Source: Thermodesulfovibrionales bacterium (GTDB taxonomy: Bacteria > Nitrospirota > Thermodesulfovibrionia > Thermodesulfovibrionales > Dissulfurispiraceae). Taken from it: a DNA stretch of 64,000 nucleotides. A model generated the notes under the pieces. It was not told where the DNA came from. It did not search any database and saw only the letters and a list, made by a program, of their open reading frames with translations. The DNA lies in NCBI GenBank assembly GCA_030017995.1, contig JASEGS010000002.1, positions 21,463-85,462 of the forward strand, in the 5' to 3' direction. Below, one piece after another: positions 1 through 64,000 of the stretch. How positions within the stretch are numbered: the first letter of the stretch is position 1; the number at the start of each line of letters is the position of its first letter. A program made the translations under genes and the position numbers.

Positions 1-322
1 TCTTGAGCAAAGGCCTTAAAAGCCTCTGCTTTTTTAGTTCTTTTACAGCCTTTTCTCCAAAGGCTGTAAGCCATAATTCCTCCGGCGGTTCTGCGCCATG
101 ACTGCCTATTGCAGCATACTCCTGATAAGTTATTTTCTTTGTAAAGGCATTTCCGACCTCTGCTGTTAGTAATGCTAAATCCCTAAGCCTCTCCCGCCTG
201 CAGCAATCATTCCCTGCCTGCTCTTCTGTTTCAGATATTCTGTCTGTAAACACAAGAACCTTCTCATTTTTCCTAACTCCCAAGTTAATCTTATAAATGG
301 AGTGGATTGTTTTTGTTATCAT
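1..322 (-). CDS. hypothetical protein, partial (C-terminus lies beyond window start)
   Basis: Stop-free minus-strand frame from ATG at 322..320 to the window edge. Begins MITKTIHSIYKINLGVRKNEKVLVFTD. Absent from the ORF track because it has no stop inside the window. No family recognised. Confidence 0.4.
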   Translation of the reverse strand, partial: MITKTIHSIYKINLGVRKNEKVLVFTDRISETEEQAGNDCCRRERLRDLALLTAEVGNAFTKKITYQEYAAIGSHGAEPPEELWLTAFGEKAVKELKKQRLLRPLLK

Positions 323-323
323 T

Positions 324-1757
324 TCAGGCGAAGATAAATTCCATTTGTTCCGCCTTCTTTCTCGGGAACATTATAGGATAATTGTTGTCAAAACATGCTG
401 TGCAATAATCCTCAGGAGTGCGGATGATCTTTTTCAACCCCTCGATGCTCGAATATGACAGGCTGTCCGCTGTTATATATTTTCTTATCTCTTCCACCAT
501 GTGGCTTGATGCGATGAGTTCCTGTCTTGTGGGCGTGTCTATTCCATAAAAGCAGGGACCAACTGTTGGAGGAGAGCATATCCTCATATGAACCTCTTTT
601 GCGCCTCCTACTTCCCTTATCATCTTTATTATCTTTTTGCTTGTTGTCCCCCTGACAATGGAATCATCCACGACTATAACTCTTTTGCCCTTGAGAATGT
701 CTCTTACAGGGTTGAGCTTTATCTTCACACCAAAGTGTCTTATGTTCTGTTTTGGCTCGATGAATGTCCTGCCAACATAGTGATTTCTTATAAGACCGAA
801 ATCAAAAGGTATGCCGCTTTCCTCTGAAAAGCCGATGGCTACGGGCACTCCTGAGTCAGGAACTGGTATAACGATGTCAGCATCCACACGAGATTCTATG
901 GCAAGCTGTTTGCCAAGCTCCTTCCTCATGGTATTTACACAGGTATTGTTAAATATATAACTATCCGGACGGGCAAAATATATAAATTCAAATACGCAGA
1001 ATGCCTTTCGATTGCCTTGCAAGACATTTATGGAATGCAGCCCTTTATGGTTGATGACCACCATTTCACCAGGCTCGATATCTCTGATGTATTCTGCGCC
1101 GATAAGGTCAAAGGCACAGGTCTCTGAAGCAACTACATAAGCATTGTCAACCCTTCCCAAAGAGAGAGGCCTCACTCCAAATGGGTCTCTGACTGCAATC
1201 AACTCTGATTCCCGCAAGAATAAAAGGCTGAAAGCGCCTCTTATATGTCTAAGCGCCTCTGCTATGCGTTCATATGGGTCGCTGTCCTTTGCTCTCGCTA
1301 TAAGATGCAGAATGACCTCACTGTCAGAGGTTGATTGAAATATTGCGCCTTCTGCCTCTAATCTCTGTTTAAGCTGTTCTGCATTGACGAGGTTTCCGTT
1401 GTGTGCTACTGCAATAGAGCCAAGGGCATAGTTAGCTACCAGAGGCTGGACATTTTTGATGCCCCCGCCCCCTGCTGTGGAATAGCGGTTATGTCCGATG
1501 GCAAGATGTCCTGTAAGCCGCTTTATCTTTTTTTCTGTAAATATATCCGCTACAAGTCCTGTGGATTTTTCCAAATAAAGGAGTTTGCCATCAGACGAGC
1601 ATATGCCCGCTCCTTCTTGCCCGCGGTGCTGAAGAGCATATAATCCGAGATAAGTGAGGTTGGCTGCCTCTGGATGGCCGTAAACGCCGAATACGCCGCA
1701 TTCTTCATGGATGTCATGAAAATGGGGTTTAGCATGGCGACAATATTTATGTTTCAT
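324..1757 (-). CDS. purF: amidophosphoribosyltransferase
   Basis: 477 aa. Ntn-amidotransferase N-terminus with propeptide then CGVFGVYG. PRTase motif [14 protein letters not shown]-terminal Cys residues typical of the 4Fe-4S type. Confidence 0.95.
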
Positions 1758-1807
1758 TTTATTGGGATCGCTTTGAACTTCCGTATGAATTATTTTAACA
1801 TAAAAAT

Positions 1808-3829
1808 GTGAGCGATTTTAAATTAAAAACAGGCTTTGTTCCAAAAGGAGACCAGCCCAAGGCCATCGAAGAGCTTACAAAAGGGATAACAAAAGGACTC
1901 AGGGATCAGGTTTTATTGGGAGTTACGGGCTCAGGCAAGACTTTTACCATAGCCAACGTAATCGCGAATGTGAATAAGCCTGCGCTCGTGATCGCGCATA
2001 ACAAGGCTCTCGCAGCCCAGCTTTACGGCGAATTCAAAGAATTGTTCCCTTGCAATGCAGTGGAGTTCTTTGTCAGTTATTACGATTATTACCAGCCTGA
2101 GGCGTATATTCCGACTACAGATACTTACATTGAAAAGGATGCTCTTATTAATGACGATATTGACAGGCTAAGGCACTCTGCCACAATGTCTATTCTTGAG
2201 AGAACTGATGTAATTGTTGTTGCATCTGTCTCGTGTATATACGGAATAGGCTCCCCTGAAGATTATCTGGGTATGCATCTCTTCATAGAAGAAGGGATGA
2301 GAAAAAAGAGAGGTGATTTGTTAAGAAGGCTTGTGGAAATGCTCTATGTCCGCTCTGATGCGGAATTCAAGAGGGGAAGTTTCAGGGTAAGGGGAGATGT
2401 AATAGAGATATACCCTGCATTTTCTCAGGACAGGGCTATAAGAATAGAGATGTTCGGAGATGACATTGACGCCCTGCATGAATTCGATCCCCTGACAGGC
2501 GGGAAGATACGGAGATTGCAGAGGCTTGCCGTTTATCCTAACAGCCACTGGATAACTCCCAAGCCAAAACTCGAAAAGGCATTTAAAGGAATAGAAAAAG
2601 AGCTTGAAGAAAGAATGCGATATTTCAGAAACGCTGGAGAAATACTCTATGCGCAAAGGATCGAGCAGCGGACAAGATTTGATATGGAAATGCTGAAGGA
2701 ATTCGGCTACTGTCACGGAATAGAGAATTATTCGAGGCATCTCAGCGGAAGGCTGCCCGGCGAGCCCCCATACACGCTGATAGATTATCTCATAAGCGGG
2801 CCTTCAAATGGAGACTATCTTTTAGTGATTGACGAGTCCCACGCGACAGTGCCGCAGATAGGGGCAATGTATGAGGGAGACAGGTCGAGAAAGCAAACCC
2901 TTGTGGATTACGGATTTAGGCTGCCCTCTGCTCTGGATAACAGGCCGTTGCGATTTGAGGAGTTTGAAAAGCGTATTAATCAGGTCATCTATGTATCCGC
3001 GACTCCGGCTCAATATGAGATAGAAACATCAGGCGGAAGGGTTGTGGAGCAGGTGATAAGACCCACAGGGTTGATGGATCCCAAGATGACCATAAGACCT
3101 GTAAAAGGACAAGTTGACGATCTGCTCGGCGAGATAAGGGGCAGGGCTGAAAAAAAAGAAAGAGTGCTCGTAACTACTCTGACAAAGAAAATGGCAGAGG
3201 ATCTGACCGACTATTACACAGAGCTCGGAGTGAGGGCAAGGTATCTTCATTCCGACATAGATACGCTTGAAAGAGTAGAAATCCTCAGAGATTTGAGGAT
3301 GGGACAATTCGATGTGCTGATAGGGGTCAATCTTTTAAGGGAAGGACTTGACCTTCCTGAGGTATCCCTCGTTGCCATTTTAGACGCTGACAAAGAGGGT
3401 TTTCTCCGCTCCGAGCGCTCATTGATACAGACCGCAGGCCGGGCAGCGAGGAATATAAATGGAGAGGTTATTCTCTACGCCGATGCAGTGACGCGCTCAA
3501 TGAAAAAGGCTATGGATGAGACAGAGAGGAGAAGGAGACTTCAGGAAACTTATAATATGAAAAACAGCATAACCCCTGAAACTGTTAAGAGTCAGATAAA
3601 AGACATTTTGGGTTCCATATACGAGTCCGATTATTTAACAGTTCCGGCAGTTGCCGAAGAAATAAGCGCATACGAGCTTAGAGACGATACAATTAAACGG
3701 CTTGAAGCAGAAATGAAAGAGGCTGCAAAAAACCTTGATTTTGAAAGGGCGGCAAAGATAAGGGATAAGATAAAGAAGATTAAAGAAAAGATGCTAAAGA
3801 TAGGAATATGTCTTAACGAAACCGCCTGA
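1808..3829 (+). CDS. uvrB: excinuclease ABC subunit B
   Basis: 673 aa. Walker A GVTGSGKT, helicase motifs, C-terminal UVR domain ([11 protein letters not shown]). GTG start. Confidence 0.97.
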
Positions 3830-4361
3830 TTTGGGTTTCGATTAAGGAAATCGCCTCCTTCAGCGATACCTTGTCAGTATCTATTGTAACCTCTGGATTT
3901 ATTGGCTCTTCATATGGGGCATGTATGCCGGGCACAGGCCATCCGGCCTTTCCTTTTTTGTAAATACCTTTTGGAGCGGCATGGGTTTCCTTGCGGGATG
4001 CCTCCCTTTCTGCGCAGATAGCAACAGGGCATTTTAGGTAGACTTCAAGAAAATTCGGTATAATCTCCCTCGCAAGTTCTCTCCATCGTCTCATATTCCC
4101 TGTGGCATCAATAATCACATCATGTCCGAGACTTGAGAGCGTCTTTGCTGTATACACGATTGCCCTATAGACCATCTCCCTTTCTGATTCTGAGTATGTG
4201 GGCTCTGGTGTGACAACCTTCCTAAGTTCATCCATTCTCAGGATGATAAAGTCAGGCAGGCGACTTTTAATCCCATCTGCCACAGTGCTTTTGCCGCTGC
4301 CGGGTAGACCTGTTATCCAGAGCACAATGCCATTCATAACAAAACGTCTATTTCCCCTCAA
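3813..4361 (-). CDS. P-loop kinase, adenylylsulfate kinase-like
   Basis: 182 aa. Walker [10 protein letters not shown] near the N-terminus. Size and layout match the APS-kinase family. Start may be the internal MNGIVLW. The 3' end overlaps uvrB convergently by 17 nt. Confidence 0.6.
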
Positions 4362-4647
4362 TCATCAGATTGCTCGTTACTGATCTTACTCCCCTCACTT
4401 GTTTTGAAAGGTCTATAAGCCTTTGCTCTGCCTTCTTGTTCGGCACAACGCCTGTTAAAGTTACATACCCCCTGAAGGTATCAACATTGATTTTGAGATA
4501 CTTCAAGTCAGGATCTTTTATTATCAATAGATTAATCTCACTTGTTATTGAAGAATCATCAATTGTCTCGCCGGCTGTCCTTCCGGTTACAGACGCACAG
4601 CCTGAAACAAATACCACTAAAATAACAAAGAACACTGCCCTCTTCAT
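4348..4647 (-). CDS. BON domain lipoprotein
   Basis: 99 aa. Signal peptide with lipobox VSGC. BON-like pattern VDTFRGYVTLTGVVPN...VRGVRSV. Confidence 0.7.
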   Translation of the reverse strand: MKRAVFFVILVVFVSGCASVTGRTAGETIDDSSITSEINLLIIKDPDLKYLKINVDTFRGYVTLTGVVPNKKAEQRLIDLSKQVRGVRSVTSNLMIEGK

Positions 4648-4735
4648 TTTCTACCTCCTTGAGTGGTTGGTTTATAACCAGATTATACCAGATTATATTA
4701 TGTTGTATATAAGTTTTCCATAATCCGTAATCAAG

Positions 4736-4895
4736 CAAAGCAGGCACGGCTTCAAAGTCTTTATCAATGCGATAAGATTATTAAATGCCTGTTTATGCTG
4801 CTGAATGCAAAGGGTGATATTGAAATTGCCTCTAATGGCGGAGGGATCGGCGCTAAGGTATCGCTGATAAAGCCTTTTCACCCATGCCTGCTTTG
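4736..4895 (+). repeat. structured repeat element, family X, copy 1 (degenerate outer stem)
   Basis: Core 4767..4864 aligns with the cores at 9395..9527 and 47613..47711. The 31-nt flanking arms pair at 26 of 31 positions. Confidence 0.8.
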
Positions 4896-4992
4896 TTTCT
4901 GTAAATGTTTGGCTACGGATTATGGGCAATAACCGCTTTGCATATTTACTATTTTGTTGTGCTGTCTATTCACACATGTCGCAGAATAAACA

Positions 4993-5127
4993 CATCAACA
5001 GAGCAGAAGAGCAGAAGAGCAATAGTTTTCAAGTCCCAATGGCATAAAATAAATAATATCTTATTTTTCAGGTTGTTATCTGTTAACTTCCGCTCTACTG
5101 ATCTTCTGCTCTATTGCTCTGTTGATG
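4993..5127. repeat. octad-phased palindromic element (GAGCAGAA family)
   Basis: Left arm CATCAACA GAGCAGAA GAGCAGAA GAGCAATA (4993..5025). Right arm TTCCGCTC TACTGATC TTCTGCTC TATTGCTC TGTTGATG (5088..5127) is the complement form of the same 8-mers. Spacer about 60 nt. Confidence 0.85.
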
Positions 5128-5191
5128 TCTGGCACATTTGTTGCTTTCTCACATAAAGTAAAATTGTGTTCTTTGAAAGGTGATTTTTTTC

Positions 5192-5221
5192 TTGACAAAT
5201 AGAGATGTATCATGTTATAAA
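5192..5221 (+). promoter_or_regulatory. sigma70-type promoter candidate for the porin gene
   Basis: TTGACA (5192..5197), 18-nt spacer, TATAAA (5216..5221). Implies a leader of roughly 230 nt before the ATG at 5455. Confidence 0.5.
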
Positions 5222-5343
5222 TTCTGCCAATACGTGAAAAGGGGGTGATGCTGGGGAATAAGTCAAGAGTCAGGAATCAAAAGTCAGAAGTGTGAGAGGG
5301 AATCCGCCTTTGGCGGAAAAAAAATACTGAACCAAACCAAAAG

Positions 5344-5423
5344 GCAGTGCAGAAGAGCAAAAGCGCAGAAGTTTTAAAAAACAAGTTTTACTACTGATCT
5401 TCTGCTCTACAAGCTTCTGCTCT
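5344..5423. repeat. octad-phased palindromic element (GAGCAGAA family) in the porin leader
   Basis: Left arm GCAGTGCAGAAGAGCAAAAGCGCAGAAG. Right arm CTACTGATCTTCTGCTCTACAAGCTTCTGCTCT is its approximate complement. Confidence 0.8.
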
Positions 5424-5454
5424 AAATAATGGTTTGGGAAGTGAAGGAGACAAA

Positions 5455-6681
5455 ATGAAAAGATTTTTAGCAGTAGTTTTAGGCGCAATGCTTGTATTAG
5501 GCTTTGCAGTCAGTGCATTTGCTCAGGATGGTTTAAAGCTGAGCGGCTCACTAACAATGAGGGGCTGGTATTTAGATACCCTGGACAACAATTCTAATGA
5601 TGGAAATGGTGATGATGCTTACTATGACACACAGTTAAGGCTGATGTTTGATGCAACAGTCGGCAAGGCAAAGGCAGTGATTGAGCTGCAGAATGGTGCA
5701 GGCGGTTCATCAAAATGGGGCAGAAACACAGATTTCCAGGCTGCTGAAAATATGAACCTCAGCGTTAAACAGGCATATATCGCATTTCCTGTAGCAGGAC
5801 TCAACATCAGCGCTGGTCATCAGCTTTTGTCACTGGGTGTAAAGTCCTTCTTTGATGCATCAAAGGACGGCGCAAAGGCGATTCTTGTTACATATCCTTT
5901 TGATAAGAAGAATATAGTGGGCGTAGGCACAATAAAGGCACTTGATACTGATGTTCTTGCATCAACTGCAATTGCTGAAGACAAAGATATTTATTTTGGT
6001 CTTGCAAGCTTTGATCTCAACGGACATACACTCGGACTGAATGCAGCGGCTGTGATAGATAATGCGGTTGCTAAAAGCCACCTCTACAACTGGGCACTTA
6101 CACTTAACGGTAAGCTTGGCGCTGGTTTAGGTTACACACTCGCAGCAGATATCCAGACCGGCAAACAAGATGGAGCAAATGATAACAAAGGCTACCATGT
6201 AAGAGGCGCATTGAGCTATCAGGCAACACCTGAGCTTAACCTCAGCGCAGCGAGCATTTACTTCAGCGGTGAGGAGAGCGGCGCTGATGTAAAGAAATTT
6301 GTAACATTCCTTGAAGACACAAACTATGCAACATGGGTATTCGGTTACATGAACAGGGGCTTTGGTGCTACAATCGGAACAGGAACTCCTGCACCTGGCG
6401 GCTTCTGGTTTAACAGGCTTGCAGCAGACTATAAGGCGACAAAAGACCTTTCAGTTGGCCTTGCTTATATCAACATAAGAGGAACATATGATAGTTCAGT
6501 TAACGCAAGCAAGGAAGTAGGCAATGAAATTGACTTTACAATTGCTTACAATATATCAAAAGGTCTTACCTACAATGTTATAGGCGGTTTCCTGATGCCT
6601 GGTAAGGCATATGAAAATGCCAATCCTCTCAGGGATGATACAGCTATTGGTATCAGGCACGCACTTACACTCAGCTTCTAA
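5455..6681 (+). CDS. outer-membrane porin-like beta-barrel protein
   Basis: ATG at 5455 preceded by AAGGAG (5444..5449). Signal peptide MKRFLAVVLGAMLVLGFAVSAFA. Gly/Ala/Thr-rich alternating strands. C-terminal ...ALTLSF with terminal Phe. Confidence 0.7.
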   Translation: MKRFLAVVLGAMLVLGFAVSAFAQDGLKLSGSLTMRGWYLDTLDNNSNDGNGDDAYYDTQLRLMFDATVGKAKAVIELQNGAGGSSKWGRNTDFQAAENMNLSVKQAYIAFPVAGLNISAGHQLLSLGVKSFFDASKDGAKAILVTYPFDKKNIVGVGTIKALDTDVLASTAIAEDKDIYFGLASFDLNGHTLGLNAAAVIDNAVAKSHLYNWALTLNGKLGAGLGYTLAADIQTGKQDGANDNKGYHVRGALSYQATPELNLSAASIYFSGEESGADVKKFVTFLEDTNYATWVFGYMNRGFGATIGTGTPAPGGFWFNRLAADYKATKDLSVGLAYINIRGTYDSSVNASKEVGNEIDFTIAYNISKGLTYNVIGGFLMPGKAYENANPLRDDTAIGIRHALTLSF

Positions 6682-6684
6682 TTA

Positions 6685-6737
6685 GCTCGGAAGAGCAGAA
6701 GAGCGGAAGCTCAGAAGTTGAGAGGATAAGAAGTTCA
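6685..6737. repeat. half element of the GAGCAGAA octad family
   Basis: GCTCGGAA GAGCAGAA GAGCGGAA GCTCAGAA directly after the porin stop codon. No complementary arm follows. Confidence 0.7.
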
Positions 6738-6768
6738 GGCGGCGGGCATTAGCCCGCCGCCTTTTTTT
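6738..6768 (+). terminator. rho-independent terminator of the porin gene
   Basis: GGCGGCGGGC ATTA GCCCGCCGCC followed by a run of 7 T. Confidence 0.88.
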
Positions 6769-6819
6769 GTTTAATGTTTGGGGGAATTGATGTACAATAT
6801 CAAATAAATTTTTTGGAGA

Positions 6820-8463
6820 TTGAATTTGAGCGCTAAAGGCAAAATAGCAAAGGCTGCTGGAGCAATGTCAGCGGCGACCTTTATTAGCCGCATACTCGGC
6901 TATGTAAAGGACATGATACTGGCAAAGTTCTTTGGCGCCACAGGCGCAGCAGATGTTTTTTTTGTCGCCTTCAGGATCCCAAATCTATTGAGGGAGCTTT
7001 TTGCAGAAGGCTCCATGTCATCGGCATTTGTCCCTGTTTTGACAGAGTATCAGACAAAAGAGGGAAGGGATGAGGCGAACAGACTTGTAAGAGCAGCATT
7101 TATATTCATTGTCATCTTTGTCGGCATTGTATGTATTCTGGGGATCATGTTTGCCCCTGCGATTGTATCAGCAATTGCACCCGGATTTTTGAGCGATTCT
7201 GAAAAGTTTTCAGATACAGTGCTTCTTACGAGGATAATGTTTCCTTTTCTTTTGTTTATAAGCCTTGCATCTTTATTTATGGGCGCTCTTAACACAAGGG
7301 GCGTGTTTTTTATCCCAGCTTTAGCGCCTGCGCTTTTGAATGTTGTAACTATCGTTTCTGTCCTGACCCTTTCCATGCATTTTGTAAATCCAATTATATC
7401 AGTGGCAATTGGCGTAACAGCCGGAGGGCTTGTCCAGTTTCTTTTTCAACTGCCGTCATTTTTCAAACAAGGATACACTTTCAGAAGTCAGAAGCCAGAA
7501 GCCAGAAGCCAGAAGCCGAAAATCTCTGATTTAAACTCATCACTCATCACTCATCACTCATCACTGTCTTTCTGGCATCCGGGACTAAAGAGAATAGGCA
7601 TCCTCATTTTGCCTGCTACTGCCGGTATGGCAGTAGCTCAGATAAATATATTCATAAGCACTATCCTTGCATCATATCTTGCAGAGGGGAGTATTACATA
7701 TCTTTATTATTCGATGAGGCTGATACAATTCCCAATTGGCATATTCGGTGTTGCTATGGGAATGGCTGTGCTTCCAGCATTATCTGAGCATTCTGTGAAG
7801 GGAGAGACTGATAAACTTAAAGAGGATTTCTCTTTTGCCCTTCGCCTCCTGTTTTTTATAACTGTTCCTGCGATGATAGGACTTATCGCTTTGAAGGCTC
7901 CAATTGTAAGCACGCTTTTTCAGCGAGGCAAGTTTGGATATGATGCGACCATAGGCACATCAGATGCGCTTATGTTTTATTCATTTGGCATATGGGCAAT
8001 AGTGGGCGTTAGGGTTATCACCTCAACCTTTTATTCGATGCAGGATACAAAGACGCCTGTAAAAATAGCTGCCTTTGCAGTGCTTATAAATATTGTGATG
8101 AGCATCATGCTCATGGGTCCTATGAAGCACAACGGGCTTGCCTTTGCGAATGCCATTGCGTCGAGTTGTAATTTTGTATTGTTATTTTATTTTTTAAGAA
8201 AGAGGCTCGGGGGCATAGGCACAAAGAGAATAGCGCTCTGTTTTTCAAAGACATTGATAGCATCTTCAGTTATGGGGATTGCAGGGTGGCTTATTGTCAG
8301 GAGCGAGGTGTGGACATTAAGCGGTCATAGTCTCAAGAAGGCTGCATATCTCGGTTCAGCAATAATAATTAGCAGCGTAATATACCTGTTGCTGTCTTAT
8401 TTACTAAAGAGTGAAGAGATGAGGTATATTACAGATAAGATAAGGCAAAAACTTGGAATATAA
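6820..8463 (+). CDS. murJ: lipid II flippase MurJ (MviN family), with an in-frame repeat insertion
   Basis: 547 aa. N-terminal SRILGYVKDMILAKFFGA...FFVAFRIPNLLRELFAEGSMSSAFVP signature and many TM segments. TTG start. Confidence 0.9.
   Translation: MNLSAKGKIAKAAGAMSAATFISRILGYVKDMILAKFFGATGAADVFFVAFRIPNLLRELFAEGSMSSAFVPVLTEYQTKEGRDEANRLVRAAFIFIVIFVGIVCILGIMFAPAIVSAIAPGFLSDSEKFSDTVLLTRIMFPFLLFISLASLFMGALNTRGVFFIPALAPALLNVVTIVSVLTLSMHFVNPIISVAIGVTAGGLVQFLFQLPSFFKQGYTFRSQKPEARSQKPKISDLNSSLITHHSSLSFWHPGLKRIGILILPATAGMAVAQINIFISTILASYLAEGSITYLYYSMRLIQFPIGIFGVAMGMAVLPALSEHSVKGETDKLKEDFSFALRLLFFITVPAMIGLIALKAPIVSTLFQRGKFGYDATIGTSDALMFYSFGIWAIVGVRVITSTFYSMQDTKTPVKIAAFAVLINIVMSIMLMGPMKHNGLAFANAIASSCNFVLLFYFLRKRLGGIGTKRIALCFSKTLIASSVMGIAGWLIVRSEVWTLSGHSLKKAAYLGSAIIISSVIYLLLSYLLKSEEMRYITDKIRQKLGI
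7482..7565 (+). repeat. heptad-phased tandem repeat block inside murJ (84 nt, 12 heptads, 28 codons)
   Basis: CAGAAGT, then CAGAAGC x4, three degenerate heptads, then CATCACT x4. Translates to SQKPEARSQKPKISDLNSSLITHHSSLS. Confidence 0.9.
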
Positions 8464-8479
8464 ATGAATAGTAACCAAT

Positions 8480-8642
8480 CAGCAGAGTTAGCCTGACTTT
8501 CGCAAAATTAATTAGTCCTTTGCGCTTGAATGAATGATAAAACAGAATATAATGGTTTTCTCAGTGCTGAGGTAAAGGGCAGTCGTTACTTTGCCCCGTG
8601 GAGAACCCAGAAATTTTGCTTCAAATCAGACCAACTCTGCTG
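8480..8642 (-). ncRNA. candidate structured RNA or hairpin element (unclassified)
   Basis: A 30-nt arm (8480..8509, CAGCAGAGTTAGCCTGACTTTCGCAAAATT) pairs imperfectly with 8612..8642. Internal hairpins CTCAGTGCTGAG and GGGCA..TGCCC. The three transition mismatches in the long stem read as G-U pairs only on the minus strand. Confidence 0.3.
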
Positions 8643-8716
8643 CTGTGTAAAATCGGGGGATGGTTATAAGGTATGAACTTGCCTGTTATATGTCCTATGT
8701 ATAGAAAGGGAAAATT

Positions 8717-9346
8717 ATGCTGATTAAAAACATAGTCGTAGGCCCATTAGAGGTTAACTGTTTTATCATTGCTGATGAAATATCTAAAAAGGCTGTAGTG
8801 ATAGATCCAGGAGATGAACCTGACAGAATCATGGATATTATCAGAGATAAAGGATTAGGGGTGGAGCATATTATCTGCACTCACGGACACTTTGACCATG
8901 TGGGAGCTGTGAGCGATTTGAAAAAAGAGACAGGGGCAAAGTTCTTAATGCATAGGGATGAGCTTGAGATATACCGTGCTGCAAAGGATATGGCGGCATT
9001 CTGGGGATTTGAAATGGATGATATTATAGAGCCTGATGATTTTGTTAAAGAAGGAGATGTGATTGAAGTTGGCAGTTTAAGCTTTGAAGTCTTCCACACG
9101 CCAGGACACAGTCCCGGAGGGATATGTCTCTATGGCGAGGATATTGTCATCACAGGCGACACCCTTTTTGCAGGCTCTGTTGGAAGGACAGATTTTTACG
9201 GCGGTGATATGAACAAACTTAAAGAGTCATTTAAGAGGCTCATGTCATTATCTGAAAAGACAAGGGTTTTGTCCGGACATGGTCCTGAAACGACAATTGG
9301 TTATGAGAAAAAGGAGAACATGTTCTCAGAAGAATTCATGATGTGA
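8717..9346 (+). CDS. MBL-fold metallo-hydrolase (glyoxalase II-like)
   Basis: 209 aa. THGHFDH metal motif and HTPGHSPG. Confidence 0.85.
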   Translation: MLIKNIVVGPLEVNCFIIADEISKKAVVIDPGDEPDRIMDIIRDKGLGVEHIICTHGHFDHVGAVSDLKKETGAKFLMHRDELEIYRAAKDMAAFWGFEMDDIIEPDDFVKEGDVIEVGSLSFEVFHTPGHSPGGICLYGEDIVITGDTLFAGSVGRTDFYGGDMNKLKESFKRLMSLSEKTRVLSGHGPETTIGYEKKENMFSEEFMM

Positions 9347-9360
9347 CTATAATCCCAATC

Positions 9361-9561
9361 ATGGATGGCAGGTATAGCTGAAAAGCCTTTAGGAATGCGA
9401 TAAGATTATTAGATGCCTGTTTATATTGTTTAATATAAAGGTTATATTTGAAGTTGCCCCTTAAACCCCGTTAGAAAGTTTCTTTCTAACGGGGTAAACG
9501 TCTGAGGGTTCGGCGCTAAGGTATCGCTCCTAAAGGCTTTTCAGCTATACCTGCCATCCAT
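9361..9561 (+). repeat. structured repeat element, family X, copy 2 (perfect 34-bp outer stem, extra internal hairpin)
   Basis: ATGGATGGCAGGTATAGCTGAAAAGCCTTTAGGA (9361..9394) is the exact reverse complement of 9528..9561. Core 9395..9527. Additional 14-bp hairpin at 9465..9495. Confidence 0.85.
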
Positions 9562-9577
9562 ATTGAACTTAGGATGA

Positions 9578-9605
9578 ATGACTGCGGATTAAGGTGTGTT
9601 ATAAT
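9578..9605 (+). promoter_or_regulatory. promoter candidate for the cdaA operon (extended -10)
   Basis: ATGACT (9578..9583), 16-nt spacer, TGtTATAAT (9597..9605). Confidence 0.4.
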
Positions 9606-9649
9606 TTATTTTATACATTATTGCAATTTCTTGAAAAGCGGAGGGAATT

Positions 9650-10432
9650 TTGTTAGACCTGTTGAGACAGATTAGATGGCAGGACTTGCTTGACATTGTG
9701 ATCGTCTCAATAATCTTCTACCGCATCCTGCTCATTATAAAAGGCACAAAGGCAGCAAAAATGCTTGCAGGATTGGGAATCCTGCTGGTAGCCTCTTTTT
9801 TTTCGAGATACCTTCAGCTATATACAATGGACTGGCTTATACAGAGTTTCTGGGCACAGGTAGTTATAGTGCTAATTGTCCTTTTCCAGCCCGAGATAAG
9901 AAAGGCCCTCGCCAAGATGGGGGAGTCTCCGTTCCTTCAGTTCGCCTCGGCTGAAGAGTTAAGGTCATTGGAAGAGATAGTAAAGACAGCAGTGGCGCTG
10001 GCAAACAGAAAGATAGGGGCTTTAATAGTAATTGAAAGGGATGTGAGTTTAAAAGATTATGTTGAAATAGGCACGCCTCTTGATGCAAAAGTCACAAAGG
10101 AATTGCTTCTGAGCATATTCCATCCTACCTCGCCAATCCATGACGGCGCTGTTGTTATTCGCGGCAACAGGATAGTTGCTGCAGGATGTTTTTTGCCAAT
10201 TACATTAGGCACAGATGTGGGCAAGACATTTGGAACGCGCCACAGGGCTGGTATCGGCATTACAGAGGAGACAGACGCGGTGGTTATCGTTGTGTCTGAA
10301 GAGACAGGCATGATCTCAGTAGCGGTTCATGGTAAACTGGAGACCCATATTGATATGGGAACATTAAGGGATATGCTTACAGATCTTTTTACAGAATCTA
10401 AAAAAGAAAAGGGGCCAGAAGGCAGGAGATGA
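9650..10432 (+). CDS. cdaA: diadenylate cyclase CdaA
   Basis: 260 aa. Three N-terminal TM helices. DAC domain motifs HDGAVVI, GTRHRAGIG, VVSEETG. TTG start after GGAGGG. Confidence 0.93.
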   Translation: MLDLLRQIRWQDLLDIVIVSIIFYRILLIIKGTKAAKMLAGLGILLVASFFSRYLQLYTMDWLIQSFWAQVVIVLIVLFQPEIRKALAKMGESPFLQFASAEELRSLEEIVKTAVALANRKIGALIVIERDVSLKDYVEIGTPLDAKVTKELLLSIFHPTSPIHDGAVVIRGNRIVAAGCFLPITLGTDVGKTFGTRHRAGIGITEETDAVVIVVSEETGMISVAVHGKLETHIDMGTLRDMLTDLFTESKKEKGPEGRR

Positions 10433-11076
10433 ATAAAAAAATATTCAATAACATGGGATTGAAGATACTCTCTGTGGCTATCGCCATATCCCTGTGGTTT
10501 TTTGTTACATACAGGGGGCAATCGGAGATGGTCATTGATGCGCCTATTGAGTTTAAGAATGTGCCGGAGAGATTGGAACTCCTGAAACAGAATATAAAGG
10601 TGGTAAGTCTGAACATAAGTGGACATGAGAGGCTTTTAAAGGGTTTAAATCCAATGGCTGTGAGAGTGGTTATTGACCTCGCTAATGCAAAGAAAGGCGA
10701 GACCTTGTATTATTTTGATAAAAACAATGTGGTTATCCATAGCAATATAAAAGTTCTAAGGATGGATCCTATGAGCGTAAGGGTGACTCTGGATGAATCA
10801 ATATCAAAAATAGTGCCGGTGAGGGTTAATATTACTGGCGTCCCTGAAAGCGGATATAGAATAAAGTCAGTTAAAGCAAGGCCATTATCTGTTGAAGTGG
10901 AAGGCGCAAAGATAGAAATAGACAGGATCTTTGTTTTGAGGACAGAGTCCCTCGATATATCAGGACTTAACTCCAGCACTATACAAAATGTGAAGCTGAA
11001 CACTGAGGGCAAAAATATCAGGACAAAAAATTCAGAAATCAGCGTGGAAGTCATTATTGAGAAGGTAAAGAAATGA
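10429..11076 (+). CDS. cdaR: CdaA regulatory protein CdaR (YbbR-like domains)
   Basis: 215 aa. N-terminal TM segment and YbbR-like repeats. Sits in the conserved cdaA-cdaR-glmM position with 4-nt overlaps at both ends. Confidence 0.75.
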   Translation: MNKKIFNNMGLKILSVAIAISLWFFVTYRGQSEMVIDAPIEFKNVPERLELLKQNIKVVSLNISGHERLLKGLNPMAVRVVIDLANAKKGETLYYFDKNNVVIHSNIKVLRMDPMSVRVTLDESISKIVPVRVNITGVPESGYRIKSVKARPLSVEVEGAKIEIDRIFVLRTESLDISGLNSSTIQNVKLNTEGKNIRTKNSEISVEVIIEKVKK

Positions 11077-12440
11077 GGTTATTCGGCACTGATGGAATAA
11101 GAGGCAGAGTAAATAAGGCTCCAATGATTCCGGAAAATGTTCTAAGAACAGGCATGGCTATTGCTCATGTGTTAAAAAACAATCCCCAAAATGATCATGG
11201 ACGGAATATGGTGTTGATCGGTAAAGACACCAGGCTCTCTGGTTATATGATCGAGAGTTCCCTTACATCGGGCATATGTTCCATGGGAATGAATGTGACC
11301 CTAGTAGGACCTGTGCCGACCCCGGCGGTTTCTTTCCTGGCACGCACATTAAGGCTTGATGCGGGCATAGTGATTTCAGCCTCTCATAATCCATTTGAAG
11401 ATAACGGCATAAAAGTATTTTCTGCAAGCGGCTTTAAGCTTTCTGATGAACTGGAGAGGGAGATAGAAAGGCTTGTGGCTGATAATGATTTCCCTAAAAA
11501 AAGACCATCAGGAGAGAAGATAGGCAGGGCGTTCAGACTGGATGATGCCACCGGCAGATACATAGAGTATGTAAAATCTACAATACCAAAGGGCGTAGAT
11601 CTTGAGGGATTGAAGGTGGTGGTGGATGCAGCCAATGGCGCTGCTTATAAGGTCACCCAATGGCTGCTAAGGGAATTAGGGGCAGAGGTAATATCTATCA
11701 ACGATAAACCTGATGGTATAAATATTAATGACAACTGTGGTTCTTTGCACATGGATTGTCTTATCAAAACAGTTAAGGAGACTGCTGCCCATGTGGGAAT
11801 AGCTCATGATGGGGATGCGGACAGGACCATTTTTGTGGATGAAAAGGGCAATGTTGTGGACGGTGATCTGATATTGGGGATATGGGCAACAGAACTTAAA
11901 AGGGAAGATAAGCTGAAGGGCAATGGAATTGTCGCCACTGTTATGTCCAACCTGGGTCTTGAGAGATATTTAGAAAGATTAGATATCAGACTTATCAGAA
12001 CAAAGGTGGGAGATAGATATGTTGTGGAAGAGATGAAAAGGGGTGGATATAATCTGGGAGGGGAACAGTCAGGGCATATAATATTTTTTGATTACAACAC
12101 TACAGGAGATGGCCCTGTAACAGCCCTTCAGATCTTATGCCTTATGAGGAAGAAAAACAAACTCATCTCTGAGCTGACAAGCAATATAGACCTCTATCCA
12201 CAAGTGCTTTTAAATGTTCCTGTTTCTGATAAGAAGAAATTAGAGGATGTCCCGGCTATAAAAAAGGTTATTGATGAATCTGTAAAAAAACTTGGAAACA
12301 GGGGCAGAATACTTGTGAGACCTTCGGGAACAGAGTCGAAGATAAGGGTTATGGTTGAGGCAGATGATTTAGATATTGCAAGAAATCTGGCTGAAGATAT
12401 GGCAGGGGTTATAAGAAAAACCATGGGCGAGAGACAATAG
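11073..12440 (+). CDS. glmM: phosphoglucosamine mutase
   Basis: 455 aa. MRLFGTDGIRG start. Phosphoserine loop ISASHNPFEDNGIK. GDADR metal loop. Confidence 0.96.
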   Translation: MRLFGTDGIRGRVNKAPMIPENVLRTGMAIAHVLKNNPQNDHGRNMVLIGKDTRLSGYMIESSLTSGICSMGMNVTLVGPVPTPAVSFLARTLRLDAGIVISASHNPFEDNGIKVFSASGFKLSDELEREIERLVADNDFPKKRPSGEKIGRAFRLDDATGRYIEYVKSTIPKGVDLEGLKVVVDAANGAAYKVTQWLLRELGAEVISINDKPDGININDNCGSLHMDCLIKTVKETAAHVGIAHDGDADRTIFVDEKGNVVDGDLILGIWATELKREDKLKGNGIVATVMSNLGLERYLERLDIRLIRTKVGDRYVVEEMKRGGYNLGGEQSGHIIFFDYNTTGDGPVTALQILCLMRKKNKLISELTSNIDLYPQVLLNVPVSDKKKLEDVPAIKKVIDESVKKLGNRGRILVRPSGTESKIRVMVEADDLDIARNLAEDMAGVIRKTMGERQ

Positions 12441-12461
12441 GATATGCGTTTATCTGAATAG

Positions 12462-14885
12462 ATGTCCTATTTCATTTTTTTCATTTGCGGCGCAGCGCTT
12501 TTTTACATTCATAGATACTTTCCATTTACAAGCCTTTCTATATTCATGGTAATTGCAGGCCTGCATTTATTTTTCAGCACAAAGAAAAAGTTTGCTCGCA
12601 GTTCATTTCTTGGCGCTGCCTCAATGGTGATTATTGCCTTCCTTGGGTTCTATTATGCCAATCTTTGGCATAAACCACAGATCCCTCCCTCAGAGATTGC
12701 CGGCAGGAGTGTAATAGTCGAGGGCATTGCAAGATCAGAAGCAGTTCAGTTAACCAATGGCGTTTTCTCGCAATTGATTGAAGTTAAAAAAGCAGAGGAT
12801 GAACATGGGAATATAATAAATTTAAAAGAGATCAAATTATTCAGCAATGCCCGGTTTAGCAATAACAGAATATTTATGATAAAGGCAAAGATCCCTGCTG
12901 AATCTTATTTCCTGAATCCATGGGGTGTAAGAAATCGTGTTCATGGTTATGTCTATGAGACAATTGAGACAGGCAGTAGAGACTTGGGATTTTTCGAGGA
13001 AACAAGGCTCAAACTCAATAGATTTTTAAAGGATAATTTTACAAGTGAATCTTCCGCATTTCTCATGTCCATTATAACAGGGGAGAGAGGTTTGCTAAAG
13101 AAGGAGACGAGAGACGCATTTAACTCAACAGGGCTTGCCCATATACTTAGCATATCAGGAGCTCACTTTGGATTGTTATTCTTTATCGTGTTCAAGTTTT
13201 TTAGAGTTTTGGTGAAACTGCTTCCGTATAATCTTCTTGCAAGATTAACGCTCTATATTACGCCGTCTCAGATAGCCGCAGTTCTGTCTATCCCGGTAAT
13301 GATCGGCTATCTCGGCATTTCAGATATGAGTTTTCCAGCCATCAGGTCATTTATCATGATAACCCTCTTTCTCTTTGGTCTCGTGATCCAAAGAAGAGGT
13401 TTTTGGCTGAATACATTGCTCTTTGCAGCAGTCGTGATAATTTTGATCCAGCCTGATTCGATCCTCGACCTCTCATTCCAGCTTTCTTTTATTGCTGTAT
13501 TGTGCATTGGACTGACAGCAGAACAGAAGGGCGGAAGAGCAGAAGAGCAGCAGTTTAAAAAAGAGGGAGCAACTCCATATGTCGAAGCTACCGGTCTACT
13601 GCTCTACTGGTCTGCTGCTCTAAAGTTCTGCTCTTCTGCGCTGAAAATTTCCCTCGCTGCAACCATTGGCACAGCGCCAATTGTGGCTTATTATTTTCAT
13701 TATTTCTCCCTTATATCGCCTCTTGCAAATCTTATTATTACGCCTGTTATTGGATTCATTATCCTCCCTGCAGCGCTTATCTCTTCATTTATCTTTCTTG
13801 TATCCGGCATCTTTCCTGCTCATGCAATTATAGACAAGCTCACCGCATTTGTTATCTCAGCAATAAAATATATTGCACAGTGGGGTTTTACAGAAGTGAA
13901 GATAGCAGCCTTTCCTCTCATATTGCTTGTGATGTTTTATGCCGGGATATTGTTTTATGTGTTCATAAAGAACAGGCAGGAACAGTCCAAAGCGTTATCT
14001 GTTATTTTGACGATAACCGTTTCTGTCATCCCATTTATCGTCTATGCAGTTATAAGGTTTTCTGAGCACAAGGGTATACAGATTACCTATCTTGATGTAG
14101 GGCAGGGAGATTCTGCTGTGGTCGAATTGTCTGATAAAAGGATACTTGTAGTGGATACAGGCAGAAACGGTTTTCAGACAGGCGAGTTTTTGCGATATAG
14201 AGGCATTAAAGAGATCGACGCTGTCGTTTTATCTCATGGTCAATCAGACCATGCAGGCGGCATAGAACAGCTTATAAAGAACTTTAAGGTCAATGAGATA
14301 TGGGATAACGGCAGGCAGGTTTATCCAGAGGGTTTTTTAAAAGGCATTCGGCACAGGGTATTACAGCGGGGAGATGTTGTGAAAGGCAATGGATATAGAA
14401 TTGTATTTGTCCATCCATATGATGGATTTTACACGCTATATTCGGGTAACAATGATGAAAACAACGAATGTCTTGTATTCAAGATTCAGGGGATTAAAAA
14501 TACTTTTCTCTTTACAGGGGACATTGAGGAAGAGGCTGAAAGCGATATTGCACATTTAGACGAGAAGATTAAGAGCAGTGTTTTAAAGGTTCCGCACCAC
14601 GGAAGCCGGACATCCACATCAGAAATATTTATGTATGCAGTTTCTCCTGAGATCGCGGTAATAAGCTCAGGGAGGAGAAATTCATACGGCCATCCTCATG
14701 AAGAGACGCTTGATAAATTTGGCAATATCCGTGTGCTGAGGACAGATCTGGATGGAGCGATAAATATAAGAGAACTATCCGATGGAAGCCTTAAAATCCG
14801 GACATGGAAGGACTTTCAGATAACAGAGGTAAAAGGGTTGAAACAAGAATTCAAGAATTTAGAAAAACTATTTCTTGTATGGTAG
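12462..14885 (+). CDS. comEC: DNA internalization-related competence protein ComEC/Rec2, with an in-frame repeat insertion
   Basis: 807 aa. Polytopic competence domain plus C-terminal MBL domain (YLDVGQGDS, LSHGQSDHAGG, VPHHGS). Confidence 0.85.
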   Translation: MSYFIFFICGAALFYIHRYFPFTSLSIFMVIAGLHLFFSTKKKFARSSFLGAASMVIIAFLGFYYANLWHKPQIPPSEIAGRSVIVEGIARSEAVQLTNGVFSQLIEVKKAEDEHGNIINLKEIKLFSNARFSNNRIFMIKAKIPAESYFLNPWGVRNRVHGYVYETIETGSRDLGFFEETRLKLNRFLKDNFTSESSAFLMSIITGERGLLKKETRDAFNSTGLAHILSISGAHFGLLFFIVFKFFRVLVKLLPYNLLARLTLYITPSQIAAVLSIPVMIGYLGISDMSFPAIRSFIMITLFLFGLVIQRRGFWLNTLLFAAVVIILIQPDSILDLSFQLSFIAVLCIGLTAEQKGGRAEEQQFKKEGATPYVEATGLLLYWSAALKFCSSALKISLAATIGTAPIVAYYFHYFSLISPLANLIITPVIGFIILPAALISSFIFLVSGIFPAHAIIDKLTAFVISAIKYIAQWGFTEVKIAAFPLILLVMFYAGILFYVFIKNRQEQSKALSVILTITVSVIPFIVYAVIRFSEHKGIQITYLDVGQGDSAVVELSDKRILVVDTGRNGFQTGEFLRYRGIKEIDAVVLSHGQSDHAGGIEQLIKNFKVNEIWDNGRQVYPEGFLKGIRHRVLQRGDVVKGNGYRIVFVHPYDGFYTLYSGNNDENNECLVFKIQGIKNTFLFTGDIEEEAESDIAHLDEKIKSSVLKVPHHGSRTSTSEIFMYAVSPEIAVISSGRRNSYGHPHEETLDKFGNIRVLRTDLDGAINIRELSDGSLKIRTWKDFQITEVKGLKQEFKNLEKLFLVW
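13516..13643. repeat. palindromic GAGCAGAA-family element inside comEC
   Basis: Left arm CAGCAGAACAGAAGGGCGGAAGAGCAGAAGAGCAGCAG. Right arm CTACTGCTCTACTGGTCTGCTGCTCTAAAGTTCTGCTCTTCTGCGCTG. Read through in frame as AEQKGGRAEEQQFKKEGATPYVEATGLLLYWSAALKFCSSAL. Confidence 0.8.
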
Positions 14886-14896
14886 AATGAAAAACT

Positions 14897-15520
14897 ATGA
14901 TAGCGATTGTTGACTATGGAATGGGGAACATAAGAAGCGTTGAAAAAGGGTTCCTGAAGGTCGGGGCTGATGCCATGGTGACATCAAACCCTAAGGTTAT
15001 TTCTGATGCAAAGGCTATAGTGCTTCCGGGAGTGGGCGCATTCAAGGATTGCATGAAAAACTTAGACGATCTCAAGCTCCTCGATACAGTTGTCCGAGAG
15101 ATTCAAAAGGGCAAGCCATATTTAGGAATATGCCTTGGTCTGCAGATACTTTTCACAGAGTCTGAAGAATTCGGCATCTGCAAAGGACTCGACGTATTTA
15201 AAGGCAGGGTCGTCAAGTTCAGATTTCCGGATGACAGCGATTTGAAGATCCCGCACATGGGATGGAATACGGTAATGCTGACACCCCCCCCCCCGATATT
15301 CGACGAAATCCCGGATAATTCATATTTTTATTTTGTCCACTCATTTTATGTAATCCCTGAAGATGAAGAAATCATTGCAGGCAGAACAGAGTATGGACTT
15401 GAGTTCACCTCCATGGTCTGGAAAGACAATATATTTGCAACCCAGTTTCATCCTGAAAAAAGCCAGGAGTTGGGGCTGAAAATACTCAAAGGATTCGGCG
15501 AATTCGCAAACAAGGCATGA
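14897..15520 (+). CDS. hisH: imidazole glycerol phosphate synthase, glutamine amidotransferase subunit
   Basis: 207 aa. MIAIVDYGMGN start. Nucleophile elbow LGICLGLQ. C-terminal HPEKS. Confidence 0.93.
   Translation: MIAIVDYGMGNIRSVEKGFLKVGADAMVTSNPKVISDAKAIVLPGVGAFKDCMKNLDDLKLLDTVVREIQKGKPYLGICLGLQILFTESEEFGICKGLDVFKGRVVKFRFPDDSDLKIPHMGWNTVMLTPPPPIFDEIPDNSYFYFVHSFYVIPEDEEIIAGRTEYGLEFTSMVWKDNIFATQFHPEKSQELGLKILKGFGEFANKA
15284..15294 (+). repeat. homopolymeric C11 tract inside hisH
   Basis: Eleven consecutive C, encoding PPPP in LTPPPPIF. Confidence 0.95.
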
Positions 15521-17403
15521 GCGGCGTTAAAAGTATTATTCTCGGAACTGCAGGTCATATTGACCACGGAAAGAGTTCTCTCGTAAAAGCTCTTACAGGC
15601 ACTGACCCTGACAGACTCAAGGAAGAAAAAGAGAGAGGCATAACCATAGACTTGGGTTTTGCAAATCTTGCCTATCCTGACGGCCTCACAGTCGGCATTG
15701 TCGATGTTCCGGGACATGAAAAGCTCATAAAGAATATGCTTGCAGGCGCCGGCGGCATTGATATTGTTTTGATGGTAATTGCGGCTGATGAGGGCATTAT
15801 GCCTCAAAGCAGGGAGCATCTGGCTATATGTGAATTATTAAAGATAAAGGCTGGAATTGTGGCAGTAACAAAGGCAGATCTTGTAGATAAAGACTGGCTC
15901 AGCCTTGTCATAGATGACGTGAGGGGGTTTGTAAAAGGCACATTTCTGGAAAATGCGGATATTGTGCCAGTATCAGCAAGGACAGGACTAAATATAGATT
16001 TGCTGAAGGAAAAGATAAAAGAGGTTGCGGGGAATGTAAAACCGAAATTGGTAGAAGGCCTGTTCAGGCTTTCTATAGACAGGGTTTTTACGCTGAAAGG
16101 ATTTGGAACAGTGGTAACAGGCACGGCCTTGTCCGGGACAATAACGCCGGACGCTCCTGTGGAAATACTCCCGTCAAAGATTGTATCAAAGGTAAGAGGT
16201 TTGCAAAGCCACGGCAGGAGTGTTGATAAGGCATATGCAGGTCAGAGAATAGGCATCAATCTTCAGGGTGTTGACAAGGAAGCATTAAAGAGAGGGGATG
16301 TTGTTGTTCCGCCTGACCGTTTTATGCCGACAAAGGTAATAGACGCTAAACTTGAGATGCTCGCAGATGCGCCACCCGTAAAGAGCAGGGGGCTTGTGCA
16401 TTTTTATTCCGGCACTGCGGAAACAATCGCAAGGATTATAATTTATGACAAAGATGAGATAAAAGCAGGAGAACAATGCTACTGCCAGTTCAGACTTGAA
16501 GAGCCTGTTATAATTTTGTCAGGAGACCGGTATATTATCAGAAGATTTTCGCCTCTTGAGACAATAGGCGGCGGAGAGATTCTTGACCCTTATCCTCCTA
16601 AGAGGAAGAAGAAAGAGGGGATAGAGGATCTTTTGAGCATTGAAAAGGGGGATCTGAAGGACAAGATTGAAGTGAAGGTTGAAAAATCAGGCTTTAATGG
16701 TTGTACAGCCTCTGATATAGAAGGATGGATACAGGGCAATATACCTGAAATAACGGCAGCTATCGAGCAGCTTTCCAAAGAGGGCAAGTTGATCAAGAGT
16801 CAGAATGTTCTGTTCCATCGTAAAATTTTTGATTCCTTTAGAGACATGGTCAAATCAACCCTAAGTCAGTTTCATAAAGGAAATCCGCTGAAGTCAGGCA
16901 TTTCAAAAGAAGAATTAAGGGCAAGGATGCCGGTTCCTGCATCCAGGTTTTTAAATCTCATAACTATGATAGATGATATAGCGGCAGAGAAGGATGTAAT
17001 CAGGCTTAAAGATTTCAAAGCATCTCTATCTGAGGTGGAAGAAGGGATCAAATGCAGGATAATTGCTGCCCTGAACAAAGATGGGTTTCAGCCCCCCACG
17101 AAATCAGAGCTTGCGCAGAAACTGTCTGTTTCCGAAAAAGAGCTTGCAGATCTTTTAAAGCTCCTAACAAAGGATTCTGTAGTGTTTAGGATTAATGATT
17201 CAATGTATATAACCAAGGGACAGTACGATAAGATGATAGATTTGCTGAAGGACTTCTATTGCAAAAAGCAGGAGATGACAGTGGCTGAATTCAGGGACAT
17301 CCTTGGGACAACGCGCAAATATGCCATGCCTATTCTTGAATACCTCGATTCTCACAAAATTACACTGAGGGTTGGGGATATCAGAAAGTTCGTGTTAAAA
17401 TAA
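15517..17403 (+). CDS. selB: selenocysteine-specific translation elongation factor
   Basis: 628 aa. GTPase motifs [18 protein letters not shown]. Long C-terminal winged-helix extension typical of bacterial SelB. Confidence 0.93.
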
Positions 17404-17409
17404 TACAAG

Positions 17410-18885
17410 TTGAATAAAAGGAGTTTTTTGATGAAAAAAAGACTACTCTGGATACCTATAATTCTTTTGATTGGATTTTTATTGGGCGGTATTACATATT
17501 ATCTCCTTAGCAAAACTACAACTTCTTCATATCCGCTTTTTATGCCGCGCATACCAAAGCAGATAGAAGAGACTTCACGGGCATTTTCAGAGATTGTGAA
17601 GTCTGTTTCTCCGGCAGTTGTTAATATATCAAGCACAAAGACAGTCAAAAGACAGCCGACACCCTTTGATGAGTTCTTTGATTTCTTTTATCCGTTTCCG
17701 GATGGGCATTCAAAGAAATGGAAGGAGCAGAGTCTCGGTTCGGGAGTTGTAGTGTCAGCAGATGGATATATAGTAACAAATAACCACGTTGTAGAACAGG
17801 CAGAGGAGATAAAGGTAATACTTATTGATAAAAGAAGTTACAAGGCAAGGGTTATAGGCGCAGACCCCAAAACCGATATTGCTATTATAAAGATTGATGC
17901 AAAAGGTCTTCCTGTAATACCATGGAGCGATTCTGACAAGCTTCAGGTGGGTGAATTTGTCCTTGCCATAGGCAATGCCTTTGGATTAAGCCATACAGTG
18001 ACCATGGGGATAATCAGCGCTGTTGGAAGGGCAGATGTGGGTATAGCCGATTATGAGAACTTTATACAGACAGATGCTGCTATTAATCCTGGCAATTCAG
18101 GCGGTCCGCTGGTAAATACCAAAGGAGAATTAATAGGGATAAATACTGCTATATTTTCAAGGACTGGAGGTTATCAGGGGATTGGCTTTGCTGTGCCGAG
18201 CAACATGGTGCGGCTTGTAATGGATCAACTTTTAAAACAAGGAAAAGTGACGAGGGGGTGGTTGGGTGTCACTATCCAGGAATTAACCCCGGAGCTTGCC
18301 CGTGAGTTTGGACTTAAGGTATCCGAGGGTGCGCTTATTAGCGATATAGCGAAAGGCAGCCCTGCTCATAAGGCAGGCATAATAAGGGGTGATATAATTC
18401 TTGAGTTCAATGGGAAAAAGATTAAGGATGTATCTACACTGAGGAACATGGTTGCTCAGAGCAAGATAGGCTCTCAGGTAGAACTAAAGGTTTTAAGAGG
18501 AAACAAGGAGATATCTGTTAAGGCAACTATAACTCAATTGCCGGAAATCATTGCAGATGCTGCGCCTGGTTCCTCTCCTGATATGAATATTAACGGCAAT
18601 GCGCTTTCCGGGATAACTGTAATGGATCTTAACCCTGCTATTGCAAAACAGTTGGGAATAGAAAAAGACGAAAGGGGCGTCGTTATTGTAAAAGTAGAGC
18701 CGGGTTCTCCTGCTGAAAATGCGGGCGTTAGGAAAGGGGATGTTTTAAACGAGATTAACAAACAAAAGGTTGATAATCTAAACGATTTTAACAGGATAGC
18801 TGCTAAAATAAGGCCGAATGAATCGATTTTATTGTTTATTAACCGTGGTGGCAGGAAATTTTATGCTGCGCTGCCACCCCACTGA
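17410..18885 (+). CDS. htrA: periplasmic serine endoprotease, DegP/HtrA (Do) family
   Basis: 491 aa. TM/signal anchor. Catalytic TNNHV, D, GNSGGPL. Two PDZ domains. Start could be the ATG at 17431. Confidence 0.92.
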   Translation: MNKRSFLMKKRLLWIPIILLIGFLLGGITYYLLSKTTTSSYPLFMPRIPKQIEETSRAFSEIVKSVSPAVVNISSTKTVKRQPTPFDEFFDFFYPFPDGHSKKWKEQSLGSGVVVSADGYIVTNNHVVEQAEEIKVILIDKRSYKARVIGADPKTDIAIIKIDAKGLPVIPWSDSDKLQVGEFVLAIGNAFGLSHTVTMGIISAVGRADVGIADYENFIQTDAAINPGNSGGPLVNTKGELIGINTAIFSRTGGYQGIGFAVPSNMVRLVMDQLLKQGKVTRGWLGVTIQELTPELAREFGLKVSEGALISDIAKGSPAHKAGIIRGDIILEFNGKKIKDVSTLRNMVAQSKIGSQVELKVLRGNKEISVKATITQLPEIIADAAPGSSPDMNINGNALSGITVMDLNPAIAKQLGIEKDERGVVIVKVEPGSPAENAGVRKGDVLNEINKQKVDNLNDFNRIAAKIRPNESILLFINRGGRKFYAALPPH

Positions 18886-18900
18886 GAGGCAGGTGATTAA

Positions 18901-19884
18901 TTGTTGAAACATTTAGCAAGAATATTTGTAGTAGCAATATTTATGACAGCAGGCTATTTATATGGATTAAAGTATGGATATGTGACCTATGGGGCCATAA
19001 CAGGTTTTTCATTTGGAGTAATAACAATTTTTGTTGAATCGAGGCTAAAGAAGATATCATTCGGTTCTGTACTTGGAGGGCTTTTTGGATTGGGGACAGG
19101 TCTTGTTTTTGCCAACCTCTTTCTGTTGCCTTTTCGGTATGTTATTACAGATGAAACCAAGGTTTTGGTTTATTTTGTTCTGAATGCAGCTTTTGGTTAT
19201 GGAGGGCTCTTTGTCGGGCTGCACAGGGGAAGAAACCTTACAGTTTCCGCAATAATGAGACTGTTTAAGGGGCAGGAACTTGAAGAAGACATAAAGGTTC
19301 TTGATACGAGCGTGATAATAGACGGCCGCATTGCTGATATTATAGAAGCGGGATTTTTAGAGGGGGCATTCATTATCCCTCAGTTTATACTTCAGGAACT
19401 CCAATATATTGCAGACTCTCCTGATCCGCTAAGAAGGACAAAGGGCAGACGCGGCCTTGACATCCTGCACCGAATACAGAAGATGTCCAATATAAAGGTG
19501 AAGATAGTGGAAGAGGATTTCCCTAAGATAAAGGAGGTTGATGCCAAGCTTATAGCCCTCGCAAGGCTTTTAAGCGCAAAGATAATTACCAATGACTTCA
19601 ATTTAAATAAGGTGGCGCAGCTTCAGGGTGTGGCTGTTCTGAATATAAATGAGCTTGCTAATGTTTTGAAGCCCGTGGTGCTGCCAGGGGAGTCTCTTAA
19701 CCTTTTCATTGTTAAAGAAGGAAAGGAATATAACCAGGGCGTTGCATATCTGGATGACGGCACAATGGTTGTTATAGAGAATGCGAGAAGGCTTATAGGG
19801 AAGAACGTAGAAGTGGTTGTAGCCAGTGTTTTGCAGACAACCGCAGGAAGGATGATATTCGCCAAGCCAAAGGAAGAGGAGTAA
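18901..19884 (+). CDS. PIN/TRAM domain membrane protein (YacL-like)
   Basis: 327 aa. N-terminal TM helices. PIN domain (VLDTSVIIDGRI). C-terminal TRAM-like beta domain. TTG start. Confidence 0.8.
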   Translation: MLKHLARIFVVAIFMTAGYLYGLKYGYVTYGAITGFSFGVITIFVESRLKKISFGSVLGGLFGLGTGLVFANLFLLPFRYVITDETKVLVYFVLNAAFGYGGLFVGLHRGRNLTVSAIMRLFKGQELEEDIKVLDTSVIIDGRIADIIEAGFLEGAFIIPQFILQELQYIADSPDPLRRTKGRRGLDILHRIQKMSNIKVKIVEEDFPKIKEVDAKLIALARLLSAKIITNDFNLNKVAQLQGVAVLNINELANVLKPVVLPGESLNLFIVKEGKEYNQGVAYLDDGTMVVIENARRLIGKNVEVVVASVLQTTAGRMIFAKPKEEE

Positions 19885-19896
19885 GAGGCTGGGTGC

Positions 19897-20646
19897 ATGA
19901 AAGGCAAGAAAGATAGAGTCGTTGCCATAGTCCCTGCTGCAGGAATTGGAAAGAGATTTGGATATGAAAGGAACAAGCCTTTTTACCCCCTTTCAGGTAA
20001 ACCTCTCATTATATGGGCGCTTGAGGCATTACAAAGCGCCCCTGAAATCGCTGAAATAATACCTGTTATGAAAGAAGAAGACCTGATAACAGGCGGCAAT
20101 TTAATAGAAGAGTATAATATTACGAAGGTGAAACGAATTGTGCCTGGCGGCAGAGAAAGGCAAGACTCAGTTTGCAACGGCATAAGGATGCTGGGTGATA
20201 ATGTCTCTGTTGTTGTAATACATGATGGTGTGAGGCCATTAGTGGATAAAGACCTGATTAGCAAATGCATAGCTGATCTGGCAGGTTTTGATGGTGTTAT
20301 TGCTGGTGTTCCAGTGAAGGACACAGTCAAAGAGGTTAGAAGGCAGAAATCAGGAGTCGGGAATGAAGATGAAAATATTGTTCAGAAAACCTTGGATAGG
20401 GAGGCTGTCTGGGCTATTCAGACACCGCAGGTATTTAAAATCCAGAAGATAAGGGAGGCATATGAAAGAGCGGTTTCAGAAAAATATTATGCCACTGATG
20501 ACGCTGCCCTGCTGGAGAGGTGCGCTGGTAGTATAAAGGTTATCATGGGATCTTACAAAAATATAAAGATAACTACACCAGAAGATATATGCGTTGCTGA
20601 GGCGTTGTTGAAAATGCGGAATGAAGAGGCAAAAATTACGGAATGA
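19897..20646 (+). CDS. ispD: 2-C-methyl-D-erythritol 4-phosphate cytidylyltransferase
   Basis: 249 aa. VAIVPAAGIGKRFG P-loop-like motif. VIHDGVRP. Adjacent to ispF. Confidence 0.92.
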   Translation: MKGKKDRVVAIVPAAGIGKRFGYERNKPFYPLSGKPLIIWALEALQSAPEIAEIIPVMKEEDLITGGNLIEEYNITKVKRIVPGGRERQDSVCNGIRMLGDNVSVVVIHDGVRPLVDKDLISKCIADLAGFDGVIAGVPVKDTVKEVRRQKSGVGNEDENIVQKTLDREAVWAIQTPQVFKIQKIREAYERAVSEKYYATDDAALLERCAGSIKVIMGSYKNIKITTPEDICVAEALLKMRNEEAKITE

Positions 20647-20668
20647 ATTTCTATTTTAATTTTATTTT

Positions 20669-21133
20669 ATGCGCATAGGTATTGGCTATGACTCACACAA
20701 GCTTGTTGAAGGCAGAAGACTTATACTCGGAGGCGTGGAGATACCTTTTGAAAAGGGGCTCCTCGGACATTCGGACGGCGATGTCCTCTGCCACGCAATC
20801 ATTGATGCTGTTATAGGCGCCCTTGGCATGGGGGATATAGGTAAACACTTTCCAGATACTGATGACAGATGGAAGGACGCCTCAAGTATAATGTTATTAC
20901 AGCATATTGTTGAACTTGCGCGCACCAATGGCTTCGAGGTTGCATGGATTGACACAATTGTGATTACAGAAGATCCAAAATTATTGCGTTATGTGGATTC
21001 CATGAAAAGGGCTCTTTCGCAGGCAGGGATTCCTGTCTCTGTTATAAATATAAAGGCAAAGACGAATGAGGGTATGGGCTTTATAGGCAGAGGCGAGGGT
21101 ATGGCAGCCCAGGCTGTATGCCTTTTAAAATAA
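20669..21133 (+). CDS. ispF: 2-C-methyl-D-erythritol 2,4-cyclodiphosphate synthase
   Basis: 154 aa. MRIGIGYDSHKL, GHSDGDVLCHAI, DIGKHFPDTD. Confidence 0.95.
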   Translation: MRIGIGYDSHKLVEGRRLILGGVEIPFEKGLLGHSDGDVLCHAIIDAVIGALGMGDIGKHFPDTDDRWKDASSIMLLQHIVELARTNGFEVAWIDTIVITEDPKLLRYVDSMKRALSQAGIPVSVINIKAKTNEGMGFIGRGEGMAAQAVCLLK

Positions 21134-21149
21134 AAGGCTTAAAAAATTG

Positions 21150-21179
21150 TTGCAATTTAAAAAGCAGTTATGCTATTCT
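21150..21179 (+). promoter_or_regulatory. weak promoter candidate for the 5S rRNA
   Basis: TTGCAA (21150..21155), 18-nt spacer, TATTCT (21174..21179). Confidence 0.3.
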
Positions 21180-21197
21180 AATTTCTGAAAGTTAGTT

Positions 21198-21313
<116 letters not shown>

Positions 21314-21322
21314 TTAAAATAG

Positions 21323-21352
21323 AAAGGCTCGGTTAAATCCCGAGCCTTTTTT
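21323..21352 (+). terminator. rho-independent terminator after the 5S rRNA
   Basis: AAAGGCTCGG TTAAAT CCGAGCCTTT followed by TTT. Confidence 0.8.
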
Positions 21353-21392
21353 GTTTTACTGCAGCAAAGGATTTTTATAAAGGAGATTCATA

Positions 21393-22655
21393 ATGGAGAT
21401 CGTTTTGAAGGTTTATCTTATCCTCATTTTTTGCCTTTATATCCTCAAAGAGGCATTTGAATACTTCATTCAATACCTTAATCTCAGGCATATGAGAAAG
21501 GCTGGAACTGCCATCCCTTCTGAATTTGAAGGAAAGATAGACGAAGGCTTGTTGAAAAGGACTCAAGATTACGCGGCTGACAAGACCGGATTTGATTTTG
21601 TTTCATCCATATTCGGCAATATCGTGACTATCGTATTCATATTTGGAGGTCTGCTGAATATTTACAATTCATGGATAGCATCATTGGATCTCTCTTTTAC
21701 AATTTCTGGATGGCTCTTCTTTTTGCTCTTAGTCTATGCCGGAGAGGTGCTGTCCATGCCTTTTAGCCTGTATAGCACCTTTAAGATAGAGAATAGATAT
21801 GGCTTTAATACCATGACCTTAGGTCTTTGGATATCTGATTTTGCAAAATCGATTATCATTTCTACAATCCTGATGTCACTTCTGACAATTTCAGGGCTAT
21901 GGCTCATTCAATGGAGTCCTGATTACTGGTGGTTCTGGATTTGGAGTTTTCTTTTTGTTTTCAGTATTTTTATTATGTATATATCGCCTTATGTGATAGA
22001 GCCCCTTTTCAACAAATTCACGCACATAGAGGACGAGTCATTGAAGGAAAAGATCATCAGGCTGACAGAAAAAGCCGGGATTCATGCGAGCAAGATATTA
22101 AAAATAGATGCGTCCAAGCGGAGCAGGCATACAAATGCTTATTTTACAGGCATTGGCAGGACAAAGAGGATTGTTTTATACGATACATTGCTTGACGGGA
22201 TGAGCCACGATGAAATCATTGCTGTGCTCGCTCATGAGATAGGTCATTGGAAGAGGAAACATTTATTGAAAACGCTGGTCGTATTTGAAATACTTTCGCT
22301 TATAGCCCTTTATGTTTCACATAGGCTTATTCAGGGCGATTTTCTATTAACGCTTTTCAATATCAGCACAAACACTGTTTTTGCAAAGTTCGTAATACTC
22401 GGATTCATCGCCAGCATTCTTTCTTTGGCATTGCAGCCGATTATGAATCTGTTCAGCAGGAGGCATGAAAGGCAGGCTGACAGGGCTTCTTATGAATTTA
22501 CAAGGGATGCGGACAGTATGGTGAGTGCGCTTGTAAGGTTGTCAAAAGAAAATCTCTCAAATCTTTATCCACATCCACTCTATGTGGTCCTGTACTATTC
22601 ACACCCGCCTATATTGGAGAGGATAAGGCATATAAAGAAGCTTCAAGTATCCTGA
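21393..22655 (+). CDS. M48 family zinc metalloprotease (Ste24/CAAX-protease-like)
   Basis: 420 aa polytopic protein. HEIGHWKRKH zinc motif. Downstream E and H as in Ste24-like M48A enzymes. Confidence 0.85.
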   Translation: MEIVLKVYLILIFCLYILKEAFEYFIQYLNLRHMRKAGTAIPSEFEGKIDEGLLKRTQDYAADKTGFDFVSSIFGNIVTIVFIFGGLLNIYNSWIASLDLSFTISGWLFFLLLVYAGEVLSMPFSLYSTFKIENRYGFNTMTLGLWISDFAKSIIISTILMSLLTISGLWLIQWSPDYWWFWIWSFLFVFSIFIMYISPYVIEPLFNKFTHIEDESLKEKIIRLTEKAGIHASKILKIDASKRSRHTNAYFTGIGRTKRIVLYDTLLDGMSHDEIIAVLAHEIGHWKRKHLLKTLVVFEILSLIALYVSHRLIQGDFLLTLFNISTNTVFAKFVILGFIASILSLALQPIMNLFSRRHERQADRASYEFTRDADSMVSALVRLSKENLSNLYPHPLYVVLYYSHPPILERIRHIKKLQVS

Positions 22656-23163
22656 CAAACTCATTTAACATCTCTTTTCTAAGGTCAAGGATTTCATTAA
22701 GTTGTTTGATGAATATACGATAAGGCTTTGCAGAGCCTTGTTCTATATGCTCAAGAAGCGCACTGCAGAAATACCAGTTGCACCTGAACGGCCTTATTGC
22801 CCTTTCTATAGTGCACCCGTATTCTGACAAAAACTGGCAGGGCTCTGTATCTTTCATGCCTTCTTTATATACCGGCAGTTTTAGTCCGAGGGCATAAATA
22901 TATACGAGGTCTTCATAGTCGTAGAATCCATGCCTATTTATGCAGCAAACCTTCTGACAGTTTGGGCAAATGACAGCGGTGTTTTGTTGAATAAAAGAAT
23001 CGATCTTGTCTATGCTGTATTTTATTGTCCTTGCAAGGTCTTTCACATGAGCAAGCTCTTCATGGTGCTCTGACGAGAATATTTCCAAAAGGTGTATTGC
23101 CCTATCCCACTTTTTTCTGTCAAGCCATGAAAGCTCACTATTCAATAAATACGCAGGACTCAT
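22609..23163 (-). CDS. Cys-rich YkgJ/UPF0153-like metal-cluster protein
   Basis: CPNCQKVCC ... CQFL..GCTIERAIRPFRCNWYFC. I use the internal ATG at 23163 (MSPAYLL...). The 77 upstream codons of the tracked ORF are low-quality and overlap better + strand ORFs. Confidence 0.5.
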   Translation of the reverse strand: MSPAYLLNSELSWLDRKKWDRAIHLLEIFSSEHHEELAHVKDLARTIKYSIDKIDSFIQQNTAVICPNCQKVCCINRHGFYDYEDLVYIYALGLKLPVYKEGMKDTEPCQFLSEYGCTIERAIRPFRCNWYFCSALLEHIEQGSAKPYRIFIKQLNEILDLRKEMLNEFVRILEASLYALSSPI

Positions 23164-23212
23164 GTTATGTGGTATATTATAAAACAAATCTAAAAACTGA
23201 GAGAGGCATTTG

Positions 23213-23380
23213 ATGAAGTGTAGAAATTGCAATGGAGAACTCAGATTGGTTTTTGGGTGAAAGTCTGTATTTTTCCGGTGCATGGACTGCGGCCGGGATT
23301 TTAAGGTTTCCGAATATATGCAGGAGATAGATGAACAGACATGGAGTTTAATAGCCACAAGGTCATGCAATCGGGCATAA
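23213..23380 (+). CDS. candidate small zinc-ribbon selenoprotein (in-frame TGA at 23258..23260 read as Sec)
   Basis: GAGAGG RBS 6 nt before the ATG. Reads MKCRNCNGELRLVFG-U-KSVFFRCMDCGRDFKVSEYMQEIDEQTWSLIATRSCNRA. Two CxxC knuckles. The frame stays open through the TGA to TAA at 23378..23380. A SECIS-like hairpin follows the TGA. Confidence 0.45.
23273..23298 (+). promoter_or_regulatory. SECIS-like hairpin downstream of the in-frame TGA
   Basis: TTCCGGTGCA / TGGAC / TGCG-G-CCGGGA gives 10 bp including 2 G-U pairs, with one bulged G. The loop starts 22 nt after the UGA and has G at its second position. Confidence 0.4.
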
Positions 23381-23392
23381 GAAGCTATTGAC

Positions 23393-23542
23393 ATGAATGT
23401 TTATTTGATAGAGATTTTTTCTTATCTTGCCGCAATCGTCATTATAGTGGCTGTTATATGCATAAGGCTATATAAAGTTTACAGGCGCTTTAACTCCAGC
23501 GAAAATGCTGATCATACAGTTGACAAAGATCCGGCAGGATAA
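23393..23542 (+). CDS. small single-pass membrane protein (49 aa), hypothetical
   Basis: MNVYLIEIFSYLAAIVIIVAVICIRLYKVYRRF... has one clear TM helix followed by basic residues. Lies between the small Cys ORF and the NYN gene. Weak RBS. Confidence 0.3.
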   Translation: MNVYLIEIFSYLAAIVIIVAVICIRLYKVYRRFNSSENADHTVDKDPAG

Positions 23543-23550
23543 GCAGCATC

Positions 23551-24072
23551 ATGCATATCATTATTGACGGCTATAATGTCATTGGCATCCTGCACAAGGA
23601 CATGGAAAAAGCGCGGGATGAGTTCATCGGCCTTCTCATGGGATACAAAAAATCAGGGCATCACGACATTACAGTTATATTTGATGGATACAAAAGCGGC
23701 GCAGGCGTCGAACAGACAATTGTCAGAGGAGGCATAAAGGTCATTTACTCAAGGCTCGGCGAAAGGGCTGACGATGTCATAAAAAGAGTCGTATCAAGCG
23801 AGAAAAAAGAGTGGATCGTAGTAAGCGATGACAGGGCTATCATAAACCACGCGTGGGCTTCAAACTCCATTCCAATACCCTCGGAAAGATTTTATGAGAT
23901 CGCATCGAGGGAAGCAAAACAAACAAATCAAAATCTGAGCATGGAATCGGCAGATGAATTTTTAGATAAAGCAGAAGAAGACGAATTTGGAAATGCTCCT
24001 TCACAAAAAGGGAATCCCCTTAAGCTTTCTAAAAAACAAAGGGCTGTAAGAAGGGTGATGGGCAAACTATAA
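23551..24072 (+). CDS. NYN-domain RNase-like protein (YacP/Rae1-like)
   Basis: 173 aa. MHIIIDGYNVIG and VVSDDRAI motifs. Confidence 0.75.
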   Translation: MHIIIDGYNVIGILHKDMEKARDEFIGLLMGYKKSGHHDITVIFDGYKSGAGVEQTIVRGGIKVIYSRLGERADDVIKRVVSSEKKEWIVVSDDRAIINHAWASNSIPIPSERFYEIASREAKQTNQNLSMESADEFLDKAEEDEFGNAPSQKGNPLKLSKKQRAVRRVMGKL

Positions 24073-24073
24073 T

Positions 24074-24967
24074 ATGATCGGATGGCTGCTGAAATCAAAA
24101 CCGGCTGATGCAATTACGATTATCTTCAGTATTTCACTTTTGCTTCTGACAGCGAGTTTTTATAAAAAAATCCCGTCTGCAAGTTATTTAATGCTTATAT
24201 ATTCATCTCTGATTTTCTTTCAGCTTGCGCTTGTCCGTTTAAGCAGGCTCAACTCATTTCTCACCTTAACGCGCGATATTATATTCCCTGTCATAAGCGT
24301 GCTGATAATATTCGACAGCCTTGGCTTGATTGTCCATAATATTAATTCTCAGGATATTGACCACCTGCTTATCAGGCTGGACTACATCATTTTTAGCGGT
24401 TATCCAACCATTATGATGGAGAAGGTAGCTTCACCATTGCTGACAGATGTCCTTCAGATTGCATATTCCACATACTATTTTCTTCCTGTAATGCTCGGCA
24501 TCATGCTGAAGGCGAAAAGAAAGGATGAAGAATTCGAGAAGTCGCTGTTCTTAATACTTCTATGCTTTTATCTCTCTTATGTCGGCTATATGCTTTTCCC
24601 GGCGCTCGGGCCGAGGTATGCGATGGAGCATCTTCAGGAAAAACAGATCGGCGGCTTTCTGGTCTCGCAGCCTATCCAGCAAATCCTCAACCTTCTTGAA
24701 GGTGTAAAGAGGGACGCGTTTCCGAGCGGACATACAGGCATTGCCCTCACAGTGCTTTTTCTTGCATACAGATACGAAAGAGGTCTTTTCTGGATAATGT
24801 CAGTTCCAGTGCTGCTATTGATAGTTGCCACCGTATATTGCAGGTATCATTATGTTATTGATGTCATCGGAGGAGCGGCTTTAACTGTTGTTACAGTAAC
24901 CATTGGTGAGTTATACTACAATTTCTACAAGAGACGCTATGGATTTGCCTTATACAAAAACCGATGA
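24074..24967 (+). CDS. PAP2-family membrane phosphatase
   Basis: 297 aa polytopic protein. PSGHT and RYHYVIDVIGG motifs. Confidence 0.75.
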   Translation: MIGWLLKSKPADAITIIFSISLLLLTASFYKKIPSASYLMLIYSSLIFFQLALVRLSRLNSFLTLTRDIIFPVISVLIIFDSLGLIVHNINSQDIDHLLIRLDYIIFSGYPTIMMEKVASPLLTDVLQIAYSTYYFLPVMLGIMLKAKRKDEEFEKSLFLILLCFYLSYVGYMLFPALGPRYAMEHLQEKQIGGFLVSQPIQQILNLLEGVKRDAFPSGHTGIALTVLFLAYRYERGLFWIMSVPVLLLIVATVYCRYHYVIDVIGGAALTVVTVTIGELYYNFYKRRYGFALYKNR

Positions 24968-25217
24968 CGGAATTATCATTGAAGTGAAGGTTATACCGCG
25001 CTCTTCAAAAAACGAAATTGCAGGCTCAATCGGCAATGCGATAAAGGTAAAGCTCACGGCTCCGCCTGTCGAGGGGGCTGCAAACGAGCAACTAATCGAG
25101 TTTCTCTCGAAAAAATTCGGCATAAGGAAAAGCGATGTGGTCATTATGAAAGGGGAAACATCAAGACATAAGACAATAAAACTGCCGATAAAACTAATTG
25201 GAGGAGAACTGCCTTGA
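24939..25217 (+). CDS. yggU: DUF167 (YggU) family protein
   Basis: Start moved to MDLPYTK... Matches IIIEVKVIPRSSKNEI...KVKLTAPPVEGAANEQLIEFLSK. Confidence 0.8.
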   Translation: MDLPYTKTDDGIIIEVKVIPRSSKNEIAGSIGNAIKVKLTAPPVEGAANEQLIEFLSKKFGIRKSDVVIMKGETSRHKTIKLPIKLIGGELP

Positions 25218-26062
25218 TCCAGAGCATGACAGGTTTTGGCACCGCTGAAACAGGTGGTTTTAAGGTCGAGATAAAGTCCTTAAATCAGAGGCATATGGAT
25301 ATTTCCGTAAAGATGCCCTCTTTTTTATCCGAGCACGAAATACCTGTAAGGAATATTATTAAGAAGCATTTCTCGAGGGGAAAGTTCGATGTCTTCATTT
25401 CGCTGACAGACAAAAGGAAGCCGAAAATAAGAGTGGACAAAGAGCTTGCAAAAGGCATGTATGAGGCATTTTCAAGCCTGCAGCGCGAACTCTCCGTGCC
25501 CGGCAGCATTGGGATGGATCTGTTCTCGGGATACAGGGAGCTCTTGATAACTGAAGAGCCGGAATGCAATACAGACGCCTTATATGATGCAATCGGCGAG
25601 GCTATGCTCAAAATAGAGGATGCGCGCAGGAAGGAAGGCGATGCTCTCCAAAAAGAGATGCTTGTTCGCCTTGAAAGACTAAAAGATATACTAACAGAAA
25701 CAGAGAAGATAGCAGGCGATGCGGCGTTTGACTATAAAGAAACGCTTTCAAAGAGGATAGCAGAGATAGCGTCCAATCTTACGATTGATGAGACGAGGCT
25801 TGCGCAGGAAGTTGCCATAATGGCGCAGAAGGCTGACATCACAGAGGAGATGACAAGACTTAAAAGCCACATTCAGCAGTTCCACTCTCTTTTGTCAGCA
25901 GGAGGCGTAATAGGCAGGAGACTCGATTTCCTTTTGCAGGAGATGAACAGAGAGGCAAACACCATTGCATCAAAATCGGACAATATCAGACTTATAAAGC
26001 TTACTATAGAGATGAAGGCGGAAATGGAAAAGCTCAGAGAGCAGTCCCAGAATATTCAATAG
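25214..26062 (+). CDS. yicC: YicC family stress-induced protein
   Basis: 282 aa. MIQSMTGFG start. C-terminal DFLLQEMNREANTIASKS. Confidence 0.88.
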   Translation: MIQSMTGFGTAETGGFKVEIKSLNQRHMDISVKMPSFLSEHEIPVRNIIKKHFSRGKFDVFISLTDKRKPKIRVDKELAKGMYEAFSSLQRELSVPGSIGMDLFSGYRELLITEEPECNTDALYDAIGEAMLKIEDARRKEGDALQKEMLVRLERLKDILTETEKIAGDAAFDYKETLSKRIAEIASNLTIDETRLAQEVAIMAQKADITEEMTRLKSHIQQFHSLLSAGGVIGRRLDFLLQEMNREANTIASKSDNIRLIKLTIEMKAEMEKLREQSQNIQ

Positions 26063-26070
26063 GATAGGCA

Positions 26071-26355
26071 ATGAAGAATGTCCTTGTTAATATAGGGTTT
26101 GGGAATGTGGTGTCTGCCAATAGGGTAATAGCTGTTGTAAACCCCGGGTCAAGGGCTATTAAAAAATTGAGAGATGAAACGAGGGAGAGAGGCAAGCTTA
26201 TTGATGCCACTGAAGGGAAAAAAGTTCGTTCCATAATAGTGACAGACAGTGATCATATAATTCTTTCTGCCCTTCAGGCAGAGACCATAACACAGAGGAT
26301 TTCCGGATCAAAAGGGGATTCAAAGGGCTCTAAAAATGAAGCAAAGGAAAGGTAA
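26071..26355 (+). CDS. remA: RemA/DUF370 family regulator
   Basis: 94 aa. NIGFGNVVSANRVIAVVNPGS...GKLIDATEG. Confidence 0.85.
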   Translation: MKNVLVNIGFGNVVSANRVIAVVNPGSRAIKKLRDETRERGKLIDATEGKKVRSIIVTDSDHIILSALQAETITQRISGSKGDSKGSKNEAKER

Positions 26356-26959
26356 TTTGTTTGTAGTATCCGCACCTTCTGGCGCGGGGAAAACCACCCT
26401 GTGTAAGAGGATTTGTGACACAATAAGCGGCGTAAGACATTCAGTGTCTTATACAACTCGAAAAATCCGGTCTGGGGAAATAAATGGTGTGCACTACATG
26501 TTTGTGGATGAGGATGAATTCAGGACAATGATAGCTGACGGAGAGTTTGTCGAATGGGCTGAGGTGTATGGCAATTTTTATGGCACTTCGAGGTCGCACA
26601 TTGAGGGTATGATTAATGAAGGGATCGATGTTGTGATGGATATTGATGTGCAGGGTGCAAAACAGATTAGGAGGCATTTCCCAGATAGCGTCCTGATTTT
26701 TATAATGCCGCCATCTATGATGGAACTTGAGAAAAGGCTTGTTGACAGAAGAGGTGATTCAGCAGATGTGATTGATACAAGGCTTAAAAATGCAGTTGAA
26801 GAAATAAGGGAGTATAAAATCTATGATTATGTTATAATAAACAATGTATTTGAAGAGGCTGTTGAAGAATTAAAGGCAGTAATAATGGGAGAAAGACTTA
26901 AAATTACGAGAATAAACCATGAATGGATAGAGGAAAAATTTTTAAAGGAGGCACAATAA
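26336..26959 (+). CDS. gmk: guanylate kinase
   Basis: 207 aa. SAPSGAGKTT P-loop, TTRKIRSGE, YGT. Confidence 0.95.
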   Translation: MKQRKGNLFVVSAPSGAGKTTLCKRICDTISGVRHSVSYTTRKIRSGEINGVHYMFVDEDEFRTMIADGEFVEWAEVYGNFYGTSRSHIEGMINEGIDVVMDIDVQGAKQIRRHFPDSVLIFIMPPSMMELEKRLVDRRGDSADVIDTRLKNAVEEIREYKIYDYVIINNVFEEAVEELKAVIMGERLKITRINHEWIEEKFLKEAQ

Positions 26960-27352
26960 ATGGACATTATATCACTGCCGGTTGATTATGACAAAAAGAA
27001 GATAGAGAACAGATACAGACTGGTTGTCATCGCTTCTCAGAGGGCAAGAGAGCTCTCTCTGGGTGTAAAGCAGAGGGTCCAGACAAAGGCTAAGAAGATG
27101 ACCACCACTGCCCTTTTAGAGACTATTACCGGAGAGATTGAATTTTTGACAGGTGACGAAGCTGTGGTTGCAAGGGAAAAGGCTGAAAGAATCGATTTCA
27201 AGAAATTGGCTGAAGAAAAGAGAAGGCCTGCCGAAGACCTTTCGGAGCTTGAAAAAGACCTCAGGGTTTATCTCCACGAAAAGGGAGCTACGGAAAGGGC
27301 CCTCGAGGAATTGTTTACAGAGACCGAAAGGCTTGAAGATACAGAAGAGTAA
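26960..27352 (+). CDS. rpoZ: DNA-directed RNA polymerase subunit omega (long C-terminal acidic tail)
   Basis: 130 aa. NRYRLVVIASQRARELS core. Conserved position after gmk. Confidence 0.85.
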   Translation: MDIISLPVDYDKKKIENRYRLVVIASQRARELSLGVKQRVQTKAKKMTTTALLETITGEIEFLTGDEAVVAREKAERIDFKKLAEEKRRPAEDLSELEKDLRVYLHEKGATERALEELFTETERLEDTEE

Positions 27353-27357
27353 GGTGT

Positions 27358-28557
27358 ATGGGGTTGCTGAAAGGCAGTTCTATACTCTTAGGCATTACTG
27401 GAAGCGTAGCTGCTTACAAATCCATTGAATTAATCAAGAGATTAAGAGAGGAAGAGGCATGTGTCAAGGTCATAATGACAGAGGCCTCGAAAAATTTTAT
27501 CACCCCTCTTTCAGTTGAACTCGCGTCTGGCGATAGTGTTTACTCTGATATGTTCCGATCCCCGTTATCCCACGTAAGTCTGCCTGCAAATGCTGACCTG
27601 TTTGTAATAGCTCCTGCAACTGCGAATATTATTGGCAAATACGCAAATGGAATTGCTGATGATCTCCTGAGCACAGCTCTAATGGCATTTAACGGCAAAG
27701 TCCTTATCGCGCCTGCAATGAACTGGAGGATGTATGAAAATCCGGCATTTCAGAAAAATCTCCATTACCTTGAATCAATAGGGGTAAAGACCATAGGGCC
27801 AGAAAAGGGAAGCCTTGCCTGCGGCGAGGAGGGGATTGGCAGGATGGCTGACGCAGATAAGATCATTGATTCCATAAAGGCTTCTTTAACAGCGCAGGAT
27901 CTGGCAGGGGAAAGCGTGCTTGTTACCGCGGGACCCACAAGGGAATACATTGACCCTATAAGATATATTTCCAACAGGTCCTCAGGTAAAATGGGATATG
28001 CTATTGCAAGGGTTGCTAAGAGGAGAGGAGCAGATGTTACTCTTATAAGCGGCCCTGTTTCCATAAAGCCTCCTGATGGAGTAGACATTATAAATGTTGA
28101 TACATCTGATGAAATGTATAAGGCAGTAATGAATAACATTAATATGTCCTCAATATTCATTATGTCTGCTGCAGTTGCTGATTTCAGGGCTGCTGGTATG
28201 AAGGCTGAGAAGATAGAAAAGAAAGAAGGGTTTTCGCTTAATCTTACAAAGACAACAGATATACTTGAAGAAACAGGCAGGCTGGAGAAAAGACCTTTTA
28301 TTGTTGGTTTCTCTGCAGAGACAGGTTACAGGGTCGACAGGGCAAAGGGAAAACTCGTTGCTAAAAACATTGACATGATAGTTTTTAATGACGTTGCCAA
28401 GGAAGGCTCAGGCTTTGATACGGACACAAATGAAGTAACAATAATCAGCAGGGATAAATCAGGAAAAATTCAAGAACTGCCTCTGCAGGTTATGTCTAAA
28501 GAAGATGTTGCCTCAGCAATACTGGACAGGGTGGCTGAGGCAAAAAAGGGATGTTAG
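27358..28557 (+). CDS. coaBC: bifunctional phosphopantothenoylcysteine decarboxylase / phosphopantothenate-cysteine ligase
   Basis: 399 aa. Flavoprotein domain (LLGITGSVAAYK, PAMN) plus CoaB domain (ISNRSSGKMG). Confidence 0.93.
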   Translation: MGLLKGSSILLGITGSVAAYKSIELIKRLREEEACVKVIMTEASKNFITPLSVELASGDSVYSDMFRSPLSHVSLPANADLFVIAPATANIIGKYANGIADDLLSTALMAFNGKVLIAPAMNWRMYENPAFQKNLHYLESIGVKTIGPEKGSLACGEEGIGRMADADKIIDSIKASLTAQDLAGESVLVTAGPTREYIDPIRYISNRSSGKMGYAIARVAKRRGADVTLISGPVSIKPPDGVDIINVDTSDEMYKAVMNNINMSSIFIMSAAVADFRAAGMKAEKIEKKEGFSLNLTKTTDILEETGRLEKRPFIVGFSAETGYRVDRAKGKLVAKNIDMIVFNDVAKEGSGFDTDTNEVTIISRDKSGKIQELPLQVMSKEDVASAILDRVAEAKKGC

Positions 28558-28580
28558 CAGATTATAAAAAGGAATAATCA

Positions 28581-29681
28581 GTGCAAACCTCTAAATCTAC
28601 AATACTATCAAGAACAACCCGTATCCAGAAGATAATAAAAAAAAATAAGATAGATGCCATTCTTATAAGCAATATCAGGAATATACGTTATCTCACAGGT
28701 TTTACAGGCTCGTCAGGTTTTGTTCTCATTACAGCTAACAGAAGACTATTCTTTACAGACTCCCGCTACACAGAACAGGCAGAACAGGAAATTGAAGGAT
28801 TTGAGATAGGGATGGGGAAAGGCATGAGGCCCCATTCAAAACCAATGGATACCATCCGCAGCTTAATAAGAAAAATGGGCATCAGGAACCTCGGGTTTGA
28901 GACATCTGTATCCTATGAATTCTTTGAAAACTTAAAAAAATTAAAAATAAGTCCGGTGCCTCAGAAATATATTGTTGAAAATCTCAGGAAGATTAAAGAT
29001 GATGAGGAGATAGATAATATTAAAGAGGCGATAAATAGGGCTGAAAGGGCTTTTCTAAAAGTCAAACCGAGAATAAGACGAGGAATAAGAGAAAGGAGTA
29101 TTGCTCTGAGACTTGAAGAGGAGCTAAAAAAAGGAGGATGCAGGAGCATTCCTTTTGATATAATAGTTGCCTCTGGAAAGAACTCTGCCATGCCTCATGC
29201 AAAACCTTCGGACAAAAAGATAGAAAAGGGAGATTTTGTTATAATTGACTGGGGTGGGGAGGCAAATGGATATTACTCTGATATGACGAGGACATTCCTT
29301 GTAGATGGGGGAGCCCTTTCTGAAAAGGTAAAAATATATAATATTGTAAACGAAGCAAGGAAAAGCGCCATAAGAAACATAAAGGAAGGCATTAAAACCA
29401 TGACAGTTGACAACGCCGCCAGAAACACAATAAAAAAAGCAGGGTACGGGGAATACTTCGGACACGGCACAGGACACGGCATAGGGCTTGACGTGCATGA
29501 ATATCCGCATGTGTCGTGGGCGAAAAGCGAAAAGATTCTAAACAGGATGGTTTTTACAATAGAGCCTGGAATTTATATTCCAGACATATGCGGCGTGAGA
29601 ATAGAGGACATGGTAGAAGTAAAAAACGGAAAAGCAGAACTCCTGACAACGCTCGACAGGGAACTGGAGATTATTAATTAA
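28581..29681 (+). CDS. M24 family Xaa-Pro aminopeptidase
   Basis: 366 aa. Creatinase-like N domain. Pita-bread metal ligands (DWGG..YYSDMTRT, HGTGHGIGLDVHE, EPG, IED). Confidence 0.88.
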   Translation: MQTSKSTILSRTTRIQKIIKKNKIDAILISNIRNIRYLTGFTGSSGFVLITANRRLFFTDSRYTEQAEQEIEGFEIGMGKGMRPHSKPMDTIRSLIRKMGIRNLGFETSVSYEFFENLKKLKISPVPQKYIVENLRKIKDDEEIDNIKEAINRAERAFLKVKPRIRRGIRERSIALRLEEELKKGGCRSIPFDIIVASGKNSAMPHAKPSDKKIEKGDFVIIDWGGEANGYYSDMTRTFLVDGGALSEKVKIYNIVNEARKSAIRNIKEGIKTMTVDNAARNTIKKAGYGEYFGHGTGHGIGLDVHEYPHVSWAKSEKILNRMVFTIEPGIYIPDICGVRIEDMVEVKNGKAELLTTLDRELEIIN

Positions 29682-29757
29682 CATCTATTGCAGTCTGGAT
29701 TTCAAGACCGCTTTGCTGTATACTTTTTGCTGTGTAACAAAATTTGGAGGTGTGGCA

Positions 29758-30318
29758 TTGATTACCGCTGGTGATTTCAGGAAAGGCTCAAAAATTGAAT
29801 ATAAAGGCGAGCCTTATGAAGTAGTTGACTTTCAATTCGTTAAAATGCAGCAGAGGGCTCCGATAATGAGAACAAAGATAAAGAGCCTGAAGACGGGAAG
29901 GGTGCTCGAAGAAAACTTTCCGGCAGGCGACAAGTTTGAATCTCCAGCCCTCGAAAAAAAGGAAATGCAGTATCTATATGCTCAGGACGACCTGCATTAT
30001 TTCATGGACATGGAGACTTATGAACAGGTTCCTTTGACATTAGAGCAGCTCGGCGATACAAAAAAGTTTATTAAAGAGAATATGACAGTGAGCATCCTCT
30101 ATTACAAAGGAGATCCTATAACTGTGGAGCCCCCTATGTTTGTTGAGCTGGAAGTGGCTGAAACAGAGCCTGCCTTTAAAGGAGACACAGCCTCTGGAAG
30201 CAGTAAGCCTGCAAAGCTCGAGACAGGCGCTGTTGTTAAAGTGCCTTTTCATATACAGGTAGGCGATATTTTGAAGATAGACACAAGGACCTCAGAATAT
30301 ATAGAGAAGGTAAAATAG
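29758..30318 (+). CDS. efp: elongation factor P
   Basis: I place the start at TTG 29758, 7 nt after GGAGG (29746..29750), giving MITAGDFRKGSKIEYKGEPYEVVDFQFVK. 186 aa. Confidence 0.93.
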   Translation: MITAGDFRKGSKIEYKGEPYEVVDFQFVKMQQRAPIMRTKIKSLKTGRVLEENFPAGDKFESPALEKKEMQYLYAQDDLHYFMDMETYEQVPLTLEQLGDTKKFIKENMTVSILYYKGDPITVEPPMFVELEVAETEPAFKGDTASGSSKPAKLETGAVVKVPFHIQVGDILKIDTRTSEYIEKVK

Positions 30319-30352
30319 TTAGGGACTAAGTTTTATTAGGGGTTAGGGATTA
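30318..30352. repeat. heptad-phased repeat with three TTAGGG copies
   Basis: GTTAGGG ACTAAGT TTTATTA GGGGTTA GGGATTA, starting at the last base of the efp stop codon. Confidence 0.6.
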
Positions 30353-30358
30353 GTAAAA

Positions 30359-30808
30359 ATGGAGGGCAATATGGAGCTTGATGACTTAAAGGATTTGATG
30401 GGCTTATTGAAGGATACGGACATTACAGAACTGCAGGTAGAAAAAGACGGGGTCAAGGTTAAGATAAAACGGGAAAGGTTTTTTGGTCATCTGGAAGTCC
30501 ACCCCACAGCGCCATCTGTTAAGGAAGAGAGCAAAAAAGAAGAGGTATTAGAAACAGAGAAGGGGCTTTTTACGATAACTTCTCCAATTGTGGGGACATT
30601 TTACAGGTCTCCCTCCCCTGAGGCAGAGCCATTTGTCGAAATTGGCGCAAGGGTTAAGAAGGGGCAGGTTTTGTGCATAATAGAGGCGATGAAATTACTG
30701 AATGAGATAGAGAGCGAAATTGATGGAGTTGTTACAAGGATATTGGTTGAGAATGGACACCCTGTGGAGTATGGAGAACCCCTCTTTTTGATAGAGCCTG
30801 TATCATGA
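30359..30808 (+). CDS. accB: acetyl-CoA carboxylase biotin carboxyl carrier protein
   Basis: 149 aa. Biotinyl-lysine motif [13 protein letters not shown]. Confidence 0.9.
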
Positions 30809-32175
30809 AACTTTTTAGAAAGATACTCATTGCAAATCGTGGTGAAATAGCCATCAGGGTTATCAGGGCATGCAAAGAACTGGATATCAGGACAGTTGCT
30901 ATATTTTCTGATATAGAAAGGGATGCGCTCCATGCAAGGCTTGCAGACGAAGCCATATGTATCGGCCCTGCAAGTCCTTCGCAAAGCTATCTAAACATAC
31001 CGGCAATTCTTAGTGCGGCTGAACTTACAGACTCAGAGGCCATTCACCCGGGATATGGCTTTCTCTCGGAAAATTCTCATTTTGCCGAGGCGTGCGCAAC
31101 CTCAGGCATCACTTTTATTGGCCCCTCGCCTGAAAGCATAAAAATCGGCGGGGACAAATCAAAGGCAAGGCAGGTAATGAAAAGGCGGGGGATTCCGGTG
31201 GTTCCCGGCAGTGACGGTCCTGTGTCTACAGAGGAAATGGCTGTTAGAATAGCAAAGAAGATAGAATTCCCTGTAATATTGAAGGCTTCAGCCGGTGGCG
31301 GTGGAAGAGGCATGAGGGTAGTCGGGGAAGAGAAGGAGCTTTCACAGGCGTTTCATATGGCCCAAAGGGAGTCTTTTTCAGCCTTTGGCAGTGGTGAGCT
31401 TTATCTGGAAAAATATCTTCCATCCATAAGACATGTGGAAGTTCAGATCATCTCTGACGGCAAGGGGAATATTGTCCACCTTGGTGAAAGGGATTGTTCA
31501 ATACAGAGGAGGCATCAGAAACTCATAGAAGAGGCGCCTTCGCCTCTGTCAACAGAGAAATTCCGCAAGAGAATAGGCGAGCTTGCTGTGCGTGCCGCAA
31601 GGGCGATGAAGTATAAAAACGTTGGCACTATAGAATTTATTGTTGATGAAGATCAGACTATTTATTTTATGGAGGTCAATACGAGGGTTCAGGTGGAGCA
31701 TCCTGTCACAGAGGAACTTACAGGCATTGACATAATTAAAGAGCAGATAAATATAGCTGCCGGCTTGCTATTGTCTTTAAAACAGAATCAGATAAAGTTT
31801 TCAGGTCATGCAATTGAATGCAGAATAAATGCCGAAGACCCTGAAAGGTTCATCCCTTCACCGGGCAGGATCTCTCTTTTCCTTCCCCCAGGCGGTCCCG
31901 GAGTGAGAGTTGATACAGCAGCATATACTGGCTGGACAGTCCCTTCGCAGTACGATTCCATGATTGCCAAGCTGATAGTCCACGCTAAAAACAGAGAGGA
32001 TGCCATAGCCAAGATGAAGACCGCGCTGGACGGCTTTGTAATCGAAGGGATAAAAACCACCATACCGTTCCATAAAAAGATTTTAAACCATCTTGATTTT
32101 GTAATGGGTGATTTTGATACCCACTTTTTAGAAAGGATAAACGAGCAGGGCAATACCGGCAAGTCGCCGAGCTAA
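30805..32175 (+). CDS. accC: acetyl-CoA carboxylase biotin carboxylase subunit
   Basis: 456 aa. [24 protein letters not shown]-like [15 protein letters not shown]. Confidence 0.96.
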
Positions 32176-32186
32176 AGTCTATAACG

Positions 32187-32792
32187 ATGTTGTTGAAGTG
32201 CGGGAAGGTATGTGTTATTGCCGGATCATCAATGGAAAATTCTATCTCGATCCTTCTGGAAACCGGAATAAAGTGGGTTCAGTATAGGGAAAAGAATAGA
32301 ACAAGAAGAGGTATCTTTTATGAGGCTGTTAAATTAAGAGAGCTTACAAAAAAGTTTAACGCATGCCTGATAATAAATGACCATGCGGATATCGCACTTG
32401 CAGCAGACGCTGATGGAGTTCATCTGGGACAGTGCGACCTCCCGATAAGAGAAGCAAGAAAGATAGTAGGGCATGATAAAATTATCGGGGTATCAACCCA
32501 TAGTCTTTCAGAGGCGCTGGAGGCTGAGAGAGAAGGGGCTGATTATATAGGCTTTGGCTCGGTATTCCATACAGACACAAAGGAAGATATAATAATTCAA
32601 GGGGTCGATGCATTAAGAGAGGTAACAAACTCGGTAAAAATCCCTGTCATAGCGATCGGCGGAATAAATCCAGATAATGTAAAATCTGTCTTTGATACCG
32701 GATGTTATGGAGTTGCGGTATCATCAGGATTCTTAAAAGGCGATATAAAAGAGAATGCAAGAAGGTTTTTAGGTGTGATAAAGGAGGCTTAG
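32187..32792 (+). CDS. thiE: thiamine-phosphate synthase
   Basis: 201 aa. IKWVQYREK, DGVHLGQCD, IGVSTHS, IAIGGI. Confidence 0.85.
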   Translation: MLLKCGKVCVIAGSSMENSISILLETGIKWVQYREKNRTRRGIFYEAVKLRELTKKFNACLIINDHADIALAADADGVHLGQCDLPIREARKIVGHDKIIGVSTHSLSEALEAEREGADYIGFGSVFHTDTKEDIIIQGVDALREVTNSVKIPVIAIGGINPDNVKSVFDTGCYGVAVSSGFLKGDIKENARRFLGVIKEA

Positions 32793-32794
32793 GG

Positions 32795-33910
32795 ATGAGA
32801 CGAATTACCATCTTTTTAATTACTGTTTTTTCCCTGACAATAGTCATTTCAGGCTGTAGAAAGAAGGAAGATGTCATTAAAATAGGCATTGCAGGGCCAA
32901 TGACCGGGGCTCAGGCAAAGATGGGAACCGATTTTAAAAACGGAGTTGCCCTCGCAGTTGAGGAATGGAACAACAAGGGCGGCATCCTCGGCAAAAAAAT
33001 AGAAATAATAGTCGGAGACGATGCGGCTGATCCAAAACAGGCAGTATCAGTGGCGAATAAACTTGTCAACGAAGGCGCAGCCGGTATAATAGGCCATTTC
33101 AATTCCAGTTGCTCAATACCTGCCTCAGATGTCTATAACAGGGCGGGCATTCCTATGATAACCCCTGCCTCCACTAATCCGCGGCTTACAGAAAGGGGAT
33201 ATAAAGGGGTTTTCAGGGTTTGTGGGAGAGACGACCAGCAGGGATTGATAGCTGCCGGGTTTTTAAAGAATAAGTTGAAAATCAAAAGGATTGCTATAAT
33301 CCATGACAAGACCACATATGGGCAGGGACTTGCGGATGAATTCAAAAAACATTTAGGCAGCAACGCAGAGATTATTTATTACGGAGGCATAACTCAGGGA
33401 GATAAAGATTTCAAGACCGTTCTTACATCTATTAAAGAAAAAAAACCTGAGATTGTCTATTTTGGAGGCATATATCCAGAGGCGGGTCTTCTTGTGAAAC
33501 AGTCAAGGGAGATAAACCTTACAGCGCCATTTATGAGTGGAGATGGAAGCATAGACCCTAAATTTATAGAGATAGCAGGAGACAAGGCCGCAGAGGGAAC
33601 ATATCTTACATTCAGTCCTGATCCGAAAAACATACCGGCGGCAAAGGGCTTTATAGAAAAATATAATGCCAGACATGGCGAATTGGGGCCTTATTCCATT
33701 TATGCCTATGACGCGATAAACATTATGCTCAGCGCCATAAAAGAGGCAAATACGACAGAAGGCAAGGCAGTGATCGAGAAACTCCATTCAATGGAGTTTT
33801 CTGGCTCGTTTGGGAAAATAAAATTTACGGATAAGGGAGATGTGGCAGACTCTCCTTATGTCGTCTGGATCACAAAGAACGGCAAATTCGAGGAATATTG
33901 GAAGCCGTAA
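32795..33910 (+). CDS. branched-chain amino acid ABC transporter substrate-binding lipoprotein (LivJ/K-like)
   Basis: ATG at 32795 after AAGGAGG. Lipobox ISGC. IKIGIAGPMTG...GHFNSS pattern of type I periplasmic binding proteins. Confidence 0.85.
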   Translation: MRRITIFLITVFSLTIVISGCRKKEDVIKIGIAGPMTGAQAKMGTDFKNGVALAVEEWNNKGGILGKKIEIIVGDDAADPKQAVSVANKLVNEGAAGIIGHFNSSCSIPASDVYNRAGIPMITPASTNPRLTERGYKGVFRVCGRDDQQGLIAAGFLKNKLKIKRIAIIHDKTTYGQGLADEFKKHLGSNAEIIYYGGITQGDKDFKTVLTSIKEKKPEIVYFGGIYPEAGLLVKQSREINLTAPFMSGDGSIDPKFIEIAGDKAAEGTYLTFSPDPKNIPAAKGFIEKYNARHGELGPYSIYAYDAINIMLSAIKEANTTEGKAVIEKLHSMEFSGSFGKIKFTDKGDVADSPYVVWITKNGKFEEYWKP

Positions 33911-33912
33911 AT

Positions 33913-33942
33913 TTGACTTTATAAGTCTCTAAAACTTATAAT
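33913..33942 (+). promoter_or_regulatory. sigma70-type promoter candidate for rpmH
   Basis: TTGACT (33913..33918), 18-nt spacer, TATAAT (33937..33942). Confidence 0.55.
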
Positions 33943-33986
33943 CTCTTTTCCAAAATTTTACAGGAAAAGATTACGGAGGTTTTAAT

Positions 33987-34127
33987 ATGGGAACATATAC
34001 GACATATCATCCACATAAAGGCAGAAGGAAAAGGACGCACGGTTTTCTTACGAGGATGAGCACAAATGGCGGCAGGAGAATCGTAAAGAAGAGAAGGGCA
34101 AAGGGAAGGAAGAGGCTTTCTGCATAG
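33987..34127 (+). CDS. rpmH: 50S ribosomal protein L34
   Basis: 46 aa, below the ORF-track cutoff. [46 protein letters not shown] matches the L34 pattern. GGAGG RBS. Confidence 0.9.
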
Positions 34128-34140
34128 AAAGCTTGCTGGA

Positions 34141-34353
34141 TTGTTTAGGGCATTACTGATAGGACTGTTAAGGCTTTACAAATACGCTGTTTCACCTTTG
34201 TTGCCTTCGAGCTGCAGGTTTACACCTTCATGCGCTGAATATTCCATGGAGGCGATTAAAAGATATGGTTTATTAAAGGGTTGTTATCTTTCCTTTAAAA
34301 GAATTCTGAAGTGTCATCCGTTTCATCCGGGTGGATACGACCCCGTTAAATGA
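34141..34353 (+). CDS. yidD: membrane protein insertion efficiency factor YidD
   Basis: 70 aa. [31 protein letters not shown]...[12 protein letters not shown]. Confidence 0.9.
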
Positions 34354-34416
34354 ATAGCGAGCGTATTCCATGCAGCTTGCTGCACGGAATCTTCAATAAG
34401 AGTTAGGAGTTAAGAA

Positions 34417-35961
34417 ATGGAAAAAAGGATGCTGTTGGCCATAATAATCTCCATTGCAATACTGATAACATATCAGTATCTTGCTGTAAAGGATACTCCA
34501 CTGGTGACAAGAGAAGAGACTGTTAAGGAAGACAGTGTGGATAAAGATAAAAAAGAGATCCCCCATGTTAATAAGAAGGCAGCAGAGGTTCCAACTGCTC
34601 CGGCTCCTAAAACTGATATTTCTGTTGAAAAAGAGATAAAAGTAGAAGGTGAATTGTATGCCGCTGTCTTTTCAACAAAGGGCGGCACAATGAAGAGAAT
34701 TGAATTAAAAAAACACAAAGATAAAGCAGGCAACATAATAGTCTTAAAGGGGGACAATCTTTTGCTTCCTCTTTCTATAGGTTCAGATGATAGTTTTCAG
34801 CTATCAGGCGTTAATTTTGCAACTAACGCAAAAGATATAAGGCTCGATTCTTCTGCAAAGACAGCAACCCTTGTATTTGAACATTCATCAGCCGGGCATT
34901 CCATCCGGAGGACATATAGTTTTTATAACGATAACTATGGAATAGATTTAAAGGATGAGGTCAGCGGATTGGATTCATATTGGATAACCACGGGAAAAGA
35001 CTTTGGGATTTATGAGAAGGATGACTCTGAGCATTTCGGTCCTGTTGTTCTTAAAGATGCTGAAAGAATGGAATTTACTGAGAAAAAGCTAAAGGAATCG
35101 AAAAGTTTTAAAGAAGGAGTTAAATGGATTGCGCAGGAAGACAAATACTTCTTCTCCTCTATCGTCCCCAGATCGCCGATAGCAGAAACAAAGGTGTGGA
35201 GTAAAAACGGTGATGCGCTTGCAGCGATTAAGTTAGGCGCTGGAACTAACAAATACTTGATATATGCAGGGCCTAAAGAATATGACAGGTTAAAGAAATT
35301 CGGCGTCGGTCTTGAGCATATAGTCGATTTCGGTTTTTTCTCAATACTGGCGAGGCCTCTGTTTTGGCTGATGAAGCTTTTTTATAATGTATTGCCGAAC
35401 TATGGGATAGCAATTATTATTTTAACTATAATTGTCAGAATTCCTTTCATTCCTTTGATCAATAAAGGGCAGAAATCCATGAAAAGATTGCAGGAGATTC
35501 AGCCAAAGATGGCCGAGATAAAGGAAAAATATAAGAATGATCCACAGAGGATGCAGAGGGAGACTATGGAGCTGTACAAGAAACACAAGGTAAACCCTGT
35601 TGGCGGTTGTCTTCCGATGCTCCTTCAGATACCTGTATTCTTTGCCTTATATAAGGTTTTGCTTATAGCCATAGAGTTGAGAGGGTCGCCATTTATGCTA
35701 TGGATAAAAGACCTCTCTGCAAAAGACCCATATTATATACTGCCGATAGTTATGGGTGTAACAATGGTAATTCAGCAAAAAATGACACCTTCTGCTATGG
35801 AACCTACACAGCAGAAGATAATGATGATACTGCCGGTGGTCTTCACATTTATGTTTTTGACCTTTCCATCGGGTCTTGTCCTTTACTGGCTTGTGAACAA
35901 TGTCCTCAGCATCGCTCAGCAGTTCTACATGAACAAACAACTGGCAAGGCAGTCTGCTTGA
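34417..35961 (+). CDS. yidC: membrane protein insertase YidC
   Basis: 514 aa. N-terminal anchor, large periplasmic domain, 60-kDa insertase core (NYGIAIIILTIIVR, GCLPMLLQIPVFFALY, VLYWLVNN). Confidence 0.93.
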   Translation: MEKRMLLAIIISIAILITYQYLAVKDTPLVTREETVKEDSVDKDKKEIPHVNKKAAEVPTAPAPKTDISVEKEIKVEGELYAAVFSTKGGTMKRIELKKHKDKAGNIIVLKGDNLLLPLSIGSDDSFQLSGVNFATNAKDIRLDSSAKTATLVFEHSSAGHSIRRTYSFYNDNYGIDLKDEVSGLDSYWITTGKDFGIYEKDDSEHFGPVVLKDAERMEFTEKKLKESKSFKEGVKWIAQEDKYFFSSIVPRSPIAETKVWSKNGDALAAIKLGAGTNKYLIYAGPKEYDRLKKFGVGLEHIVDFGFFSILARPLFWLMKLFYNVLPNYGIAIIILTIIVRIPFIPLINKGQKSMKRLQEIQPKMAEIKEKYKNDPQRMQRETMELYKKHKVNPVGGCLPMLLQIPVFFALYKVLLIAIELRGSPFMLWIKDLSAKDPYYILPIVMGVTMVIQQKMTPSAMEPTQQKIMMILPVVFTFMFLTFPSGLVLYWLVNNVLSIAQQFYMNKQLARQSA

Positions 35962-36096
35962 TATAAAATTATTGTTTCAGATAAGCTATTAACAATAAAG
36001 GGGAGTAGCTGGACAGCGGACATCGTCAGCACATCTGCAATAGGCAGGTCGGTGCCTCTGGTTAGTGAGTAATAAGACTAAACTAACTAATAAGCA

Positions 36097-36165
36097 AGAC
36101 CTTTACCGCAAAGAGTATTTATTATAAAATAAATGATAAGTATTCTTTGCGGTAAAGGTCTTTTG
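36097..36165 (+). terminator. long-stem terminator-like hairpin after yidC
   Basis: AGACCTTTACCGCAAAGAGTAT ... ATTCTTTGCGGTAAAGGTCT followed by TTTTG. Confidence 0.55.
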
Positions 36166-36255
36166 TATTTAGTTTTTCGATTTATGATTTTAGAATTTTA
36201 AAATCCGCGACATTGTTAGCCATTCGGTATAGGCAGAAGAAGGATGATATAATAT

Positions 36256-37293
36256 ATGAATAAAATGATGAAAAATCTATATAGAATCGTTGCAATTATA
36301 GGAGCAATCTTAACGATGACGTCGGCAGAAGGAGGACAAGAGAACCCTTTCACATCCGAAATCCGCATAGAGCCGAGCAAGTGTATGCTTTCTCCCGGAG
36401 AGTCATTTTATCTGACAGTATGGTGGTATCGAACCTGCTATTGCCCAAGTGATTATTTCAAGATACTCTACAAGAACGAATCTATTGGCGAGATCACAGA
36501 GGCAGGCAGACATGCCGAACCCTATTGGACAATGTGCGGTTCTAATTGTTGGGAAACAGATACACAAAACCTTCAAGCGCCAACTGAGTATGGAACATAT
36601 ACTGTAAAAGCTGTACACTGCTCAGGACATGGAGAGGAGTGGTGTGGATATTACAATGTAAATTGGAATTGTCCGCGTTCTGATGGTGGATTCATCGGTT
36701 ATACCCCTGATGAGCTATCATGGGATTTTTATGAGATAGCGGCAACATCCAAGATAAGTGTAGGTTGTGCTACTGCATTAAGTGTTCCATTAGGCAAACA
36801 GTGTGATTCTCCATGGGGGACAGATACTTATGATCGTACTGCATCAAATATATGTAACGAAGGTTGCGCTTTAACATCAGCGGTGATGGTTTTAAGATAC
36901 TACGGTGTTGCCACAGGTATTGATGGAAAAGAGGTAAACCCGAGGAATTTAAATGAGTGGCTTAAGAGTCAATCTGATGGGTATGATGGAGGTAGTATTA
37001 ACTGGTGGGCTGTAACTAGGTATTCTAAGGTAACTATGTATTCTAAGGATAGAGTAATATTTAATGGTCGTCTAAATAGGCGCGATGATAAGACGCTAAA
37101 CAATGATCTCTGCGAGGGAAAGCCAGTAATACTTAAAGTGCCAACAAAGAAAGGGCATTTTGTCGTTGCAACAGGAACTATGTGTGTAGACAATGAGATA
37201 ACATGGAGTATTAATGACCCTGCTTATGATATAACAACTTTACAAGGTTATGATAATAAATACCTTGGTCTGAGAAGATTTAAACCAAATTAG
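36256..37293 (+). CDS. secreted Cys-rich protein with C-terminal C39-like (papain-fold) peptidase domain
   Basis: 345 aa. Signal peptide. CNEGCALTSAVMVLRYYG (candidate nucleophile), GHFVVATG (His), INDPAY (Asp). Visibly AT-richer codons than the flanking genes. Confidence 0.5.
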   Translation: MNKMMKNLYRIVAIIGAILTMTSAEGGQENPFTSEIRIEPSKCMLSPGESFYLTVWWYRTCYCPSDYFKILYKNESIGEITEAGRHAEPYWTMCGSNCWETDTQNLQAPTEYGTYTVKAVHCSGHGEEWCGYYNVNWNCPRSDGGFIGYTPDELSWDFYEIAATSKISVGCATALSVPLGKQCDSPWGTDTYDRTASNICNEGCALTSAVMVLRYYGVATGIDGKEVNPRNLNEWLKSQSDGYDGGSINWWAVTRYSKVTMYSKDRVIFNGRLNRRDDKTLNNDLCEGKPVILKVPTKKGHFVVATGTMCVDNEITWSINDPAYDITTLQGYDNKYLGLRRFKPN

Positions 37294-37306
37294 AGAGGAT
37301 AATAAA

Positions 37307-38128
37307 ATGAGAAAATTCAGATTATTTATAATCATAGCGATGTTTATCGTTTTAGTTAATCAGATATATGCTAAAGACATTGAAAGGCTTGGTGGGATTA
37401 GAATCGGGGTAGGACCTTTTTCTACAGAGTCAGTGGAGGCCATTGCTCAATTTCTTATAAGGGACCCTTTAGGGCGACAGACGGGTCTTGATATTTCCAC
37501 CGGGTCAATTTTAGAAGAAATACCAAATACAGACTATGCAGATGATGGCATTAGTGGTGAAAGATGGGTTAGTTATTTGTACACACCCGAGAATGGTACA
37601 TATGAAGTCAGCGTTATAGGAACGGGGTCGGGGAGATATTCTTTAAGCGTTTTTGGATATGATATGAAAGAGATACCATCCACTCAAGAAAAGATTGGCA
37701 CTACCTATCATGGCAAAATAGACAACTACGAAATCACCTATTCCTCAGATCCTAGCTCTCAAGTACAGGTCAAGTTTACAGGAAGTTCAGAGATTCCTGT
37801 ATTTGATGGAAAAGGGCAGAAACCCACAGATGTGAATAAGTTTCTTCAGTATTTCAATCCTAATCAGGCAAGAACTGAATTGCCTGCTGGCACCAACAGT
37901 TTTAATCTGAGTATCATATATGGCAATACTATAAAACGGGAGACATTTAATGCCGAACTTAATGGCAATAATATAACCACTAAGTTTGACCCACTTCCCG
38001 GCAAGCTCGAAATAGTAAAAATTCCTCTTATTCAAGGAACCAACACCTTGATCCTTTCAATAAAAGGTGTGAGGACTGATGAAAAAATTGCGGAGGATAC
38101 AGACAGGCTTGTATTTATTGTTCCGTGA
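37307..38128 (+). CDS. secreted hypothetical protein
   Basis: 273 aa. Signal peptide MRKFRLFIIIAMFIVLVNQIYA. Beta-rich. No family recognised. Starts 13 nt after the preceding gene. Confidence 0.5.
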   Translation: MRKFRLFIIIAMFIVLVNQIYAKDIERLGGIRIGVGPFSTESVEAIAQFLIRDPLGRQTGLDISTGSILEEIPNTDYADDGISGERWVSYLYTPENGTYEVSVIGTGSGRYSLSVFGYDMKEIPSTQEKIGTTYHGKIDNYEITYSSDPSSQVQVKFTGSSEIPVFDGKGQKPTDVNKFLQYFNPNQARTELPAGTNSFNLSIIYGNTIKRETFNAELNGNNITTKFDPLPGKLEIVKIPLIQGTNTLILSIKGVRTDEKIAEDTDRLVFIVP

Positions 38129-38218
38129 AGCAGTTTGGAAAATCATTAGGGAAAAGAAAGGCAGGTTGCACAAAGGACACGTTCTATTTAAAAAGATGTC
38201 CGCAACAAACGGCTAACA

Positions 38219-38263
38219 CGTTGCAAAAATAATGTTCAAACACTTCTGGTTTCTTTTGCAACG
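38219..38263. promoter_or_regulatory. 10-bp perfect inverted repeat upstream of htpX (possible operator)
   Basis: CGTTGCAAAA N25 TTTTGCAACG. Further GTTGCA/TGCAAC-like half sites lie near 38165 and 38201. Confidence 0.25.
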
Positions 38264-38300
38264 GATACGAAATCAGCAATTTAAAAGAGGAGGTTAAGAT

Positions 38301-39146
38301 ATGAACGGATTAAAGACAATGGTTTTGATGGTGACATTGACCTTAATGCTCGTTGCAATTGGAGGCATCATTGGCGGCAAGTCTGGCATGACATTCGCCC
38401 TCATCATCGCATTCGGCATGAACTTTATTACATACTGGTTCAGCGATAAAATCGTGCTGAAGATGTACGGCGCAAAGCCTGTCTCTGAGGCGGAGGCCCC
38501 TGAACTTTACGGAATAGTGAGGAGGCTTGCTCACAGGGCAGAGCTTCCGATGCCAAAGGTTTACATAATGGAGCAGGATCAGCCCAATGCCTTTGCAACA
38601 GGAAGAAATCCAAATCACGGGGTGGTCGCGGTTACCACGGGCATTATGAGGATTTTATCGAGGGAAGAGCTTGAAGGCGTAATAGCTCATGAGCTTGCGC
38701 ACATAAAGCACAGGGATATTCTCGTAAGCACAGTGGCTGCGACAATCGCAGGTGCTATAAGCTATCTCGCTCAGATGGCGCAGTGGGCAATGATATTTGG
38801 AGGCAGGCACGATGACGAAGAAGGCGGAAATCCCATAGCAGCAATAGTGATGATGATTGTTGGACCTATCGCTGCAATGCTTGTTCAGATGGCTATATCA
38901 CGCTCCCGGGAATACGGCGCAGATAATGGAGGCGCTAAGATTGCGGGCAATCCCATGCATCTTGCCGGCGCATTGAAAAAGCTCCACATGGCGTCTCAGA
39001 GGATACATATGGATGCGAACCCTGCGACATCGCATATGTTTATTGTCAATCCGCTCACAGGAGGCGGAATCTTAAAGCTCTTCAGCACGCATCCGCCTAT
39101 TGAAGAGAGGGTTGCAAGGCTTGAAGCAATGACATACAGGAGATAA
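38301..39146 (+). CDS. htpX: zinc metalloprotease HtpX
   Basis: 281 aa. [10 protein letters not shown], four TM segments, [11 protein letters not shown]-terminus. Confidence 0.93.
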
Positions 39147-39148
39147 AA

Positions 39149-39640
39149 ATGAGCAAGCCGATGGTATTGATCCTCATGGGAAGCGACAGCGATCTGCCTG
39201 TTATGGAAAAGGCAGGAGAGGTCTTGAAAGAAATGGGCGTGCCTTATGAACTTGATATAAGCTCCGCACACAGGCTTCCAGAAAAGACTGCGGAATATTC
39301 AAAGGCAGCACGGGAACGAGGCATCGAGGTTATAATTGCAGGAGCAGGCATGGCAGCACATTTAGCTGGAGTAATAGCATCTCATACAACCCTTCCTGTT
39401 ATAGGCGTTCCTCTAAAATCAGGCACATTGAACGGCGTTGATGCATTATATTCAACTGTCCAGATGCCTCCGGGAATCCCAGTTGCAACAGTTGCTATTG
39501 ACGGCGCAAAGAATGCTGCATATCTTGCATGTTCCATTCTTTCAATAAAATATTCTGATATAGCTGAAAAACTTGAGTCATTCAGGGAAAAGACAAGGCA
39601 GTCGCTACTGGAGAAATCAAAGGAACTAAAGAAGGCATAA
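39149..39640 (+). CDS. purE: N5-carboxyaminoimidazole ribonucleotide mutase
   Basis: 163 aa. [28 protein letters not shown]. Confidence 0.95.
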
Positions 39641-39689
39641 TTTTAAAAACGTCTCTTATGATGCCTTCTACGGGTGATTGCTGTTTATC

Positions 39690-41351
39690 TCAAATAGGAT
39701 TCAGTATCCTGTCTATCACTACCCTTGCTTCAACGAGAGGGTCAATGAAGTAGTTTTCCATGTCGCGGTCTATGTCTCTCTTGTTTGAGAGATATGTTAT
39801 GCGGTCCTGCATACGGTTTCTCAAGAACTGGAGGTACTCCGGATCTCTCGACGGCTTGTATTTCTTTTCGAAGTCAGCGCCAAAAAGCTCGTTGCCGTTT
39901 TTGGGAACAAGCAATCCCGGGAATACCTTCCACTCCCTCCACTCAATATTATTTCTTGCCATCTCTGTTACAATGGTCAGAGAAAGCTCTTTTGGAATAT
40001 CTATCTCCTGTCCTGGCAAGCCGAATGCGTGAGTGTTCATTATATAGCACTCTGTGCCCATCTTAAAAAGCTTCCTGAACTGTTGGCAGTCAACAGTCAG
40101 AGGATGCACTCTGAATGGATTGGCAAACGGCTCTATAACGAGCTTTGCAAGCTCTTCCCTCGGCACATTTTCAACTCCCTTTGCCCTCATTGTGCTCAGG
40201 GATGCGCCCATGGCAACAGCAAGTCCTATGTCAGAAATTTTGCAGACAGGCGGCAGCGACGGGTCTTTTTGTAGCCATACTACTTTTCCCGGCCTCTTGC
40301 AGTGGTCTTTGTGATTAAACATATCTCTTGCCTTAATGCATCTACCGTTATCGTTTCTTATGTCCTCGCACACCATCAGCCTTTTGCCCTCAGATGGCTC
40401 TGTTACGCTGACATTCTGTGCTGAATAGAAATATTTAATAACAGGGTCTTTGAATATTACTGCGTCAGTCTTATCAAACAGGCTCGGCTCGAGGGCAACT
40501 GTAATATCATTATCCAGATCTATAAGAAAGGCATCGTCATGCACAACAGTAACCTTTTCGTTTTTCTTTAATGTGCCCGCGTGATCATGGCTGTTGGTAA
40601 TAGATGATTTGCCCGAGCCTGAAAGCCCGAACACGGCAACAGGGGCATGACTTCCAATAGTTTTTATTCCGCCGTGGCACGCAACCATATTATGTCTCAC
40701 TCCGCTGGTCCATGCGAGCGTAAGAGTTCCCTTTTTCCTCTCGCCGAAATATCTCAAGCCCAGTATGGCTATACAGTTTTCTTCCTCGTCAATAATAACA
40801 AGGCCATTCGGAAAATCAGAGTCAGACCATTCAGGGTCTGCAAAGACCAGTATATCAGGCTCATTCAGCTTCCGCGATTTCTTATACATCTCGCTCCACG
40901 GCTTCATCCACGGAGTAAAGTTTATTCCCCAATCGAGCATATTTTTCGCATCTGCGGCAGGACTTAATAAATGCGCCTTTATCATGAAATCAGGATGTAA
41001 TCCTACTATAGCCTCAAGCCACAGACATTCACGCCTGTTAGTCTGATAAATAGCCTCTCCGAGCATCCTGAGATATTTGTCCTTATCTTTTCCCATCTCC
41101 CGCACAAGCCTTCTTGCTCGCGCGGTGCGGCCCACAATTCCGCCGTCGTTGGATATGAGAACCTTTGCATTTTTGGGAAGACCGAATTGTTCGGGTTTAT
41201 AAAAAGGATGTGATGTTGCCATAACCTCGGGCTGCTTTAATGCCAGCTTATAAAGCTCTGACATTGTAGTTTTTCGTACGGAATTCGCATAAAACGCTCC
41301 TTCTATCATCGCCCTCCATGGAGAGCGTGGAAGCCTGTGGATTGTAGCCAT
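39690..41351 (-). CDS. phosphoenolpyruvate carboxykinase (ATP)-family protein, divergent
   Basis: 553 aa. Kinase-1a-like P-loop FGLSGSGKSS at the expected position. GRTARARRLV replaces the GRSPKDK motif. Overall PckA length. Confidence 0.6.
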   Translation of the reverse strand: MATIHRLPRSPWRAMIEGAFYANSVRKTTMSELYKLALKQPEVMATSHPFYKPEQFGLPKNAKVLISNDGGIVGRTARARRLVREMGKDKDKYLRMLGEAIYQTNRRECLWLEAIVGLHPDFMIKAHLLSPAADAKNMLDWGINFTPWMKPWSEMYKKSRKLNEPDILVFADPEWSDSDFPNGLVIIDEEENCIAILGLRYFGERKKGTLTLAWTSGVRHNMVACHGGIKTIGSHAPVAVFGLSGSGKSSITNSHDHAGTLKKNEKVTVVHDDAFLIDLDNDITVALEPSLFDKTDAVIFKDPVIKYFYSAQNVSVTEPSEGKRLMVCEDIRNDNGRCIKARDMFNHKDHCKRPGKVVWLQKDPSLPPVCKISDIGLAVAMGASLSTMRAKGVENVPREELAKLVIEPFANPFRVHPLTVDCQQFRKLFKMGTECYIMNTHAFGLPGQEIDIPKELSLTIVTEMARNNIEWREWKVFPGLLVPKNGNELFGADFEKKYKPSRDPEYLQFLRNRMQDRITYLSNKRDIDRDMENYFIDPLVEARVVIDRILNPI

Positions 41352-41467
41352 TGTTTATCCTCCTCCTGCTGCATTTATTAGACAATCGCAGTAATGCAAA
41401 TTAGATGCCGAAATAATATAATATAATCCTTGTTGTTATAGCAAAATATTAAAGCAAGGGATAGTCT

Positions 41468-42778
41468 ATGGAACGGCAGATTAAGAAAATATTAGTTGCG
41501 AACCGCGGGGTTCCGGCTGTAAGGGTGATGCATACATGCAGGGATAGGCGCATACCCACAACGGCTGTTTACAGTTCCCCTGACAGGCTTGCGCAGCATG
41601 TGTTTATGGCTGACTCTGCACTGCTCATTGGCGAGGCTCCGCCAATTGAGTCATATCTTAATATGGGGAATATGATTGATGCTGCGCTTCACAGTAAGTC
41701 TGATGCAGTGCATCCGGGTTGGGGCTTTCTGGCTGAAAACGCTGCGTTTGCACGGATGGTGATTGACGCTGGACTGATCTGGATAGGCCCTCCTCCGGCT
41801 GCCATGGAACTCATGGGAGACAAGATAAGGTCAAAGGAAATAGCCCGCAGGGCCAATGTCCCTGTCATCCCCGGCATTGATAATGTCACGAGCATTGATG
41901 AGATTAAGAAGTGGCTGGAAAAGGAAAAGGTGGGTTTTCCTATTATGATTAAGGCCTCTGCAGGCGGCGGCAAGGGCATGGTTAAGGTGGAAAACAAAGA
42001 TCAGCTTGCTCATTCCTTTAACCAGGCGCGATCTGAGGCGTTGAAGTCGTTTGGAGACGATAAGGTGCTGGTTGAAAAATACATTGAGCGGGGAAAACAT
42101 ATAGAGGTGCAGGTTGTGGCAGATGAACACGGCAATGTTATCCATCTCTTTGAAAGGGAATGCACAATCCAGAGAAGGAACCAGAAGATTATAGAGGAAG
42201 CGCCTTCCCCGAGCATTGATGAGGATTTAAGGACAGAGATATGCCTTACTGCAGTCAGGCTTATGAGGGAGATAGGATACTCATCAGCAGGAACAGTGGA
42301 GTTTATCTTTGACTCAACCACTAAGAGATTCTATTTCCTTGAGGTCAATACAAGGCTTCAGGTTGAGCATGGCATTACTGAATTGATAACAGGTCTTGAC
42401 ATAGTGGGCATAATGCTGGATGTTGCCGCCGGCAAACCTCTGCCATTTAAACAATCCGATATCAGGCCAAACAGACACGCCCTCGAGGTGAGGATAAATG
42501 CTGAAGACCCGAAGACCTTCAGCCCCTCATTCGGCACGGTTACTAGACTGCAGATACCGCAGGGGCCAGGTGTGAGGATTGCATCAGGAGTGTACGAAGG
42601 CGCTGACATCCCTCCATATTACGACTCCCTTGCAATGCTTCTCATGACAGCAGGCGCTGACAGGGAAGACGCCATCAGGGTTATGGACAGGGCAATCAGC
42701 AGGAATCTCCGCATAGAAGGCATAAAAACACTTGCCCCCCGGGCGAGCTTTACCTGCACGGCTGGTATTATGATATAG
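41468..42778 (+). CDS. biotin carboxylase paralog (pyruvate/acyl-CoA carboxylase A-subunit-like), C-terminally short
   Basis: 436 aa. KILVANRGVPA, ATP-grasp, LEVNTRLQVEHGITE. Sequence after EGIKT departs from the family pattern and stops about 20 aa earlier than accC in this window. Confidence 0.85.
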   Translation: MERQIKKILVANRGVPAVRVMHTCRDRRIPTTAVYSSPDRLAQHVFMADSALLIGEAPPIESYLNMGNMIDAALHSKSDAVHPGWGFLAENAAFARMVIDAGLIWIGPPPAAMELMGDKIRSKEIARRANVPVIPGIDNVTSIDEIKKWLEKEKVGFPIMIKASAGGGKGMVKVENKDQLAHSFNQARSEALKSFGDDKVLVEKYIERGKHIEVQVVADEHGNVIHLFERECTIQRRNQKIIEEAPSPSIDEDLRTEICLTAVRLMREIGYSSAGTVEFIFDSTTKRFYFLEVNTRLQVEHGITELITGLDIVGIMLDVAAGKPLPFKQSDIRPNRHALEVRINAEDPKTFSPSFGTVTRLQIPQGPGVRIASGVYEGADIPPYYDSLAMLLMTAGADREDAIRVMDRAISRNLRIEGIKTLAPRASFTCTAGIMI

Positions 42779-42850
42779 GCACAGGACTGATGTATGCGTT
42801 TAATCCATCAGAGGATGTTTTTGAAAGGATTGTTTAACGCAAAAAATCCA

Positions 42851-45568
42851 ATGAATAAAATGCAATGGCATAAGAAAAAAAATGAAGATGTAATTGAACA
42901 ACTACAGTCATCACTTGGGGGACTTTCCCCGGCGGAGGCTCGGAAGCGTCTTTCCGAATACGGTCCCAACGAGCTAATGGAGAAAAAAAAGAAGACTCCG
43001 CTCATGATGTTCCTTGACCAGTTCAAGGACTTCATGATCCTCGTTCTTATCGCTGCTGCAATCGTGTCAGGAATTATCGGCGAGCCCTCGGATACCATAG
43101 CGATTGTTGTAATAGTTGTTCTTAATGCCATCATAGGCTTTGTTCAAGAATACAGGGCTGAAAAGGCAATGGTCGCACTCAAACAAATGGCTGCGCCGTT
43201 TGCAACAGTAATAAGGGACGGGATGCCTGCAAATATCCCTGCATCAGCGCTTGTCCCCGGAGATATAGTAATCCTTGATGCCGGAAATGTCGTGCCTGCG
43301 GATATGAGGCTGACAGAGACCGCCATGTTAAAGATAGAGGAAGCTGCACTTACCGGCGAGTCCGTGCCTGTTGAAAAGCATACAAAGGCATTGCATGATG
43401 AGCATTTGCCGCTTGGCGATAGAAAGAACATGGCATATAAAGGCACATTTACAACTTATGGCCGCGGTATGGGAGTTGTTACGGCAACAGGTATGGATAC
43501 GGAGCTTGGCAAGATTGCAGCAATGCTCCAGGAGGAAGAAGAGGTAAAAATACCGCTTCAGAAAAGGCTTGCCAAATTCGGGCAGAAACTTGCAATTGCC
43601 GTCCTTGCAATATGCGCTATTGTCTTCGGCATCGGCATTTTAAGAGGAGAAGCGCCTTTATTGATGCTCCTTACAGCCATTTCCCTTGCTGTGGCGGCAA
43701 TACCAGAGGCGCTTCCGGCAGTTGTAACCATTTCACTCGCCCTCGGAGCGAAAAAGATGGTGAAGCAGAATGCCTTGATAAGAAAACTTCCGGCAGTAGA
43801 AACCCTCGGCTCCGTTACCTATATCTGTTCGGATAAAACAGGAACCCTTACTTTGAACAAAATGACGGTGGAAGAGATTTATGTGGATGGAAAATTAGTA
43901 AGAGCAGAAGAGCAAAAGAGCGGAAGATCAGAAGCAACAGATTTTAGAACTTCTGCACTTCTGCGCTTCCCGACTTCTGCGCTTTTTACTGCCCTTGCTT
44001 TGAGCAATGACGCGCAGGTGGATGCCTCAGGCAATGTAATAGGCGACCCAACTGAAATTGCATTGTACAACATTGCAAGGGATAAAGGTTTTGATAAGAG
44101 GGAACTGGAAAAGAAATTCCCGAGGGTTGCGGAAATTCCATTCGATTCGGACAGGAAATGTATGACGACAATACATGGAGCAGAAGAGCAGAAGAGCAGA
44201 AGTGCGGAAGGAAAGACTTCCGAACTTCCGAGCTTCCGCTCTAATTTCGTTTCTTTTACAAAAGGTGCGATAGAAGTATTGATTGACAAGTCGGATTATA
44301 TCCTGATATCTGATGGACTGAAGGCAGTGGATAAGGCAGAAATCCACAAAGCAAGCGAAAGAATGGCTACTGATGGGTTGAGGGTACTGGGCATTGCAAT
44401 GAGGAGATGGGACAAACTGCCTGATGACATGTCTCTTGAGAATGTAGAGACAGGACTCACTATTTTAGGTCTTGTGGGGATGATGGATCCTCCGAGGGAA
44501 GAGGCTAAAGAGGCGGTTGCGCTTTGCAAGACCGCGGGCATAAGACCTGTGATGATAACCGGAGACCATCCTATTACCGCAAAGACAATAGCCGAAAGGC
44601 TCGGAATAATAGAGGACGATTCAAGACATATAATCACCGGCAGGGAATTGGAAAGACTGCCATTGGAAGAATTTGAAACGCGGGTCGAGCATATACGCGT
44701 ATATGCCCGCGTCGCTCCCGAACAGAAATTAAAAATAATAAAGGCCCTTCAGGACAGGGGGCAGTTCGTCGCGATGACAGGAGACGGGGTGAATGACGCC
44801 CCTGCATTAAAAAGGGCGGATATAGGGATTGCTATGGGGATTACGGGAACGGATCTATCCAAAGAAGCTTCCGATATGATCCTGCTCGATGACAATTTCG
44901 CGACCATTGTAAAGGCGGTGAAAGAGGGAAGGAAGATATACGACAACATAAGAAAGTTCATAAAATATCTCCTCACGACGAATTCAGGCGAGATATGGAC
45001 GCTTTTCTTAGCTCCGCTTGCAGGGCTGCCGATCCCGCTTCTGCCGATCCATATACTCTGGATAAACCTCATGACAGACGGCCTTCCCGCCCTCGCACTA
45101 TCCGTAGAGCCGGCAGAAGGAGATGTAATGAGAAGGCAGCCGCGTCATCCGCAGGAGAGCATATTCGCGGGAGGTTTGGGCCTTCATGCGATATGGGTAG
45201 GGTTGCTGATGGCAGGCATTGTTTTGTTTGTTCAGGCTTGGAGCATTAAGACAGGAAACGCCCATTGGCAGACAATGGTATTTACTGTGCTTTGCCTGAC
45301 TCAGCTCGGACATGTGCTTGCAATAAGGTCGGAGAGCGAGTCGCTGTTTAAGATCGGATTGTTTTCAAATAATGCCCTTCTCGGAGCGGTTGTTTTAAGT
45401 TTTGCATTCCAGATAGCAACTATTTATGCACCTGTCCTGAATCCAATATTTAAGACAGAGCCATTAACTTTGAACGAACTGATATTTACACTCGGCCTGT
45501 CATCTGTGGTATTCTTTGCAGTCGAGATTGAAAAGTTTGTCAGGAGGAAGAAATGGCAGATGTCATAA
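42851..45568 (+). CDS. P-type ATPase, type IIA (Ca2+/cation-transporting, SERCA/PMCA-like), with two in-frame repeat insertions
   Basis: DKTGTLT phosphorylation site, [26 protein letters not shown]. Start uncertain (42851 or 42860; tracked ORF starts at 42794). Confidence 0.93.
43902..43981. repeat. octad-phased palindrome inside the ATPase gene (insertion 1)
   Basis: GAGCAGAA GAGCAAAA GAGCGGAA GATCAGAA GCAACAGA TTTTAGAA CTTCTGCA CTTCTGCG CTTCCCGA CTTCTGCG. Translated as [28 protein letters not shown]. Confidence 0.9.
44178..44241. repeat. octad-phased palindrome inside the ATPase gene (insertion 2)
   Basis: GAGCAGAA x3, GTGCGGAA, GGAAAGAC, TTCCGAAC, TTCCGAGC, TTCCGCTC. Translated as [21 protein letters not shown]. 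Confidence 0.9.
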
Positions 45569-46431
45569 TGGAAACGAATTTGTCTGATATTAAACTTCTC
45601 AGACGCGGGAAGGTTAGGGATGTTTATGAAATTGATGATTATCTCTTGATTGTTGCCACTGACAGAATTTCTGCTTTTGATGTGGTTTTGCCCAACGGCA
45701 TTCCTGATAAGGGGAAGGTCTTGACACAGATATCCATTTACTGGTTCAGCCAGATGAAGGACATTATCGAAAATCACATAGTGGCAACAGATATAAAGCA
45801 CTATCCTCAAATACTTCATAAATATAAAGATTCGCTGGGAGGCAGGAGCATGCTTGTAAAAAAGGCAAAGCCAATGCCTGTTGAGTGCATTGTGCGGGGC
45901 TATCTTTCAGGCTCGGGATGGAAGGAGTATAAAGAAAAGGGAACGGTCTGCGGAATAAAACTCCCTGAAGGCCTTGTTGAGTCTTCAAGGATTGATGAGC
46001 CTATTTTTACGCCGAGCACAAAGGCCGAGGAGGGGCATGATATAAATATCAGCTTCGACGAGATGAAAAAGATTGTAGGAAACGAAATTGCAGAAAAATT
46101 GAAGGACTCATCCCTTGCTGTTTATAAAAAGGCACGCGAAATAGCGGAGAAAAAGGGAATCATTATTGCGGATACGAAAATGGAATTCGGCATGTATAAC
46201 GATAAACTTATTCTCATTGACGAGCTTCTTACCCCTGACTCATCGAGGTTCTGGTCAATAAAGGATTACCAGCCCGGAAAGAGTCAGGACAGCTTTGATA
46301 AGCAGATAGTGCGCGATTATCTGCTGACACTCGACTGGAATCAGACCTATCCAGGGCCTGTCCTCCCTGAAGAGATTGTGGCAAAGACGGCGGCAAGATA
46401 TAGGGAGATATTGGAGATACTGACGAAGTAG
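45553..46431 (+). CDS. purC: phosphoribosylaminoimidazole-succinocarboxamide synthase
   Basis: 292 aa. [26 protein letters not shown]. Confidence 0.95.
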
Positions 46432-47196
46432 ATGGACAATCTTCAAAAACTTCTCGATATTATGTCCTCCCTCCGCTCTGGGAGCGGATGTCCTTGGGAT
46501 AAAGAACAGACGGCAGAATCGTTAAAGCCTTTTCTTGTAGAAGAGACCTATGAAGTCCTTGAGGCTCTTGATGAAGGAAGCCCTGAAAAGATAAAGGAAG
46601 AGCTTGGAGACCTTTTGTTTCAGATAGTCTTTCACTGTCAGCTTGCAAAGGAAAAGGGTGAGTTCGATATTAATGATGTGATAAACAGGATCAGCGACAA
46701 GATGATTGCGAGGCATCCTCATGTGTTTGGCGGGGGAAAGTTTGAAACTTCTTCCGAAGTTTTGAAGCAATGGGACGAGAGAAAAAAGGAAGAAGGCAAG
46801 ATAAGAGGATCAATCCTCGAAGGCATTCCAAAGGAGCTTCCGTCTCTTCTCAGGGCGCATAAGCTTCAGGCGCGGGCTGCAAAGGTCGGTTTTGACTGGA
46901 GCAGAGTTGAGGATGTAATGGAAAAGCTCGAAGAGGAATTGCGTGAGTTCAGGGATGCGCTTAAGAGTAAAGAGCAGAAAGAGATAGAAGACGAGCTTGG
47001 AGACATATTCTTTGTGCTTGTGAATATTTCGAGGTTTGTAGGTGTAAATCCTGAAGACGCCCTGAGAAAGACAATCAGCAAGTTCATATCCCGTTTCCGC
47101 TATATAGAGATGAAGGCTGCAGATGCAGGCAGGCATCTTTCGGACATGACACTTCAAGAGATGGATGCCTTGTGGGATGAGGCAAAGAAAAAGTGA
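46432..47196 (+). CDS. mazG: nucleoside triphosphate pyrophosphohydrolase MazG
   Basis: 254 aa. Tandem MazG domains with EExxE/D motifs (EETYEVLEA, EELGDLLF; EELREF, DELGDIFF). Confidence 0.9.
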   Translation: MDNLQKLLDIMSSLRSGSGCPWDKEQTAESLKPFLVEETYEVLEALDEGSPEKIKEELGDLLFQIVFHCQLAKEKGEFDINDVINRISDKMIARHPHVFGGGKFETSSEVLKQWDERKKEEGKIRGSILEGIPKELPSLLRAHKLQARAAKVGFDWSRVEDVMEKLEEELREFRDALKSKEQKEIEDELGDIFFVLVNISRFVGVNPEDALRKTISKFISRFRYIEMKAADAGRHLSDMTLQEMDALWDEAKKK

Positions 47197-47204
47197 TTTT
47201 TTTC

Positions 47205-47234
47205 TTTACATTTTATATTTACTCATGATATAAA
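47205..47234 (+). promoter_or_regulatory. sigma70-type promoter candidate for the csp gene, implying a leader of about 75 nt
   Basis: TTTACA (47205..47210), 18-nt spacer, TATAAA (47229..47234). The leader contains two small hairpins. Confidence 0.5.
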
Positions 47235-47311
47235 AATTCATCCTGATACTTTGTGCAGGATTCAGTAAACCTTGAATTTAATTCAGGGTAAAAAAAGGAG
47301 GATTTAGTAGT

Positions 47312-47515
47312 ATGGCTTTTGAAGGAAAGGTGAAGTGGTTTAATGAGTCCAAGGGTTTTGGTTTTATCCAGCGTGATAACGGACAGGATGTCTTTGTTCA
47401 TTATTTTTCAATCCAGGGAGATGGGTTCAAGACATTAGCTGAAGGTCAGAGAGTTCAATTTGATGTAGTTGAAGGCGAACGCGGACCTAAGGCTACAAAT
47501 GTAGTAAAAATCTAA
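47312..47515 (+). CDS. csp: cold-shock protein (CspA family)
   Basis: 67 aa. [12 protein letters not shown] (RNP1), VFVHYFSI (RNP2). Confidence 0.96.
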
Positions 47516-47522
47516 CCAATCA

Positions 47523-47545
47523 GGGCCCGTCAAAGGGCCCCTTTC
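47523..47545 (+). terminator. possible terminator after csp (weak U tract)
   Basis: GGGCCC GTCAAA GGGCCC CTTTC. Confidence 0.4.
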
Positions 47546-47579
47546 AATATCTTCTCTAAATCAAATTTTCAGATCCAGC

Positions 47580-47744
47580 GGCAAGACTGGCATGGCTTCA
47601 AATCCTCTATCAATGCGATAGGATTATAAGATGCCTGTTTATGCTGTTTAATGTAAATGTGATACTGAAAGTGCCCTTAAACAGCGGGAGGGTTCGGCTC
47701 TGAGGTATCGCTGATAGAGGATTTGAAGCCATGCCAGTCTTGCC
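47580..47744 (+). repeat. structured repeat element, family X, copy 3 (perfect 33-bp outer stem)
   Basis: GGCAAGACTGGCATGGCTTCAAATCCTCTATCA (47580..47612) is the exact reverse complement of 47712..47744. Core 47613..47711. Confidence 0.85.
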
Positions 47745-47813
47745 TTTATAAATCTGATTGTGGAACTGTCTAAGTTGGAATTTTTCGGTTATATCCTGTA
47801 TCTTAGATAGATT

Positions 47814-48659
47814 ATGCGCTTGCCGGAATGGATTAAAGTAAAGGCGTCAGGTATGCATGAGACGAAGACCCTCTTGCGGAGCCGCCGTCTTTCGACGGTC
47901 TGCGAGGAGGCACGGTGTCCGAACAAGGGCTTTTGTTTCTCAAAGCCCACCGCCACATTCATGATACTCGGGGACTGCTGCACAAGGGACTGCGGGTTCT
48001 GCTCTGTGAGCTCTGGCGTTCCCTCATGCACTGATGCTGACGAGCCTGAAAGGGTTGCAGAGGCAGCAGAGGAATTGGGTTTGAAATATGTCGTTATAAC
48101 ATCGGTTACGAGGGACGACTTGCCTGACGGAGGCGCATCACAGTTTGCCGAAACCATAATGGCCGTAAAAAAGAGGCTTCCTCATTCAAAGGTTGAGGTG
48201 CTCACGCCTGACTTTGAGGGAGATATAGGCGCCCTGCAAATTGTTCTAAATGCGGAGCCCGATGTGTTCAATCACAATATGGAGACGGTGAAAAGGCTTT
48301 ACAGTAGGGTAAGGCCGCAGGCCGATTATGAGCGTTCTTTATTGGTTCTTCAAAATGCCCGAAGACTCGCGCCCGATATCAAGACAAAGTCAGGATTTAT
48401 GCTCGGCCTCGGCGAAGGCATGGATGAGGTATTGGAATTATTAAAGGATTTAAGGAGCGCGGGCTGTTGCTTTCTTACAATAGGCCAGTATCTTAGGCCT
48501 ACAAAAAACAATCTGCCTGTTGTAGAATATATAAAACCTGAAGTATTTGAAGAGATTAAAGAAAATGCCCTCGCCATGGGATTTGAATTCGTTGCGTCAG
48601 GGCCGCTGGTCAGAAGCTCTATGAATGCAGAAGAAATGTACTGGAGGAGCGATGTTTGA
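47814..48659 (+). CDS. lipA: lipoyl synthase
   Basis: 281 aa. CEEARCPN auxiliary cluster motif and the radical-SAM CTRDCGFC motif. Confidence 0.95.
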
Positions 48660-49833
48660 GTTCAACAGAATAAAAAGACTGCCGCCTTATGTATTCGCCA
48701 TAGTAAACAGCCTGAAGATGGAATACAGGAGAATGGGCGAGGATATTATTGACCTCGGCATGGGAAATCCGGATATGCCCGCGCCAAAGCACGTCATAGA
48801 CAAACTCTGCGAGGCCGCGCAGAATCCCAAGAATCACAGGTATTCGGCGTCGAAGGGAATAACCCAGTTAAGGGTCGCGATAACCGAATGGTATAAGAGG
48901 AGATACGATGTTGATCTCGATCCCGAATCGGAGACTGTTGTTACTATAGGATCGAAGGAAGGGCTTTCCCATTTAGCGCTCGCTACAGTGCAGCCCGGAG
49001 ATGTAGTCATGACGCCGACTCCAGCGTATCCCATACATCCGTACAGCGTGATCATCGCAGGTGGCGAGGTTACGAGCATTCCCATCGGCCCGGGCCTCGA
49101 TTTCTTCGCGGAGATGGAAAAGGCATTTAAAAAGACATGGCCGAGACCTAAGATGCTGATAATAAATTTTCCGCATAACCCAACGACTCAGGTTGTTGAC
49201 GGCCTCGATTTCTTCACAAAAGTGGTGGACTTCGCGAAAGAAAATAATATCATCGTCATTCACGACTTTGCATACGCAGACCTATGTTTCGAGGATTACA
49301 GTCCACCGAGCTTTTTGCAGGTGCCGGGGGCGAAGGATGTGGGAGTCGAGTTTTTCTCTCTGACAAAGAGTTATTCAATGGCAGGATGGAGGGTCGGCTT
49401 CTGCTGCGGGAATAAGGATGTCGTAGGCGCTTTGATAAAGATAAAGAGCTATCTCGATTACGGTATGTTCCAGCCGATCCAGATCGCGAGCATAGTCGCG
49501 CTGAGAGGGCCGCAGGACTGCGTTGAAGATTTCAGAAAGATATACGAATCTCGCAGGAATGTATTGATAAAGGGATTAAACAACGCGGGCTGGAAGATAG
49601 AGCCTCCCAAGGCGACAATGTTCATATGGGCGGAGATTCCGGAGCAGTTCAAAAAAATGGGCTCGCTCGAATTCGCGAAATTCCTGATCAAAGAGGCTAA
49701 GGTTGCGGTATCTCCGGGAATAGGCTTTGGAGAGGGCGGAGACAATTATGTGAGGTTCGCGCTTGTCGAAAACGAGCACAGGATAAGGCAGGCAACACAG
49801 GGGATAAAAAAGGTTTTAAGCGGCAGCCTATAA
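48652..49833 (+). CDS. class I/II pyridoxal-phosphate aminotransferase (AlaA/AspC-like)
   Basis: Start at ATG 48652 after GGAGGAG ([15 protein letters not shown]). NPTT and [14 protein letters not shown] (PLP lysine). Confidence 0.88.
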
Positions 49834-49847
49834 AAAGGATAAGGGAT

Positions 49848-51149
49848 ATGGAGAAAAATAAAATCAATGTAGGGATAATAGGATTCGGCACTGTCGGCAC
49901 AGGCGCTGCAAAGATATTGCTTGAAAACTCCGGAGTCATTAAAAAACGCACAGGAATTGATTTTGTCTTAAAGCGTATCGCAGACCTCGACATAAAAAGG
50001 GACAGAGGAATCAAGATTCCCCAAGGCGTTCTTACGACCGACGCAAACGCGATTCTTAATGATCCTGAGATAGACATAATTGTAGAGCTTATGGGTGGTA
50101 TCCGTCCTGCGAAGGACTTCATGCTCAATGCAATAAAAAACAAAAAGCATGTTGTTACCGCGAACAAGGCCCTTCTTGCGACAGAGGGAAATGAGATATT
50201 CGGCGAGGCTGAAAAGAACGGAGTCGAAGTAGGGTTTGAGGCGTCTGTTGCAGGAGGTATTCCGATAATAAAGGTCTTGAGGGAAGGGCTGGTTGCAAAC
50301 AATATAATAGCTGTTTACGGGATCATCAACGGCACATCCAATTATATTCTTACAAAGATGACGGATGAAAAGGTCGAATTCTCGGATGCGCTGAAGGAGG
50401 CGCAGAGGCTCGGCTATGCAGAGGCTGATCCTACATTCGACATAGAAGGCATTGACACAGCGCACAAACTTACAATCCTTTCGTCACTCGCTTACGGGAT
50501 TCCGCTTTCTTATAATGAGGTTTACAAAGAAGGCATTACAAAGATAACTGCTCAGGATATAGAATTCGCATCAGAGCTCGGCTATAAGATAAAACTGCTT
50601 GCGATAACAAAGCTGTCTAACGGAGCAATAGAGATGCGGGTGCACCCTACGATGATACCGAATGAATATCTGATCTCAAAGGTTGACGGAGTTTTTAATG
50701 CGGTTTATGTAGAAGGAGACACTGTTGGCTCGACCCTCTATTATGGAAGAGGAGCCGGAGATATGCCCACAGGAAGCGCTGTTGTAGCTGACATCGTTGA
50801 CATAGGGAAAAATATAGCGGCAGGTACCGTGCAGTCTGGATTAAGGATGCAGGATTCAGGACTCAGGATAAAGAAGATGGAAGACATAGAGAGCATGTAC
50901 TATTTCAGATTTTCAGCGATGGATGAACCGGGCGTGCTTTCAAAGATTTCCGGAATACTTGGCAATTACAATATAAGCATTGCGTCAGTTATTCAGAAAG
51001 GCAGGAGGCTTGGGGGCTCTGTCCCTCTTGTGGTTCTCACGCATACTGCAAAGGAGAGAGATGTGCTCAGCGCCGTGAAGGAGATAGATAACCTTCATAT
51101 TGTCTCTGACAAGACAATTTTTATAAGGGTGGAAGGCAAGGAAGAATAA
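49848..51149 (+). CDS. hom: homoserine dehydrogenase
   Basis: 433 aa. GIIGFGTVGTG NAD fold. Catalytic domain. C-terminal ACT domain. Confidence 0.93.
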   Translation: MEKNKINVGIIGFGTVGTGAAKILLENSGVIKKRTGIDFVLKRIADLDIKRDRGIKIPQGVLTTDANAILNDPEIDIIVELMGGIRPAKDFMLNAIKNKKHVVTANKALLATEGNEIFGEAEKNGVEVGFEASVAGGIPIIKVLREGLVANNIIAVYGIINGTSNYILTKMTDEKVEFSDALKEAQRLGYAEADPTFDIEGIDTAHKLTILSSLAYGIPLSYNEVYKEGITKITAQDIEFASELGYKIKLLAITKLSNGAIEMRVHPTMIPNEYLISKVDGVFNAVYVEGDTVGSTLYYGRGAGDMPTGSAVVADIVDIGKNIAAGTVQSGLRMQDSGLRIKKMEDIESMYYFRFSAMDEPGVLSKISGILGNYNISIASVIQKGRRLGGSVPLVVLTHTAKERDVLSAVKEIDNLHIVSDKTIFIRVEGKEE

Positions 51150-51150
51150 T

Positions 51151-51408
51151 ATGGGAGATGTAAAGCCAGACATTAAGATAGACAAAAAGATAAATATCAA
51201 GGGGCTTGTATGCCCCTATACATTTGTCAAAGCCAAGCTTGCAGTAGAAGATATGGAAGTTGGAGAGACGCTTGAGATACTTTTAGATTACGAAGAGGCA
51301 TCGAGGAGCATACCTAAGTCAATGGAAGACCATGGACAGAAGGTTCTTAAAGTTGAAAAGATAAATGACACTGACTGGATTATCCTCATTAAGAAGGAGA
51401 AGGAATAA
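51151..51408 (+). CDS. TusA/SirA-like sulfurtransferase
   Basis: 85 aa. GLVCPYTFVKAKLAVEDM matches the CPxP-type active-site Cys motif of the TusA family. Confidence 0.8.
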   Translation: MGDVKPDIKIDKKINIKGLVCPYTFVKAKLAVEDMEVGETLEILLDYEEASRSIPKSMEDHGQKVLKVEKINDTDWIILIKKEKE

Positions 51409-52209
51409 GTGGAATTCACAGAGGATCAGTTGCAGCGGTACAGCCGCCATATAATACTGCCAGAGGTAGGAGGAAAGGGGCAAAAAAAGATACTCAATGC
51501 AAAGGTGTTTATTGTGGGAGCCGGAGGCCTCGGATGCCCTGTGGGATATTACCTTGCTGCTGCCGGCATTGGAACAATTGGCATTATAGACAACGACACC
51601 ATTGAATTGAGCAATCTCCAGAGGCAGATAGCGCATAATACAGAGCGGCTCGGCATGCTTAAGATAGAGTCCGCAAAAAAAACCTTCGAGTCATTGAATC
51701 CGGATGTAAAAGTTATAGGCACAAAAGAGAGGATTTCAAAGGACAATATAAAAGACCTGATAAAGGACTATGACATTGTTGTTGACGGAAGCGACAATTT
51801 CCCTACGAGATACCTTGTCAATGACGCTTGCGTAATGATGAAAAAGCCCCTTGTAAGCGGTGCAATCCTGAAATTTGAGGGACAGGTTACGACGATCCTT
51901 CCGGGCGAAGGACATTGCTATCGCTGTCTCTTTGAAGAGATGCCTCCGGCAGGTCTTGTGCCTTCATGTCAGGAGGCAGGGGTTCTCGGAGCAATAACTG
52001 GAGTCGTCGGCGCTCTTCAGGCAACAGAGGTCTTGAAGCTGATACTCGGAAAGGGCGAGCCGTTAAAGAACACGCTTTTGATATACGACGCGTTGAGGGT
52101 GAATTTCAGACGCGTGAAGGTTCCCAAGAATCCAGACTGTCCGGTATGCGGAGCTCATCCCACTATCACAGAACTGCAGGACTACGACGCAGGATATTGC
52201 AGGATATAG
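51409..52209 (+). CDS. ThiF/MoeB-family E1-like adenylyltransferase
   Basis: 266 aa. RYSRHIILPEVG, GAGGLG nucleotide loop. Two CxxC pairs (CYRC, CPVC). No rhodanese domain. GTG start. Confidence 0.88.
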   Translation: MEFTEDQLQRYSRHIILPEVGGKGQKKILNAKVFIVGAGGLGCPVGYYLAAAGIGTIGIIDNDTIELSNLQRQIAHNTERLGMLKIESAKKTFESLNPDVKVIGTKERISKDNIKDLIKDYDIVVDGSDNFPTRYLVNDACVMMKKPLVSGAILKFEGQVTTILPGEGHCYRCLFEEMPPAGLVPSCQEAGVLGAITGVVGALQATEVLKLILGKGEPLKNTLLIYDALRVNFRRVKVPKNPDCPVCGAHPTITELQDYDAGYCRI

Positions 52210-52247
52210 CTTTGGTTTTAGAAATAACCGGATGTTTGCAATTTTTA

Positions 52248-52256
52248 TGTTATAAT
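52248..52256 (+). promoter_or_regulatory. extended -10 element ahead of the inserted small ORF
   Basis: TGtTATAAT at 52248..52256. No good -35. Confidence 0.3.
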
Positions 52257-52307
52257 TCAAGTATCCGCAATGGATAAAGAATATTTTTTAGAACTCGGCA
52301 TTGAGCT

Positions 52308-52586
52308 ATGGTTTATGTTTATTTCGCTGCCGAAAAGGGCGAAATAAAAGGCTTTGTCGTTAAGCTGTTATGCGAGTTTGAGGGCGAATGGCATGAAGTT
52401 CTCAGATATGACAGCGGCCATGACTGCCCGCATAAAGATATTCTCGATATCAAGGGGGCTGTTATTAGAAAGATATGGTATGAGTATCTCGATAACAGTC
52501 AGGCATTAACAATGGCGATAACAGAGATAAAAGGAAGCTATGAGTTTTACAAAGAGAGGTATATGAAATGGCTAAAAAGAAACTGA
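52308..52586 (+). CDS. hypothetical protein (92 aa)
   Basis: The only sizeable ORF in the gap between the E1-like and JAMM genes. No family recognised. Confidence 0.4.
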   Translation: MVYVYFAAEKGEIKGFVVKLLCEFEGEWHEVLRYDSGHDCPHKDILDIKGAVIRKIWYEYLDNSQALTMAITEIKGSYEFYKERYMKWLKRN

Positions 52587-52782
52587 AAGAAAAGGAAATA
52601 TTGGAAGTACTCAAAAACGAAGGTTTTCAGGAAGTCGGTGCAGTCCAAAAAAAGTCAGGGTGGTATAAAAAGGCATCAAAAAGGCCGGCTTGTTTGACAG
52701 GTAAGTTGCATAAAATACAAGTCTCATAGTTGAGAGCCCTTTCCCGATGGCGGATGACTCTTTAATAGGAGGAGATAGTAGG

Positions 52783-52875
52783 AGGTCTTTACTTTTGCTA
52801 TTTTATTTATATATCAAAGCAATCAGTGTTCTTCAGATCAGTTTCTCAGTAAAATTACAGCAAAAATAAAGACCT
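52783..52875. repeat. 17-bp inverted repeat pair bounding an AT-rich 59-nt segment
   Basis: AGGTCTTTACTTTTGCT (52783..52799) versus AGCAAAAATAAAGACCT (52859..52875), 16 of 17 complementary. Confidence 0.6.
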
Positions 52876-52907
52876 GACCCCATTGCCCTGCCCTGACCCC
52901 ATTGCCC
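52874..52907 (+). repeat. 15-nt direct repeat x2
   Basis: CTGACCCCATTGCCC at 52874..52888 and 52893..52907. Confidence 0.8.
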
Positions 52908-52940
52908 AGGGGATGTGTCCCTATTTTAAGCTGGGCGCGT

Positions 52941-53348
52941 ATGATAGATAAGTTTATGATTATACCTCAATACATCTTTCACGAGATGCTTGCTCATTGC
53001 AGGGCCGGCTATCCCAACGAAGCGTGCGGCATTCTTGCGGGCAAGTGCAATGAAGTCTCGAGGATTTATAAAATGACCAACACAGAGAAATCTTCTGTGA
53101 ACTACTTCATGGATTCAAAGGAGCAGTTTCAGGTCATGAAAGATATAAGAGCGAACAATATCAAAATGCTTGCTATTTTTCACTCTCATCCCTCCTCAGC
53201 AGCATATCCGTCTGCAAAGGATATAAGCCTCGCTTTCTATGAAGATTCTGTTTATATCATAGTAAGCCTTATGGATAAAGAGCCTGTGACGAAGGCCTTT
53301 TCTATAAAAGGGGGAGATATAAAAGAGGTAGAGGTTGTGGTAAAGTAG
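52941..53348 (+). CDS. JAMM/MPN+ metalloprotease (Mov34 family)
   Basis: EACGILAG and HSHPSSAAYPSAKD (JAMM H-x-H-x7-S-x2-D). Start at 52941 or 52956; the tracked start at 52902 lies in repeat DNA. Confidence 0.85.
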   Translation: MIDKFMIIPQYIFHEMLAHCRAGYPNEACGILAGKCNEVSRIYKMTNTEKSSVNYFMDSKEQFQVMKDIRANNIKMLAIFHSHPSSAAYPSAKDISLAFYEDSVYIIVSLMDKEPVTKAFSIKGGDIKEVEVVVK

Positions 53349-53414
53349 TTTAATTTTATGTCATGGTTAGAGTAAAATATCTTTTTATTTCAGAAGGCTC
53401 GTGAGGAGGTGCTT

Positions 53415-54650
53415 ATGGGATATGTGAACGGACTTAAATGCAGAGAGTGCGGCAGGGAGTATCCTGTTGATCCTATATATGTCTGCGAATTTTGCTTTGG
53501 CCCGCTGGAAGCGGTGTATGACTATAAGAATATAAAGAGGGTTCTCACAAGGAAAAGCATAGAGAAAAGGGAGAAGAACCTCTGGCGTTATAAAGAGCTT
53601 TTGCCCATAGACGGGGAGCCGCAGGTGGGCTTGAAGTCTGGCTTTACGCCGCTGATCAAGGCGGATAACCTTGCGAAGGTTCTCGGAATAAAAGAGCTGT
53701 ACATTAAGGACGATACGGTCGCTCATCCTACTCTCTCTTTTAAAGACAGGGTCGTTGCAGTTGCCTTTACAAAAGCAAAGGAGTTCGGATTTGACACTGT
53801 TGCGTGCGCATCCACCGGAAATCTTGCACATTCAGTTTCAGCGCAAGGAGCAAAGGCCGGATTCAAAAGATTTGTTTTTATCCCCGCCACTCTGGAGCAG
53901 AGTAAGATAGTCGCTTCACTTGTTTACGAGCCGAATCTGATCGCGGTTGACGGAAATTATGATGAGGTCAACAGGCTTTGCAGCGAAATAGCTAATAAAT
54001 ACAAGTGGGCATTCGTGAATATAAACATCAGGCCGTTTTATGCAGAGGGATCCAAGACTATGGGGTTTGAGATTACAGAGCAGCTCGGATGGGAATCGCC
54101 GGACAATGTTGTAGTGCCGTGCGCGAGCGGCTCCCTGCTTACTAAGGTATGGAAAGCATTTAAGGAATTCAAGGAAATAGGCATATTAAAAGAGCTTAAA
54201 ACAAAGGTATTTGCGGCGCAGGCTACAGGCTGCTCGCCGATATCAGCTGCCATAAAGAGCGGGACTGATGTTATAAAGCCTGTCAAACCAGATACTGTTG
54301 CAAAGTCGCTTGCCATAGGCAATCCTGCTGACGGCTTTTATGCGACTCAAGTTGTTAGAGAGACCGGAGGATATGGCGAGGATGTTTCAGACGATGAGAT
54401 CATAGAGGCTATGAAACTGCTTGCAAAGACAGAAGGCATATTTGCGGAGACTGCTGGCGGGGTAACCATAGCGACTACCATAAAACTGATAGAACAGGGC
54501 AAAATAGGCGGGAACGAAACCACAGTGGCATGCATTACAGGAAATGGCCTTAAGACACAGGAGGCGCTTTTAGGGCATACTGCAGAGGTGCATCATATAA
54601 AACCTAATATGAATGCGTTTGAAGAGATACTTGAAAAAATTGCAGATTGA
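53415..54650 (+). CDS. threonine synthase-like PLP enzyme with N-terminal zinc ribbon (MetM-like candidate)
   Basis: ATG 5 nt after GGAGG. CRECG...CEFCFG ribbon. PLP lysine motif PTLSFKDR. Second ThrC-family gene in the window, directly followed by a ThiS/MoaD-like gene. Confidence 0.85.
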   Translation: MGYVNGLKCRECGREYPVDPIYVCEFCFGPLEAVYDYKNIKRVLTRKSIEKREKNLWRYKELLPIDGEPQVGLKSGFTPLIKADNLAKVLGIKELYIKDDTVAHPTLSFKDRVVAVAFTKAKEFGFDTVACASTGNLAHSVSAQGAKAGFKRFVFIPATLEQSKIVASLVYEPNLIAVDGNYDEVNRLCSEIANKYKWAFVNINIRPFYAEGSKTMGFEITEQLGWESPDNVVVPCASGSLLTKVWKAFKEFKEIGILKELKTKVFAAQATGCSPISAAIKSGTDVIKPVKPDTVAKSLAIGNPADGFYATQVVRETGGYGEDVSDDEIIEAMKLLAKTEGIFAETAGGVTIATTIKLIEQGKIGGNETTVACITGNGLKTQEALLGHTAEVHHIKPNMNAFEEILEKIAD

Positions 54651-54702
54651 TGATTTTAGATTGCAGATTTTTTCAATCATAAATCATAAGTCTTAAATCT
54701 GA
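54640..54702. repeat. heptad-phased palindrome spanning the stop codon of the ThrC-like gene
   Basis: TTGCAGA TTGATGA TTTTAGA TTGCAGA TTTTTTC AATCATA AATCATA AGTCTTA AATCTGA. Confidence 0.8.
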
Positions 54703-54725
54703 AATTGGGAATGGGAGGTGATAAT

Positions 54726-55007
54726 ATGGCTGTAAAGATAAGAATTCCGACACCGCTTCAGAGAATGACTCAGGGAAAGGAAGAGGTCGAAGGCAAGGCC
54801 GGGACTGTGATTGATCTTATTAATGACCTCGATGCCAAATATCCGGGCATTGCCGAAAGAATATCCGAAGGCGGAAAGGTCAGAAGATTCGTGAATATTT
54901 ATGTGAATGAAGAGGATATAAGATTTTTACAAGCAGAGCAGACGCCGGTGAAAGACGGGGATGAGGTTTCCATTATCCCTGCAATAGCCGGAGGCAGTAT
55001 TATTTAG
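54726..55007 (+). CDS. ThiS/MoaD-family sulfur-carrier protein with a C-terminal extension after Gly-Gly
   Basis: ATG 7 nt after GGGAGG. 93 aa beta-grasp size. Ends ...VSIIPAIAGG-SII. Confidence 0.8.
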   Translation: MAVKIRIPTPLQRMTQGKEEVEGKAGTVIDLINDLDAKYPGIAERISEGGKVRRFVNIYVNEEDIRFLQAEQTPVKDGDEVSIIPAIAGGSII

Positions 55008-55063
55008 ACACGGAGAAGGGGTGACACGGAGAAGGGGTGAATGTCTCCGCATCTCCGCTTCCC
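55007..55063. repeat. 16-nt direct repeat x2 followed by its partial complement
   Basis: GACACGGAGAAGGGGT x2 (55007..55038), then TCTCCGCA TCTCCGCT TCCC. Confidence 0.8.
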
Positions 55064-55080
55064 AGAAAATGGAGGTTTTT

Positions 55081-55317
55081 ATGAAAATGCGGGTTAAATT
55101 AACTTTTCCCCAACATCTTATTAAAGAGCCTGTGTTATTTACCATGGCAAAAAAGTTTGATGTGATGCCCAATATAAGAAGGGCAAGGGTAACAGATACT
55201 GTCGGAGAGATGGTGCTTGAACTTGAGGGAGAAGAGGATAACCTCAAAAAGGGCATGCAAACCCTGAAGGACCATGGCATAGAGGTCGAACTGATAGAAG
55301 GAGACGTAATAGAGTGA
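55081..55317 (+). CDS. stand-alone NIL domain protein
   Basis: ATG 5 nt after GGAGG. 78 aa. MKMRVKLTFPQHLIKEPVLFTMAKKFDVMPNIRRARV... resembles the NIL (MetN C-terminal-like) fold. Confidence 0.7.
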   Translation: MKMRVKLTFPQHLIKEPVLFTMAKKFDVMPNIRRARVTDTVGEMVLELEGEEDNLKKGMQTLKDHGIEVELIEGDVIE

Positions 55318-55422
55318 ATGAGTTAATGGGTTAAAGAGTTAATATGCAGTGAATAAAATTATTTTTTGTATTTTTATAACTCATATACCCATCCGCTCAT
55401 ATGCGCATTAACTAATTCAACG
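55312..55422. repeat. octad-phased palindrome filling the NIL-thrC spacer
   Basis: Left GAGTGAAT GAGTTAAT GGGTTAAA GAGTTAAT. Right TATAACTC ATATACCC ATCCGCTC ATATGCGC ATTAACTA. Confidence 0.8.
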
Positions 55423-55430
55423 GAGAACTT

Positions 55431-56534
55431 ATGGACATTGGAGAGTGTAATAGTTCGAGAATTATTTGGAAGGGGATTATTGAAGAATATAGAGAATTCT
55501 TTCCCGTTAGTGACAAAACACCGGTTGTAACTCTATCTGAAGGAAACACGCCTTTTATAAAGGCAGTTAATCTGCCGCAGAAGTTAGGCATTGATATTGA
55601 TTTATACCTTAAATTTGACGGCGCCAATCCCACTGGTTCTTTTAAGGACAGGGGGATGACTTTAGCCATCTCCAAGGCTGTTGAGTCAGGTTCAAAAGCG
55701 GTTATATGTGCATCAACTGGCAATACGTCTGCTTCTGCAGCAGCCTATGCAGCACGGGCAGGAATAAAGGCAATTGTTGTTATCCCAGAGGGCAAGATAG
55801 CAATGGGGAAGCTTGCTCAGGCGCTGGTGCATGGCGCCTATGTATTGCAGATTGATGGTAATTTTGATGTTGCTTTTAAAATGGTAAGAGAGGTGGTGGA
55901 GCAATATCCTATAACCCTCGTTAATTCTTTAAATCCCTTTAGGATAGAAGGGCAGAAGTCAGCAGCTTTTGAGGTCTGTGATCAGCTTGGATGCGCCCCG
56001 GTTTATCATGCGCTGCCAGTAGGCAATGCAGGGAACATCACAGCTTATTGGAAGGGATATAAGGAATATAGGAACGCTGGAGTAATTCAAAGACTGCCGA
56101 AGATGCTCGGCTTTCAGGCAGCAGGCGCTGCTCCTATAGTTTTTGGGCACCCAGTGGAAAAACCTGAGACTATTGCAACTGCCATCAGAATTGGAAATCC
56201 TGCAAGTTGGAAAGGGGCGGTCTCTGCGAGGGATGAATCAGGAGGCCGTATAGATGCAGTAACTGATGATGAAATATTAAGTGCGTACAAGCTCATAGCA
56301 ACATCTGAAGGGATATTCTGCGAGCCTGCATCAGCAGCATCTGTGGCAGGTGTTATAAAATTATATAAGGAAAGTTATTTTGAAAAGGCCAGAGAAGATG
56401 AAAGGACAATTGTATGCACTTTAACAGGCAATGGTCTTAAAGACCCTGATACAGTATTTAAGGTTGCTGACGGTGCAATAAAGGTTAAAGCGGAATTCAA
56501 TGAGGTAAGAAAGATAATAGAGAGGATACTGTAA
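55431..56534 (+). CDS. thrC: threonine synthase
   Basis: 367 aa. [17 protein letters not shown]-lysine motif. Short ThrC type. Confidence 0.93.
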
Positions 56535-56543
56535 AAAAGCACA

Positions 56544-56667
56544 TGCCGACAAGTCGGCACAAAGGGTAATAAAAATGTCATTGCCCGGCTTGACCGGGCA
56601 ATCCAGAAGAAAAAACTGGATTCCCCGATTAAGCCTGTCCTCTGACTTGATCAGGGGATCGGGGAAT
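56544..56667. repeat. cluster of four consecutive perfect hairpins
   Basis: TGCCGAC/GTCGGCA, ATTGCCCGG/CCGGGCAAT, TCCAG/CTGGA, ATTCCCCGAT/ATCGGGGAAT. Confidence 0.7.
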
Positions 56668-56689
56668 GACGGATTAGGAGTATTTTAAG

Positions 56690-57910
56690 GTGAAATATAT
56701 AGTTTTGATAGGCGACGGGATGGCTGATAGACCCATTGAGGAACTTGGCGGTCTTACTCCTTTGCAGGAGGCAGTTACCTTTAATATGGACAAACTTGCA
56801 AAGGAGGGGGTAATCGGCAGGGTGCGGACTATTCCCGAAGGATTTCATCCCGGCTCTGATATCGCCAATTTAAGCATACTCGGTTATGACCCTGCGAAAT
56901 ATTATACAGGAAGGGCTCCTCTTGAAGCTGCAAGCATAGGCGTGAGTCTTTCTGATAATGATGTGGCATACAGATGTAATCTCGTTACTCTTAAATTCAA
57001 TGAGGATAGGACACGTGCTGTGATGGACGATTACAGCAGCGGGCATATAACTACAGAAGAAGCAAGGGAACTTATTAATGCGATTAAAACTGAATTGGGG
57101 AGTGAAGACTTAGCTTTTTATCCCGGCGTGAGTTACAGGCATTTGATGGTCTGGAAAAATGGAAGCCATGATATAGAATGTATGCCTCCTCATGACATCC
57201 TTGAAAAAGATATTACCGATTATTTGCCTGTAGGAAAAGGAGACAATGTCTTGCGCGACCTGATGAGGCGTTCTGTTGACATAATGGAAAAACACCCTAT
57301 AAACAAAAAACGGCTGGAGAGTGGGAAAAAGCCTGCAAACAGCATATGGCTATGGGGGCAGGGGAAGAAGCCCAGCCTGCCTACATATGAGGAGAAATAC
57401 GGTTTAAGGGGGGCGCTCGTATCAGCAGTTGATCTGACAAAGGGGCTTGGGATATATGCAGGATTTGAGATACTCAAGGTGCCTGGAGTTACGGGTTGGC
57501 TTGATACCAATTATTCCGGAAAGGCGGAATACGCACTTAACGCCCTTAATCATGTTGATTTTGTCTATATCCATGTGGAGCCGCCTGACGAGGCAGGGCA
57601 CTCAGGAAATTATAAAAATAAGATAAAGGCAATAGAGGACTTTGATGCGCTTGTGGTTGGCCCTGTGATGGATGGACTCAAAGAGAGATTTGAGGAATAC
57701 CGTATACTTCTTATGCCTGACCACGCAACGCCGATTAAGGTAAGGACGCACACGGACGAGCCTGTGCCGTTTGTAATTTATGACAGCAGATGGAAAAAGA
57801 ACAATGTGGCCGTAACATATGATGAGTCAATAACAGCGAGAAAGGATATCGTTGTGATCGAGGAAGGATATAAGCTGATGGATTATTTTATCAGGGAGGT
57901 ATCTGAATAA
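56690..57910 (+). CDS. cofactor-independent phosphoglycerate mutase family protein (ApgM-like); possible non-orthologous homoserine kinase
   Basis: 406 aa. [15 protein letters not shown] start of the archaeal-type iPGM/phosphonopyruvate-hydrolase-like family. Located between thrC and lysC. GTG start. Confidence 0.85.
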
Positions 57911-59130
57911 TGCTTATTGTTCAGAAGTACGGCGGCACATCTGTTGCTAATGCAGAGAGAATAAAGTCTGTTGCAGAGCGTGTTTCCAAAGCCGCTAAGC
58001 AGGGCAATAAGGTAGTTGTCGTAGTCTCGGCGATGGCCGGTGAGACCGATAAATTAATCAGCCTTGCTCATCAGATATCATCAAATCCTAAGGAAAGAGA
58101 GATGGACCTTTTACTTTCTTCAGGAGAAAGAGTTACGAGTGCATTGACAGCAATGGCTGTGGAGGAGCTTGGACATAAGGCAATGGCATTAACAGGAAGG
58201 CAGATGGGGATAGTAACTGACACTGTCCATACAAAGGCAAAGATAGAGAAAATTACAGGAGAGCGTGCAAAAAAAGCGCTCGATTCCGGCTATGTGGTCG
58301 TAGTCGCGGGCTTTCAGGGCATTACCGAGTCTGAGGATGTAACGACTCTCGGAAGGGGAGGCTCAGACCTCTCGGCAGTTGCAATCGCTTCTGCGCTCGA
58401 TGCCGACATGTGCGAGATATATACGGATGTTGACGGAGTTTATACCGCAGACCCCCGCATTGTGCCTGAGGCTAAAAAGATGGATAAAATTTCATATGAA
58501 GAGATGCTGGAGCTTGCAAGTCTTGGCTCAAAGGTGCTCCAGACACGGTCTGTTGAATTCGCTATGAAATACAATGTGCCTGTGGTTGTCAGGTCGAGCT
58601 TTAACGACAATCCCGGCACGCTTGTTACGAAGGAGGATGAAGATATGGAACATGTTGTTGTTTCGGGCGTTGCGCACGATTTGAATCAGGCAAAGATTAC
58701 TGTCATGGGAGTGCCTGACAGACCCGGGATCGCAGCAAAGCTATTTAGAGGCATTGCGGATGCGAATATAGGTGTTGATATGATAGTCCAGAATATAAGC
58801 AGCGACGGAAAGGCCACGGATATATCTTTTACAGTTCCAAAGACAGACAGCAAAAAGGCATTGAAGCTCACTCAGGACATTGCAAAGGAGCTTGAGGCAA
58901 GGGGCGTTGACCTTAGAGAGGACATAGCTAAGATATCCGTTGTGGGAGTCGGCATGAGGACTCATTCGGGGGTTGCGGCGCAGATATTCGATACGCTTGC
59001 GAAGCACGGCGTGAATATAATGGCGATAAGCACATCCGAGATCAAGGTCTCCTGTCTTATCGAGGCAAAATATACGGAGCTTGCGGTAAGGGTGCTGCAT
59101 GACTCCTTTGAACTGGAAAAGGCTGCATGA
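57910..59130 (+). CDS. lysC: aspartate kinase
   Basis: 406 aa. VQKYGGTSV, kinase domain, two C-terminal ACT domains. Confidence 0.95.
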
Positions 59131-59142
59131 ATGCTCATGTTA

Positions 59143-59275
59143 TTTTGGCAGGACAAAGCATTCTCGCTCATTCTCGACAGGCATCCAGCCTGTCTCCGAG
59201 GCTACGCCAGCCAGCTTAGCCATCCATGGCACGCTTTGGCTGCCGAAGCCGCTCGAATACTTTGTCCTGCCAAAA
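59143..59275. other. GC-rich branched hairpin element closed by a 21-bp stem (unclassified; ncRNA or MITE-like)
   Basis: TTTTGGCAGGACAAAGCATTC (59143..59163) pairs with GAATACTTTGTCCTGCCAAAA (59255..59275) with one mismatch. Inner hairpins GACAGGC..GCCTGTC and GGCT..CAGCC..GCCAT/ATGGC..GGCTG..AGCC. Confidence 0.5.
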
Positions 59276-59304
59276 TTATGCAAATTAAGTAAAATAGAAA
59301 GTAT

Positions 59305-60894
59305 ATGAAACAGATCGAGATATACGACACTACTTTGAGGGACGGCTCGCAGGCAGAGGATGTCAATTTCTCTGTAGAGGATAAGCTGCGCATTACGGAG
59401 AAGCTCGATGACCTCGGTGTGCATTATGTCGAGGGTGGATGGCCGGGCTCCAATCCAAAAGACGCGGAGTATTTTAAAAAAGTCAGGAAGCTTCGCTTGG
59501 CAAATGCGGTTGTTGTTGCCTTTGGAAGCACGCACAGGCCGAGGCATAAGGTACAGGATGACCAGAATATAAAAACACTTATAGAGTCAAAGGCTAAGGT
59601 TATCACCATCTTCGGTAAGACATGGGACTTCCATGTGAAAGAGGCACTGAAGATTCCCCTCGATGCAAATCTCGACATTATTCATAACTCGATTTCTTAT
59701 CTTAAAAAACATGCTGAAAAGGTATTCTTTGATGCAGAGCATTTCTTTGACGGATACAAGGATAATCCTGAATTCGCAATGAAGTGTCTCCTTGCTGCAG
59801 AGAACGCAGGCGCGGACCGTATAATCCCATGCGATACAAACGGCGGAACGCTGCCTCACGAAGTGGAAATGATAATGCAGGAAGTGATAAAGAGGATAAA
59901 AACGCCTCTCGGAATTCACGCGCATAACGACTCCGAATGCGGGGTTGCCAATTCAATTATCGCGGTCGAGCTTGGAGCAATACAAGTGCAGGGCACGATC
60001 AATGGTCTTGGAGAGCGCTGCGGCAATGCGAATCTCTGCTCCATAATTCCTAATCTTCAGATAAAGCGCGGATATAAATGTTTGAGCGATAAAAATCTGA
60101 AAAAGCTGCGGGATGTCTCGAGGTTTGTAAACGAGCTTGCGAATATAAGGCACTTCAAGCGCCAGCCCTTTGTCGGCGACAGCGCGTTTGCGCATAAAGG
60201 CGGCATACATGTAAGCGCTGTTCAGAAGAAGCCTGAGACTTATGAGCATATAAGGCCGGAGCTTGTGGGAAATTCGCAGAAGATATTGATATCAGACCTC
60301 GCGGGAAGAAGCAATATATTGAGAAAGGCTCAGGAGCTTCACATCCCTATTAACACGGACTCTCCTGAGGTAAAGGCAATACTCGACGATATAAAGGACC
60401 TCGAACATCAGGGGTTTGAGTTCGAGGCTGCGGACGCGTCATTTGAACTGCTTCTCAGAAGGAAGCTTGGCCTTCATAGAAAGAGGCATTTCGACAGCGA
60501 GTCAATATGGTATAAGGTTCTTGTTGACAAGGAAGAGACAAAGAAAGAGCCGATAAGCGTTGCTATCCTCATGGTCAACATCAAAGGACACCCCGAAACC
60601 GTTTCCGCAACAGGCGTTGGTCCTGTGAATGCGATGGACAAGGCATTGAGGACGGCGCTTAAACAGTGGTATCCCGATATTTATTCAAAAATCAAAGGCG
60701 TTAGTCTCATGGATTATAAAGTGCGAGTCCTGACCGCAGGAAAAGGCACTTCGGCAAAGGTGCGAGTCCTCATCGAATCAGGAGACGAAAAACAGAAGTG
60801 GAATACTGTTGGAGTCTCAGAAAACATTATCGAGGCATCATGGCAGGCGCTTGTGGACAGCATAGAGTACAAGCTGTTGAAGGAGAAGGGGTAA
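59305..60894 (+). CDS. cimA: citramalate synthase / 2-isopropylmalate synthase family (CimA-like)
   Basis: 529 aa. IYDTTLRDGSQ, HAHND, C-terminal LeuA-dimer regulatory domain. Length and N-terminus resemble the Geobacter/Leptospira-type CimA. Confidence 0.8.
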   Translation: MKQIEIYDTTLRDGSQAEDVNFSVEDKLRITEKLDDLGVHYVEGGWPGSNPKDAEYFKKVRKLRLANAVVVAFGSTHRPRHKVQDDQNIKTLIESKAKVITIFGKTWDFHVKEALKIPLDANLDIIHNSISYLKKHAEKVFFDAEHFFDGYKDNPEFAMKCLLAAENAGADRIIPCDTNGGTLPHEVEMIMQEVIKRIKTPLGIHAHNDSECGVANSIIAVELGAIQVQGTINGLGERCGNANLCSIIPNLQIKRGYKCLSDKNLKKLRDVSRFVNELANIRHFKRQPFVGDSAFAHKGGIHVSAVQKKPETYEHIRPELVGNSQKILISDLAGRSNILRKAQELHIPINTDSPEVKAILDDIKDLEHQGFEFEAADASFELLLRRKLGLHRKRHFDSESIWYKVLVDKEETKKEPISVAILMVNIKGHPETVSATGVGPVNAMDKALRTALKQWYPDIYSKIKGVSLMDYKVRVLTAGKGTSAKVRVLIESGDEKQKWNTVGVSENIIEASWQALVDSIEYKLLKEKG

Positions 60895-60899
60895 TTCGC

Positions 60900-61586
60900 T
60901 TAATTCCGTCTATATTTTTCGAGGAAGTTTTTTATCTCTTTAACAAACTCTTCCATGTCCGTAATATTGTTCTTCAACAACGAAAAAAGCTCTTTGTCGC
61001 TAATCTCGTGATAAAAATGGACAAGACGATTTCTATAGCCTTCCATTAATTTCAATTTTTCAGAATATTCCTTTGTAATGACTCCCATGTTGTGAAGGGA
61101 GGTTGCTATTTCCTTGTATTCTACTATTCCTTTGCCCGCGCTTTTTGCGGTAATATGTCTTCCGATATCAAACATAGCCTCCAGCGCGCGCCTGATATAA
61201 TTTTCGGCTACGGCAGGCCCATCTCCGCCGAGAAAATCGTCCTCATAACCATTGTCTATCGCCTCAAACAAATCCTTTTCATTAAGCTTTAATATTTCGA
61301 GCTCGTCCGCTGCGAACATCATTACCCTTTCTTCGTACGCATTCCTGAATCCATCGTCAAATGAATATATGTTGATCCCTTTTATCGCCTCAAGCTGTAT
61401 CAGATGGTCAACCTCGTGCAGGAATAAAAGGTCTGCCTTGAACGGAGATACAAGCTCCTGAAGGGCAAGGCTCAGAGATGCGTAAGTCTCAAGGGTATTT
61501 TCCGGGTGTGTTTTAAACAGGACGGCAAAATCAATATCGGATTCAGGGTCAGTAACTTCAAGATGCTTGCCTTCAAGGGCAGCCAT
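60900..61586 (-). CDS. fused minimal nucleotidyltransferase (MNT)-like and HEPN (DUF86) protein
   Basis: 228 aa. N-terminal ...PESDIDFAVLF (NTase DxD). C-terminal RNRLVHFY (HEPN Rx4H). The usual helix and GS motif upstream of DxD are missing or degenerate. Confidence 0.7.
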   Translation of the reverse strand: MAALEGKHLEVTDPESDIDFAVLFKTHPENTLETYASLSLALQELVSPFKADLLFLHEVDHLIQLEAIKGINIYSFDDGFRNAYEERVMMFAADELEILKLNEKDLFEAIDNGYEDDFLGGDGPAVAENYIRRALEAMFDIGRHITAKSAGKGIVEYKEIATSLHNMGVITKEYSEKLKLMEGYRNRLVHFYHEISDKELFSLLKNNITDMEEFVKEIKNFLEKYRRN

Positions 61587-61681
61587 TCCCTGCTCCTGCT
61601 GCGCGCCGCATTCCCTCCCGAGCGAAGCGAGCGGAGGGACGACCTAAATCAGTGGGGGCCATTGGCCATCCGCTGGAGTGA

Positions 61682-61987
61682 TTAGATGGCATTTATCCGT
61701 TTCTTTATTAATTCTGGGCTTCTTTTTCCGTGTATCAGGGCAAGAACGATTATTTTATTCCCCTCGACAAGATAAATGATTTTGTATGGAAATCTTTTGA
61801 TAAAATGTTTCCTCGTTCCTTTATATTCTGTTGGATGAATTTCAGGATTTCTATTGATGAAGTTGATTCCTGCGTCAACCTGTAAAAGAAAGTCATAACC
61901 TAACCCTGTACGTTTATCTTCATACCAGGAAAAGGCTTCCTTTAAGTCATCTTCGGCTTCAGGCCTAACAATGACCTTATATTTCAT
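61682..61987 (-). CDS. type II toxin, RelE/ParE family
   Basis: 101 aa. Typical ParE-like pattern (EAEDDLKEAFSWY...IIVLALIHGKR). 4-nt overlap with the upstream antitoxin gene. Confidence 0.8.
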   Translation of the reverse strand: MKYKVIVRPEAEDDLKEAFSWYEDKRTGLGYDFLLQVDAGINFINRNPEIHPTEYKGTRKHFIKRFPYKIIYLVEGNKIIVLALIHGKRSPELIKKRINAI

Positions 61988-62205
61988 TGCCTGCTCAATA
62001 TCCTTTTATAAACATCCTCCCATGGAGAGCCCAAATCAGGGTTTCTATGATAAGCCTCCAATCGTTCATCGATTATCCTTTTCTCATCTTCTGTTAATTC
62101 AATAGCCTCAGCTTCTGTGGCTATTGAATCCCAAATATCTTCTACCAGTTGGATTCTCTCAGGTATTGACAATGCAATAGTATCTGTTGCTGTTATTTTC
62201 TTCAC
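61984..62205 (-). CDS. putative addiction-module antitoxin
   Basis: 73 aa. LSIPERIQLVEDIWDSI...LTEDEKRIIDERLEAY pattern of the family usually paired with ParE-like toxins. Confidence 0.75.
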   Translation of the reverse strand: MKKITATDTIALSIPERIQLVEDIWDSIATEAEAIELTEDEKRIIDERLEAYHRNPDLGSPWEDVYKRILSRQ

Positions 62206-62273
62206 GGTTATATCCCCCCTTCCTTTATTTGTTTTGCATCTGCTATATATTTTAGCTAAAATTCATAAATCTT

Positions 62274-62486
62274 TCATATACAGCGATGTTGTCGAAGTGT
62301 CCTGCCTGTTTTTTCTGCTGCTTTTTTTGCATCTTCAAGTGAATCGAATGGACCATGCCACTTGCCATTCCTATTACCTAACGGGTTATCATGACAACCT
62401 TGACCTTCATTACAATTTCCGCAAGTGCCTCTATGAATTACAGCTTTATGTTTTGCAGTCCAATTTTCATATACATAATAACTCAT
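62274..62486 (-). CDS. small Cys/His-rich hypothetical protein (70 aa)
   Basis: Start moved to the ATG at 62486 (MSYYVYENWTAKHKAVIHRGTCGNCNEGQGCH...GKWHGPF...). The upstream part of the tracked ORF looks non-coding. Confidence 0.45.
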   Translation of the reverse strand: MSYYVYENWTAKHKAVIHRGTCGNCNEGQGCHDNPLGNRNGKWHGPFDSLEDAKKAAEKTGRTLRQHRCI

Positions 62487-62646
62487 TGGTATTAACCCCT
62501 TTAACCCCCATAAATATCTATTTACATCTAACGCTCCGCATAACTTGCCGCTTGGCTTCCACCGAGGGCGGCAGAAGGAAAGACCATGGAACCTGAACAG
62601 AATATCAATACGACAGACGGCCAAGCGGTCAACGTTGATGCGGTTG

Positions 62647-63414
62647 TTATGCAAATGGTTTTTCAGCAATAAACATAAGACTTCTTGCTGTTAACATTAT
62701 TCTTGATTGCATTAATCCTAATGCCCTGCGGTTCTCATTATAAACAGAACCATCGTATTGCTTAATACGTCGATTGAATATATAGGAGGCTAAGCGAATA
62801 AAAGGATAACAAGTAAAATATATGAATTTAGATAAGTTTTTTTCTTTATCACAAACAATTTTCATTTCCGAGAAACCTGCTAGGCGCAAGGCGTAATCAT
62901 AATAAGCCACGTGGAGCGGCATAATATGCTCACAAAGACGCCCTGCGTTTTCCGGCATAGTTGACAGTGGCATAAATAGTTCATGAAATCCGGTTAATAA
63001 ATATTCAATGCGAGATGTTAGGTGAATTGTGTTAGGCGTTGATATAATTAATTTCCCACCATGTTTTAATAGCCGGTGGCATTCATTAATAAATTCGAAT
63101 GGATTTCGCATGTGCTCAACAACCTCGATTGAATATATAATGTCAAATGAAGATGATAAAAATGGCAACTCTTTGTTAAAATCTGCTTTTTCGAATGGAA
63201 TCTCGGTTGCCTGAAAACAGTCTTCAAAAAGATCCGTTGCAATCAAATGTTGCCTAGGGTCAAGCCCAAGTTCAATAAGTTTTTCACCAACCCTACGAGC
63301 TAGATGCCCTTTGCCAGCACCTAAGTCTAAAATTTTAACCGTATTCGTAAGGCAGGATGATATTAATTCAAAGGCTTTATCATTTGTGCGCCGGTGTGAA
63401 GCGGATGGCAGCAC
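62647..63414 (-). CDS. class I SAM-dependent methyltransferase
   Basis: 255 aa. Motif I ILDLGAGKGHL and a post-I acidic residue (ATD). GTG start. Confidence 0.8.
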   Translation of the reverse strand: MLPSASHRRTNDKAFELISSCLTNTVKILDLGAGKGHLARRVGEKLIELGLDPRQHLIATDLFEDCFQATEIPFEKADFNKELPFLSSSFDIIYSIEVVEHMRNPFEFINECHRLLKHGGKLIISTPNTIHLTSRIEYLLTGFHELFMPLSTMPENAGRLCEHIMPLHVAYYDYALRLAGFSEMKIVCDKEKNLSKFIYFTCYPFIRLASYIFNRRIKQYDGSVYNENRRALGLMQSRIMLTARSLMFIAEKPFA

Positions 63415-63662
63415 GCAAAGGTTGCCTCTGCTCTGCTCTGCTGATCATGATGTGTGTCCTTTTTGTTTTGTCAAGCATGTTTAATGCTAAGTGCCCGTTT
63501 TTAAGCATAACGTGGACGTAACTCGTTTATCGGGTTGACGGACTGGTTGGACAGCCCGTCCGTTTGAATTATTGCGCCAAACGAACACAGACCTCATATT
63601 TGTCCAAATATCAATAGTCAAGCCAGACGCAGTCGGTGATTATGTATCGGAGGCTCAGGCCG

Positions 63663-64000
63663 CTAAGGACCCAGTCGTATGTCATATTCCTTCCAGTACC
63701 ACTCATTGCCGCCGATATTTCTCGTGTGGAATTTGAGCTTCACACCGTCAAGGTACGCTATCGAGTATCCCCAATGGCCGTGCTCGGCGCCGCTGTCCCG
63801 GAAGACGATGTTTTGGAAAGAGACTTTATTACCCTTCGCGTCCCAACCGCCAGGTACGGGAGGAAAGTCTTGATCATGATTGTGGCCCGTGAAGATGCCG
63901 AGGACGTTATACGGATTGCATGGGTCATCGCTCTTCTCCCTGCGGCAGAGGACGTTGACTTCCAGCTGCCTCTGAAAATCGCTCCACCACTTGGGATCTG
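63663..64000 (-). CDS. metallophosphoesterase (calcineurin-like), partial: N-terminus beyond window end
   Basis: Stop-free minus-strand frame from the window end to TAG (63665..63663). Contains GIFTGHNHD (the GHxH motif). Not in the ORF track. Visibly GC-richer than the rest of the window. Confidence 0.6.
   Translation of the reverse strand, partial: DPKWWSDFQRQLEVNVLCRREKSDDPCNPYNVLGIFTGHNHDQDFPPVPGGWDAKGNKVSFQNIVFRDSGAEHGHWGYSIAYLDGVKLKFHTRNIGGNEWYWKEYDIRLGP

What the first reader, a model, noticed from the sequence alone, without database searches (positions are those of the whole stretch)
7482..7565. Exactly 12 heptads (84 nt, 28 codons) inserted in murJ
The block reads CAGAAGT, CAGAAGC x4, three degenerate heptads, then CATCACT x4, all in a single 7-nt phase. 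A 7-nt unit preserves the frame only in multiples of three units, and the block is exactly 12 units. This is consistent with selection on the length of an otherwise slippage-prone array within an essential gene. Unlike the octad elements, the two halves are not complementary. The peptide (SQKPEARSQKPKISDLNSSLITHHSSLS) appears to fall in a loop between membrane domains. Unit-number changes not divisible by three would switch murJ off, so this is either a contingency locus or a strongly constrained passenger.
Basis: seen in the sequence. Interest (0 to 1): 0.62.

Follow-up and report, generated by a model that had tools for sequence, protein, structure and literature searches.

The report
In-frame heptad repeat insert in MurJ
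The 84-base block in murJ is real, but it is one of about 125 short 7-base repeat arrays sitting in frame inside about 100 ordinary genes of this Nitrospirota genome; it is translated as a floppy loop and nothing indicates an on/off switch.

Summary
Window 7482-7565 reads CAGAAGT, CAGAAGC x4, 21 non-repeat bases, then CATCACT x4, in frame in the only murJ gene.

Against the order-wide baseline loop the net insert is 72 nt (24 codons), not 84. It lies between TM6 and TM7 and is the only low-confidence, coil segment of an otherwise good AlphaFold model.

It is not a one-off. The 1.7-Mb Thermodesulfovibrionales MAG holds about 225 heptad arrays, mostly 4-5 units. Of these, 125 lie inside 99 genes, including leuS, alaS, murD, uvrA, smc and purL.

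The same murJ site carries heptad arrays of at least eight unit types in sister genera, always in frame. Close relatives differ by exactly three units (1 vs 4 CAGAAGT; 1 vs 4 CATCACT).

No out-of-frame allele was seen in more than 100 orthologues. The arms are short and the gene is housekeeping. A contingency-switch reading is therefore not supported, and "constrained passenger" is.

Closest known kinds are cyanobacterial and Xanthomonas heptameric repeats and the in-frame Rickettsia palindromic elements. I found no description for Nitrospirota. No reads from the source sample were available, so within-population variation remains untested.

The parts
6820..8463 (+). murJ coding sequence (lipid II flippase), 547 aa from a TTG start. 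The gene call on record is 545 aa, so it starts two codons later.
   Evidence: ORF; Pfam MurJ E = 3.8e-127; 81% identical orthologues; only one full-length MurJ match in the genome.
7393..7467 (+). Codons 192-216: predicted helix before the insert, taken as TM6 (last helix of the N-lobe).
   Evidence: AlphaFold2 model, (helix 192-216). The alignment to solved MurJ chains ends at query residue 218.
7482..7517 (+). Left arm: CAGAAGT + CAGAAGC x4 (+C), 5.1 heptads. Read in all three frames it gives (R)SQKPEARSQKP.
   Evidence: The unit belongs to the commonest family in the genome, CAGAANN.
7518..7534 (+). Non-repeat spacer GAAAATCTCTGATTTAA. Together with the right arm it is orthologous to the same stretch in a 76%-identical MurJ (L171).
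   Evidence: CTCTGATTTAAACTCATCACTCATCAC is identical in the window and L171. A TTTAACT junction is also shared with the leuS copy.
7535..7565 (+). Right arm: ACTCATC x4.4 (= CATCACT x4), encoding SSLITHHSSL.
   Evidence: G008 has one copy, G013 has 2-3, and L171 has four diverged copies at the same junction. An identical arm sits in leuS at G000:C52:36544-36574.
7492..7566 (+). Codons 225-249: the only segment of the MurJ model with pLDDT below 50, predicted as coil. This is the translated insert.
7579..7671 (+). Codons 254-284: predicted helix after the insert, taken as TM7 (first helix of the C-lobe). It is preceded by the conserved FWHPGLKRIG motif.
   Evidence: The alignment to solved MurJ resumes at query residue 249. 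H253, P254 and G255 are invariant in 34 orthologues.
7476..7572 (+). Stretch replaced by 46 nt in a roughly 90%-identical relative from a sediment metagenome. The difference is 51 nt, or 17 codons.
   Evidence: joint 7475->7573, '46 letters between'; flanks show 16/187 and 20/197 differences.

Best explanation
The block is a pair of short heptanucleotide tandem arrays. They belong to a genome-wide class, also found patchily across Nitrospirota, of 7-nt-period arrays of about 4-5 units.

This pair sits in the TM6-TM7 linker of MurJ and is translated as a hydrophilic, disordered 24-residue loop extension.

A heptad array of three or more units is read in all three frames in turn. It therefore encodes the same 7-residue peptide repeat in whatever codon phase it lands.

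In coding DNA, only versions with these three properties survive:
- no stop codon in any sense frame;
- a total added length that is a multiple of 3;
- a polar peptide placed at a permissive loop.

Unit number and unit sequence turn over, by inference through strand slippage, unequal exchange or conversion between units. In this gene only changes of three units (21 nt), or other net multiples of 3, are seen among relatives.

It is a tolerated, frame-constrained passenger, not a switch.

Shown: the anatomy, the location, the genome-wide class, recurrent use of the same site, and the three-unit differences.
Inferred: slippage as the generating process, translation of the insert, and its neutrality.
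For: Anatomy and frame.

Insert relative to baseline:
- Other families of the order have a 48-nt loop (NGYSLKPEYDFRHPGL).
- Only close relatives (68% identity or more) carry +12 to +81 nt, all in frame.
- Loop length ranges from 7 to 55 aa in 120 homologues, with peptides derived from at least 8 heptad types.

Location:
- The PDB MurJ alignment breaks at residues 218/249.
- The AF2 model has mean pLDDT 84.3, and its only segment below 50 is residues 225-249, a coil between helices 192-216 and 254-284.

Genome-wide class:
- Period 7 dominates: 302 TRF rows against 140 for period 8 and 53 for period 6.
- A strict scan finds 81 tracts against 0 in a shuffled genome.
- Of about 225 arrays, 125 are internal to 99 genes.
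- These genes include LeuRS, AlaRS, MurD, UvrA, a Cu-ATPase, SMC-like and PurL-like proteins.
- Array lengths peak at 26 and 32-34 nt in both coding and non-coding DNA.

Selection filter:
- The sense strand is purine-rich in 91 arrays against 34.
- Where the antisense orientation would also be stop-free, the ratio is still 43 against 8.
- S/Q/R/K/E make up 56% of array peptides against 28% of the proteome.
- Intergenic arrays show no orientation bias, 22 against 22.

Three-unit steps: L031 vs L032 have 1 vs 4 CAGAAGT. G008 vs this genome have 1 vs 4 CATCACT at the same junction.

Fast turnover: a roughly 90%-identical relative has 51 nt less at this site.

The same behaviour appears at other sites. 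The leuS and alaS insertion points carry different heptad arrays in different genera.

Generality:
- CAGAANN arrays are abundant in several Nitrospirota lineages: 99 hits here, 37-96 elsewhere, with reversed-pattern controls mostly 0-5 and occasionally higher.
- A 400-kb sample of the complete sister genome G008 has 67 heptad arrays, 27 of them inside genes.
Against: - No reads of the source population could be found, so unit-number heterogeneity within the population is untested.
- Passive slippage does not explain why period 7 dominates, or why arrays prefer 4-5 units in non-coding DNA too.
- It does not explain why the same unit family (CAGAAGT) recurs across distant Nitrospirota lineages.
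- Arrays at the leuS site keep clear periodicity and 5 units across three families. That needs ongoing homogenisation or selection, not mere tolerance.
- The right arm plus adjacent spacer bases are identical in murJ and leuS. This hints at copying between loci rather than purely local growth.
- The TM6-7 loop of MurJ has been proposed to transmit force between the lobes (PMC6465408). Neutrality of a 24-residue insert there is therefore assumed, not shown.
Confidence: 0.68

Rival explanations
1. Dispersed or mobile element. The block, or each arm, was delivered as a pre-formed module, like a MITE or Rickettsia palindromic element, or was copied from another locus by gene conversion. On this view it did not grow in place, and the heptad arrays are the body of a tiny selfish element family.
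For: - The right arm CATCACT x4 plus the preceding TTTAA(A)CT is identical in murJ and leuS of the same genome, with unrelated left arms.
- Many loci are bipartite 'phased palindromes' with complementary arms and a T-rich spacer.
- The same unit families occur across distant Nitrospirota lineages.
- Array sizes are sharply peaked at 26 and 33 nt even outside genes.
- A second class of tiny in-frame palindrome (C7...G7) occupies the same murJ site in L031 and L032, and occurs in alaS of G015.
- Y1-transposase (RAYT-like) genes are present in 10 of 12 array-rich genomes against 6 of 14 array-poor ones.
Against: - No terminal inverted repeats or target-site duplications were seen at the murJ block.
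- Dozens of different unit sequences exist, which argues against a single element.
- The five Y1_Tnp genes of this genome are not flanked by heptad arrays.
- Orthologous arrays share junctions and differ by whole units, as expected for growth in place.
- A native proto-repeat (AATTTCAAATTCAGG) exists at the alaS site in an array-free genome.
Confidence: 0.2
2. Selected function. The array is maintained because it does something. It could act at the protein level, as a longer flexible linker between the MurJ lobes. Or it could act at the nucleic-acid level, as a binding site for a factor that recognises 4-5 motifs spaced 7 nt apart, or as a translational pause.
For: - The TM6-7 site is occupied by heptad arrays in many genera, and periodicity is kept despite sequence turnover.
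- leuS arrays keep 5 units across three families.
- A preferred array size holds regardless of coding status.
- The TM6-7 loop is mechanistically implicated in MurJ gating (PMC6465408).
Against: - Close relatives (L033 and L035, 75-77% identity) have no insert at all, and some loops are shorter than the baseline.
- The peptide sequence is not conserved across unit types.
- The AF2 model gives no structure for the segment.
- No RNA structure is predicted and there is no Rfam match.
- No candidate binding factor was identified.
Confidence: 0.1
3. Contingency locus. Slippage by one or two units switches murJ off and on in a subpopulation, as in the heptanucleotide switch of E. coli neuO.
For: A 7-nt unit inside a coding sequence does give ON only at certain lengths. 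The neuO precedent is AAGACTC x3-53, ON when the count is divisible by 3 (PMC13001214). Variation among relatives shows that the tract does change length.
Against: - There are only 5 and 4 units, interrupted by a spacer, and the tract lies mid-gene.
- This is the only MurJ homologue in the genome.
- No out-of-frame allele appears among more than 100 orthologues, whereas 65.6% of neuO genomes are OFF.
- About 99 other genes, many housekeeping, carry such arrays, with no N-terminal enrichment. N-terminal enrichment is the signature linked to phase variation (PMC3315296).
Confidence: 0.04
4. Assembly or binning artefact: the repeat block was created or mis-sized by the assembler.
For: The genome is a 55-contig MAG, and no reads were available to check it.
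Against: - Each arm is 31-36 nt, shorter than any read.
- The ORF is intact.
- Independent MAGs, and a complete single-contig genome (G008), carry homologous arrays at the same junction.
Confidence: 0.01

Closest known systems
Heptameric simple sequence repeats of bacteria: cyanobacterial STRR (Calothrix/Nostoc/Anabaena) and GGGNATC repeats of Xanthomonas and Nostoc (Rehm et al. 2015, PMC4692102)
   Same: They are 7-nt units in short tandem arrays, dispersed in hundreds of copies. They show a marked preference for a small fixed unit number (four in Rehm et al.; 4-5 here). Unit families are shared by related taxa, and many copies lie next to genes.
   Different: - The phylum is different (Nitrospirota, Thermodesulfovibrionales).
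- The units are different and much more diverse (CAGAANN, CATCACN, AAATYTC and others). They are not G-rich, so they cannot form quadruplexes.
- More than half of the arrays lie inside genes and are translated, whereas the published families are reported as under-represented in coding regions.
- STRR inside a functional gene is known to me only for RNase P RNA (Vioque 1997, seen as a reference).
Rickettsia palindromic elements (RPE) and other intragenic MITEs (review PMC10969869)
   Same: They are small repeated sequences found in frame inside many unrelated housekeeping genes. They are translated as extra peptide segments compatible with the protein fold.
   Different: RPEs are about 150 bp, palindromic, and have a conserved family sequence and peptide. 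This block is 84 nt, is made of two non-complementary 7-nt arrays, shows no terminal repeats, and changes by whole units in place.
neuO heptanucleotide contingency locus of E. coli K1 (PMC13001214)
   Same: A 7-nt unit lies inside a coding sequence. The frame is kept only for certain unit numbers, and three units encode a 7-residue peptide repeat.
   Different: neuO has 3-53 uninterrupted units at the 5' end of a dispensable, phage-borne surface-modification gene, and most genomes are OFF. Here there are 5 + 4 units in the middle of the sole murJ gene, and no OFF allele was seen in relatives.

Membership tests
Intragenic heptanucleotide contingency locus (neuO type) | Long uninterrupted homogeneous tract (neuO: 3-53 units, commonly about 20) | tested here: not met
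   The two arms have 5.1 and 4.4 units and are separated by 17-21 nt. neuO figures come.
Intragenic heptanucleotide contingency locus (neuO type) | Out-of-frame (OFF) alleles common among related genomes | tested here: not met
   All MurJ orthologues examined read through the site: 29, 80 and 120 proteins. In neuO, 65.6% of genomes are OFF.
Intragenic heptanucleotide contingency locus (neuO type) | Tract near the 5' end of a dispensable, environment-facing gene | tested here: not met
   The tract covers codons 221-249 of 547 in the only MurJ homologue of the genome. Arrays genome-wide are spread evenly from N- to C-terminus.
Intragenic heptanucleotide contingency locus (neuO type) | Length heterogeneity of +/-1 unit within one population | not testable with these tools
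   No run holds the source genome. Only a roughly 90%-identical relative was seen in X1.
Bacterial heptameric SSR families (STRR / GGGNATC type) | 7-nt tandem units dispersed at high copy number, far above chance | tested here: met
   About 225 arrays in 1.7 Mb. Period 7 dominates. A strict scan gives 81 tracts against 0 in a shuffled genome.
Bacterial heptameric SSR families (STRR / GGGNATC type) | Preferred small unit number | tested here: met
   Modes are at 3.6-3.9 and 4.6-4.9 copies (26 and 32-34 nt) in both coding and non-coding DNA. Rehm et al. report a preference for four units.
Bacterial heptameric SSR families (STRR / GGGNATC type) | Unit family shared by related taxa | tested here: met
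   (CAGAANN)x4 gives 99 hits here and 37-96 in several other Nitrospirota genera. Reversed-pattern controls are mostly 0-5 and occasionally higher.
Bacterial heptameric SSR families (STRR / GGGNATC type) | Mainly intergenic; under-represented in coding regions | tested here: inconclusive
   56% (125 of 225) are internal to genes, against a coding density of about 90% on a crude ORF map. They are therefore under-represented relative to density, yet still mostly intragenic. This differs from the published families.
Bacterial heptameric SSR families (STRR / GGGNATC type) | G-tracts able to form quadruplexes (GGGNATC class only) | tested here: not met
   CAGAAGC and CATCACT have no G runs.
Rickettsia palindromic elements / intragenic MITEs | In-frame insertion in unrelated housekeeping genes at sites compatible with the fold | tested here: met
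   Arrays occur in MurJ, LeuRS, AlaRS, MurD, UvrA, a Cu-ATPase and others. The MurJ insert is a disordered loop.
Rickettsia palindromic elements / intragenic MITEs | Palindromic body or terminal inverted repeats, about 100-150 bp | tested here: not met
   The block is 84 nt and its arms are not complementary (fold z = +1.06). Other loci in the genome are palindromic.
Rickettsia palindromic elements / intragenic MITEs | Near-identical copies dispersed to unrelated sites | tested here: inconclusive
   The right arm plus about 8 adjacent bases are identical in murJ and leuS. The left arms and the flanks differ.

The most novel reading that the evidence does not exclude
Thermodesulfovibrionales and other Nitrospirota may have a dedicated, so far undescribed process that writes and keeps homogenising 7-nt-period arrays of 4-5 units throughout the genome. 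Candidates are a repeat-making or repeat-copying activity, or a factor that selects for such arrays.

Such a process would explain several observations:
- arrays are found in about 6% of protein-coding genes, including essential ones;
- the same permissive sites (MurJ TM6-7 loop, LeuRS, AlaRS) stay occupied for family-level time spans;
- unit sequences turn over in concert;
- lengths jump by three units.

The murJ block would then be a visible product of that process rather than of ordinary slippage.
Probability: 0.25. Interest if true: 0.8.

Novelty: new variant of a known kind. Interest (0 to 1): 0.56.

Why it matters
Short tandem repeats with units not divisible by three are normally purged from the middle of bacterial genes (PMC3315296). 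Published heptameric repeat families are described as mainly intergenic (PMC4692102).

Here about 100 genes of a small genome, including an essential flippase and tRNA synthetases, carry translated heptad arrays. The same sites are reused across genera, and changes come in three-unit steps.

If this holds up, it would give:
- a natural map of insertion-tolerant loops in conserved proteins;
- a clean system for measuring how the reading frame filters repeat dynamics;
- a lead to whatever sets the 7-nt period and the 4-5-unit size.

For MurJ specifically, the result shows that the TM6-7 linker tolerates loops of 7 to 55 residues. That linker has been proposed to couple TM7 straightening to N-lobe rotation (PMC6465408).

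Tried and rejected
- **Source reads:** two look-ups found only one sediment run (X1). It holds a roughly 90%-identical relative, not the source.
- **The relative's 46-nt allele:** laying X1 on each flank alone did not reveal it.
- **Exact-sequence look-ups of MurJ:** nothing found. The protein cluster has a single member, so no strain-level alleles were available.
- **Hairpin or RNA element in the block:** rejected. The fold z-score is +1.06 and no Rfam family reaches its threshold.
- **REP/RAYT-type system:** Y1 transposase genes are somewhat commoner in array-rich genomes (10 of 12 against 6 of 14). The five copies here are not flanked by heptad arrays. Inconclusive.
- **Frame constraint as the cause of the 33-nt modal size:** rejected, because non-coding arrays show the same modes.
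- **A strand-specific (transcription-coupled) origin of the purine-rich sense bias:** not supported, because intergenic arrays between co-directional genes split 22 against 22.
- **'Single 7-nt phase' of the two arms as a meaningful feature:** rejected, because it is not conserved in G013, G009 or G001.
- **One wasted search:** one search used a wrong partial AlaRS query.
- **Literature:** searches for heptanucleotide repeats in Nitrospirae or Thermodesulfovibrio found nothing.
Full report
**1. The observation**

Window 7482-7565 reads CAGAAGT, CAGAAGC x4, CGAAAAT CTCTGAT TTAAACT, CATCACT x4. Tandem Repeats Finder reports two arrays: 7482-7517 (period 7, 5.1 copies, 96% matches) and 7535-7565 (period 7, 4.4 copies, 100% matches).

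The block lies in ORF 6820-8463 (+), 547 aa. This ORF matches Pfam MurJ at E = 3.8e-127 and is the only full-length MurJ match in the genome.

The arrays are not chance. None of 100 shuffles reaches the observed CAGAAGC matches. A strict lag-7 self-match scan of the whole genome gives 81 tracts against 0 in a codon-shuffled genome. The halves are not complementary: as RNA the region folds worse than its shuffles (z = +1.06). No Rfam family matches.

**2. Where the insert sits**

The organism is a Nitrospirota MAG of the Thermodesulfovibrionales, judging from the record titles of the nearest genomes. It has 1.70 Mb in 55 contigs at 42.4% GC.

In other families of the order, the stretch between the conserved GY and HPGL motifs is 48 nt (NGYSLKPEYDFRHPGL). 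Here it is 120 nt, a net insertion of 72 nt or 24 codons.

Alignment to solved MurJ chains breaks at query residues 218/249, opposite six residues of the E. coli-type chains. An AlphaFold2 model built on 34 orthologues has mean pLDDT 84.3. Its only segment below 50 is residues 225-249, a coil between helices 192-216 and 254-284.

MurJ has an N-lobe (TM1-6) and a C-lobe (TM7-12). The TM6-7 loop lies on the cytoplasmic side and has been proposed to transmit TM7 straightening to the N-lobe (PMC6465408).

**3. The murJ site in relatives**

Only genomes whose MurJ is about 68% or more identical carry inserts. The inserts range from +12 to +81 nt and are always in frame. Many are visibly heptadic, with different units:

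| Genome or locus | Content at the site |
|---|---|
| G008 | CAGARGN x5 + CATCACT x1 |
| G013 | AGAAGTC x2 ... CATCACT x2-3 |
| G007 | CAGAAGT x2 |
| G018, L034, L037 | AAATTTC x3-4 |
| G015 | CTCACGG x3-4 |
| G001 | CAGCMGT x7 + CATCACG x2 |
| G009 | CAGGAGT x6 + CCTCACG x4 |
| L032 | CAGAAGT x4 followed by a C7...G7 hairpin |
| L031 | the same as L032 but with one CAGAAGT |
| L033, L035 (75-77% identical) | no insert |

In 120 homologous proteins the loop is 7-55 residues long, with peptides that betray at least eight heptad types.

The junction CATCACT|G(T/C)CTTTC(T/A)TGGCATCC is shared by this genome, G008 and G013. The spacer plus right arm are orthologous in L171, which is 76% identical: 27 consecutive bases are identical and L171 has four diverged units.

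Two comparisons show changes of exactly three units. L031 and L032 have 1 vs 4 CAGAAGT. G008 and this genome have 1 vs 4 CATCACT.

A sediment metagenome holds a roughly 90%-identical relative with 46 nt where this genome has 97. The difference is 51 nt, or 17 codons.

The site is therefore very dynamic, but every allele seen keeps the frame.

**4. The genome-wide context**

TRF on the whole genome gives 302 period-7 rows against 140 for period 8 and 53 for period 6. After merging there are about 225 heptad arrays.

Of these, 125 lie inside ORFs of 120 aa or more, with at least 30 aa on each side. They fall in 99 genes; 22 genes hold two to four arrays.

The genes are ordinary and conserved. 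LeuRS and AlaRS have orthologues in all 31 genomes searched. MurD, UvrA and a P-type ATPase were confirmed by Pfam. Other hosts look by eye like SMC, PurL, CusA and GlnE.

Arrays are spread evenly along proteins. Lengths peak at 26 and 32-34 nt, that is four or five 'cores' such as CAGAA separated by two variable bases. This holds in coding and non-coding DNA alike.

In genes the sense strand is purine-rich in 91 arrays against 34. Where the opposite orientation would also be stop-free, the ratio is still 43 against 8. S, Q, R, K and E make up 56% of the encoded residues, against 28% in the proteome. Intergenic arrays between co-directional genes show no orientation bias, 22 against 22. The bias therefore looks like selection on the peptide.

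leuS carries an octad array (CAGAGCAG x4.4), a spacer and the same CATCACT x4 arm, including the adjacent TTTAACT.

At the leuS and alaS insertion points, other genera, and for leuS other families, carry different heptad arrays (AAATYTC x5, CATCACY x4, CAGGATW). Many relatives have none.

A 400-kb sample of the complete sister genome G008 has 67 heptad arrays, 27 of them in genes. The pattern (CAGAANN)x4 is abundant in several, but not most, Nitrospirota lineages.

**5. How it most likely works**

A heptad array of three or more units is read in all three frames. It therefore encodes one 7-residue repeat whatever the codon phase: CAGAAGC gives QKPEARS and CATCACT gives HHSSLIT.

In a gene it can persist only under three conditions:
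- no sense frame has a stop. The reverse of CATCACT, AGTGATG, contains TGA;
- the total added length is a multiple of three;
- the peptide is tolerable where it lands.

The murJ block meets all three, and it sits in a loop whose length is free in this family.

I infer that unit gain, loss and homogenisation occur by slippage or exchange between units, and that the frame filter leaves only three-unit or compensated changes. The three-unit differences are observed. The process itself is inferred.

**6. Why it is not a switch**

The neuO precedent has 3-53 uninterrupted units at the 5' end of a dispensable gene, and two-thirds of genomes are OFF (PMC13001214).

Here the arms have 5 and 4 units and lie mid-gene in the sole murJ. 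No OFF allele appears in more than 100 orthologues. The same arrays sit in about 99 other genes, many of them housekeeping, with no N-terminal enrichment. N-terminal enrichment is the signature linked to phase variation (PMC3315296).

Within-population data are missing, so a low level of out-of-frame variants cannot be excluded.

**7. What remains unexplained**

- Why the period is 7, with 8 a distant second.
- Why arrays have 4-5 units even outside genes.
- Why CAGAAGT recurs across distant lineages.
- How arrays keep their periodicity at one site across families.
- Why murJ and leuS share an identical arm.

These points keep a mobile or copied-element origin, and a dedicated mechanism, alive. 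A first test of a REP/RAYT-like link was inconclusive.

**8. Comparison with known systems and novelty**

The arrays work like the heptameric repeats of cyanobacteria and Xanthomonas: same period, a small preferred unit number, and genome-wide dispersal. Those families are described as under-represented in coding regions (PMC4692102).

They also work like Rickettsia palindromic elements in being translated in-frame guests of housekeeping genes (PMC10969869). They lack the size and palindromic body of RPEs.

I found no description of such arrays in Nitrospirota. I rate the finding as a new variant of a known kind.

The specific murJ block is an ordinary member of that class. The class itself is the interesting part.

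Noticed in passing
G000:C52:36478-36574 (leuS, outside the window): LeuRS carries an in-frame bipartite insert: CAGAGCAG x4.4 (octads), a spacer, then CATCACT x4.4. The right arm and adjacent bases are identical to the murJ right arm. Relatives have AAATYTC x5 arrays, or nothing, at the same site.
   Followed up: yes
L031 and L032 (murJ loop); L170 (alaS of G015): A second class of tiny in-frame insert was seen: a C6-7 ... G6-7 palindrome (e.g. CCCCCCCTTAATCCCCCCCTTGCTAAGGGGGGGAATGGGGGGG). It is translated as PPLNPPLAKGGNGG or LPIPPFTKGGMGG and occurs in different genes of related MAGs.
   Followed up: partly
L147 (alaS of G002): An AAATTTC heptad array is interrupted by a nested 17-nt hairpin (TCCCGAACAAGTCGGGA). 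This recalls small dispersed repeats nested in heptamer arrays.
   Followed up: no
window 50838-50869: A GGATTCA x4.6 heptad array lies inside ORF 49848-51149 (+). It is a second intragenic array in this window.
   Followed up: partly
window 5000-5120, 13516-13632, 43900-43984, 44178-44238: Paired octad arrays occur here (AGAGCAGA / GCTCTACT and similar), whose two arms look complementary. Period 8 is the second most enriched period in the genome (19 strict tracts).
   Followed up: partly
window 6690-6768: Between the porin-like gene and murJ there is an octad run (GGAAGAGC AGAAGAGC GGAAGCTC ...). It is followed directly by a canonical terminator hairpin, GGCGGCGGGC-ATTA-GCCCGCCGCC plus a T run.
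   Followed up: no
L193:6853-6951 (G008:C1:~2286853-2286951): An ATGGAAG x14.1 heptad array lies inside a 491-aa open frame of the sister genome. It is much longer than the usual 4-5 units and is a better candidate for real length variation.
   Followed up: no
G000:C7:2636-3346, C11:76062-76733, C44:71207-72055, C29:5711-6679, C24:5-202: There are five Y1-transposase (PF01797, RAYT-like) genes or fragments in a 1.7-Mb genome. Some have a long C-terminal extension. None is flanked by heptad arrays.
   Followed up: partly
(leuS of G007; alaS of G005, G012, G001, G026, G025): Single in-frame stop codons are counted inside otherwise full-length LeuRS and AlaRS matches in several relatives. They may be read-through of the natural stop into a C-terminal extension. 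This was not examined.
   Followed up: no
G000:C11:34808-36256 (murD): MurD holds four separate heptad arrays (units AAGTCAG, TTGACTC, ATTTGAA, TGACTTC on the + strand) within 200 codons.
   Followed up: partly

Follow-up and report, generated by a model that had tools for sequence, protein, structure and literature searches.

The three copies of a structured element found in the window, which here denotes the whole 64,000-nt stretch of DNA analysed, are members of a previously undescribed family of hairpin-forming intergenic repeats of about 210 nt in the Thermodesulfovibrionales (Nitrospirota). The units are dispersed, multi-copy and exclusively intergenic, with neither coding capacity nor a linked enzyme gene, and they vary at the same spacer (present, absent, or replaced by another family), flip in place, decay to remnants, and form tandem dimers. 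The reading preferred here, at a rough probability of 0.45, is that the copies represent family A within a superfamily of Thermodesulfovibrionales/Nitrospirota repeats that are intergenic, non-autonomous, and hairpin-forming, and whose units would act as a single-stranded hairpin, either RNA or single-stranded DNA (ssDNA). With the same reserve, the superfamily may be regarded as analogous to REPINs, BIMEs, and ERIC.

Architecture of the Copies in the Window

The original prediction described three intergenic copies in the same orientation, and all of them were found at the predicted positions on the plus strand. The shared core of about 100 nt was likewise recovered in copies 1-3 through a 5' core motif (4767-4796, 9395-9424, and 47613-47642) and a 3' core motif (4841-4864, 9504-9527, and 47688-47711), each with 3 matches in the window vs 0.00 expected in shuffles. 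The stems described as perfect, with 34 bp in copy 2 and 33 bp in copy 3, do have arms that are 100% complementary, and an inverted-repeat search located the imperfect stem of copy 1 in arms of 34 nt at 4733-4766/4865-4898 (82% complementary). The extents first assigned to the copies were too short, since an outer helix and a loop on the 3' side also belong to the unit.

The full unit of about 210 nt is nearly all self-complementary. It has an outer helix of CATAATC-type heptamers (P0; CCATAATCCGTAATC/GATTACGGATTATGG), the long arms with a loop on one side only, and GCGATA/TATCGC, a short inner helix that closes the family-specific core of about 100 nt. The features of the three copies are collected in Table 1, where the plus orientation of copy 1 serves as the family convention, the minus strand forming the better hairpin. 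The motif of the 5' half of P0 recurs and covaries in five related loci (L022, L038, L050, L116, and L131), and a remnant of the same helix is retained in copy 2, where TAATCC (9350-9355) pairs with GGATTA (9586-9591).

Table 1. Positions of the three copies and their parts in the window
Feature	Position	Strand	Basis or remark
Copy 1, full unit (family A)	4718-4925	+	P0, 5' arm, core, 3' arm, 3'-side loop, second P0 half
Copy 1, outer helix P0, 5' half, CCATAATCCGTAATCAAG	4718-4735	+	pairs with 4910-4925 in folds of both strands
Copy 1, 5' arm, CAAAGCAGGCACGGCTTCAAAGTCTTTATCA	4736-4766	+	inverted repeat, 82% complementary
Copy 1, conserved core, ATGCGATAAGATTATTAAATGCCTGTTTAT to GAGGGATCGGCGCTAAGGTATCGC	4767-4864	+	core motifs
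Copy 1, 3' arm, TGATAAAGCCTTTTCACCCATGCCTGCTTTG	4865-4895	+	inverted repeat
Copy 1, one-sided internal loop, TTTCTGTAAATGTTTGG	4896-4912	+	conserved in several family-A copies
Copy 1, outer helix P0, 3' half, CTACGGATTATGG	4913-4925	+	pairs with the 5' half
Copy 2, full unit	~9348-9593	+	begins 2 nt past the stop codon of the metallo-beta-lactamase gene
Copy 2, 5' arm, perfect, 3'-arm-type TGAAAAGCC sequence	9361-9394	+	34 nt, 100%; appears converted
Copy 2, core including nested insertion	9395-9527	+	core motifs
Copy 2, nested 14-bp hairpin, TTT loop	9465-9495	+	flanking direct repeat TAAAC at 9462-9466 and 9495-9499
Copy 2, 3' arm, perfect	9528-9561	+	34 nt, 100% with the 5' arm
Copy 3, full unit, between csp terminator and lipA	~47569-47757	+	P0 degenerate: TCAGAT/ATCTGA
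Copy 3, 5' arm, perfect	47580-47612	+	33 nt, 100%
Copy 3, core	47613-47711	+	core motifs
Copy 3, 3' arm, perfect, complement of 5'-arm-type TTCAAA	47712-47744	+	33 nt, 100%; appears converted

Copy 1 is flanked by a BON-domain gene (minus strand) and a 415-aa ORF (plus strand), copy 2 by the metallo-beta-lactamase gene and cdaA (both plus), and copy 3 by csp and lipA (both plus). The copies are 4.6 and 38 kb apart and lie among housekeeping genes. Exact look-ups of two proteins encoded in the window returned no record. No Pfam matches were obtained for the ORFs overlapping copy 1, and a conserved ORF was not found, the "ORFs" of family B being in inconsistent frames.

The additional 14-bp hairpin of copy 2, which had been regarded as a variable stem of an RNA family, is present where it was predicted, but the direct repeat TAAAC at its bounds gives it the look of a nested insertion rather than of a variable RNA stem. 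The possibility that this hairpin constitutes a separate repeat family was rejected, as it is unique in the window and in 198 loci.

Stem Covariation, Strand Asymmetry, and a Proposed Single-Stranded Hairpin

The proposal that the stem is kept by paired changes holds across the 18 copies of family A, in which 17-19 of the 35 pairs of the long stem have changed on both sides. The share of paired cells is 94.1% for the minus strand and 91.2% for the plus strand, and values as high were obtained in 0 of 500 shuffles. The pairing of GCGATA with TATCGC that had been proposed within the core also covaries, but the rest of the core is almost without covariation, and other core helices that were considered exhibited no consistent covariation. 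Mean pairwise identity within the family is 63-65% for the outer arms, which covary, 83% for the inner arms, and 81% for the core. The conservation of the core thus matches that of the inner arms, is higher than that of flanking coding DNA, and exceeds what would be expected of a REPIN spacer, which suggests that the core itself may have a function.

The two strands differ in the quality of the hairpin. For the fold of positions 4714-4938 (copy 1), the z-score is -5.24 (minus strand) and -3.53 (plus strand); RNAalifold gave energies of -42.3 (minus strand) and -39.2 (plus strand). Typical members keep fixed imperfections in the stem. On the minus strand of the window these are tandem G·A/A·G and G·U pairs, whereas the plus strand shows them as A·C and pyrimidine mismatches; in each of four families, the TC/TC columns correspond to tandem G·A when read on the minus strand. 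Among 25 elements of these four families, 66 arm transition mismatches read as A·C on the plus and as G·U on the minus strand, vs 9 of the opposite kind. Should the mismatches go back to a small number of master copies shaped by a local mutational bias, this comparison would have about 5 families (p ~0.06), not about 15 positions, as its independent units. Family A alone has 38 G·U vs 15 A·C on the minus strand. An exception is the inner helix, in which wobbles favour the plus strand (pair 45/173, with 5 G·U). At copies 2 and 3, the minus strand, where the imperfections can be accommodated as G·U and G·A, is antisense to both neighbours.

Asymmetry of the G·U type and tandem G·A are classic features of RNA, and a structured RNA, transcribed from the minus strand or embedded in read-through transcripts, with the hairpin acting at the RNA level, is the first alternative to be weighed. 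In one variant, the element would block nucleases or be a site of processing and thereby determine how stable neighbouring mRNA is, a role described for ERIC, REP, and Correia elements; in another, it would be a protein-binding small RNA with the core as its functional part. Besides the mismatch pattern and the better minus-strand fold, the high conservation of the core, an orthologous copy whose conservation exceeds that of its flanks, and a promoter-like minus-strand site to the right of copy 2 (9637-9608) speak for such an RNA. However, G·T and tandem G·A are the most stable mismatches in DNA hairpins too, so that the asymmetry cannot tell RNA and ssDNA apart. Moreover, the antisense position of the favoured strand at copies 2 and 3 counts against an RNA, neither a promoter nor a terminator is conserved within the unit, and gene orientation is mixed and, if anything, contrary to prediction. 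The near lack of covariation in the core, the occurrence of at least five unrelated cores on the same arms, and the in-place inversion of an element without its loss are further points against it, and a structured RNA in either variant is therefore considered unlikely. The original prediction had been unable to name an RNA family for the element, and the whole window searched at the gathering threshold of Rfam yielded 5S rRNA only. With copies 1 and 2 at E<=10, Rfam 15 returned only chance matches, such as MIR2670 with 28 bits vs a threshold of 117, a match owed to the long stem.

Several known motifs were rejected on inspection: a K-turn, as the tandem G·A occurs without a 3-nt bulge; a sigma-54 promoter, as the spacing in the arm GGCACGG..GC is wrong; and an IHF site, as TATCAATGCGATA falls short of the consensus.

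Under the preferred reading of a non-autonomous hairpin element, the unit would act, and be copied or retained, as a hairpin of one strand, namely the minus strand of the window, on which a conserved tandem G·A/A·G stands beside an invariant AAAGCC/GGCUUU helix and G·U wobbles lie at fixed distances from this helix. These imperfections could be what an unlinked protein acting in trans recognises, such as a single-copy HUH/RAYT-like enzyme, and the complementarity of the arms may be maintained partly by selection and partly by arm-to-arm conversion. A single-stranded mechanism with a trans-acting enzyme would also account for the missing target-site duplications, none of which were seen at either candidate boundary in the flanks of the 18 copies. 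Across 46 loci, no transposase was found repeatedly in the neighbourhood of the elements, as would be expected in any case if its gene were single-copy, and a search for a linked enzyme by clustering the 1044 ORFs of these 46 loci produced only widespread paralogue families (PAS/sigma-54 activators, ABC transporters) and element-derived pseudo-ORFs.

A more far-reaching idea, which is regarded as doubtful, is that the arms, as a long helix with the invariant tandem G·A beside AAAGCC/GGCUUU and fixed G·U positions, may be a strand-specific scaffold for one host protein and the interchangeable cores of about 100 nt functional cargos. Each core is conserved across genera, and better so than the coding DNA around it. 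If this were true, the elements would be vertically inherited, host-retained modular RNAs or ssDNA hairpins, or regulatory cassettes that can be flipped, and not selfish junk, and such a scaffold-cargo system would form a new functional class beyond REP-like repeats.

Distribution, Turnover, and Perfect Arms

In a scan of 185,579 species genomes, true homologues of the core were confined to Nitrospirota; 73 genome matches to a 21-mer were mostly due to chance. Family A comprises 18 non-redundant copies in Nitrospirota MAGs and metagenomes, all located between ORFs, with 3 copies in the 64 kb of the window and at least 4 in MAG GWB2_47_37. At least four further families have the same arms (..GGCA.GG.TTCAAAGCCTTTA / TAAAGGCTTTTCA..) with unrelated cores, the inner arms (..TCAAAGCCTTTA / TAAAGGCTTTTCA..) being common to at least five families. 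Tandem dimers within one outer helix occur, and one decayed remnant was found. The element originally described in three copies is thus one family of dispersed mosaic repeats with shared arms and interchangeable cores, rather than an RNA gene with three copies.

Comparison of orthologous spacers demonstrates turnover. The spacer between csp and lipA contains family A in the window and two other families in reverse orientation in L076; it is empty in L074, where it is not alignable. Upstream of cdaA, the window carries family A on the plus strand and L201 a different core in reverse orientation, L203 has a reversed remnant interrupted by an IS256-like element, L199 has no element and a different upstream gene, and L202 has an assembly gap of 100 N at this site. 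A clean empty site with alignable flanks was not obtained among L074, L202, and L199, a recent transposition event was not found among the related loci, and it is only the distribution of the element that suggests that it may be mobile. In an orthologous pair (L021/L127), an element of 164 nt is inverted in place within a divergent promoter region and is 89% identical, the collinear flanks being 76-78% identical. With respect to gene context, 12 spacers are divergent vs 3 convergent, 28 downstream genes lie on the same strand vs 10 that do not, and co-orientation of the plus strand with the flanking genes is weak (14 vs 6).

A classical MITE, that is, a deletion derivative of an insertion sequence with a DDE transposase, mobilised as double-stranded DNA through its terminal inverted repeats, would fit the size, the intergenic location, and the long inverted arms of the unit, as well as its presence or absence at orthologous spacers, and shared ends with different interiors are the usual pattern of MITEs. 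A known MITE with terminal inverted repeats and target-site duplications had been named in the original prediction as the case that would overturn it, but target-site duplications are lacking in all 18 copies. The inner arm and core are the best conserved parts and the outer arm the least, whereas terminal repeats bound by a transposase have the opposite gradient, and the arms covary rather than stay conserved. The strand-asymmetric mismatches also argue against a MITE, and in about 1.6 Mb of related loci neither a longer element with the same ends and a transposase nor a pair of unpaired arms flanking a gene was found. The plasmid and phage collections contained no matches, the full unit giving no blastn match in either, and a MITE origin is accordingly judged improbable. 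Searches with the arm pattern in IMG/VR gave 16 matches, which were rejected as coding or chance (arm identity <=22/34). A search for solo outer helices (P0) with 3 mismatches was too noisy.

It is similarly improbable that the element works as an invertible DNA switch (inverton) or mobile promoter, in which the arms would be recombination sites flipping a promoter-bearing core and frequent flipping would homogenise the arms. Such a switch would agree with the L021/L127 inversion in situ, which lies in a divergent promoter region, with the differing orientation among related genomes at the cdaA spacer, with the preference for spacers upstream of genes described above, and with the perfect arms of copies 2 and 3. 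A sigma-70-like motif on the minus strand, TAAACA-16-AATAAT/TATAAT, is also present in copies 2 and 3 (9-10/12), together with a weaker plus-strand motif recognised by eye, TTTATA-17-GATAYT, for which a scan flagged copy 2 only (TTTATA-17-TATATT). These promoter-like motifs are weak, however, with none comparable by eye in family B, and the 20 promoter-like sites in the region are not far above the 12.9 +/- 3.3 of shuffles. A recombinase was not found among the 10 ORFs scanned beside the copies, and none recurs near elements in the related loci. In addition, the arms of most members are mismatched, including a fixed non-complementary dinucleotide, the strand asymmetry is left unaccounted for, and the arms with the outer helix span 45-50 bp, far longer than known inverton repeats.

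Of about 45 elements, copies 2 and 3 of the window alone have perfect arms; about 40 other members retain the same conserved mismatches between the arms. In copy 2 both arms are of the 3' type, and in copy 3 both are of the 5' type. The arm differences between these copies had been interpreted as compensatory substitutions, but a one-step arm-to-arm conversion fits better than many independent ones, and the perfect stems are probably best explained by conversion of a whole arm, with copies 2 and 3 converted in opposite directions. Complete conversion of an arm renders the stem perfect, so that private arm changes look compensated. The route could be template switching at a quasipalindrome or heteroduplex repair during inversion, the mechanism of conversion having been documented for imperfect inverted repeats (PMC7202029). 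That the perfect stems are an artefact of metagenome assembly, in which near-identical inverted arms collapsed and nothing is special about them, is very improbable. In its favour, the source is a MAG (its CdaA is 100% identical to a Thermodesulfovibrionales MAG protein, P0121), perfect arms occur in this assembly alone, and one relative has an assembly gap at exactly such a repeat, but a collapse in the middle of a 33-nt arm requires k-mers below about 15-20, as longer ones reach the unique flank or core, copies 2 and 3 were perfected in opposite directions with different private changes, and copy 1 of the same assembly has kept the canonical mismatches.

Significance and Comparison with Known Repeat Systems

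Hairpin-forming intergenic repeats such as REP/REPIN, ERIC, and BIME are well studied in Proteobacteria; for Nitrospirota, no description of such repeats was found in the literature and there is no Rfam model. The family touches on the open question of whether these repeats persist as selfish replicators or through a benefit to the host, on which the sharing of arms across unrelated cores, the strand-specific mismatches, and an inverted ortholog better conserved than its flanks all bear. In practical terms, repeats of this kind break MAG assemblies and can mimic covarying RNA genes, and caution is advisable as arm-to-arm conversion in palindromes yields apparent compensatory substitutions without selection on an RNA.

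The feature that defines REPINs, which are REP doublets folding into hairpins, is their association with RAYTs (Y1 HUH transposases, PF01797), the TnpA-REP tyrosine transposases that mobilise them. REPINs combine inverted conserved ends with a spacer, form a hairpin in ssDNA or mRNA, frequently exhibit compensatory changes, and occur in tandem clusters (PMC3116915). The elements described here resemble REPINs and the BIME mosaics of E. coli in that inverted conserved end segments enclose a spacer, the whole unit forms a long hairpin, and compensatory changes occur, and likewise in being multi-copy, strictly extragenic, free of target-site duplications, arranged in tandem or mosaic clusters, and persistent over long vertical descent (PMC3116915). 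Differences from REPINs include the length of the units (about 210 nt vs about 70-110 nt), a core of about 100 nt that is as conserved as the ends and wholly different between families, the lack of a GTAG-type 5' motif, and an extra outer helix of CATAATC heptamers. It is the inner arm, not the end, that is most conserved here, so the REPIN pattern of ends more conserved than the spacer does not apply (core 0.81, inner arms 0.83, outer arms 0.63-0.65).

ERIC, or IRU, sequences are imperfect palindromes of about 127 bp in enterobacteria, which are intergenic, have no known transposase, and are conserved in sequence across genera. They have reportedly been treated by Hulton in 1991, Wilson and Sharp in 2006, and De Gregorio in 2005. 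ERIC variants bear internal insertions at fixed points, and a constraint at the level of an RNA hairpin has reportedly been proposed. The resemblance, in architecture only, concerns long intergenic palindromes that cross genera and have variants with internal insertions. The present elements differ in phylum, in the several unrelated cores carried on one arm type, in the documented in-situ inversion, and in imperfections favouring the strand that is often antisense to neighbouring genes.

Bacterial MITEs that have effects on RNA, namely the Correia/NEMIS elements of Neisseria, the pneumococcal RUP and BOX elements, and the QMITEs of Coxiella, possess defined terminal inverted repeats, target-site duplications (TA for Correia), and parent IS families, none of which was found for the elements described here. 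Size, intergenic site, and inverted ends are alike, and promoter-like sequences and RNase-sensitive hairpins are possible in both. Invertons, such as fimS and the Mpi-dependent promoters of Bacteroides, likewise have inverted repeats around a short, AT-rich segment located upstream of genes, multiple copies with common repeats and core, and an orientation that differs between related genomes. In contrast to invertons, the repeats here are 33-50 bp, usually mismatched, and strand-asymmetric, an invertase was not found, and the promoter motif is weak and not general. Finally, although the R''/R' boxes (RYYYAAC / GTTRRRY) at the hairpin base, the cassette array, and the nearby integrase of integron attC sites have no equivalent here, attC and the attP(+) of the CTX phage are similar to these elements in that stem structure is conserved more than sequence, the hairpin is strand-specific, the terminal structure is variable, and conserved unpaired or mismatched positions mark the active strand.

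Extent and relatives of the repeat

Three intergenic copies of a hairpin repeat are found in the window where the original prediction had placed them, with each of the two core motifs occurring exactly three times, always on the + strand (shuffled sequences lead one to expect 0.00 occurrences). A repeat finder recovered the perfect arms claimed for copies 2 and 3 and, in addition, imperfect arms for copy 1. The intergenic setting was borne out for every copy, and a Pfam scan of overlapping ORFs, confined to those of copy 1, gave no match.

Each bacterial and archaeal species was represented by one genome in a scan with a 21-mer of the core, and matches that also carry the remaining core and the arms were counted as true homologues. 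These were found only in Nitrospirota MAGs (loci L001, L005, L017, L021, L022, L037, L038, L050, L069, and L071); the remaining 21-mer matches, without the rest of the core and the arms, were due to chance. The window itself belongs to a Thermodesulfovibrionales MAG, its CdaA being 100% identical to protein P0121, and the relatives of its LipA include Dissulfurispira. A metagenome scan by the inner-arm pattern only (AAAGCCTTTA ... TAAAGGCUUU-type, 95-125 nt apart) yielded further copies with the core of the window copies (family A, 18 non-redundant copies by nhmmer) and at least four other families (B, C, D, E, and a type represented by loci L115/L157), in which the same arms enclose unrelated cores roughly 100 nt long. 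All that families A, B, and L115/L157 share is the inner closing helix with its borders, GCGATRRGA ... AAGGTATCGC. The window copies are one family within a dispersed repeat superfamily.

The extent originally assigned to the unit was too short. The flanks of many copies contain an additional inverted pair, CCATAATCCGTAATCAAG ... CTACGGATTATGG, forming an outer helix that covaries (AGAATCCGCAG/CTGCGGATT in L116, AATCCACCATCA/TGATGGTG in L131), and a one-sided loop, TTCTGTAAATGYTTGG, is conserved 3' of the arms. Because both belong to the unit, copy 1 takes the longer extent listed in the table, over which it folds as an end-to-end rod on either strand. Tandem dimers enclosed by one outer-helix pair, their members 17-20 nt apart, recur at unrelated loci. 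In L038, the outer-helix pair ACCATAATTCC ... GCGGATTATGGT holds no more than 40 nt that resemble a family-E arm, the remnant of a decayed element.

The window also contains a second dispersed repeat family, in which the octamer GAGCAGAA and its complement TTCTGCTC are repeated in short tandem arrays that form inverted pairs; one such array stands some 60 nt rightward of copy 1. High-GC metagenome loci (L084, L087, L107, L117, L125, and L188) have similar inverted arrays, with AAAGCCTTTAACCGC arms closing CGCAGAG units.

Coordinates of the elements and accompanying features (window positions unless another locus is named)
Feature	Position	Description
Copy 1	4718-4925	arms 4733-4766/4865-4898, 34 nt, 82% complementary; between BON-domain gene 4348-4647 (-) and 415-aa ORF 5434-6681 (+)
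Copy 2	~9348-9593	arms 9361-9394/9528-9561, 34 nt, 100% complementary; between metallo-beta-lactamase gene 8717-9346 (+) and cdaA 9650-10432 (+)
Copy 3	~47569-47757	arms 47580-47612/47712-47744, 33 nt, 100% complementary; between csp 47312-47515 (+) and lipA 47814-48659 (+)
Extra hairpin of copy 2	9465-9495	14 bp; in 33-nt insertion within 9462-9499
Octamer arrays	4986-5128, 5333-5409, 6679-6725, 13507-13622, 43888-44243	repeat finder D1, D4, I2, I5, I6
Inverted repeat	36089-36169	37 nt, 84% complementary, 7-nt loop; unrelated to hairpin family
5S rRNA gene	21198-21314 (+)	103 bits (Rfam)
Tandem dimers	L076:3184-3544; L094:8783-9137; L150:5692-6048; L155:2646-3008; L136:2380-2860	family E + family C
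Decayed element	L038:5017-5075	
csp-lipA spacer, window		family A, forward
csp-lipA spacer, L074		closest relative (LipA 90% identical); element absent, spacer 141 bp
csp-lipA spacer, L076/L078		LipA 81% identical; two other families, reversed
Cassette upstream of csp	L074:6-2503	FGE-sulfatase-domain gene, bAvd, reverse transcriptase, plus HicAB
Spacer upstream of cdaA, window		family A, forward
Spacer upstream of cdaA, L201		different core, reversed
Spacer upstream of cdaA, L203	85-1490	reversed remnant, cut by IS256-family transposase gene (PF00872)
Spacer upstream of cdaA, L199		no element
Spacer upstream of cdaA, L202	1624-1723	100-N assembly gap; CdaA identical to that of the L203 assembly
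Inverted orthologous element	L021:314-484; L127:11475-11649	orthologous divergent spacer of two related genomes

Pairing of the stem and asymmetry between its strands

The stem was tested over 35 pairs (the arms and the inner helix GCGATA/TATCGC, three never-pairing columns left out) in 18 copies, strands being named relative to the orientation of the window copies. On the minus strand, standard pairs occupied 94.1% of cells versus 85.2% in shuffles, 17 pairs had changed on both sides, with a covariation score of 0.332 versus 0.160, and 0 of 500 shuffles reached these values; slid controls paired at 33-42%. The plus strand was 91.2% paired, with 19 pairs changed on both sides and a score of 0.295. 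Given these figures and the mean pairwise identities (outer arms 0.63-0.65, inner arms 0.83, core 0.81), the outer arms are variable yet complementary, while the inner arms and the core, which has almost no covariation, are conserved in sequence. Judged from these alignments, maintenance of the hairpin across the family is real.

The way in which the two arms differ is conserved in almost every member outside the window. A pair of neighboring columns is TC on the top strand in each arm, giving a tandem pyrimidine mismatch on the plus strand and tandem G·A/A·G on the minus strand; family A has an extra R·G mismatch one pair from the tandem, and transition mismatches keep constant positions relative to it, about 5-8 pairs away. 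In 25 non-redundant elements of four families, oriented by the TC/GA columns, 66 transition mismatches, which are G·U on the minus strand, read A·C/C·A in the window-plus orientation and only 9, mostly at the frayed outer end, were G·U on the plus strand, counts that conservatively represent about five independent families, since mismatches are inherited within families. In family A alone, G·U outnumbers A·C by 38 to 15 on the minus strand, and at pair 20/198 U·G is commonest (11 of 18 copies). Folding likewise favors the minus strand, both in alifold energy (-42.3 vs -39.2) and in single-sequence z-score (-5.24 vs -3.53); against the general trend, the wobble of the innermost pair favors the plus strand. 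The asymmetry follows the element's own orientation, its genomic orientation being variable, and points to an element that would act as a single strand. It does not separate RNA from single-stranded DNA, since in DNA, too, no mismatches are more stable than G·T and tandem G·A.

A function at the RNA level, as ERIC-like control of mRNA stability or as a small RNA, would fit such single-stranded action and is the likeliest of the alternatives, doubtful as it is. Among co-directional spacers, 14 have their genes on the element's plus strand and 6 on its minus strand (crude ORF calls, which also gave 12 divergent and 3 convergent spacers), a weak bias opposite to the prediction for a co-transcribed minus-strand RNA. 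The original prediction could name no RNA family, and in Rfam the element indeed matches none: at the gathering threshold the whole window returned the 5S rRNA alone, and copies 1 and 2, scanned permissively, gave only sub-threshold matches driven by the long stem. On present evidence, this is not a new RNA class.

Turnover, inversion and perfect arms

The content of the csp-lipA and cdaA spacers varies among relatives, their flanks being too diverged for clean empty sites to be defined, and the gap at one cdaA spacer suggests that these repeats break assemblies. The cassette upstream of csp in L074 resembles a diversity-generating retroelement; its position, with that of HicAB, is occupied in the window by MazG. 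The one unambiguous inversion among the orthologous sites compared is that between L021 and L127, where flanks are collinear and 76-78% identical and the 164-nt element aligns reversed at 89% identity, better conserved than its partly coding flanks. The outer loop motif has kept its place and the breakpoints are within the outer arms, so the inner element was flipped in situ.

Flipping is also what an invertible promoter cassette would do, and the core has a minus-strand sigma-70-like motif (TAAACA-16-AATAAT/TATAAT) flagged in copies 2 and 3. That motif is weak, its plus-strand counterpart is weaker and flagged in copy 2 only, family B has no comparable motif by eye, and promoter-like and terminator-like scans found nothing conserved as part of the unit; such a cassette is improbable. 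A classical DDE MITE, to which dispersed copies with inverted arms might be assigned, is just as hard to credit: neither candidate boundary of the elements has a target-site duplication, and no transposase or recombinase recurs near elements in 46 loci or occurs among 10 ORFs scanned beside the window copies. Plasmid and phage records contained no match, and viral contigs no true element.

Among about 45 elements, only copies 2 and 3 have perfect arms. Copy 2 has 3'-arm-type sequence on both arms (TGAAAAGCC / GGCTTTTCA), and copy 3 has 5'-arm-type sequence on both (TTCAAATCC / GGATTTGAA), with about five private substitutions, each on both arms. The economical explanation would be a single copying event from one arm to the other, running in opposite directions in copies 2 and 3. 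Either of two processes may have done this: intrastrand template switching at a quasipalindrome, by which imperfect inverted repeats are documented to mutate into perfect ones (PMC7202029), or heteroduplex repair in the course of arm-arm recombination, a process that can also invert the element. Because single-event copying would account for the perfect stems, the earlier argument from compensatory substitution to selection on the hairpin is unsafe for copies 2 and 3, and it is the family-wide maintenance of the hairpin that stands. An assembly artefact seems very unlikely as the cause, the arm differences being too far from one another and from unique flanks to collapse at normal k-mer sizes. 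The extra hairpin of copy 2 is present as described; flanked by the 5-nt direct repeat TAAAC and without a second occurrence in the window or in 198 other loci, it looks like a small nested insertion with an apparent target duplication, rather than the variable RNA stem that had been proposed.

Nature of the element and comparison with known repeats

The feature is real and was correctly observed. Our preferred reading, tentatively held at a probability of about 45%, takes the feature to be an intergenic repeat of the REPIN/BIME/ERIC kind, non-autonomous and hairpin-forming, that would be propagated or retained via a strand-specific single-stranded hairpin. The conserved inner arm with its tandem G·A might serve as a recognition feature for an unlinked protein, and on this reading the element is long-lived, able to flip in place, and subject to arm-to-arm conversion. 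Repeats of this kind are known in bacteria and undescribed in Nitrospirota, and their general nature would not surprise a specialist; the notable features are the arms common to unrelated cores, the strand-specific conserved mismatches, and the inverted yet strongly conserved orthologous copy.

REPINs consist of inverted conserved ends with a spacer, form hairpins in single-stranded DNA or mRNA, commonly show compensatory changes, and occur in tandem clusters (PMC3116915), features that the Nitrospirota element matches in outline. REPINs are, however, defined by their association with RAYTs, whereas the likeness here is one of architecture, and conservation of the core goes far beyond what a mere spacer would show; the element is therefore not filed as a REPIN. 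In its mosaic, birth-and-death pattern, the superfamily resembles BIME/REP sequences.

Follow-up and report, generated by a model that had tools for sequence, protein, structure and literature searches.

An in-frame copy of a dispersed octanucleotide palindrome in the comEC gene of a Thermodesulfovibrionales bacterium

The comEC gene and its repeat block

The window, that is the whole 64-kb stretch of DNA analysed here, contains an intact comEC/rec2 gene that hosts a short palindromic repeat (Table 1). The encoded protein belongs to the ComEC/Rec2 family, as it combines a Competence membrane domain (PF03772; residues 205-505, E = 2e-59) with a C-terminal metallo-β-lactamase domain (Lactamase_B; residues 545-737, E = 8e-17) including its metal-binding residues. 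Orthologs with 40-63% identity are found in 30 of 31 relatives, and comEC is in frame in all relatives examined except one. The protein retains each of the 69 columns that are invariant in a 70-sequence alignment, among them H592, D596 and H597 of the metallo-β-lactamase domain as well as H651, D687, H712 and H713; the ComEC motifs on either side of the repeat are intact, as an earlier sequence-only reading of this locus had proposed. Full-length solved ComEC structures match the protein in a sequence search, and a fold search against a PDB library returned matches to the β-lactamase fold only. The genome also encodes DprA and an HHH_3 protein, two families that likewise occur in non-competent control genomes. 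Since the rest of the protein is untouched by the insert, ComEC is probably functional.

Table 1. Features of the comEC locus and sibling repeat copies in the window
Feature	Position	Strand	Details
comEC/rec2 ORF	12462..14885	+	807 aa, intact, repeat host; ORF listing, Pfam, orthologs, AlphaFold
Left purine-rich arm	13516..13553	+	octads GAACAGAA GGGCGGAA GAGCAGAA GAGCAGCA; peptide (T)AEQKGGRAEEQQ
42-nt centre	13554..13595	+	peptide FKKEGATPYVEATG; contains mini-hairpin GGGAG-CAA-CTCC
Inner right pyrimidine-rich arm	13596..13622	+	CTACTGCTC TACTGGTC TGCTGCTC, TA at end; peptide LLLYWSAAL
Outer right arm	13626..13643	+	TTCTGCTC TTCTGCGC TG; peptide FCSSAL
Two sibling octad palindromes	43902..44241	+	in frame in P-type ATPase ORF
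Two intergenic sibling copies	5001..5420 (about 5001-5119 and 5347-5420)	.	
Solo left-arm array	6685..6716	+	four octads, directly after stop codon

The repeat block (window positions 13516-13643, codons T352-L394) has a left arm built from GAGCAGAA-type octads, to which the right arm is complementary; a centre of 42 nt separates the two. Its sequence and translation, the inverted repeat, the octads, the length of the centre and its in-frame position within the gene are as the sequence-only reading described them. A repeat search delimits inverted arms of 37 nt each (13517-13553 and 13596-13632; 76% complementary, separated by 42 nt) and two outer pairs, 13536-13557 with 13621-13642 (86% complementary) and 13528-13544 with 13626-13642 (88% complementary). 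Both arms show an 8-nt periodicity, and TTCTGCTC is the complement of GAGCAGAA. The right arm is built of two blocks (13596-13620, followed by TA; then AAG; then 13626-13641) that are mutually off the 8-nt register, and the element therefore looks composite. The block is most probably translated as part of ComEC; EGATPYVEATGLLLYWSAALK would be an example of a peptide spanning the insert.

In principle, comEC could be switched off and on by frame shifts as single 8-nt units are gained or lost, and the unit length, which is not a multiple of three, and the variation in unit number among species would fit such a phase-variation locus. This explanation is nevertheless hardly credible: adjacent units in the ComEC repeat are imperfect, with GAGCAGAAGAGCAG as the sole exact repeat, and the gene is kept in frame in nearly all relatives.

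At the RNA level, the region 13506-13653 is predicted to fold with -54.2 kcal/mol compared with -41.0 +/- 3.5 kcal/mol for 200 dinucleotide shuffles (z = -3.8), none of which matched the energy of the real sequence. The best Rfam matches to the repeat lie far below the gathering scores, and a known RNA family was not found; a search for internal terminators and promoters gave weak consensus matches only, in roughly chance numbers.

Length, topology and structure of the repeat-bearing loop

The block had been read as about 40 extra residues, which overstates the gain: between G350 and I396, this ComEC has 45 residues compared with 23-25 in repeat-free orthologs, a net gain of 20-22, and in the comparison with the best-matching solved ComEC, 30bt_A, the unaligned stretch is 33 residues long here and 12 in the solved protein. 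ComECs from genomes without the repeat family have residues that align with the outer units (AEQK ... KFCSSALK). The first codons of the left arm (AEQK) are also present in the ComECs of related genera, the positions beneath the outermost units (E-x-K and R/K-Y/F-x-x-S-x-L-K) recur in repeat-free ComECs, and the second of these motifs is the conserved start of TM9, which the outer right arm overlies. Homologous residues in genomes lacking the family, which the sequence-only reading had named as evidence against an insertion, are found for the outer half of the block and are absent for the inner half. Because native residues underlie the outer units, some of the apparent insert could have arisen by remodelling of native sequence in situ.

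The insert appears to lie in the cytoplasmic loop between TM8 and TM9, two channel-lining helices; the side of the loop was assigned by topology parity using the layout in PMC13539106. This layout places the OB fold and the β-lactamase-like domain in the periplasm, CH1 in the cytoplasm, and NS6/NS7 together with two β-strands between TM9 and TM10; strands 414-416 and 478-480 of the AlphaFold model agree with it. The model has a mean pLDDT of 87.9 with low confidence across the insert (block means 55-78); it contains helices at residues 337-367 and 378-412, and the 42-nt centre encodes the low-confidence tip of the predicted helical hairpin between them (pLDDT <50 at residues 371-375). The insert is thus modelled as an extension of the TM8 and TM9 helices on the cytoplasmic side. 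The proposal that the right arm adds a transmembrane segment was not supported, as the hydropathy over this arm (0.8-1.2) stays under the threshold of 1.6 without a new TM peak and the model has a continuous extension of TM9; an additional TM helix was therefore rejected.

A dispersed family of octad palindromes

Allowing up to two mismatches, GAGCAGAAGAGCAG has 23 matches in the 64-kb window compared with 0.58 expected, and the 17-mer GAGCAGAAGAGCAGAAG has 68 matches in the genome compared with one for the reversed control. The element in comEC is a genuine member of a dispersed family of palindromic repeats, and its assignment to the repeat family of the window is confirmed. Around 28 octad-repeat loci are found genome-wide, 13 of them paired, and many lie in frame in housekeeping genes; Pfam-confirmed hosts encode LeuRS (two copies), TGT, QueC, CbiD, a CbiA-type amidase, a Kdo transferase, a radical-SAM methylthiotransferase and a histidine phosphatase. 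In this genome, the purine arm leads in 12 of the 13 octad pairs. Within arms, the units end with AA in 57 of 69 cases, and immediately beyond the arms, 12 of 26 ends have TA and 7 have CA; TA is found at this place in hosts with ~70% GC as well, and it also occurs as a unit variant.

The octad centres are 5-63 nt long and mutually unrelated in most copies, and the 42-nt centre of the comEC block has no conservation in other copies. A 21-nt core, GAATAAATTATTCCTTAAAAA, is common to a few copies across genera, including the one in the ComEC loop of relative G018. With only 0-9 copies of this core per genome, a conserved master copy was rejected; in the genome analysed here, the core is represented by weak variants only (C32:4666 and the octad element C52:7537-7636).

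Within the class, the octad has a patchy distribution (44 of 151 genomes), and the controls were close to zero. It is also found in Gemmatimonadales, Acidobacteriota and Planctomycetota, in loci of 61-71% GC that contain purine-first palindromes: 11 of the 79 cross-phylum octad loci have a purine-first pair and none has the reverse order. A literature search with the octad string gave no match.

Tandem octads encode the same stop-free peptide whichever frame is read, and the unit is free of stop codons in all six frames. An 8-nt unit cycles through the three frames, and therefore the peptide of an array would be equal in any of them: the purine arm would give an AEEQKSRR-type and the pyrimidine arm an FCSSALLL-type peptide. 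An element could then reside within a gene wherever the site is permissive, provided only that its total length is a multiple of three. The cytoplasmic TM8-TM9 loop would provide such a site, at which ~20-22 residues are added and the helices are extended.

Turnover of repeat units at the same sites in relatives

The sequence-only reading assumed a single insertion event in this genome. This conflicts with the ComECs of many genera of the family, whose TM8-TM9 loop also has palindromes of repeated units, differing in unit type even between sister species. The loop contains GAGCAGAA in G018 and GGAGTNAT in its sister G053; GAGCAGAA is likewise found in G039 and G058, GGAGTNAT in G064 and a GGAGAC type in G049, and G033 has a short loop of 23 aa. 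A comparison of 13 orthologous sites of the sisters G058 and G039 revealed that most hold different unit families. In G039, one of these sites is cleanly vacant and a second probably so; the clean case, a solo array in G058, shows no clear duplication at the empty site. The edges of the ComEC loop (AEQK and FCSSALK) are old and common to several genera, and the interior turns over fast, with other unit families at this position in relatives, sister species included.

Such a pattern invites the explanation that the repeat arose locally, in a hypervariable low-complexity TM8-TM9 linker, by slippage and template switching at a quasi-palindrome, with no foreign DNA involved. It would account for the native residues beneath the outer units, for sites that endure while their content changes and for unit counts that vary among close relatives; moreover, the arms have been homogenised separately (for example, GCGCAGAA four times or GTCCGGAA three times) and do not match the opposite arm. 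We consider a purely local origin unlikely, however, given that the same octad is present at ~28 unrelated loci in this genome, in a patchy subset of the class and as purine-first palindromes in the three distant groups mentioned above. The uniform polarity of the arms with their distinctive outer ends and the wholesale swap to unrelated 7-nt or 8-nt units between sister species also argue against it.

A selected function is more doubtful still. The hairpin could be sensed in the mRNA by RNase III or the ribosome, or the helical hairpin of the protein could dock ComFC or DprA. Consistent with this idea are the stable fold of the transcript, the RNase III cleavage of rRNA intervening sequences with the same architecture (PMC4990558), the position of the loop between channel-lining helices, the cytoplasmic ComEC-ComFC contact in Firmicutes (PMC12663950) and the presence of DprA. 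Yet the loop content is unconserved even among sister species, the same repeats are found in unrelated enzymes and between genes, and repeat-free relatives retain a ComEC with a 23-25-aa loop. We favour the reading that the block is a copy of a dispersed repeat; with different repeats at this loop in relatives and with arms that match those around small rRNA intervening-sequence genes elsewhere, it looks like tolerated selfish DNA.

Transposases and PF05635 cassettes

[quoted passage not shown] The TA found outside nearly half of the arm ends, also in GC-rich hosts, the core GAATAAATTATTCCTTAAAAA conserved across genera in a subset of copies, and the five Y1_Tnp genes in this 1.7-Mb genome are in line with such an origin. 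Against it, neither this genome nor any of the repeat-rich relatives, one closed genome included, was found to contain a DDE_3 (IS630-type) transposase, and an IS630-type MITE was rejected on this ground. None of the five Y1_Tnp genes has octads within 400 nt on either side, which led to rejection of the RAYT/REPIN model; the absence of a repeat-flanked RAYT gene and the presence of repeats outside extragenic DNA likewise depart from REPIN-RAYT systems. Moreover, the core is rare, most copies have unrelated centres, and TA is possibly part of a GAGCAGTA unit variant. No transposase gene bounded by octad ends was found among the DDE_3 and Y1 families searched, and neither movement of the repeat nor a proven target duplication was seen. 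Taken together, such an origin has little probability, comparable to that of a local one.

A different gene family is associated with arrays of this kind. Genes of the 23S-rRNA-intervening-sequence protein family PF05635, which encode four-helix-bundle proteins, were detected in 12 of 12 relatives tested and in 1 of 14 control genomes, and 18 of 25 PF05635 genes are flanked by significant inverted arrays of 7-8-nt units. Of these 18, 14 have a purine-rich upstream arm and none a pyrimidine-rich one. GAGCAGAA-type arms flank three PF05635 genes of one subfamily (G064 C39, G064 C24 and G120 C28), and a Desulfobacteraceae locus has the same layout of a PF05635 gene between inverted arrays. These arrangements suggest that the palindromes are gene-less relatives of PF05635/TIGR02436 cassettes with similar inverted arrays, a proposal that is less certain than the assignment of the block to the repeat family. 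The single PF05635 gene of the genome analysed here has short AAATCAT heptad arms and none is octad-armed; octad-armed PF05635 genes were not found in the octad-rich genomes G000, G018 and G058. Octad abundance does not follow octad-armed cassettes, as G064 has two cassettes and few octads, and a PF05635 gene adjoins the array at only 1 of the 79 cross-phylum loci.

The comEC copy resembles an intervening-sequence-type cassette in its inverted arms of tandem 7-8-nt units and its long stem, and differs in that its 42-nt centre contains no four-helix-bundle ORF. Local alignment of this centre with the interiors of the three GAGCAGAA-armed cassettes gave no significant similarity (z <=0.4 against shuffles), and the possibility that it is the remnant of a deleted four-helix-bundle gene was rejected.

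Comparison with known repeat systems

The closest systems in behaviour are, in our reading, the Rickettsia palindromic elements (RPEs). As summarised in PMC10969869, RPEs are short dispersed palindromes inserted in frame into unrelated housekeeping genes (Ogata et al. 2000), and they are described there as translated with the host protein at positions tolerated by the fold, with no known transposase. The repeat described here is likewise a dispersed multicopy palindromic element in frame in unrelated conserved genes. In contrast, RPE families keep sequence and peptide over their whole ~100-150 bp, whereas only the arms are kept here; these are made of tandem 8-nt units variable in number, copies have unrelated centres, relatives refill the same site with other unit families, and the host lineage is Nitrospirota rather than Rickettsia.

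Intervening sequences of 23S rRNA carry an ORF for an S23p/four-helix-bundle protein in Leptospira (Ralph & McClelland 1993, as cited in PMC3936711) and Coxiella (Warrier et al. 2016, PMC4990558). Points of likeness are the long inverted-repeat stem, the tandem heptamers adjoining the ORF with their strain-variable unit number, a patchy, horizontal-looking distribution, and insertion, across distant taxa, at a small recurring set of permissive positions where a small native loop is replaced; PF05635/TIGR02436 genes lie between such arms in this lineage, three times between GAGCAGAA arms. Unlike rRNA intervening sequences, the comEC copy lacks an ORF, is located in a protein-coding gene and must be translated rather than excised by RNase III. 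It is inferred to descend from a gene-bearing cassette, although the alignment of its centre with cassette interiors was negative.

Geobacter metallireducens contains multicopy heptanucleotide and octanucleotide repeat elements (Aklujkar et al. 2009, PMC2700814), which resemble the present repeat in their four-unit octanucleotide arrays and opposite-strand pairs at variable distance. Their unit sequences differ, and they were interpreted as regulator binding sites or RNA elements in a study that did not include an in-frame analysis, a cross-species comparison of sites or a link to a gene family. REP sequences and REPINs with RAYT transposases (PMC3116915) and the heptamer repeats of Xanthomonas and Nostoc (PMC4692102) and of Beggiatoaceae (PMC4679880) likewise comprise short repeats, hairpin-forming or in 7-nt tandem units, which are dispersed, specific to a genome and quick to change; according to references cited in PMC3116915, insertion sequences target REP palindromes. 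Unlike the present repeat, these elements are almost wholly extragenic, and REPINs have a fixed sequence and a repeat-flanked RAYT gene, whereas the flanks of the Y1 genes are octad-free here.

Proposed origin and implications

The evidence makes it probable that the comEC block is a composite copy of a dispersed repeat, in frame, translated and tolerated; less certainly, it originated as a gene-less relative of PF05635 cassettes. Given such a relationship to the cassettes, the comEC insert would be to a protein gene what an intervening sequence is to rRNA, except that it would be translated instead of excised. It is tempting to extend this to the whole lineage, with its protein-coding genes containing translated 'intervening sequences' and the palindromes representing the gene-less form of the PF05635 cassette class; this wider proposal is tentative, and we place it clearly below an even chance. 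Under it, rRNA intervening sequences would be those members of this class that inserted into rRNA helices, and the elements would settle in and refill fixed permissive sites such as protein loops, gene junctions and CRISPR arrays. Each genome would have a current set of unit families of its own, the arrays would be recognised by the four-helix-bundle protein, and units free of stop codons in six frames, such as GAGCAGAA, could inhabit genes as full palindromes.

In-frame colonisation of essential genes by palindromes, best known from Rickettsia, is common in a free-living lineage of Nitrospirota, and its tolerance of the reading frame is explained by a building principle, the use of 8-nt units without a stop codon in any of the six frames. 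A membrane channel, ComEC, joins the list of hosts, and it provides a case of a persisting site whose edges are fixed as protein sequence and whose centre is exchanged, even from one sister species to the other. Because the arms match those around four-helix-bundle genes, the rRNA intervening sequences, the genome-specific heptamer and octamer repeats and the in-frame palindromic elements, hitherto separate puzzles, would be connected, and the orphan PF05635 protein family gains a testable partner. For genome annotation, such loops should not be taken as lineage-specific functional motifs of ComEC.

The octad-armed element in comEC

Re-reading of the window sequence reproduced the palindrome at positions 13516-13643 as the sequence-only reading had described it, in frame within an open reading frame, and the observed repeat in comEC is genuine. 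It belongs to the repeat family of the window, in which the unit dimer is found 23 times versus 0.58 expected. Both arms show 8-nt periodicity, and the left arm reads in register GAACAGAA GGGCGGAA GAGCAGAA GAGCAGCA. An inverted-repeat search paired the arms with 76% complementarity across a 42-nt gap, the outer sub-pairs reaching 86-88%. Between the inner and outer right blocks the register is broken by 5 nt (TA plus AAG), and the element therefore looks composite. As RNA, it folds with -54.2 kcal/mol (z = -3.8 versus shuffles). GAAGAGC forms each unit junction in 13537-13552 and in all GAGCAGAA arrays; its complement GCTCTTC is recognised by type IIS enzymes of the SapI/BspQI kind, and its presence at octad junctions may be coincidence.

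Coordinates of the comEC element and of related features elsewhere in the genome (C, contig)
Feature	Position	Strand	Remarks
comEC reading frame	12462..14885	+	807 aa; Competence domain, residues 205-505; metallo-beta-lactamase domain, residues 545-737
Left arm	13517-13553	+	inverted-repeat partner of 13596-13632
Right side, inner block	13596-13620, then TA	+	register parsing
Right side, outer block	13626-13641	+	register parsing
Octads over N-terminal regions	C53:35045-35160, C51:15147-15225, C51:17905-17928, C2:28290-28321		secreted/lipoprotein-like ORFs: M16 peptidase, SurA-like, BamA-like, TPR protein
Y1_Tnp (IS200/RAYT-like) genes	C7:2669, C11:76104, C44:71240, C29:6314, C24:5		1.7-Mb genome, outside the window
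Only PF05635 gene of the genome	C44:37225-37521		short AAATCAT-type heptad arms; outside the window

Size of the insert and its effect on ComEC

ComEC was aligned across 39 genomes from the family and the order, and the loop was compared in 120 database homologs. The alignment upheld an insertion, but not the supposed size of about 40 extra residues: the G350-I396 segment, which is hypervariable across homologs (23 to 69 residues), comprises 45 residues in the studied protein versus 23-25 in lineages without unit repeats at this loop (e.g. IVAGHRLNQKGPDNYIKRYILSPAL, LAVGGKQEGKGTSLMSYIRSSLL), a net gain of 20-22. Likewise, when the protein is aligned to 30bt_A, the solved full-length ComEC that matches it best, the alignment breaks at the loop, leaving 33 of its residues unaligned versus 12 of the structure. 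In the alignment, the outermost units, AEQK and KFCSSALK, correspond to E-x-K/R and R/K-Y/F-x-x-S-x-L-K in ComECs that lack the repeats. These edges are common as protein sequence to g1, g9, g19 and g14, the clade including the studied genome, and are octad-like in DNA across it (e.g. TACTGCTCTTCTGCTCTC, encoding YCSSAL, in the related genome G008), and are therefore old. Thus, the insert is half the size supposed, with old edges and a young centre.

In an AlphaFold model based on 70 homologs (mean pLDDT 87.9 for the whole protein), helix 337-367 is followed by a coil and helix 378-412. The confidence of successive blocks from residue 351 to residue 390 is 71, 55, 56 and 78, and it falls below 50 at residues 371-375. 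Strands 414-416 and 478-480 bracket two helices. In the cryo-EM structure of ComEC, NS6/NS7 lie between TM9 and TM10, and TM8 and TM9 are counted among the channel-lining helices (PMC13539106); the strands and helices of the model match the NS6/NS7 layout, which identifies the helices flanking the insert as TM8 and TM9. The OB fold and the beta-lactamase-like domain lie in the periplasm, whereas CH1, located between TM10 and TM11, lies in the cytoplasm (PMC13539106); by parity, the TM8-TM9 loop would also be cytoplasmic. D369 is among the channel-exit residues (PMC13539106), and the loop counterpart in 30bt_A comprises residues 359-370; 30bt may not be the entry of that study. It had been suggested that the right arm could add or disturb a TM segment. 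Its hydropathy of 0.8-1.2 is below the TM threshold, and in silico removal of residues 357-378 leaves the TM peaks the same, bar one marginal single-position peak; on this evidence, the insert is best read as a helix extension, i.e. a predicted cytoplasmic extension of TM8 and TM9 rather than a new or broken TM segment.

The ComEC motifs were indeed intact, with all 69 of 69 invariant alignment columns present in the studied protein, and comEC is open in 30 of 31 relatives. Judged by its sequence, ComEC with the insert is probably functional. The genome also encodes DprA and an HHH_3 protein at other loci, which lends this weak support, since non-competent bacteria commonly have both families too. 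The ortholog of the related genome G012 (L013, G012:C34:44215-46713) contains three in-frame stops (two TGA, one TAG) and has the longest loop of the genome-derived loci, its conserved flanks being 58 residues apart; a pseudogene or an assembly problem may account for it.

The octad family in the genome and beyond

The 1.70-Mb genome contains 68 unit dimers versus one for the reversed control, about 28 GAGCAGAA-type loci and 96 arrays of at least two units, compared to 31 in shuffled sequence. Paired palindromes are found at 13 loci, and the purine arm comes first in 12 of the 13 octad pairs. Their centres (5-63 nt) are unrelated to one another, the arms are bordered on their outer side by TA in 12 and by CA in 7 of 26 cases, and 57 of 69 units inside arms end in AA. 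Other short-unit arrays are abundant, with 302 arrays of period 7 (38 in shuffled sequence) and 140 of period 8 (55 in shuffled sequence). GACAGAA (canonical AAGACAG) is one of the two commonest heptads of the genome, with 27 arrays.

Besides ComEC with one copy and the P-type ATPase of the window with two, many octad copies lie within long ORFs, among which Pfam confirmed CbiD, a histidine phosphatase, a CbiA-type amidase, a Kdo transferase, TGT, a radical-SAM methylthiotransferase, QueC and LeuRS (two copies). Translation of (GAGCAGAA)3 gives one cyclic peptide whatever the frame, e.g. AEEQKSR, and its complement gives FCSSALLL; the array and its complement are free of stop codons in every frame, which explains the survival of the palindromes within genes in either orientation. 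The right arm in soluble hosts is usually of the TTCCGAGC type (SELPSFR) and not of the TTCTGCTC type, a preference that may be read as selection against a hydrophobic stretch; ComEC keeps the hydrophobic version, adjoining a TM helix. Several copies overlap N-terminal signal-peptide regions. With a charged left arm ahead of a hydrophobic right arm, such copies look like the n- and h-regions of signal peptides at the putative N-termini of these ORFs.

Of 151 genomes of the class, 44 contain the octad dimer (at most one mismatch); they represent 29 of 88 genera, and controls are close to zero. Among approximately 185,000 species, 79 stretches carry the exact (GAGCAGAA)3G, many of them in Nitrospirota, others in an Alphaproteobacteria MAG, Gemmatimonadales, Luteitalea, Lacipirellulaceae and further groups. 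Purine-first palindromes occur at 11 of these 79 loci and the reverse order at none. Where the locus has 61-71% GC, the element is conspicuous by its higher AT content, and several copies there have TA at or beside the outer arm end. Such repeats could have arisen purely locally in each genome; however, their wide distribution across phyla, polarity and GC contrast argue against this origin. GC-rich loci with the purine arm first are L139, L147 and L178 (Gemmatimonadales MAG, ~70% GC), L124 (Luteitalea) and L113 (Lacipirellulaceae); the Gemmatimonadales MAG copies have their own GC-rich centre motif in common, CCTGCGGGGCAGT. A literature text search for the octad string gave no match.

Turnover at persistent sites

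At the same ComEC position, sisters in the ComEC tree carry different palindromes, of the GAGCAGAA type in G018 and of the GGAGTNAT type in G053. The loop contains GAGCAGAA in G039 and G058, GGAGTNAT in their close relative G064 and a GGAGAC type in G049, and has merely 23 residues in G033. G064, G015, G049 and G053 are rich in the GGAGTNAT family, which is almost missing from the studied genome, and the GAGCAGAA family is patchy even inside one genus. Thirteen octad loci of G058 were compared with the orthologous sites of its sister G039 (flank identity 73-97% over matched pieces). Most differ, G039 carrying heptads (GACTGCT, GACTGGC, AGTCAGC, GCCTTCA), an octad of the AATGGGTG type or another palindrome; in one case the two species have their outer units in common and differ in the interior alone. 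The site of a 33-nt solo array is cleanly empty, and a further site is probably so. Taken together, sites persist while their content turns over, centre first. New elements might insert into existing hairpins, as insertion sequences target REP palindromes according to references listed in PMC3116915, or the hairpin tip might break and be repaired from other loci. A 17-unit octad array of the GTGCGGAA/GGACGGAA type with a short inverted arm (L068, G058:C24:9020-9720) lies in frame in a gene that reads as carbamoyl-phosphate synthase large subunit, where G039 has a short GCCTTCA heptad array.

PF05635 cassettes

A cognate transposase, as a MITE or a REPIN would have, was not found among the families searched: octads are absent from the flanks of all five Y1 transposase genes, and no DDE_3/IS630 was found. 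Two of the Y1_Tnp genes have long C-terminal extensions, and tandem GCTGTATCGT units lie directly downstream of one. A different partner is suggested by a Desulfobacteraceae locus from the exact-match scan, where a purine array and a pyrimidine array including TTCTGCTC units enclose a 127-aa ORF of PF05635/TIGR02436, the four-helix-bundle family of the '23S rRNA intervening sequence protein', a distant relative of Avd from diversity-generating retroelements. PF05635 occurs in 12 of 12 relatives tested (1-7 copies each) and in 1 of 14 control genomes. When 150 nt upstream were compared with 150 nt downstream, 18 of 25 PF05635 genes with usable flanks had a significant inverted repeat (z at least 4), mostly of 7-nt or 8-nt tandem units; among these 18, 14 genes have a purine-rich upstream arm and none has a pyrimidine-rich one. 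Unit types vary by copy (GGGTGAAG, ATTCAAG, GGTTGAA, AGTGAAT and others). Arms of the GAGCAGAA type flank three genes of one subfamily (MAKYKNL...WSFQKSL), on C39 and C24 of G064 and on C28 of G120, a genome from another family of the order; the G064 C24 cassette is inside a CRISPR array. Cassettes L201 (G064:C24, gene 217-573) and L192 (G039:C21), both with inverted unit arrays, sit between CRISPR repeats ATACTTCCAATAAAACAAGGATTGAAAC, in the place of a spacer, and PF05635-type genes inside cas loci have been noted (PMC3936711). The AAATCAT heptad forms eight further arrays elsewhere in the studied genome.

Several results limit this link. The centre of the ComEC element does not detectably resemble the interiors of cassettes, the single PF05635 gene of the studied genome has short AAATCAT arms, octad abundance across relatives does not track possession of an octad-armed gene, and a PF05635 gene lies beside the array in only 1 of the 79 cross-phylum loci. 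For palindromes and cassettes alike, neither movement nor a moving enzyme was seen. The data fit either palindromes that are cassettes minus the gene or gene cassettes that settled in existing palindromes.

Relation to known systems

The armed cassettes of the relatives have the same architecture as ORF-bearing rRNA intervening sequences. That of Coxiella burnetii 23S rRNA has a 28-bp terminal stem and is excised by RNase III; tandem heptamers GACAGAT/GACAGAA in strain-variable number adjoin its S23p ORF (PMC4990558), and the degenerate heptamer there is identical to GACAGAA of the studied genome. Even in distant taxa, rRNA intervening sequences are found in one small set of helices, where they take the place of a small loop (PMC4990558). 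In behaviour, the closest match is the Rickettsia palindromic elements, which are in frame, translated and tolerated (PMC10969869); however, their defining whole-length conservation is missing from the octad palindromes. Geobacter metallireducens has paired octanucleotide arrays and intragenic heptanucleotide arrays, which were interpreted as regulatory sites (PMC2700814).

The ComEC insert exemplifies an undescribed variant of in-frame palindromic DNA that is spread across the lineage, and its arms would tie such palindromes to intervening-sequence-type cassettes. The finding matters chiefly for mobile DNA and genome evolution, and would matter for competence biology if the hairpin affects expression.
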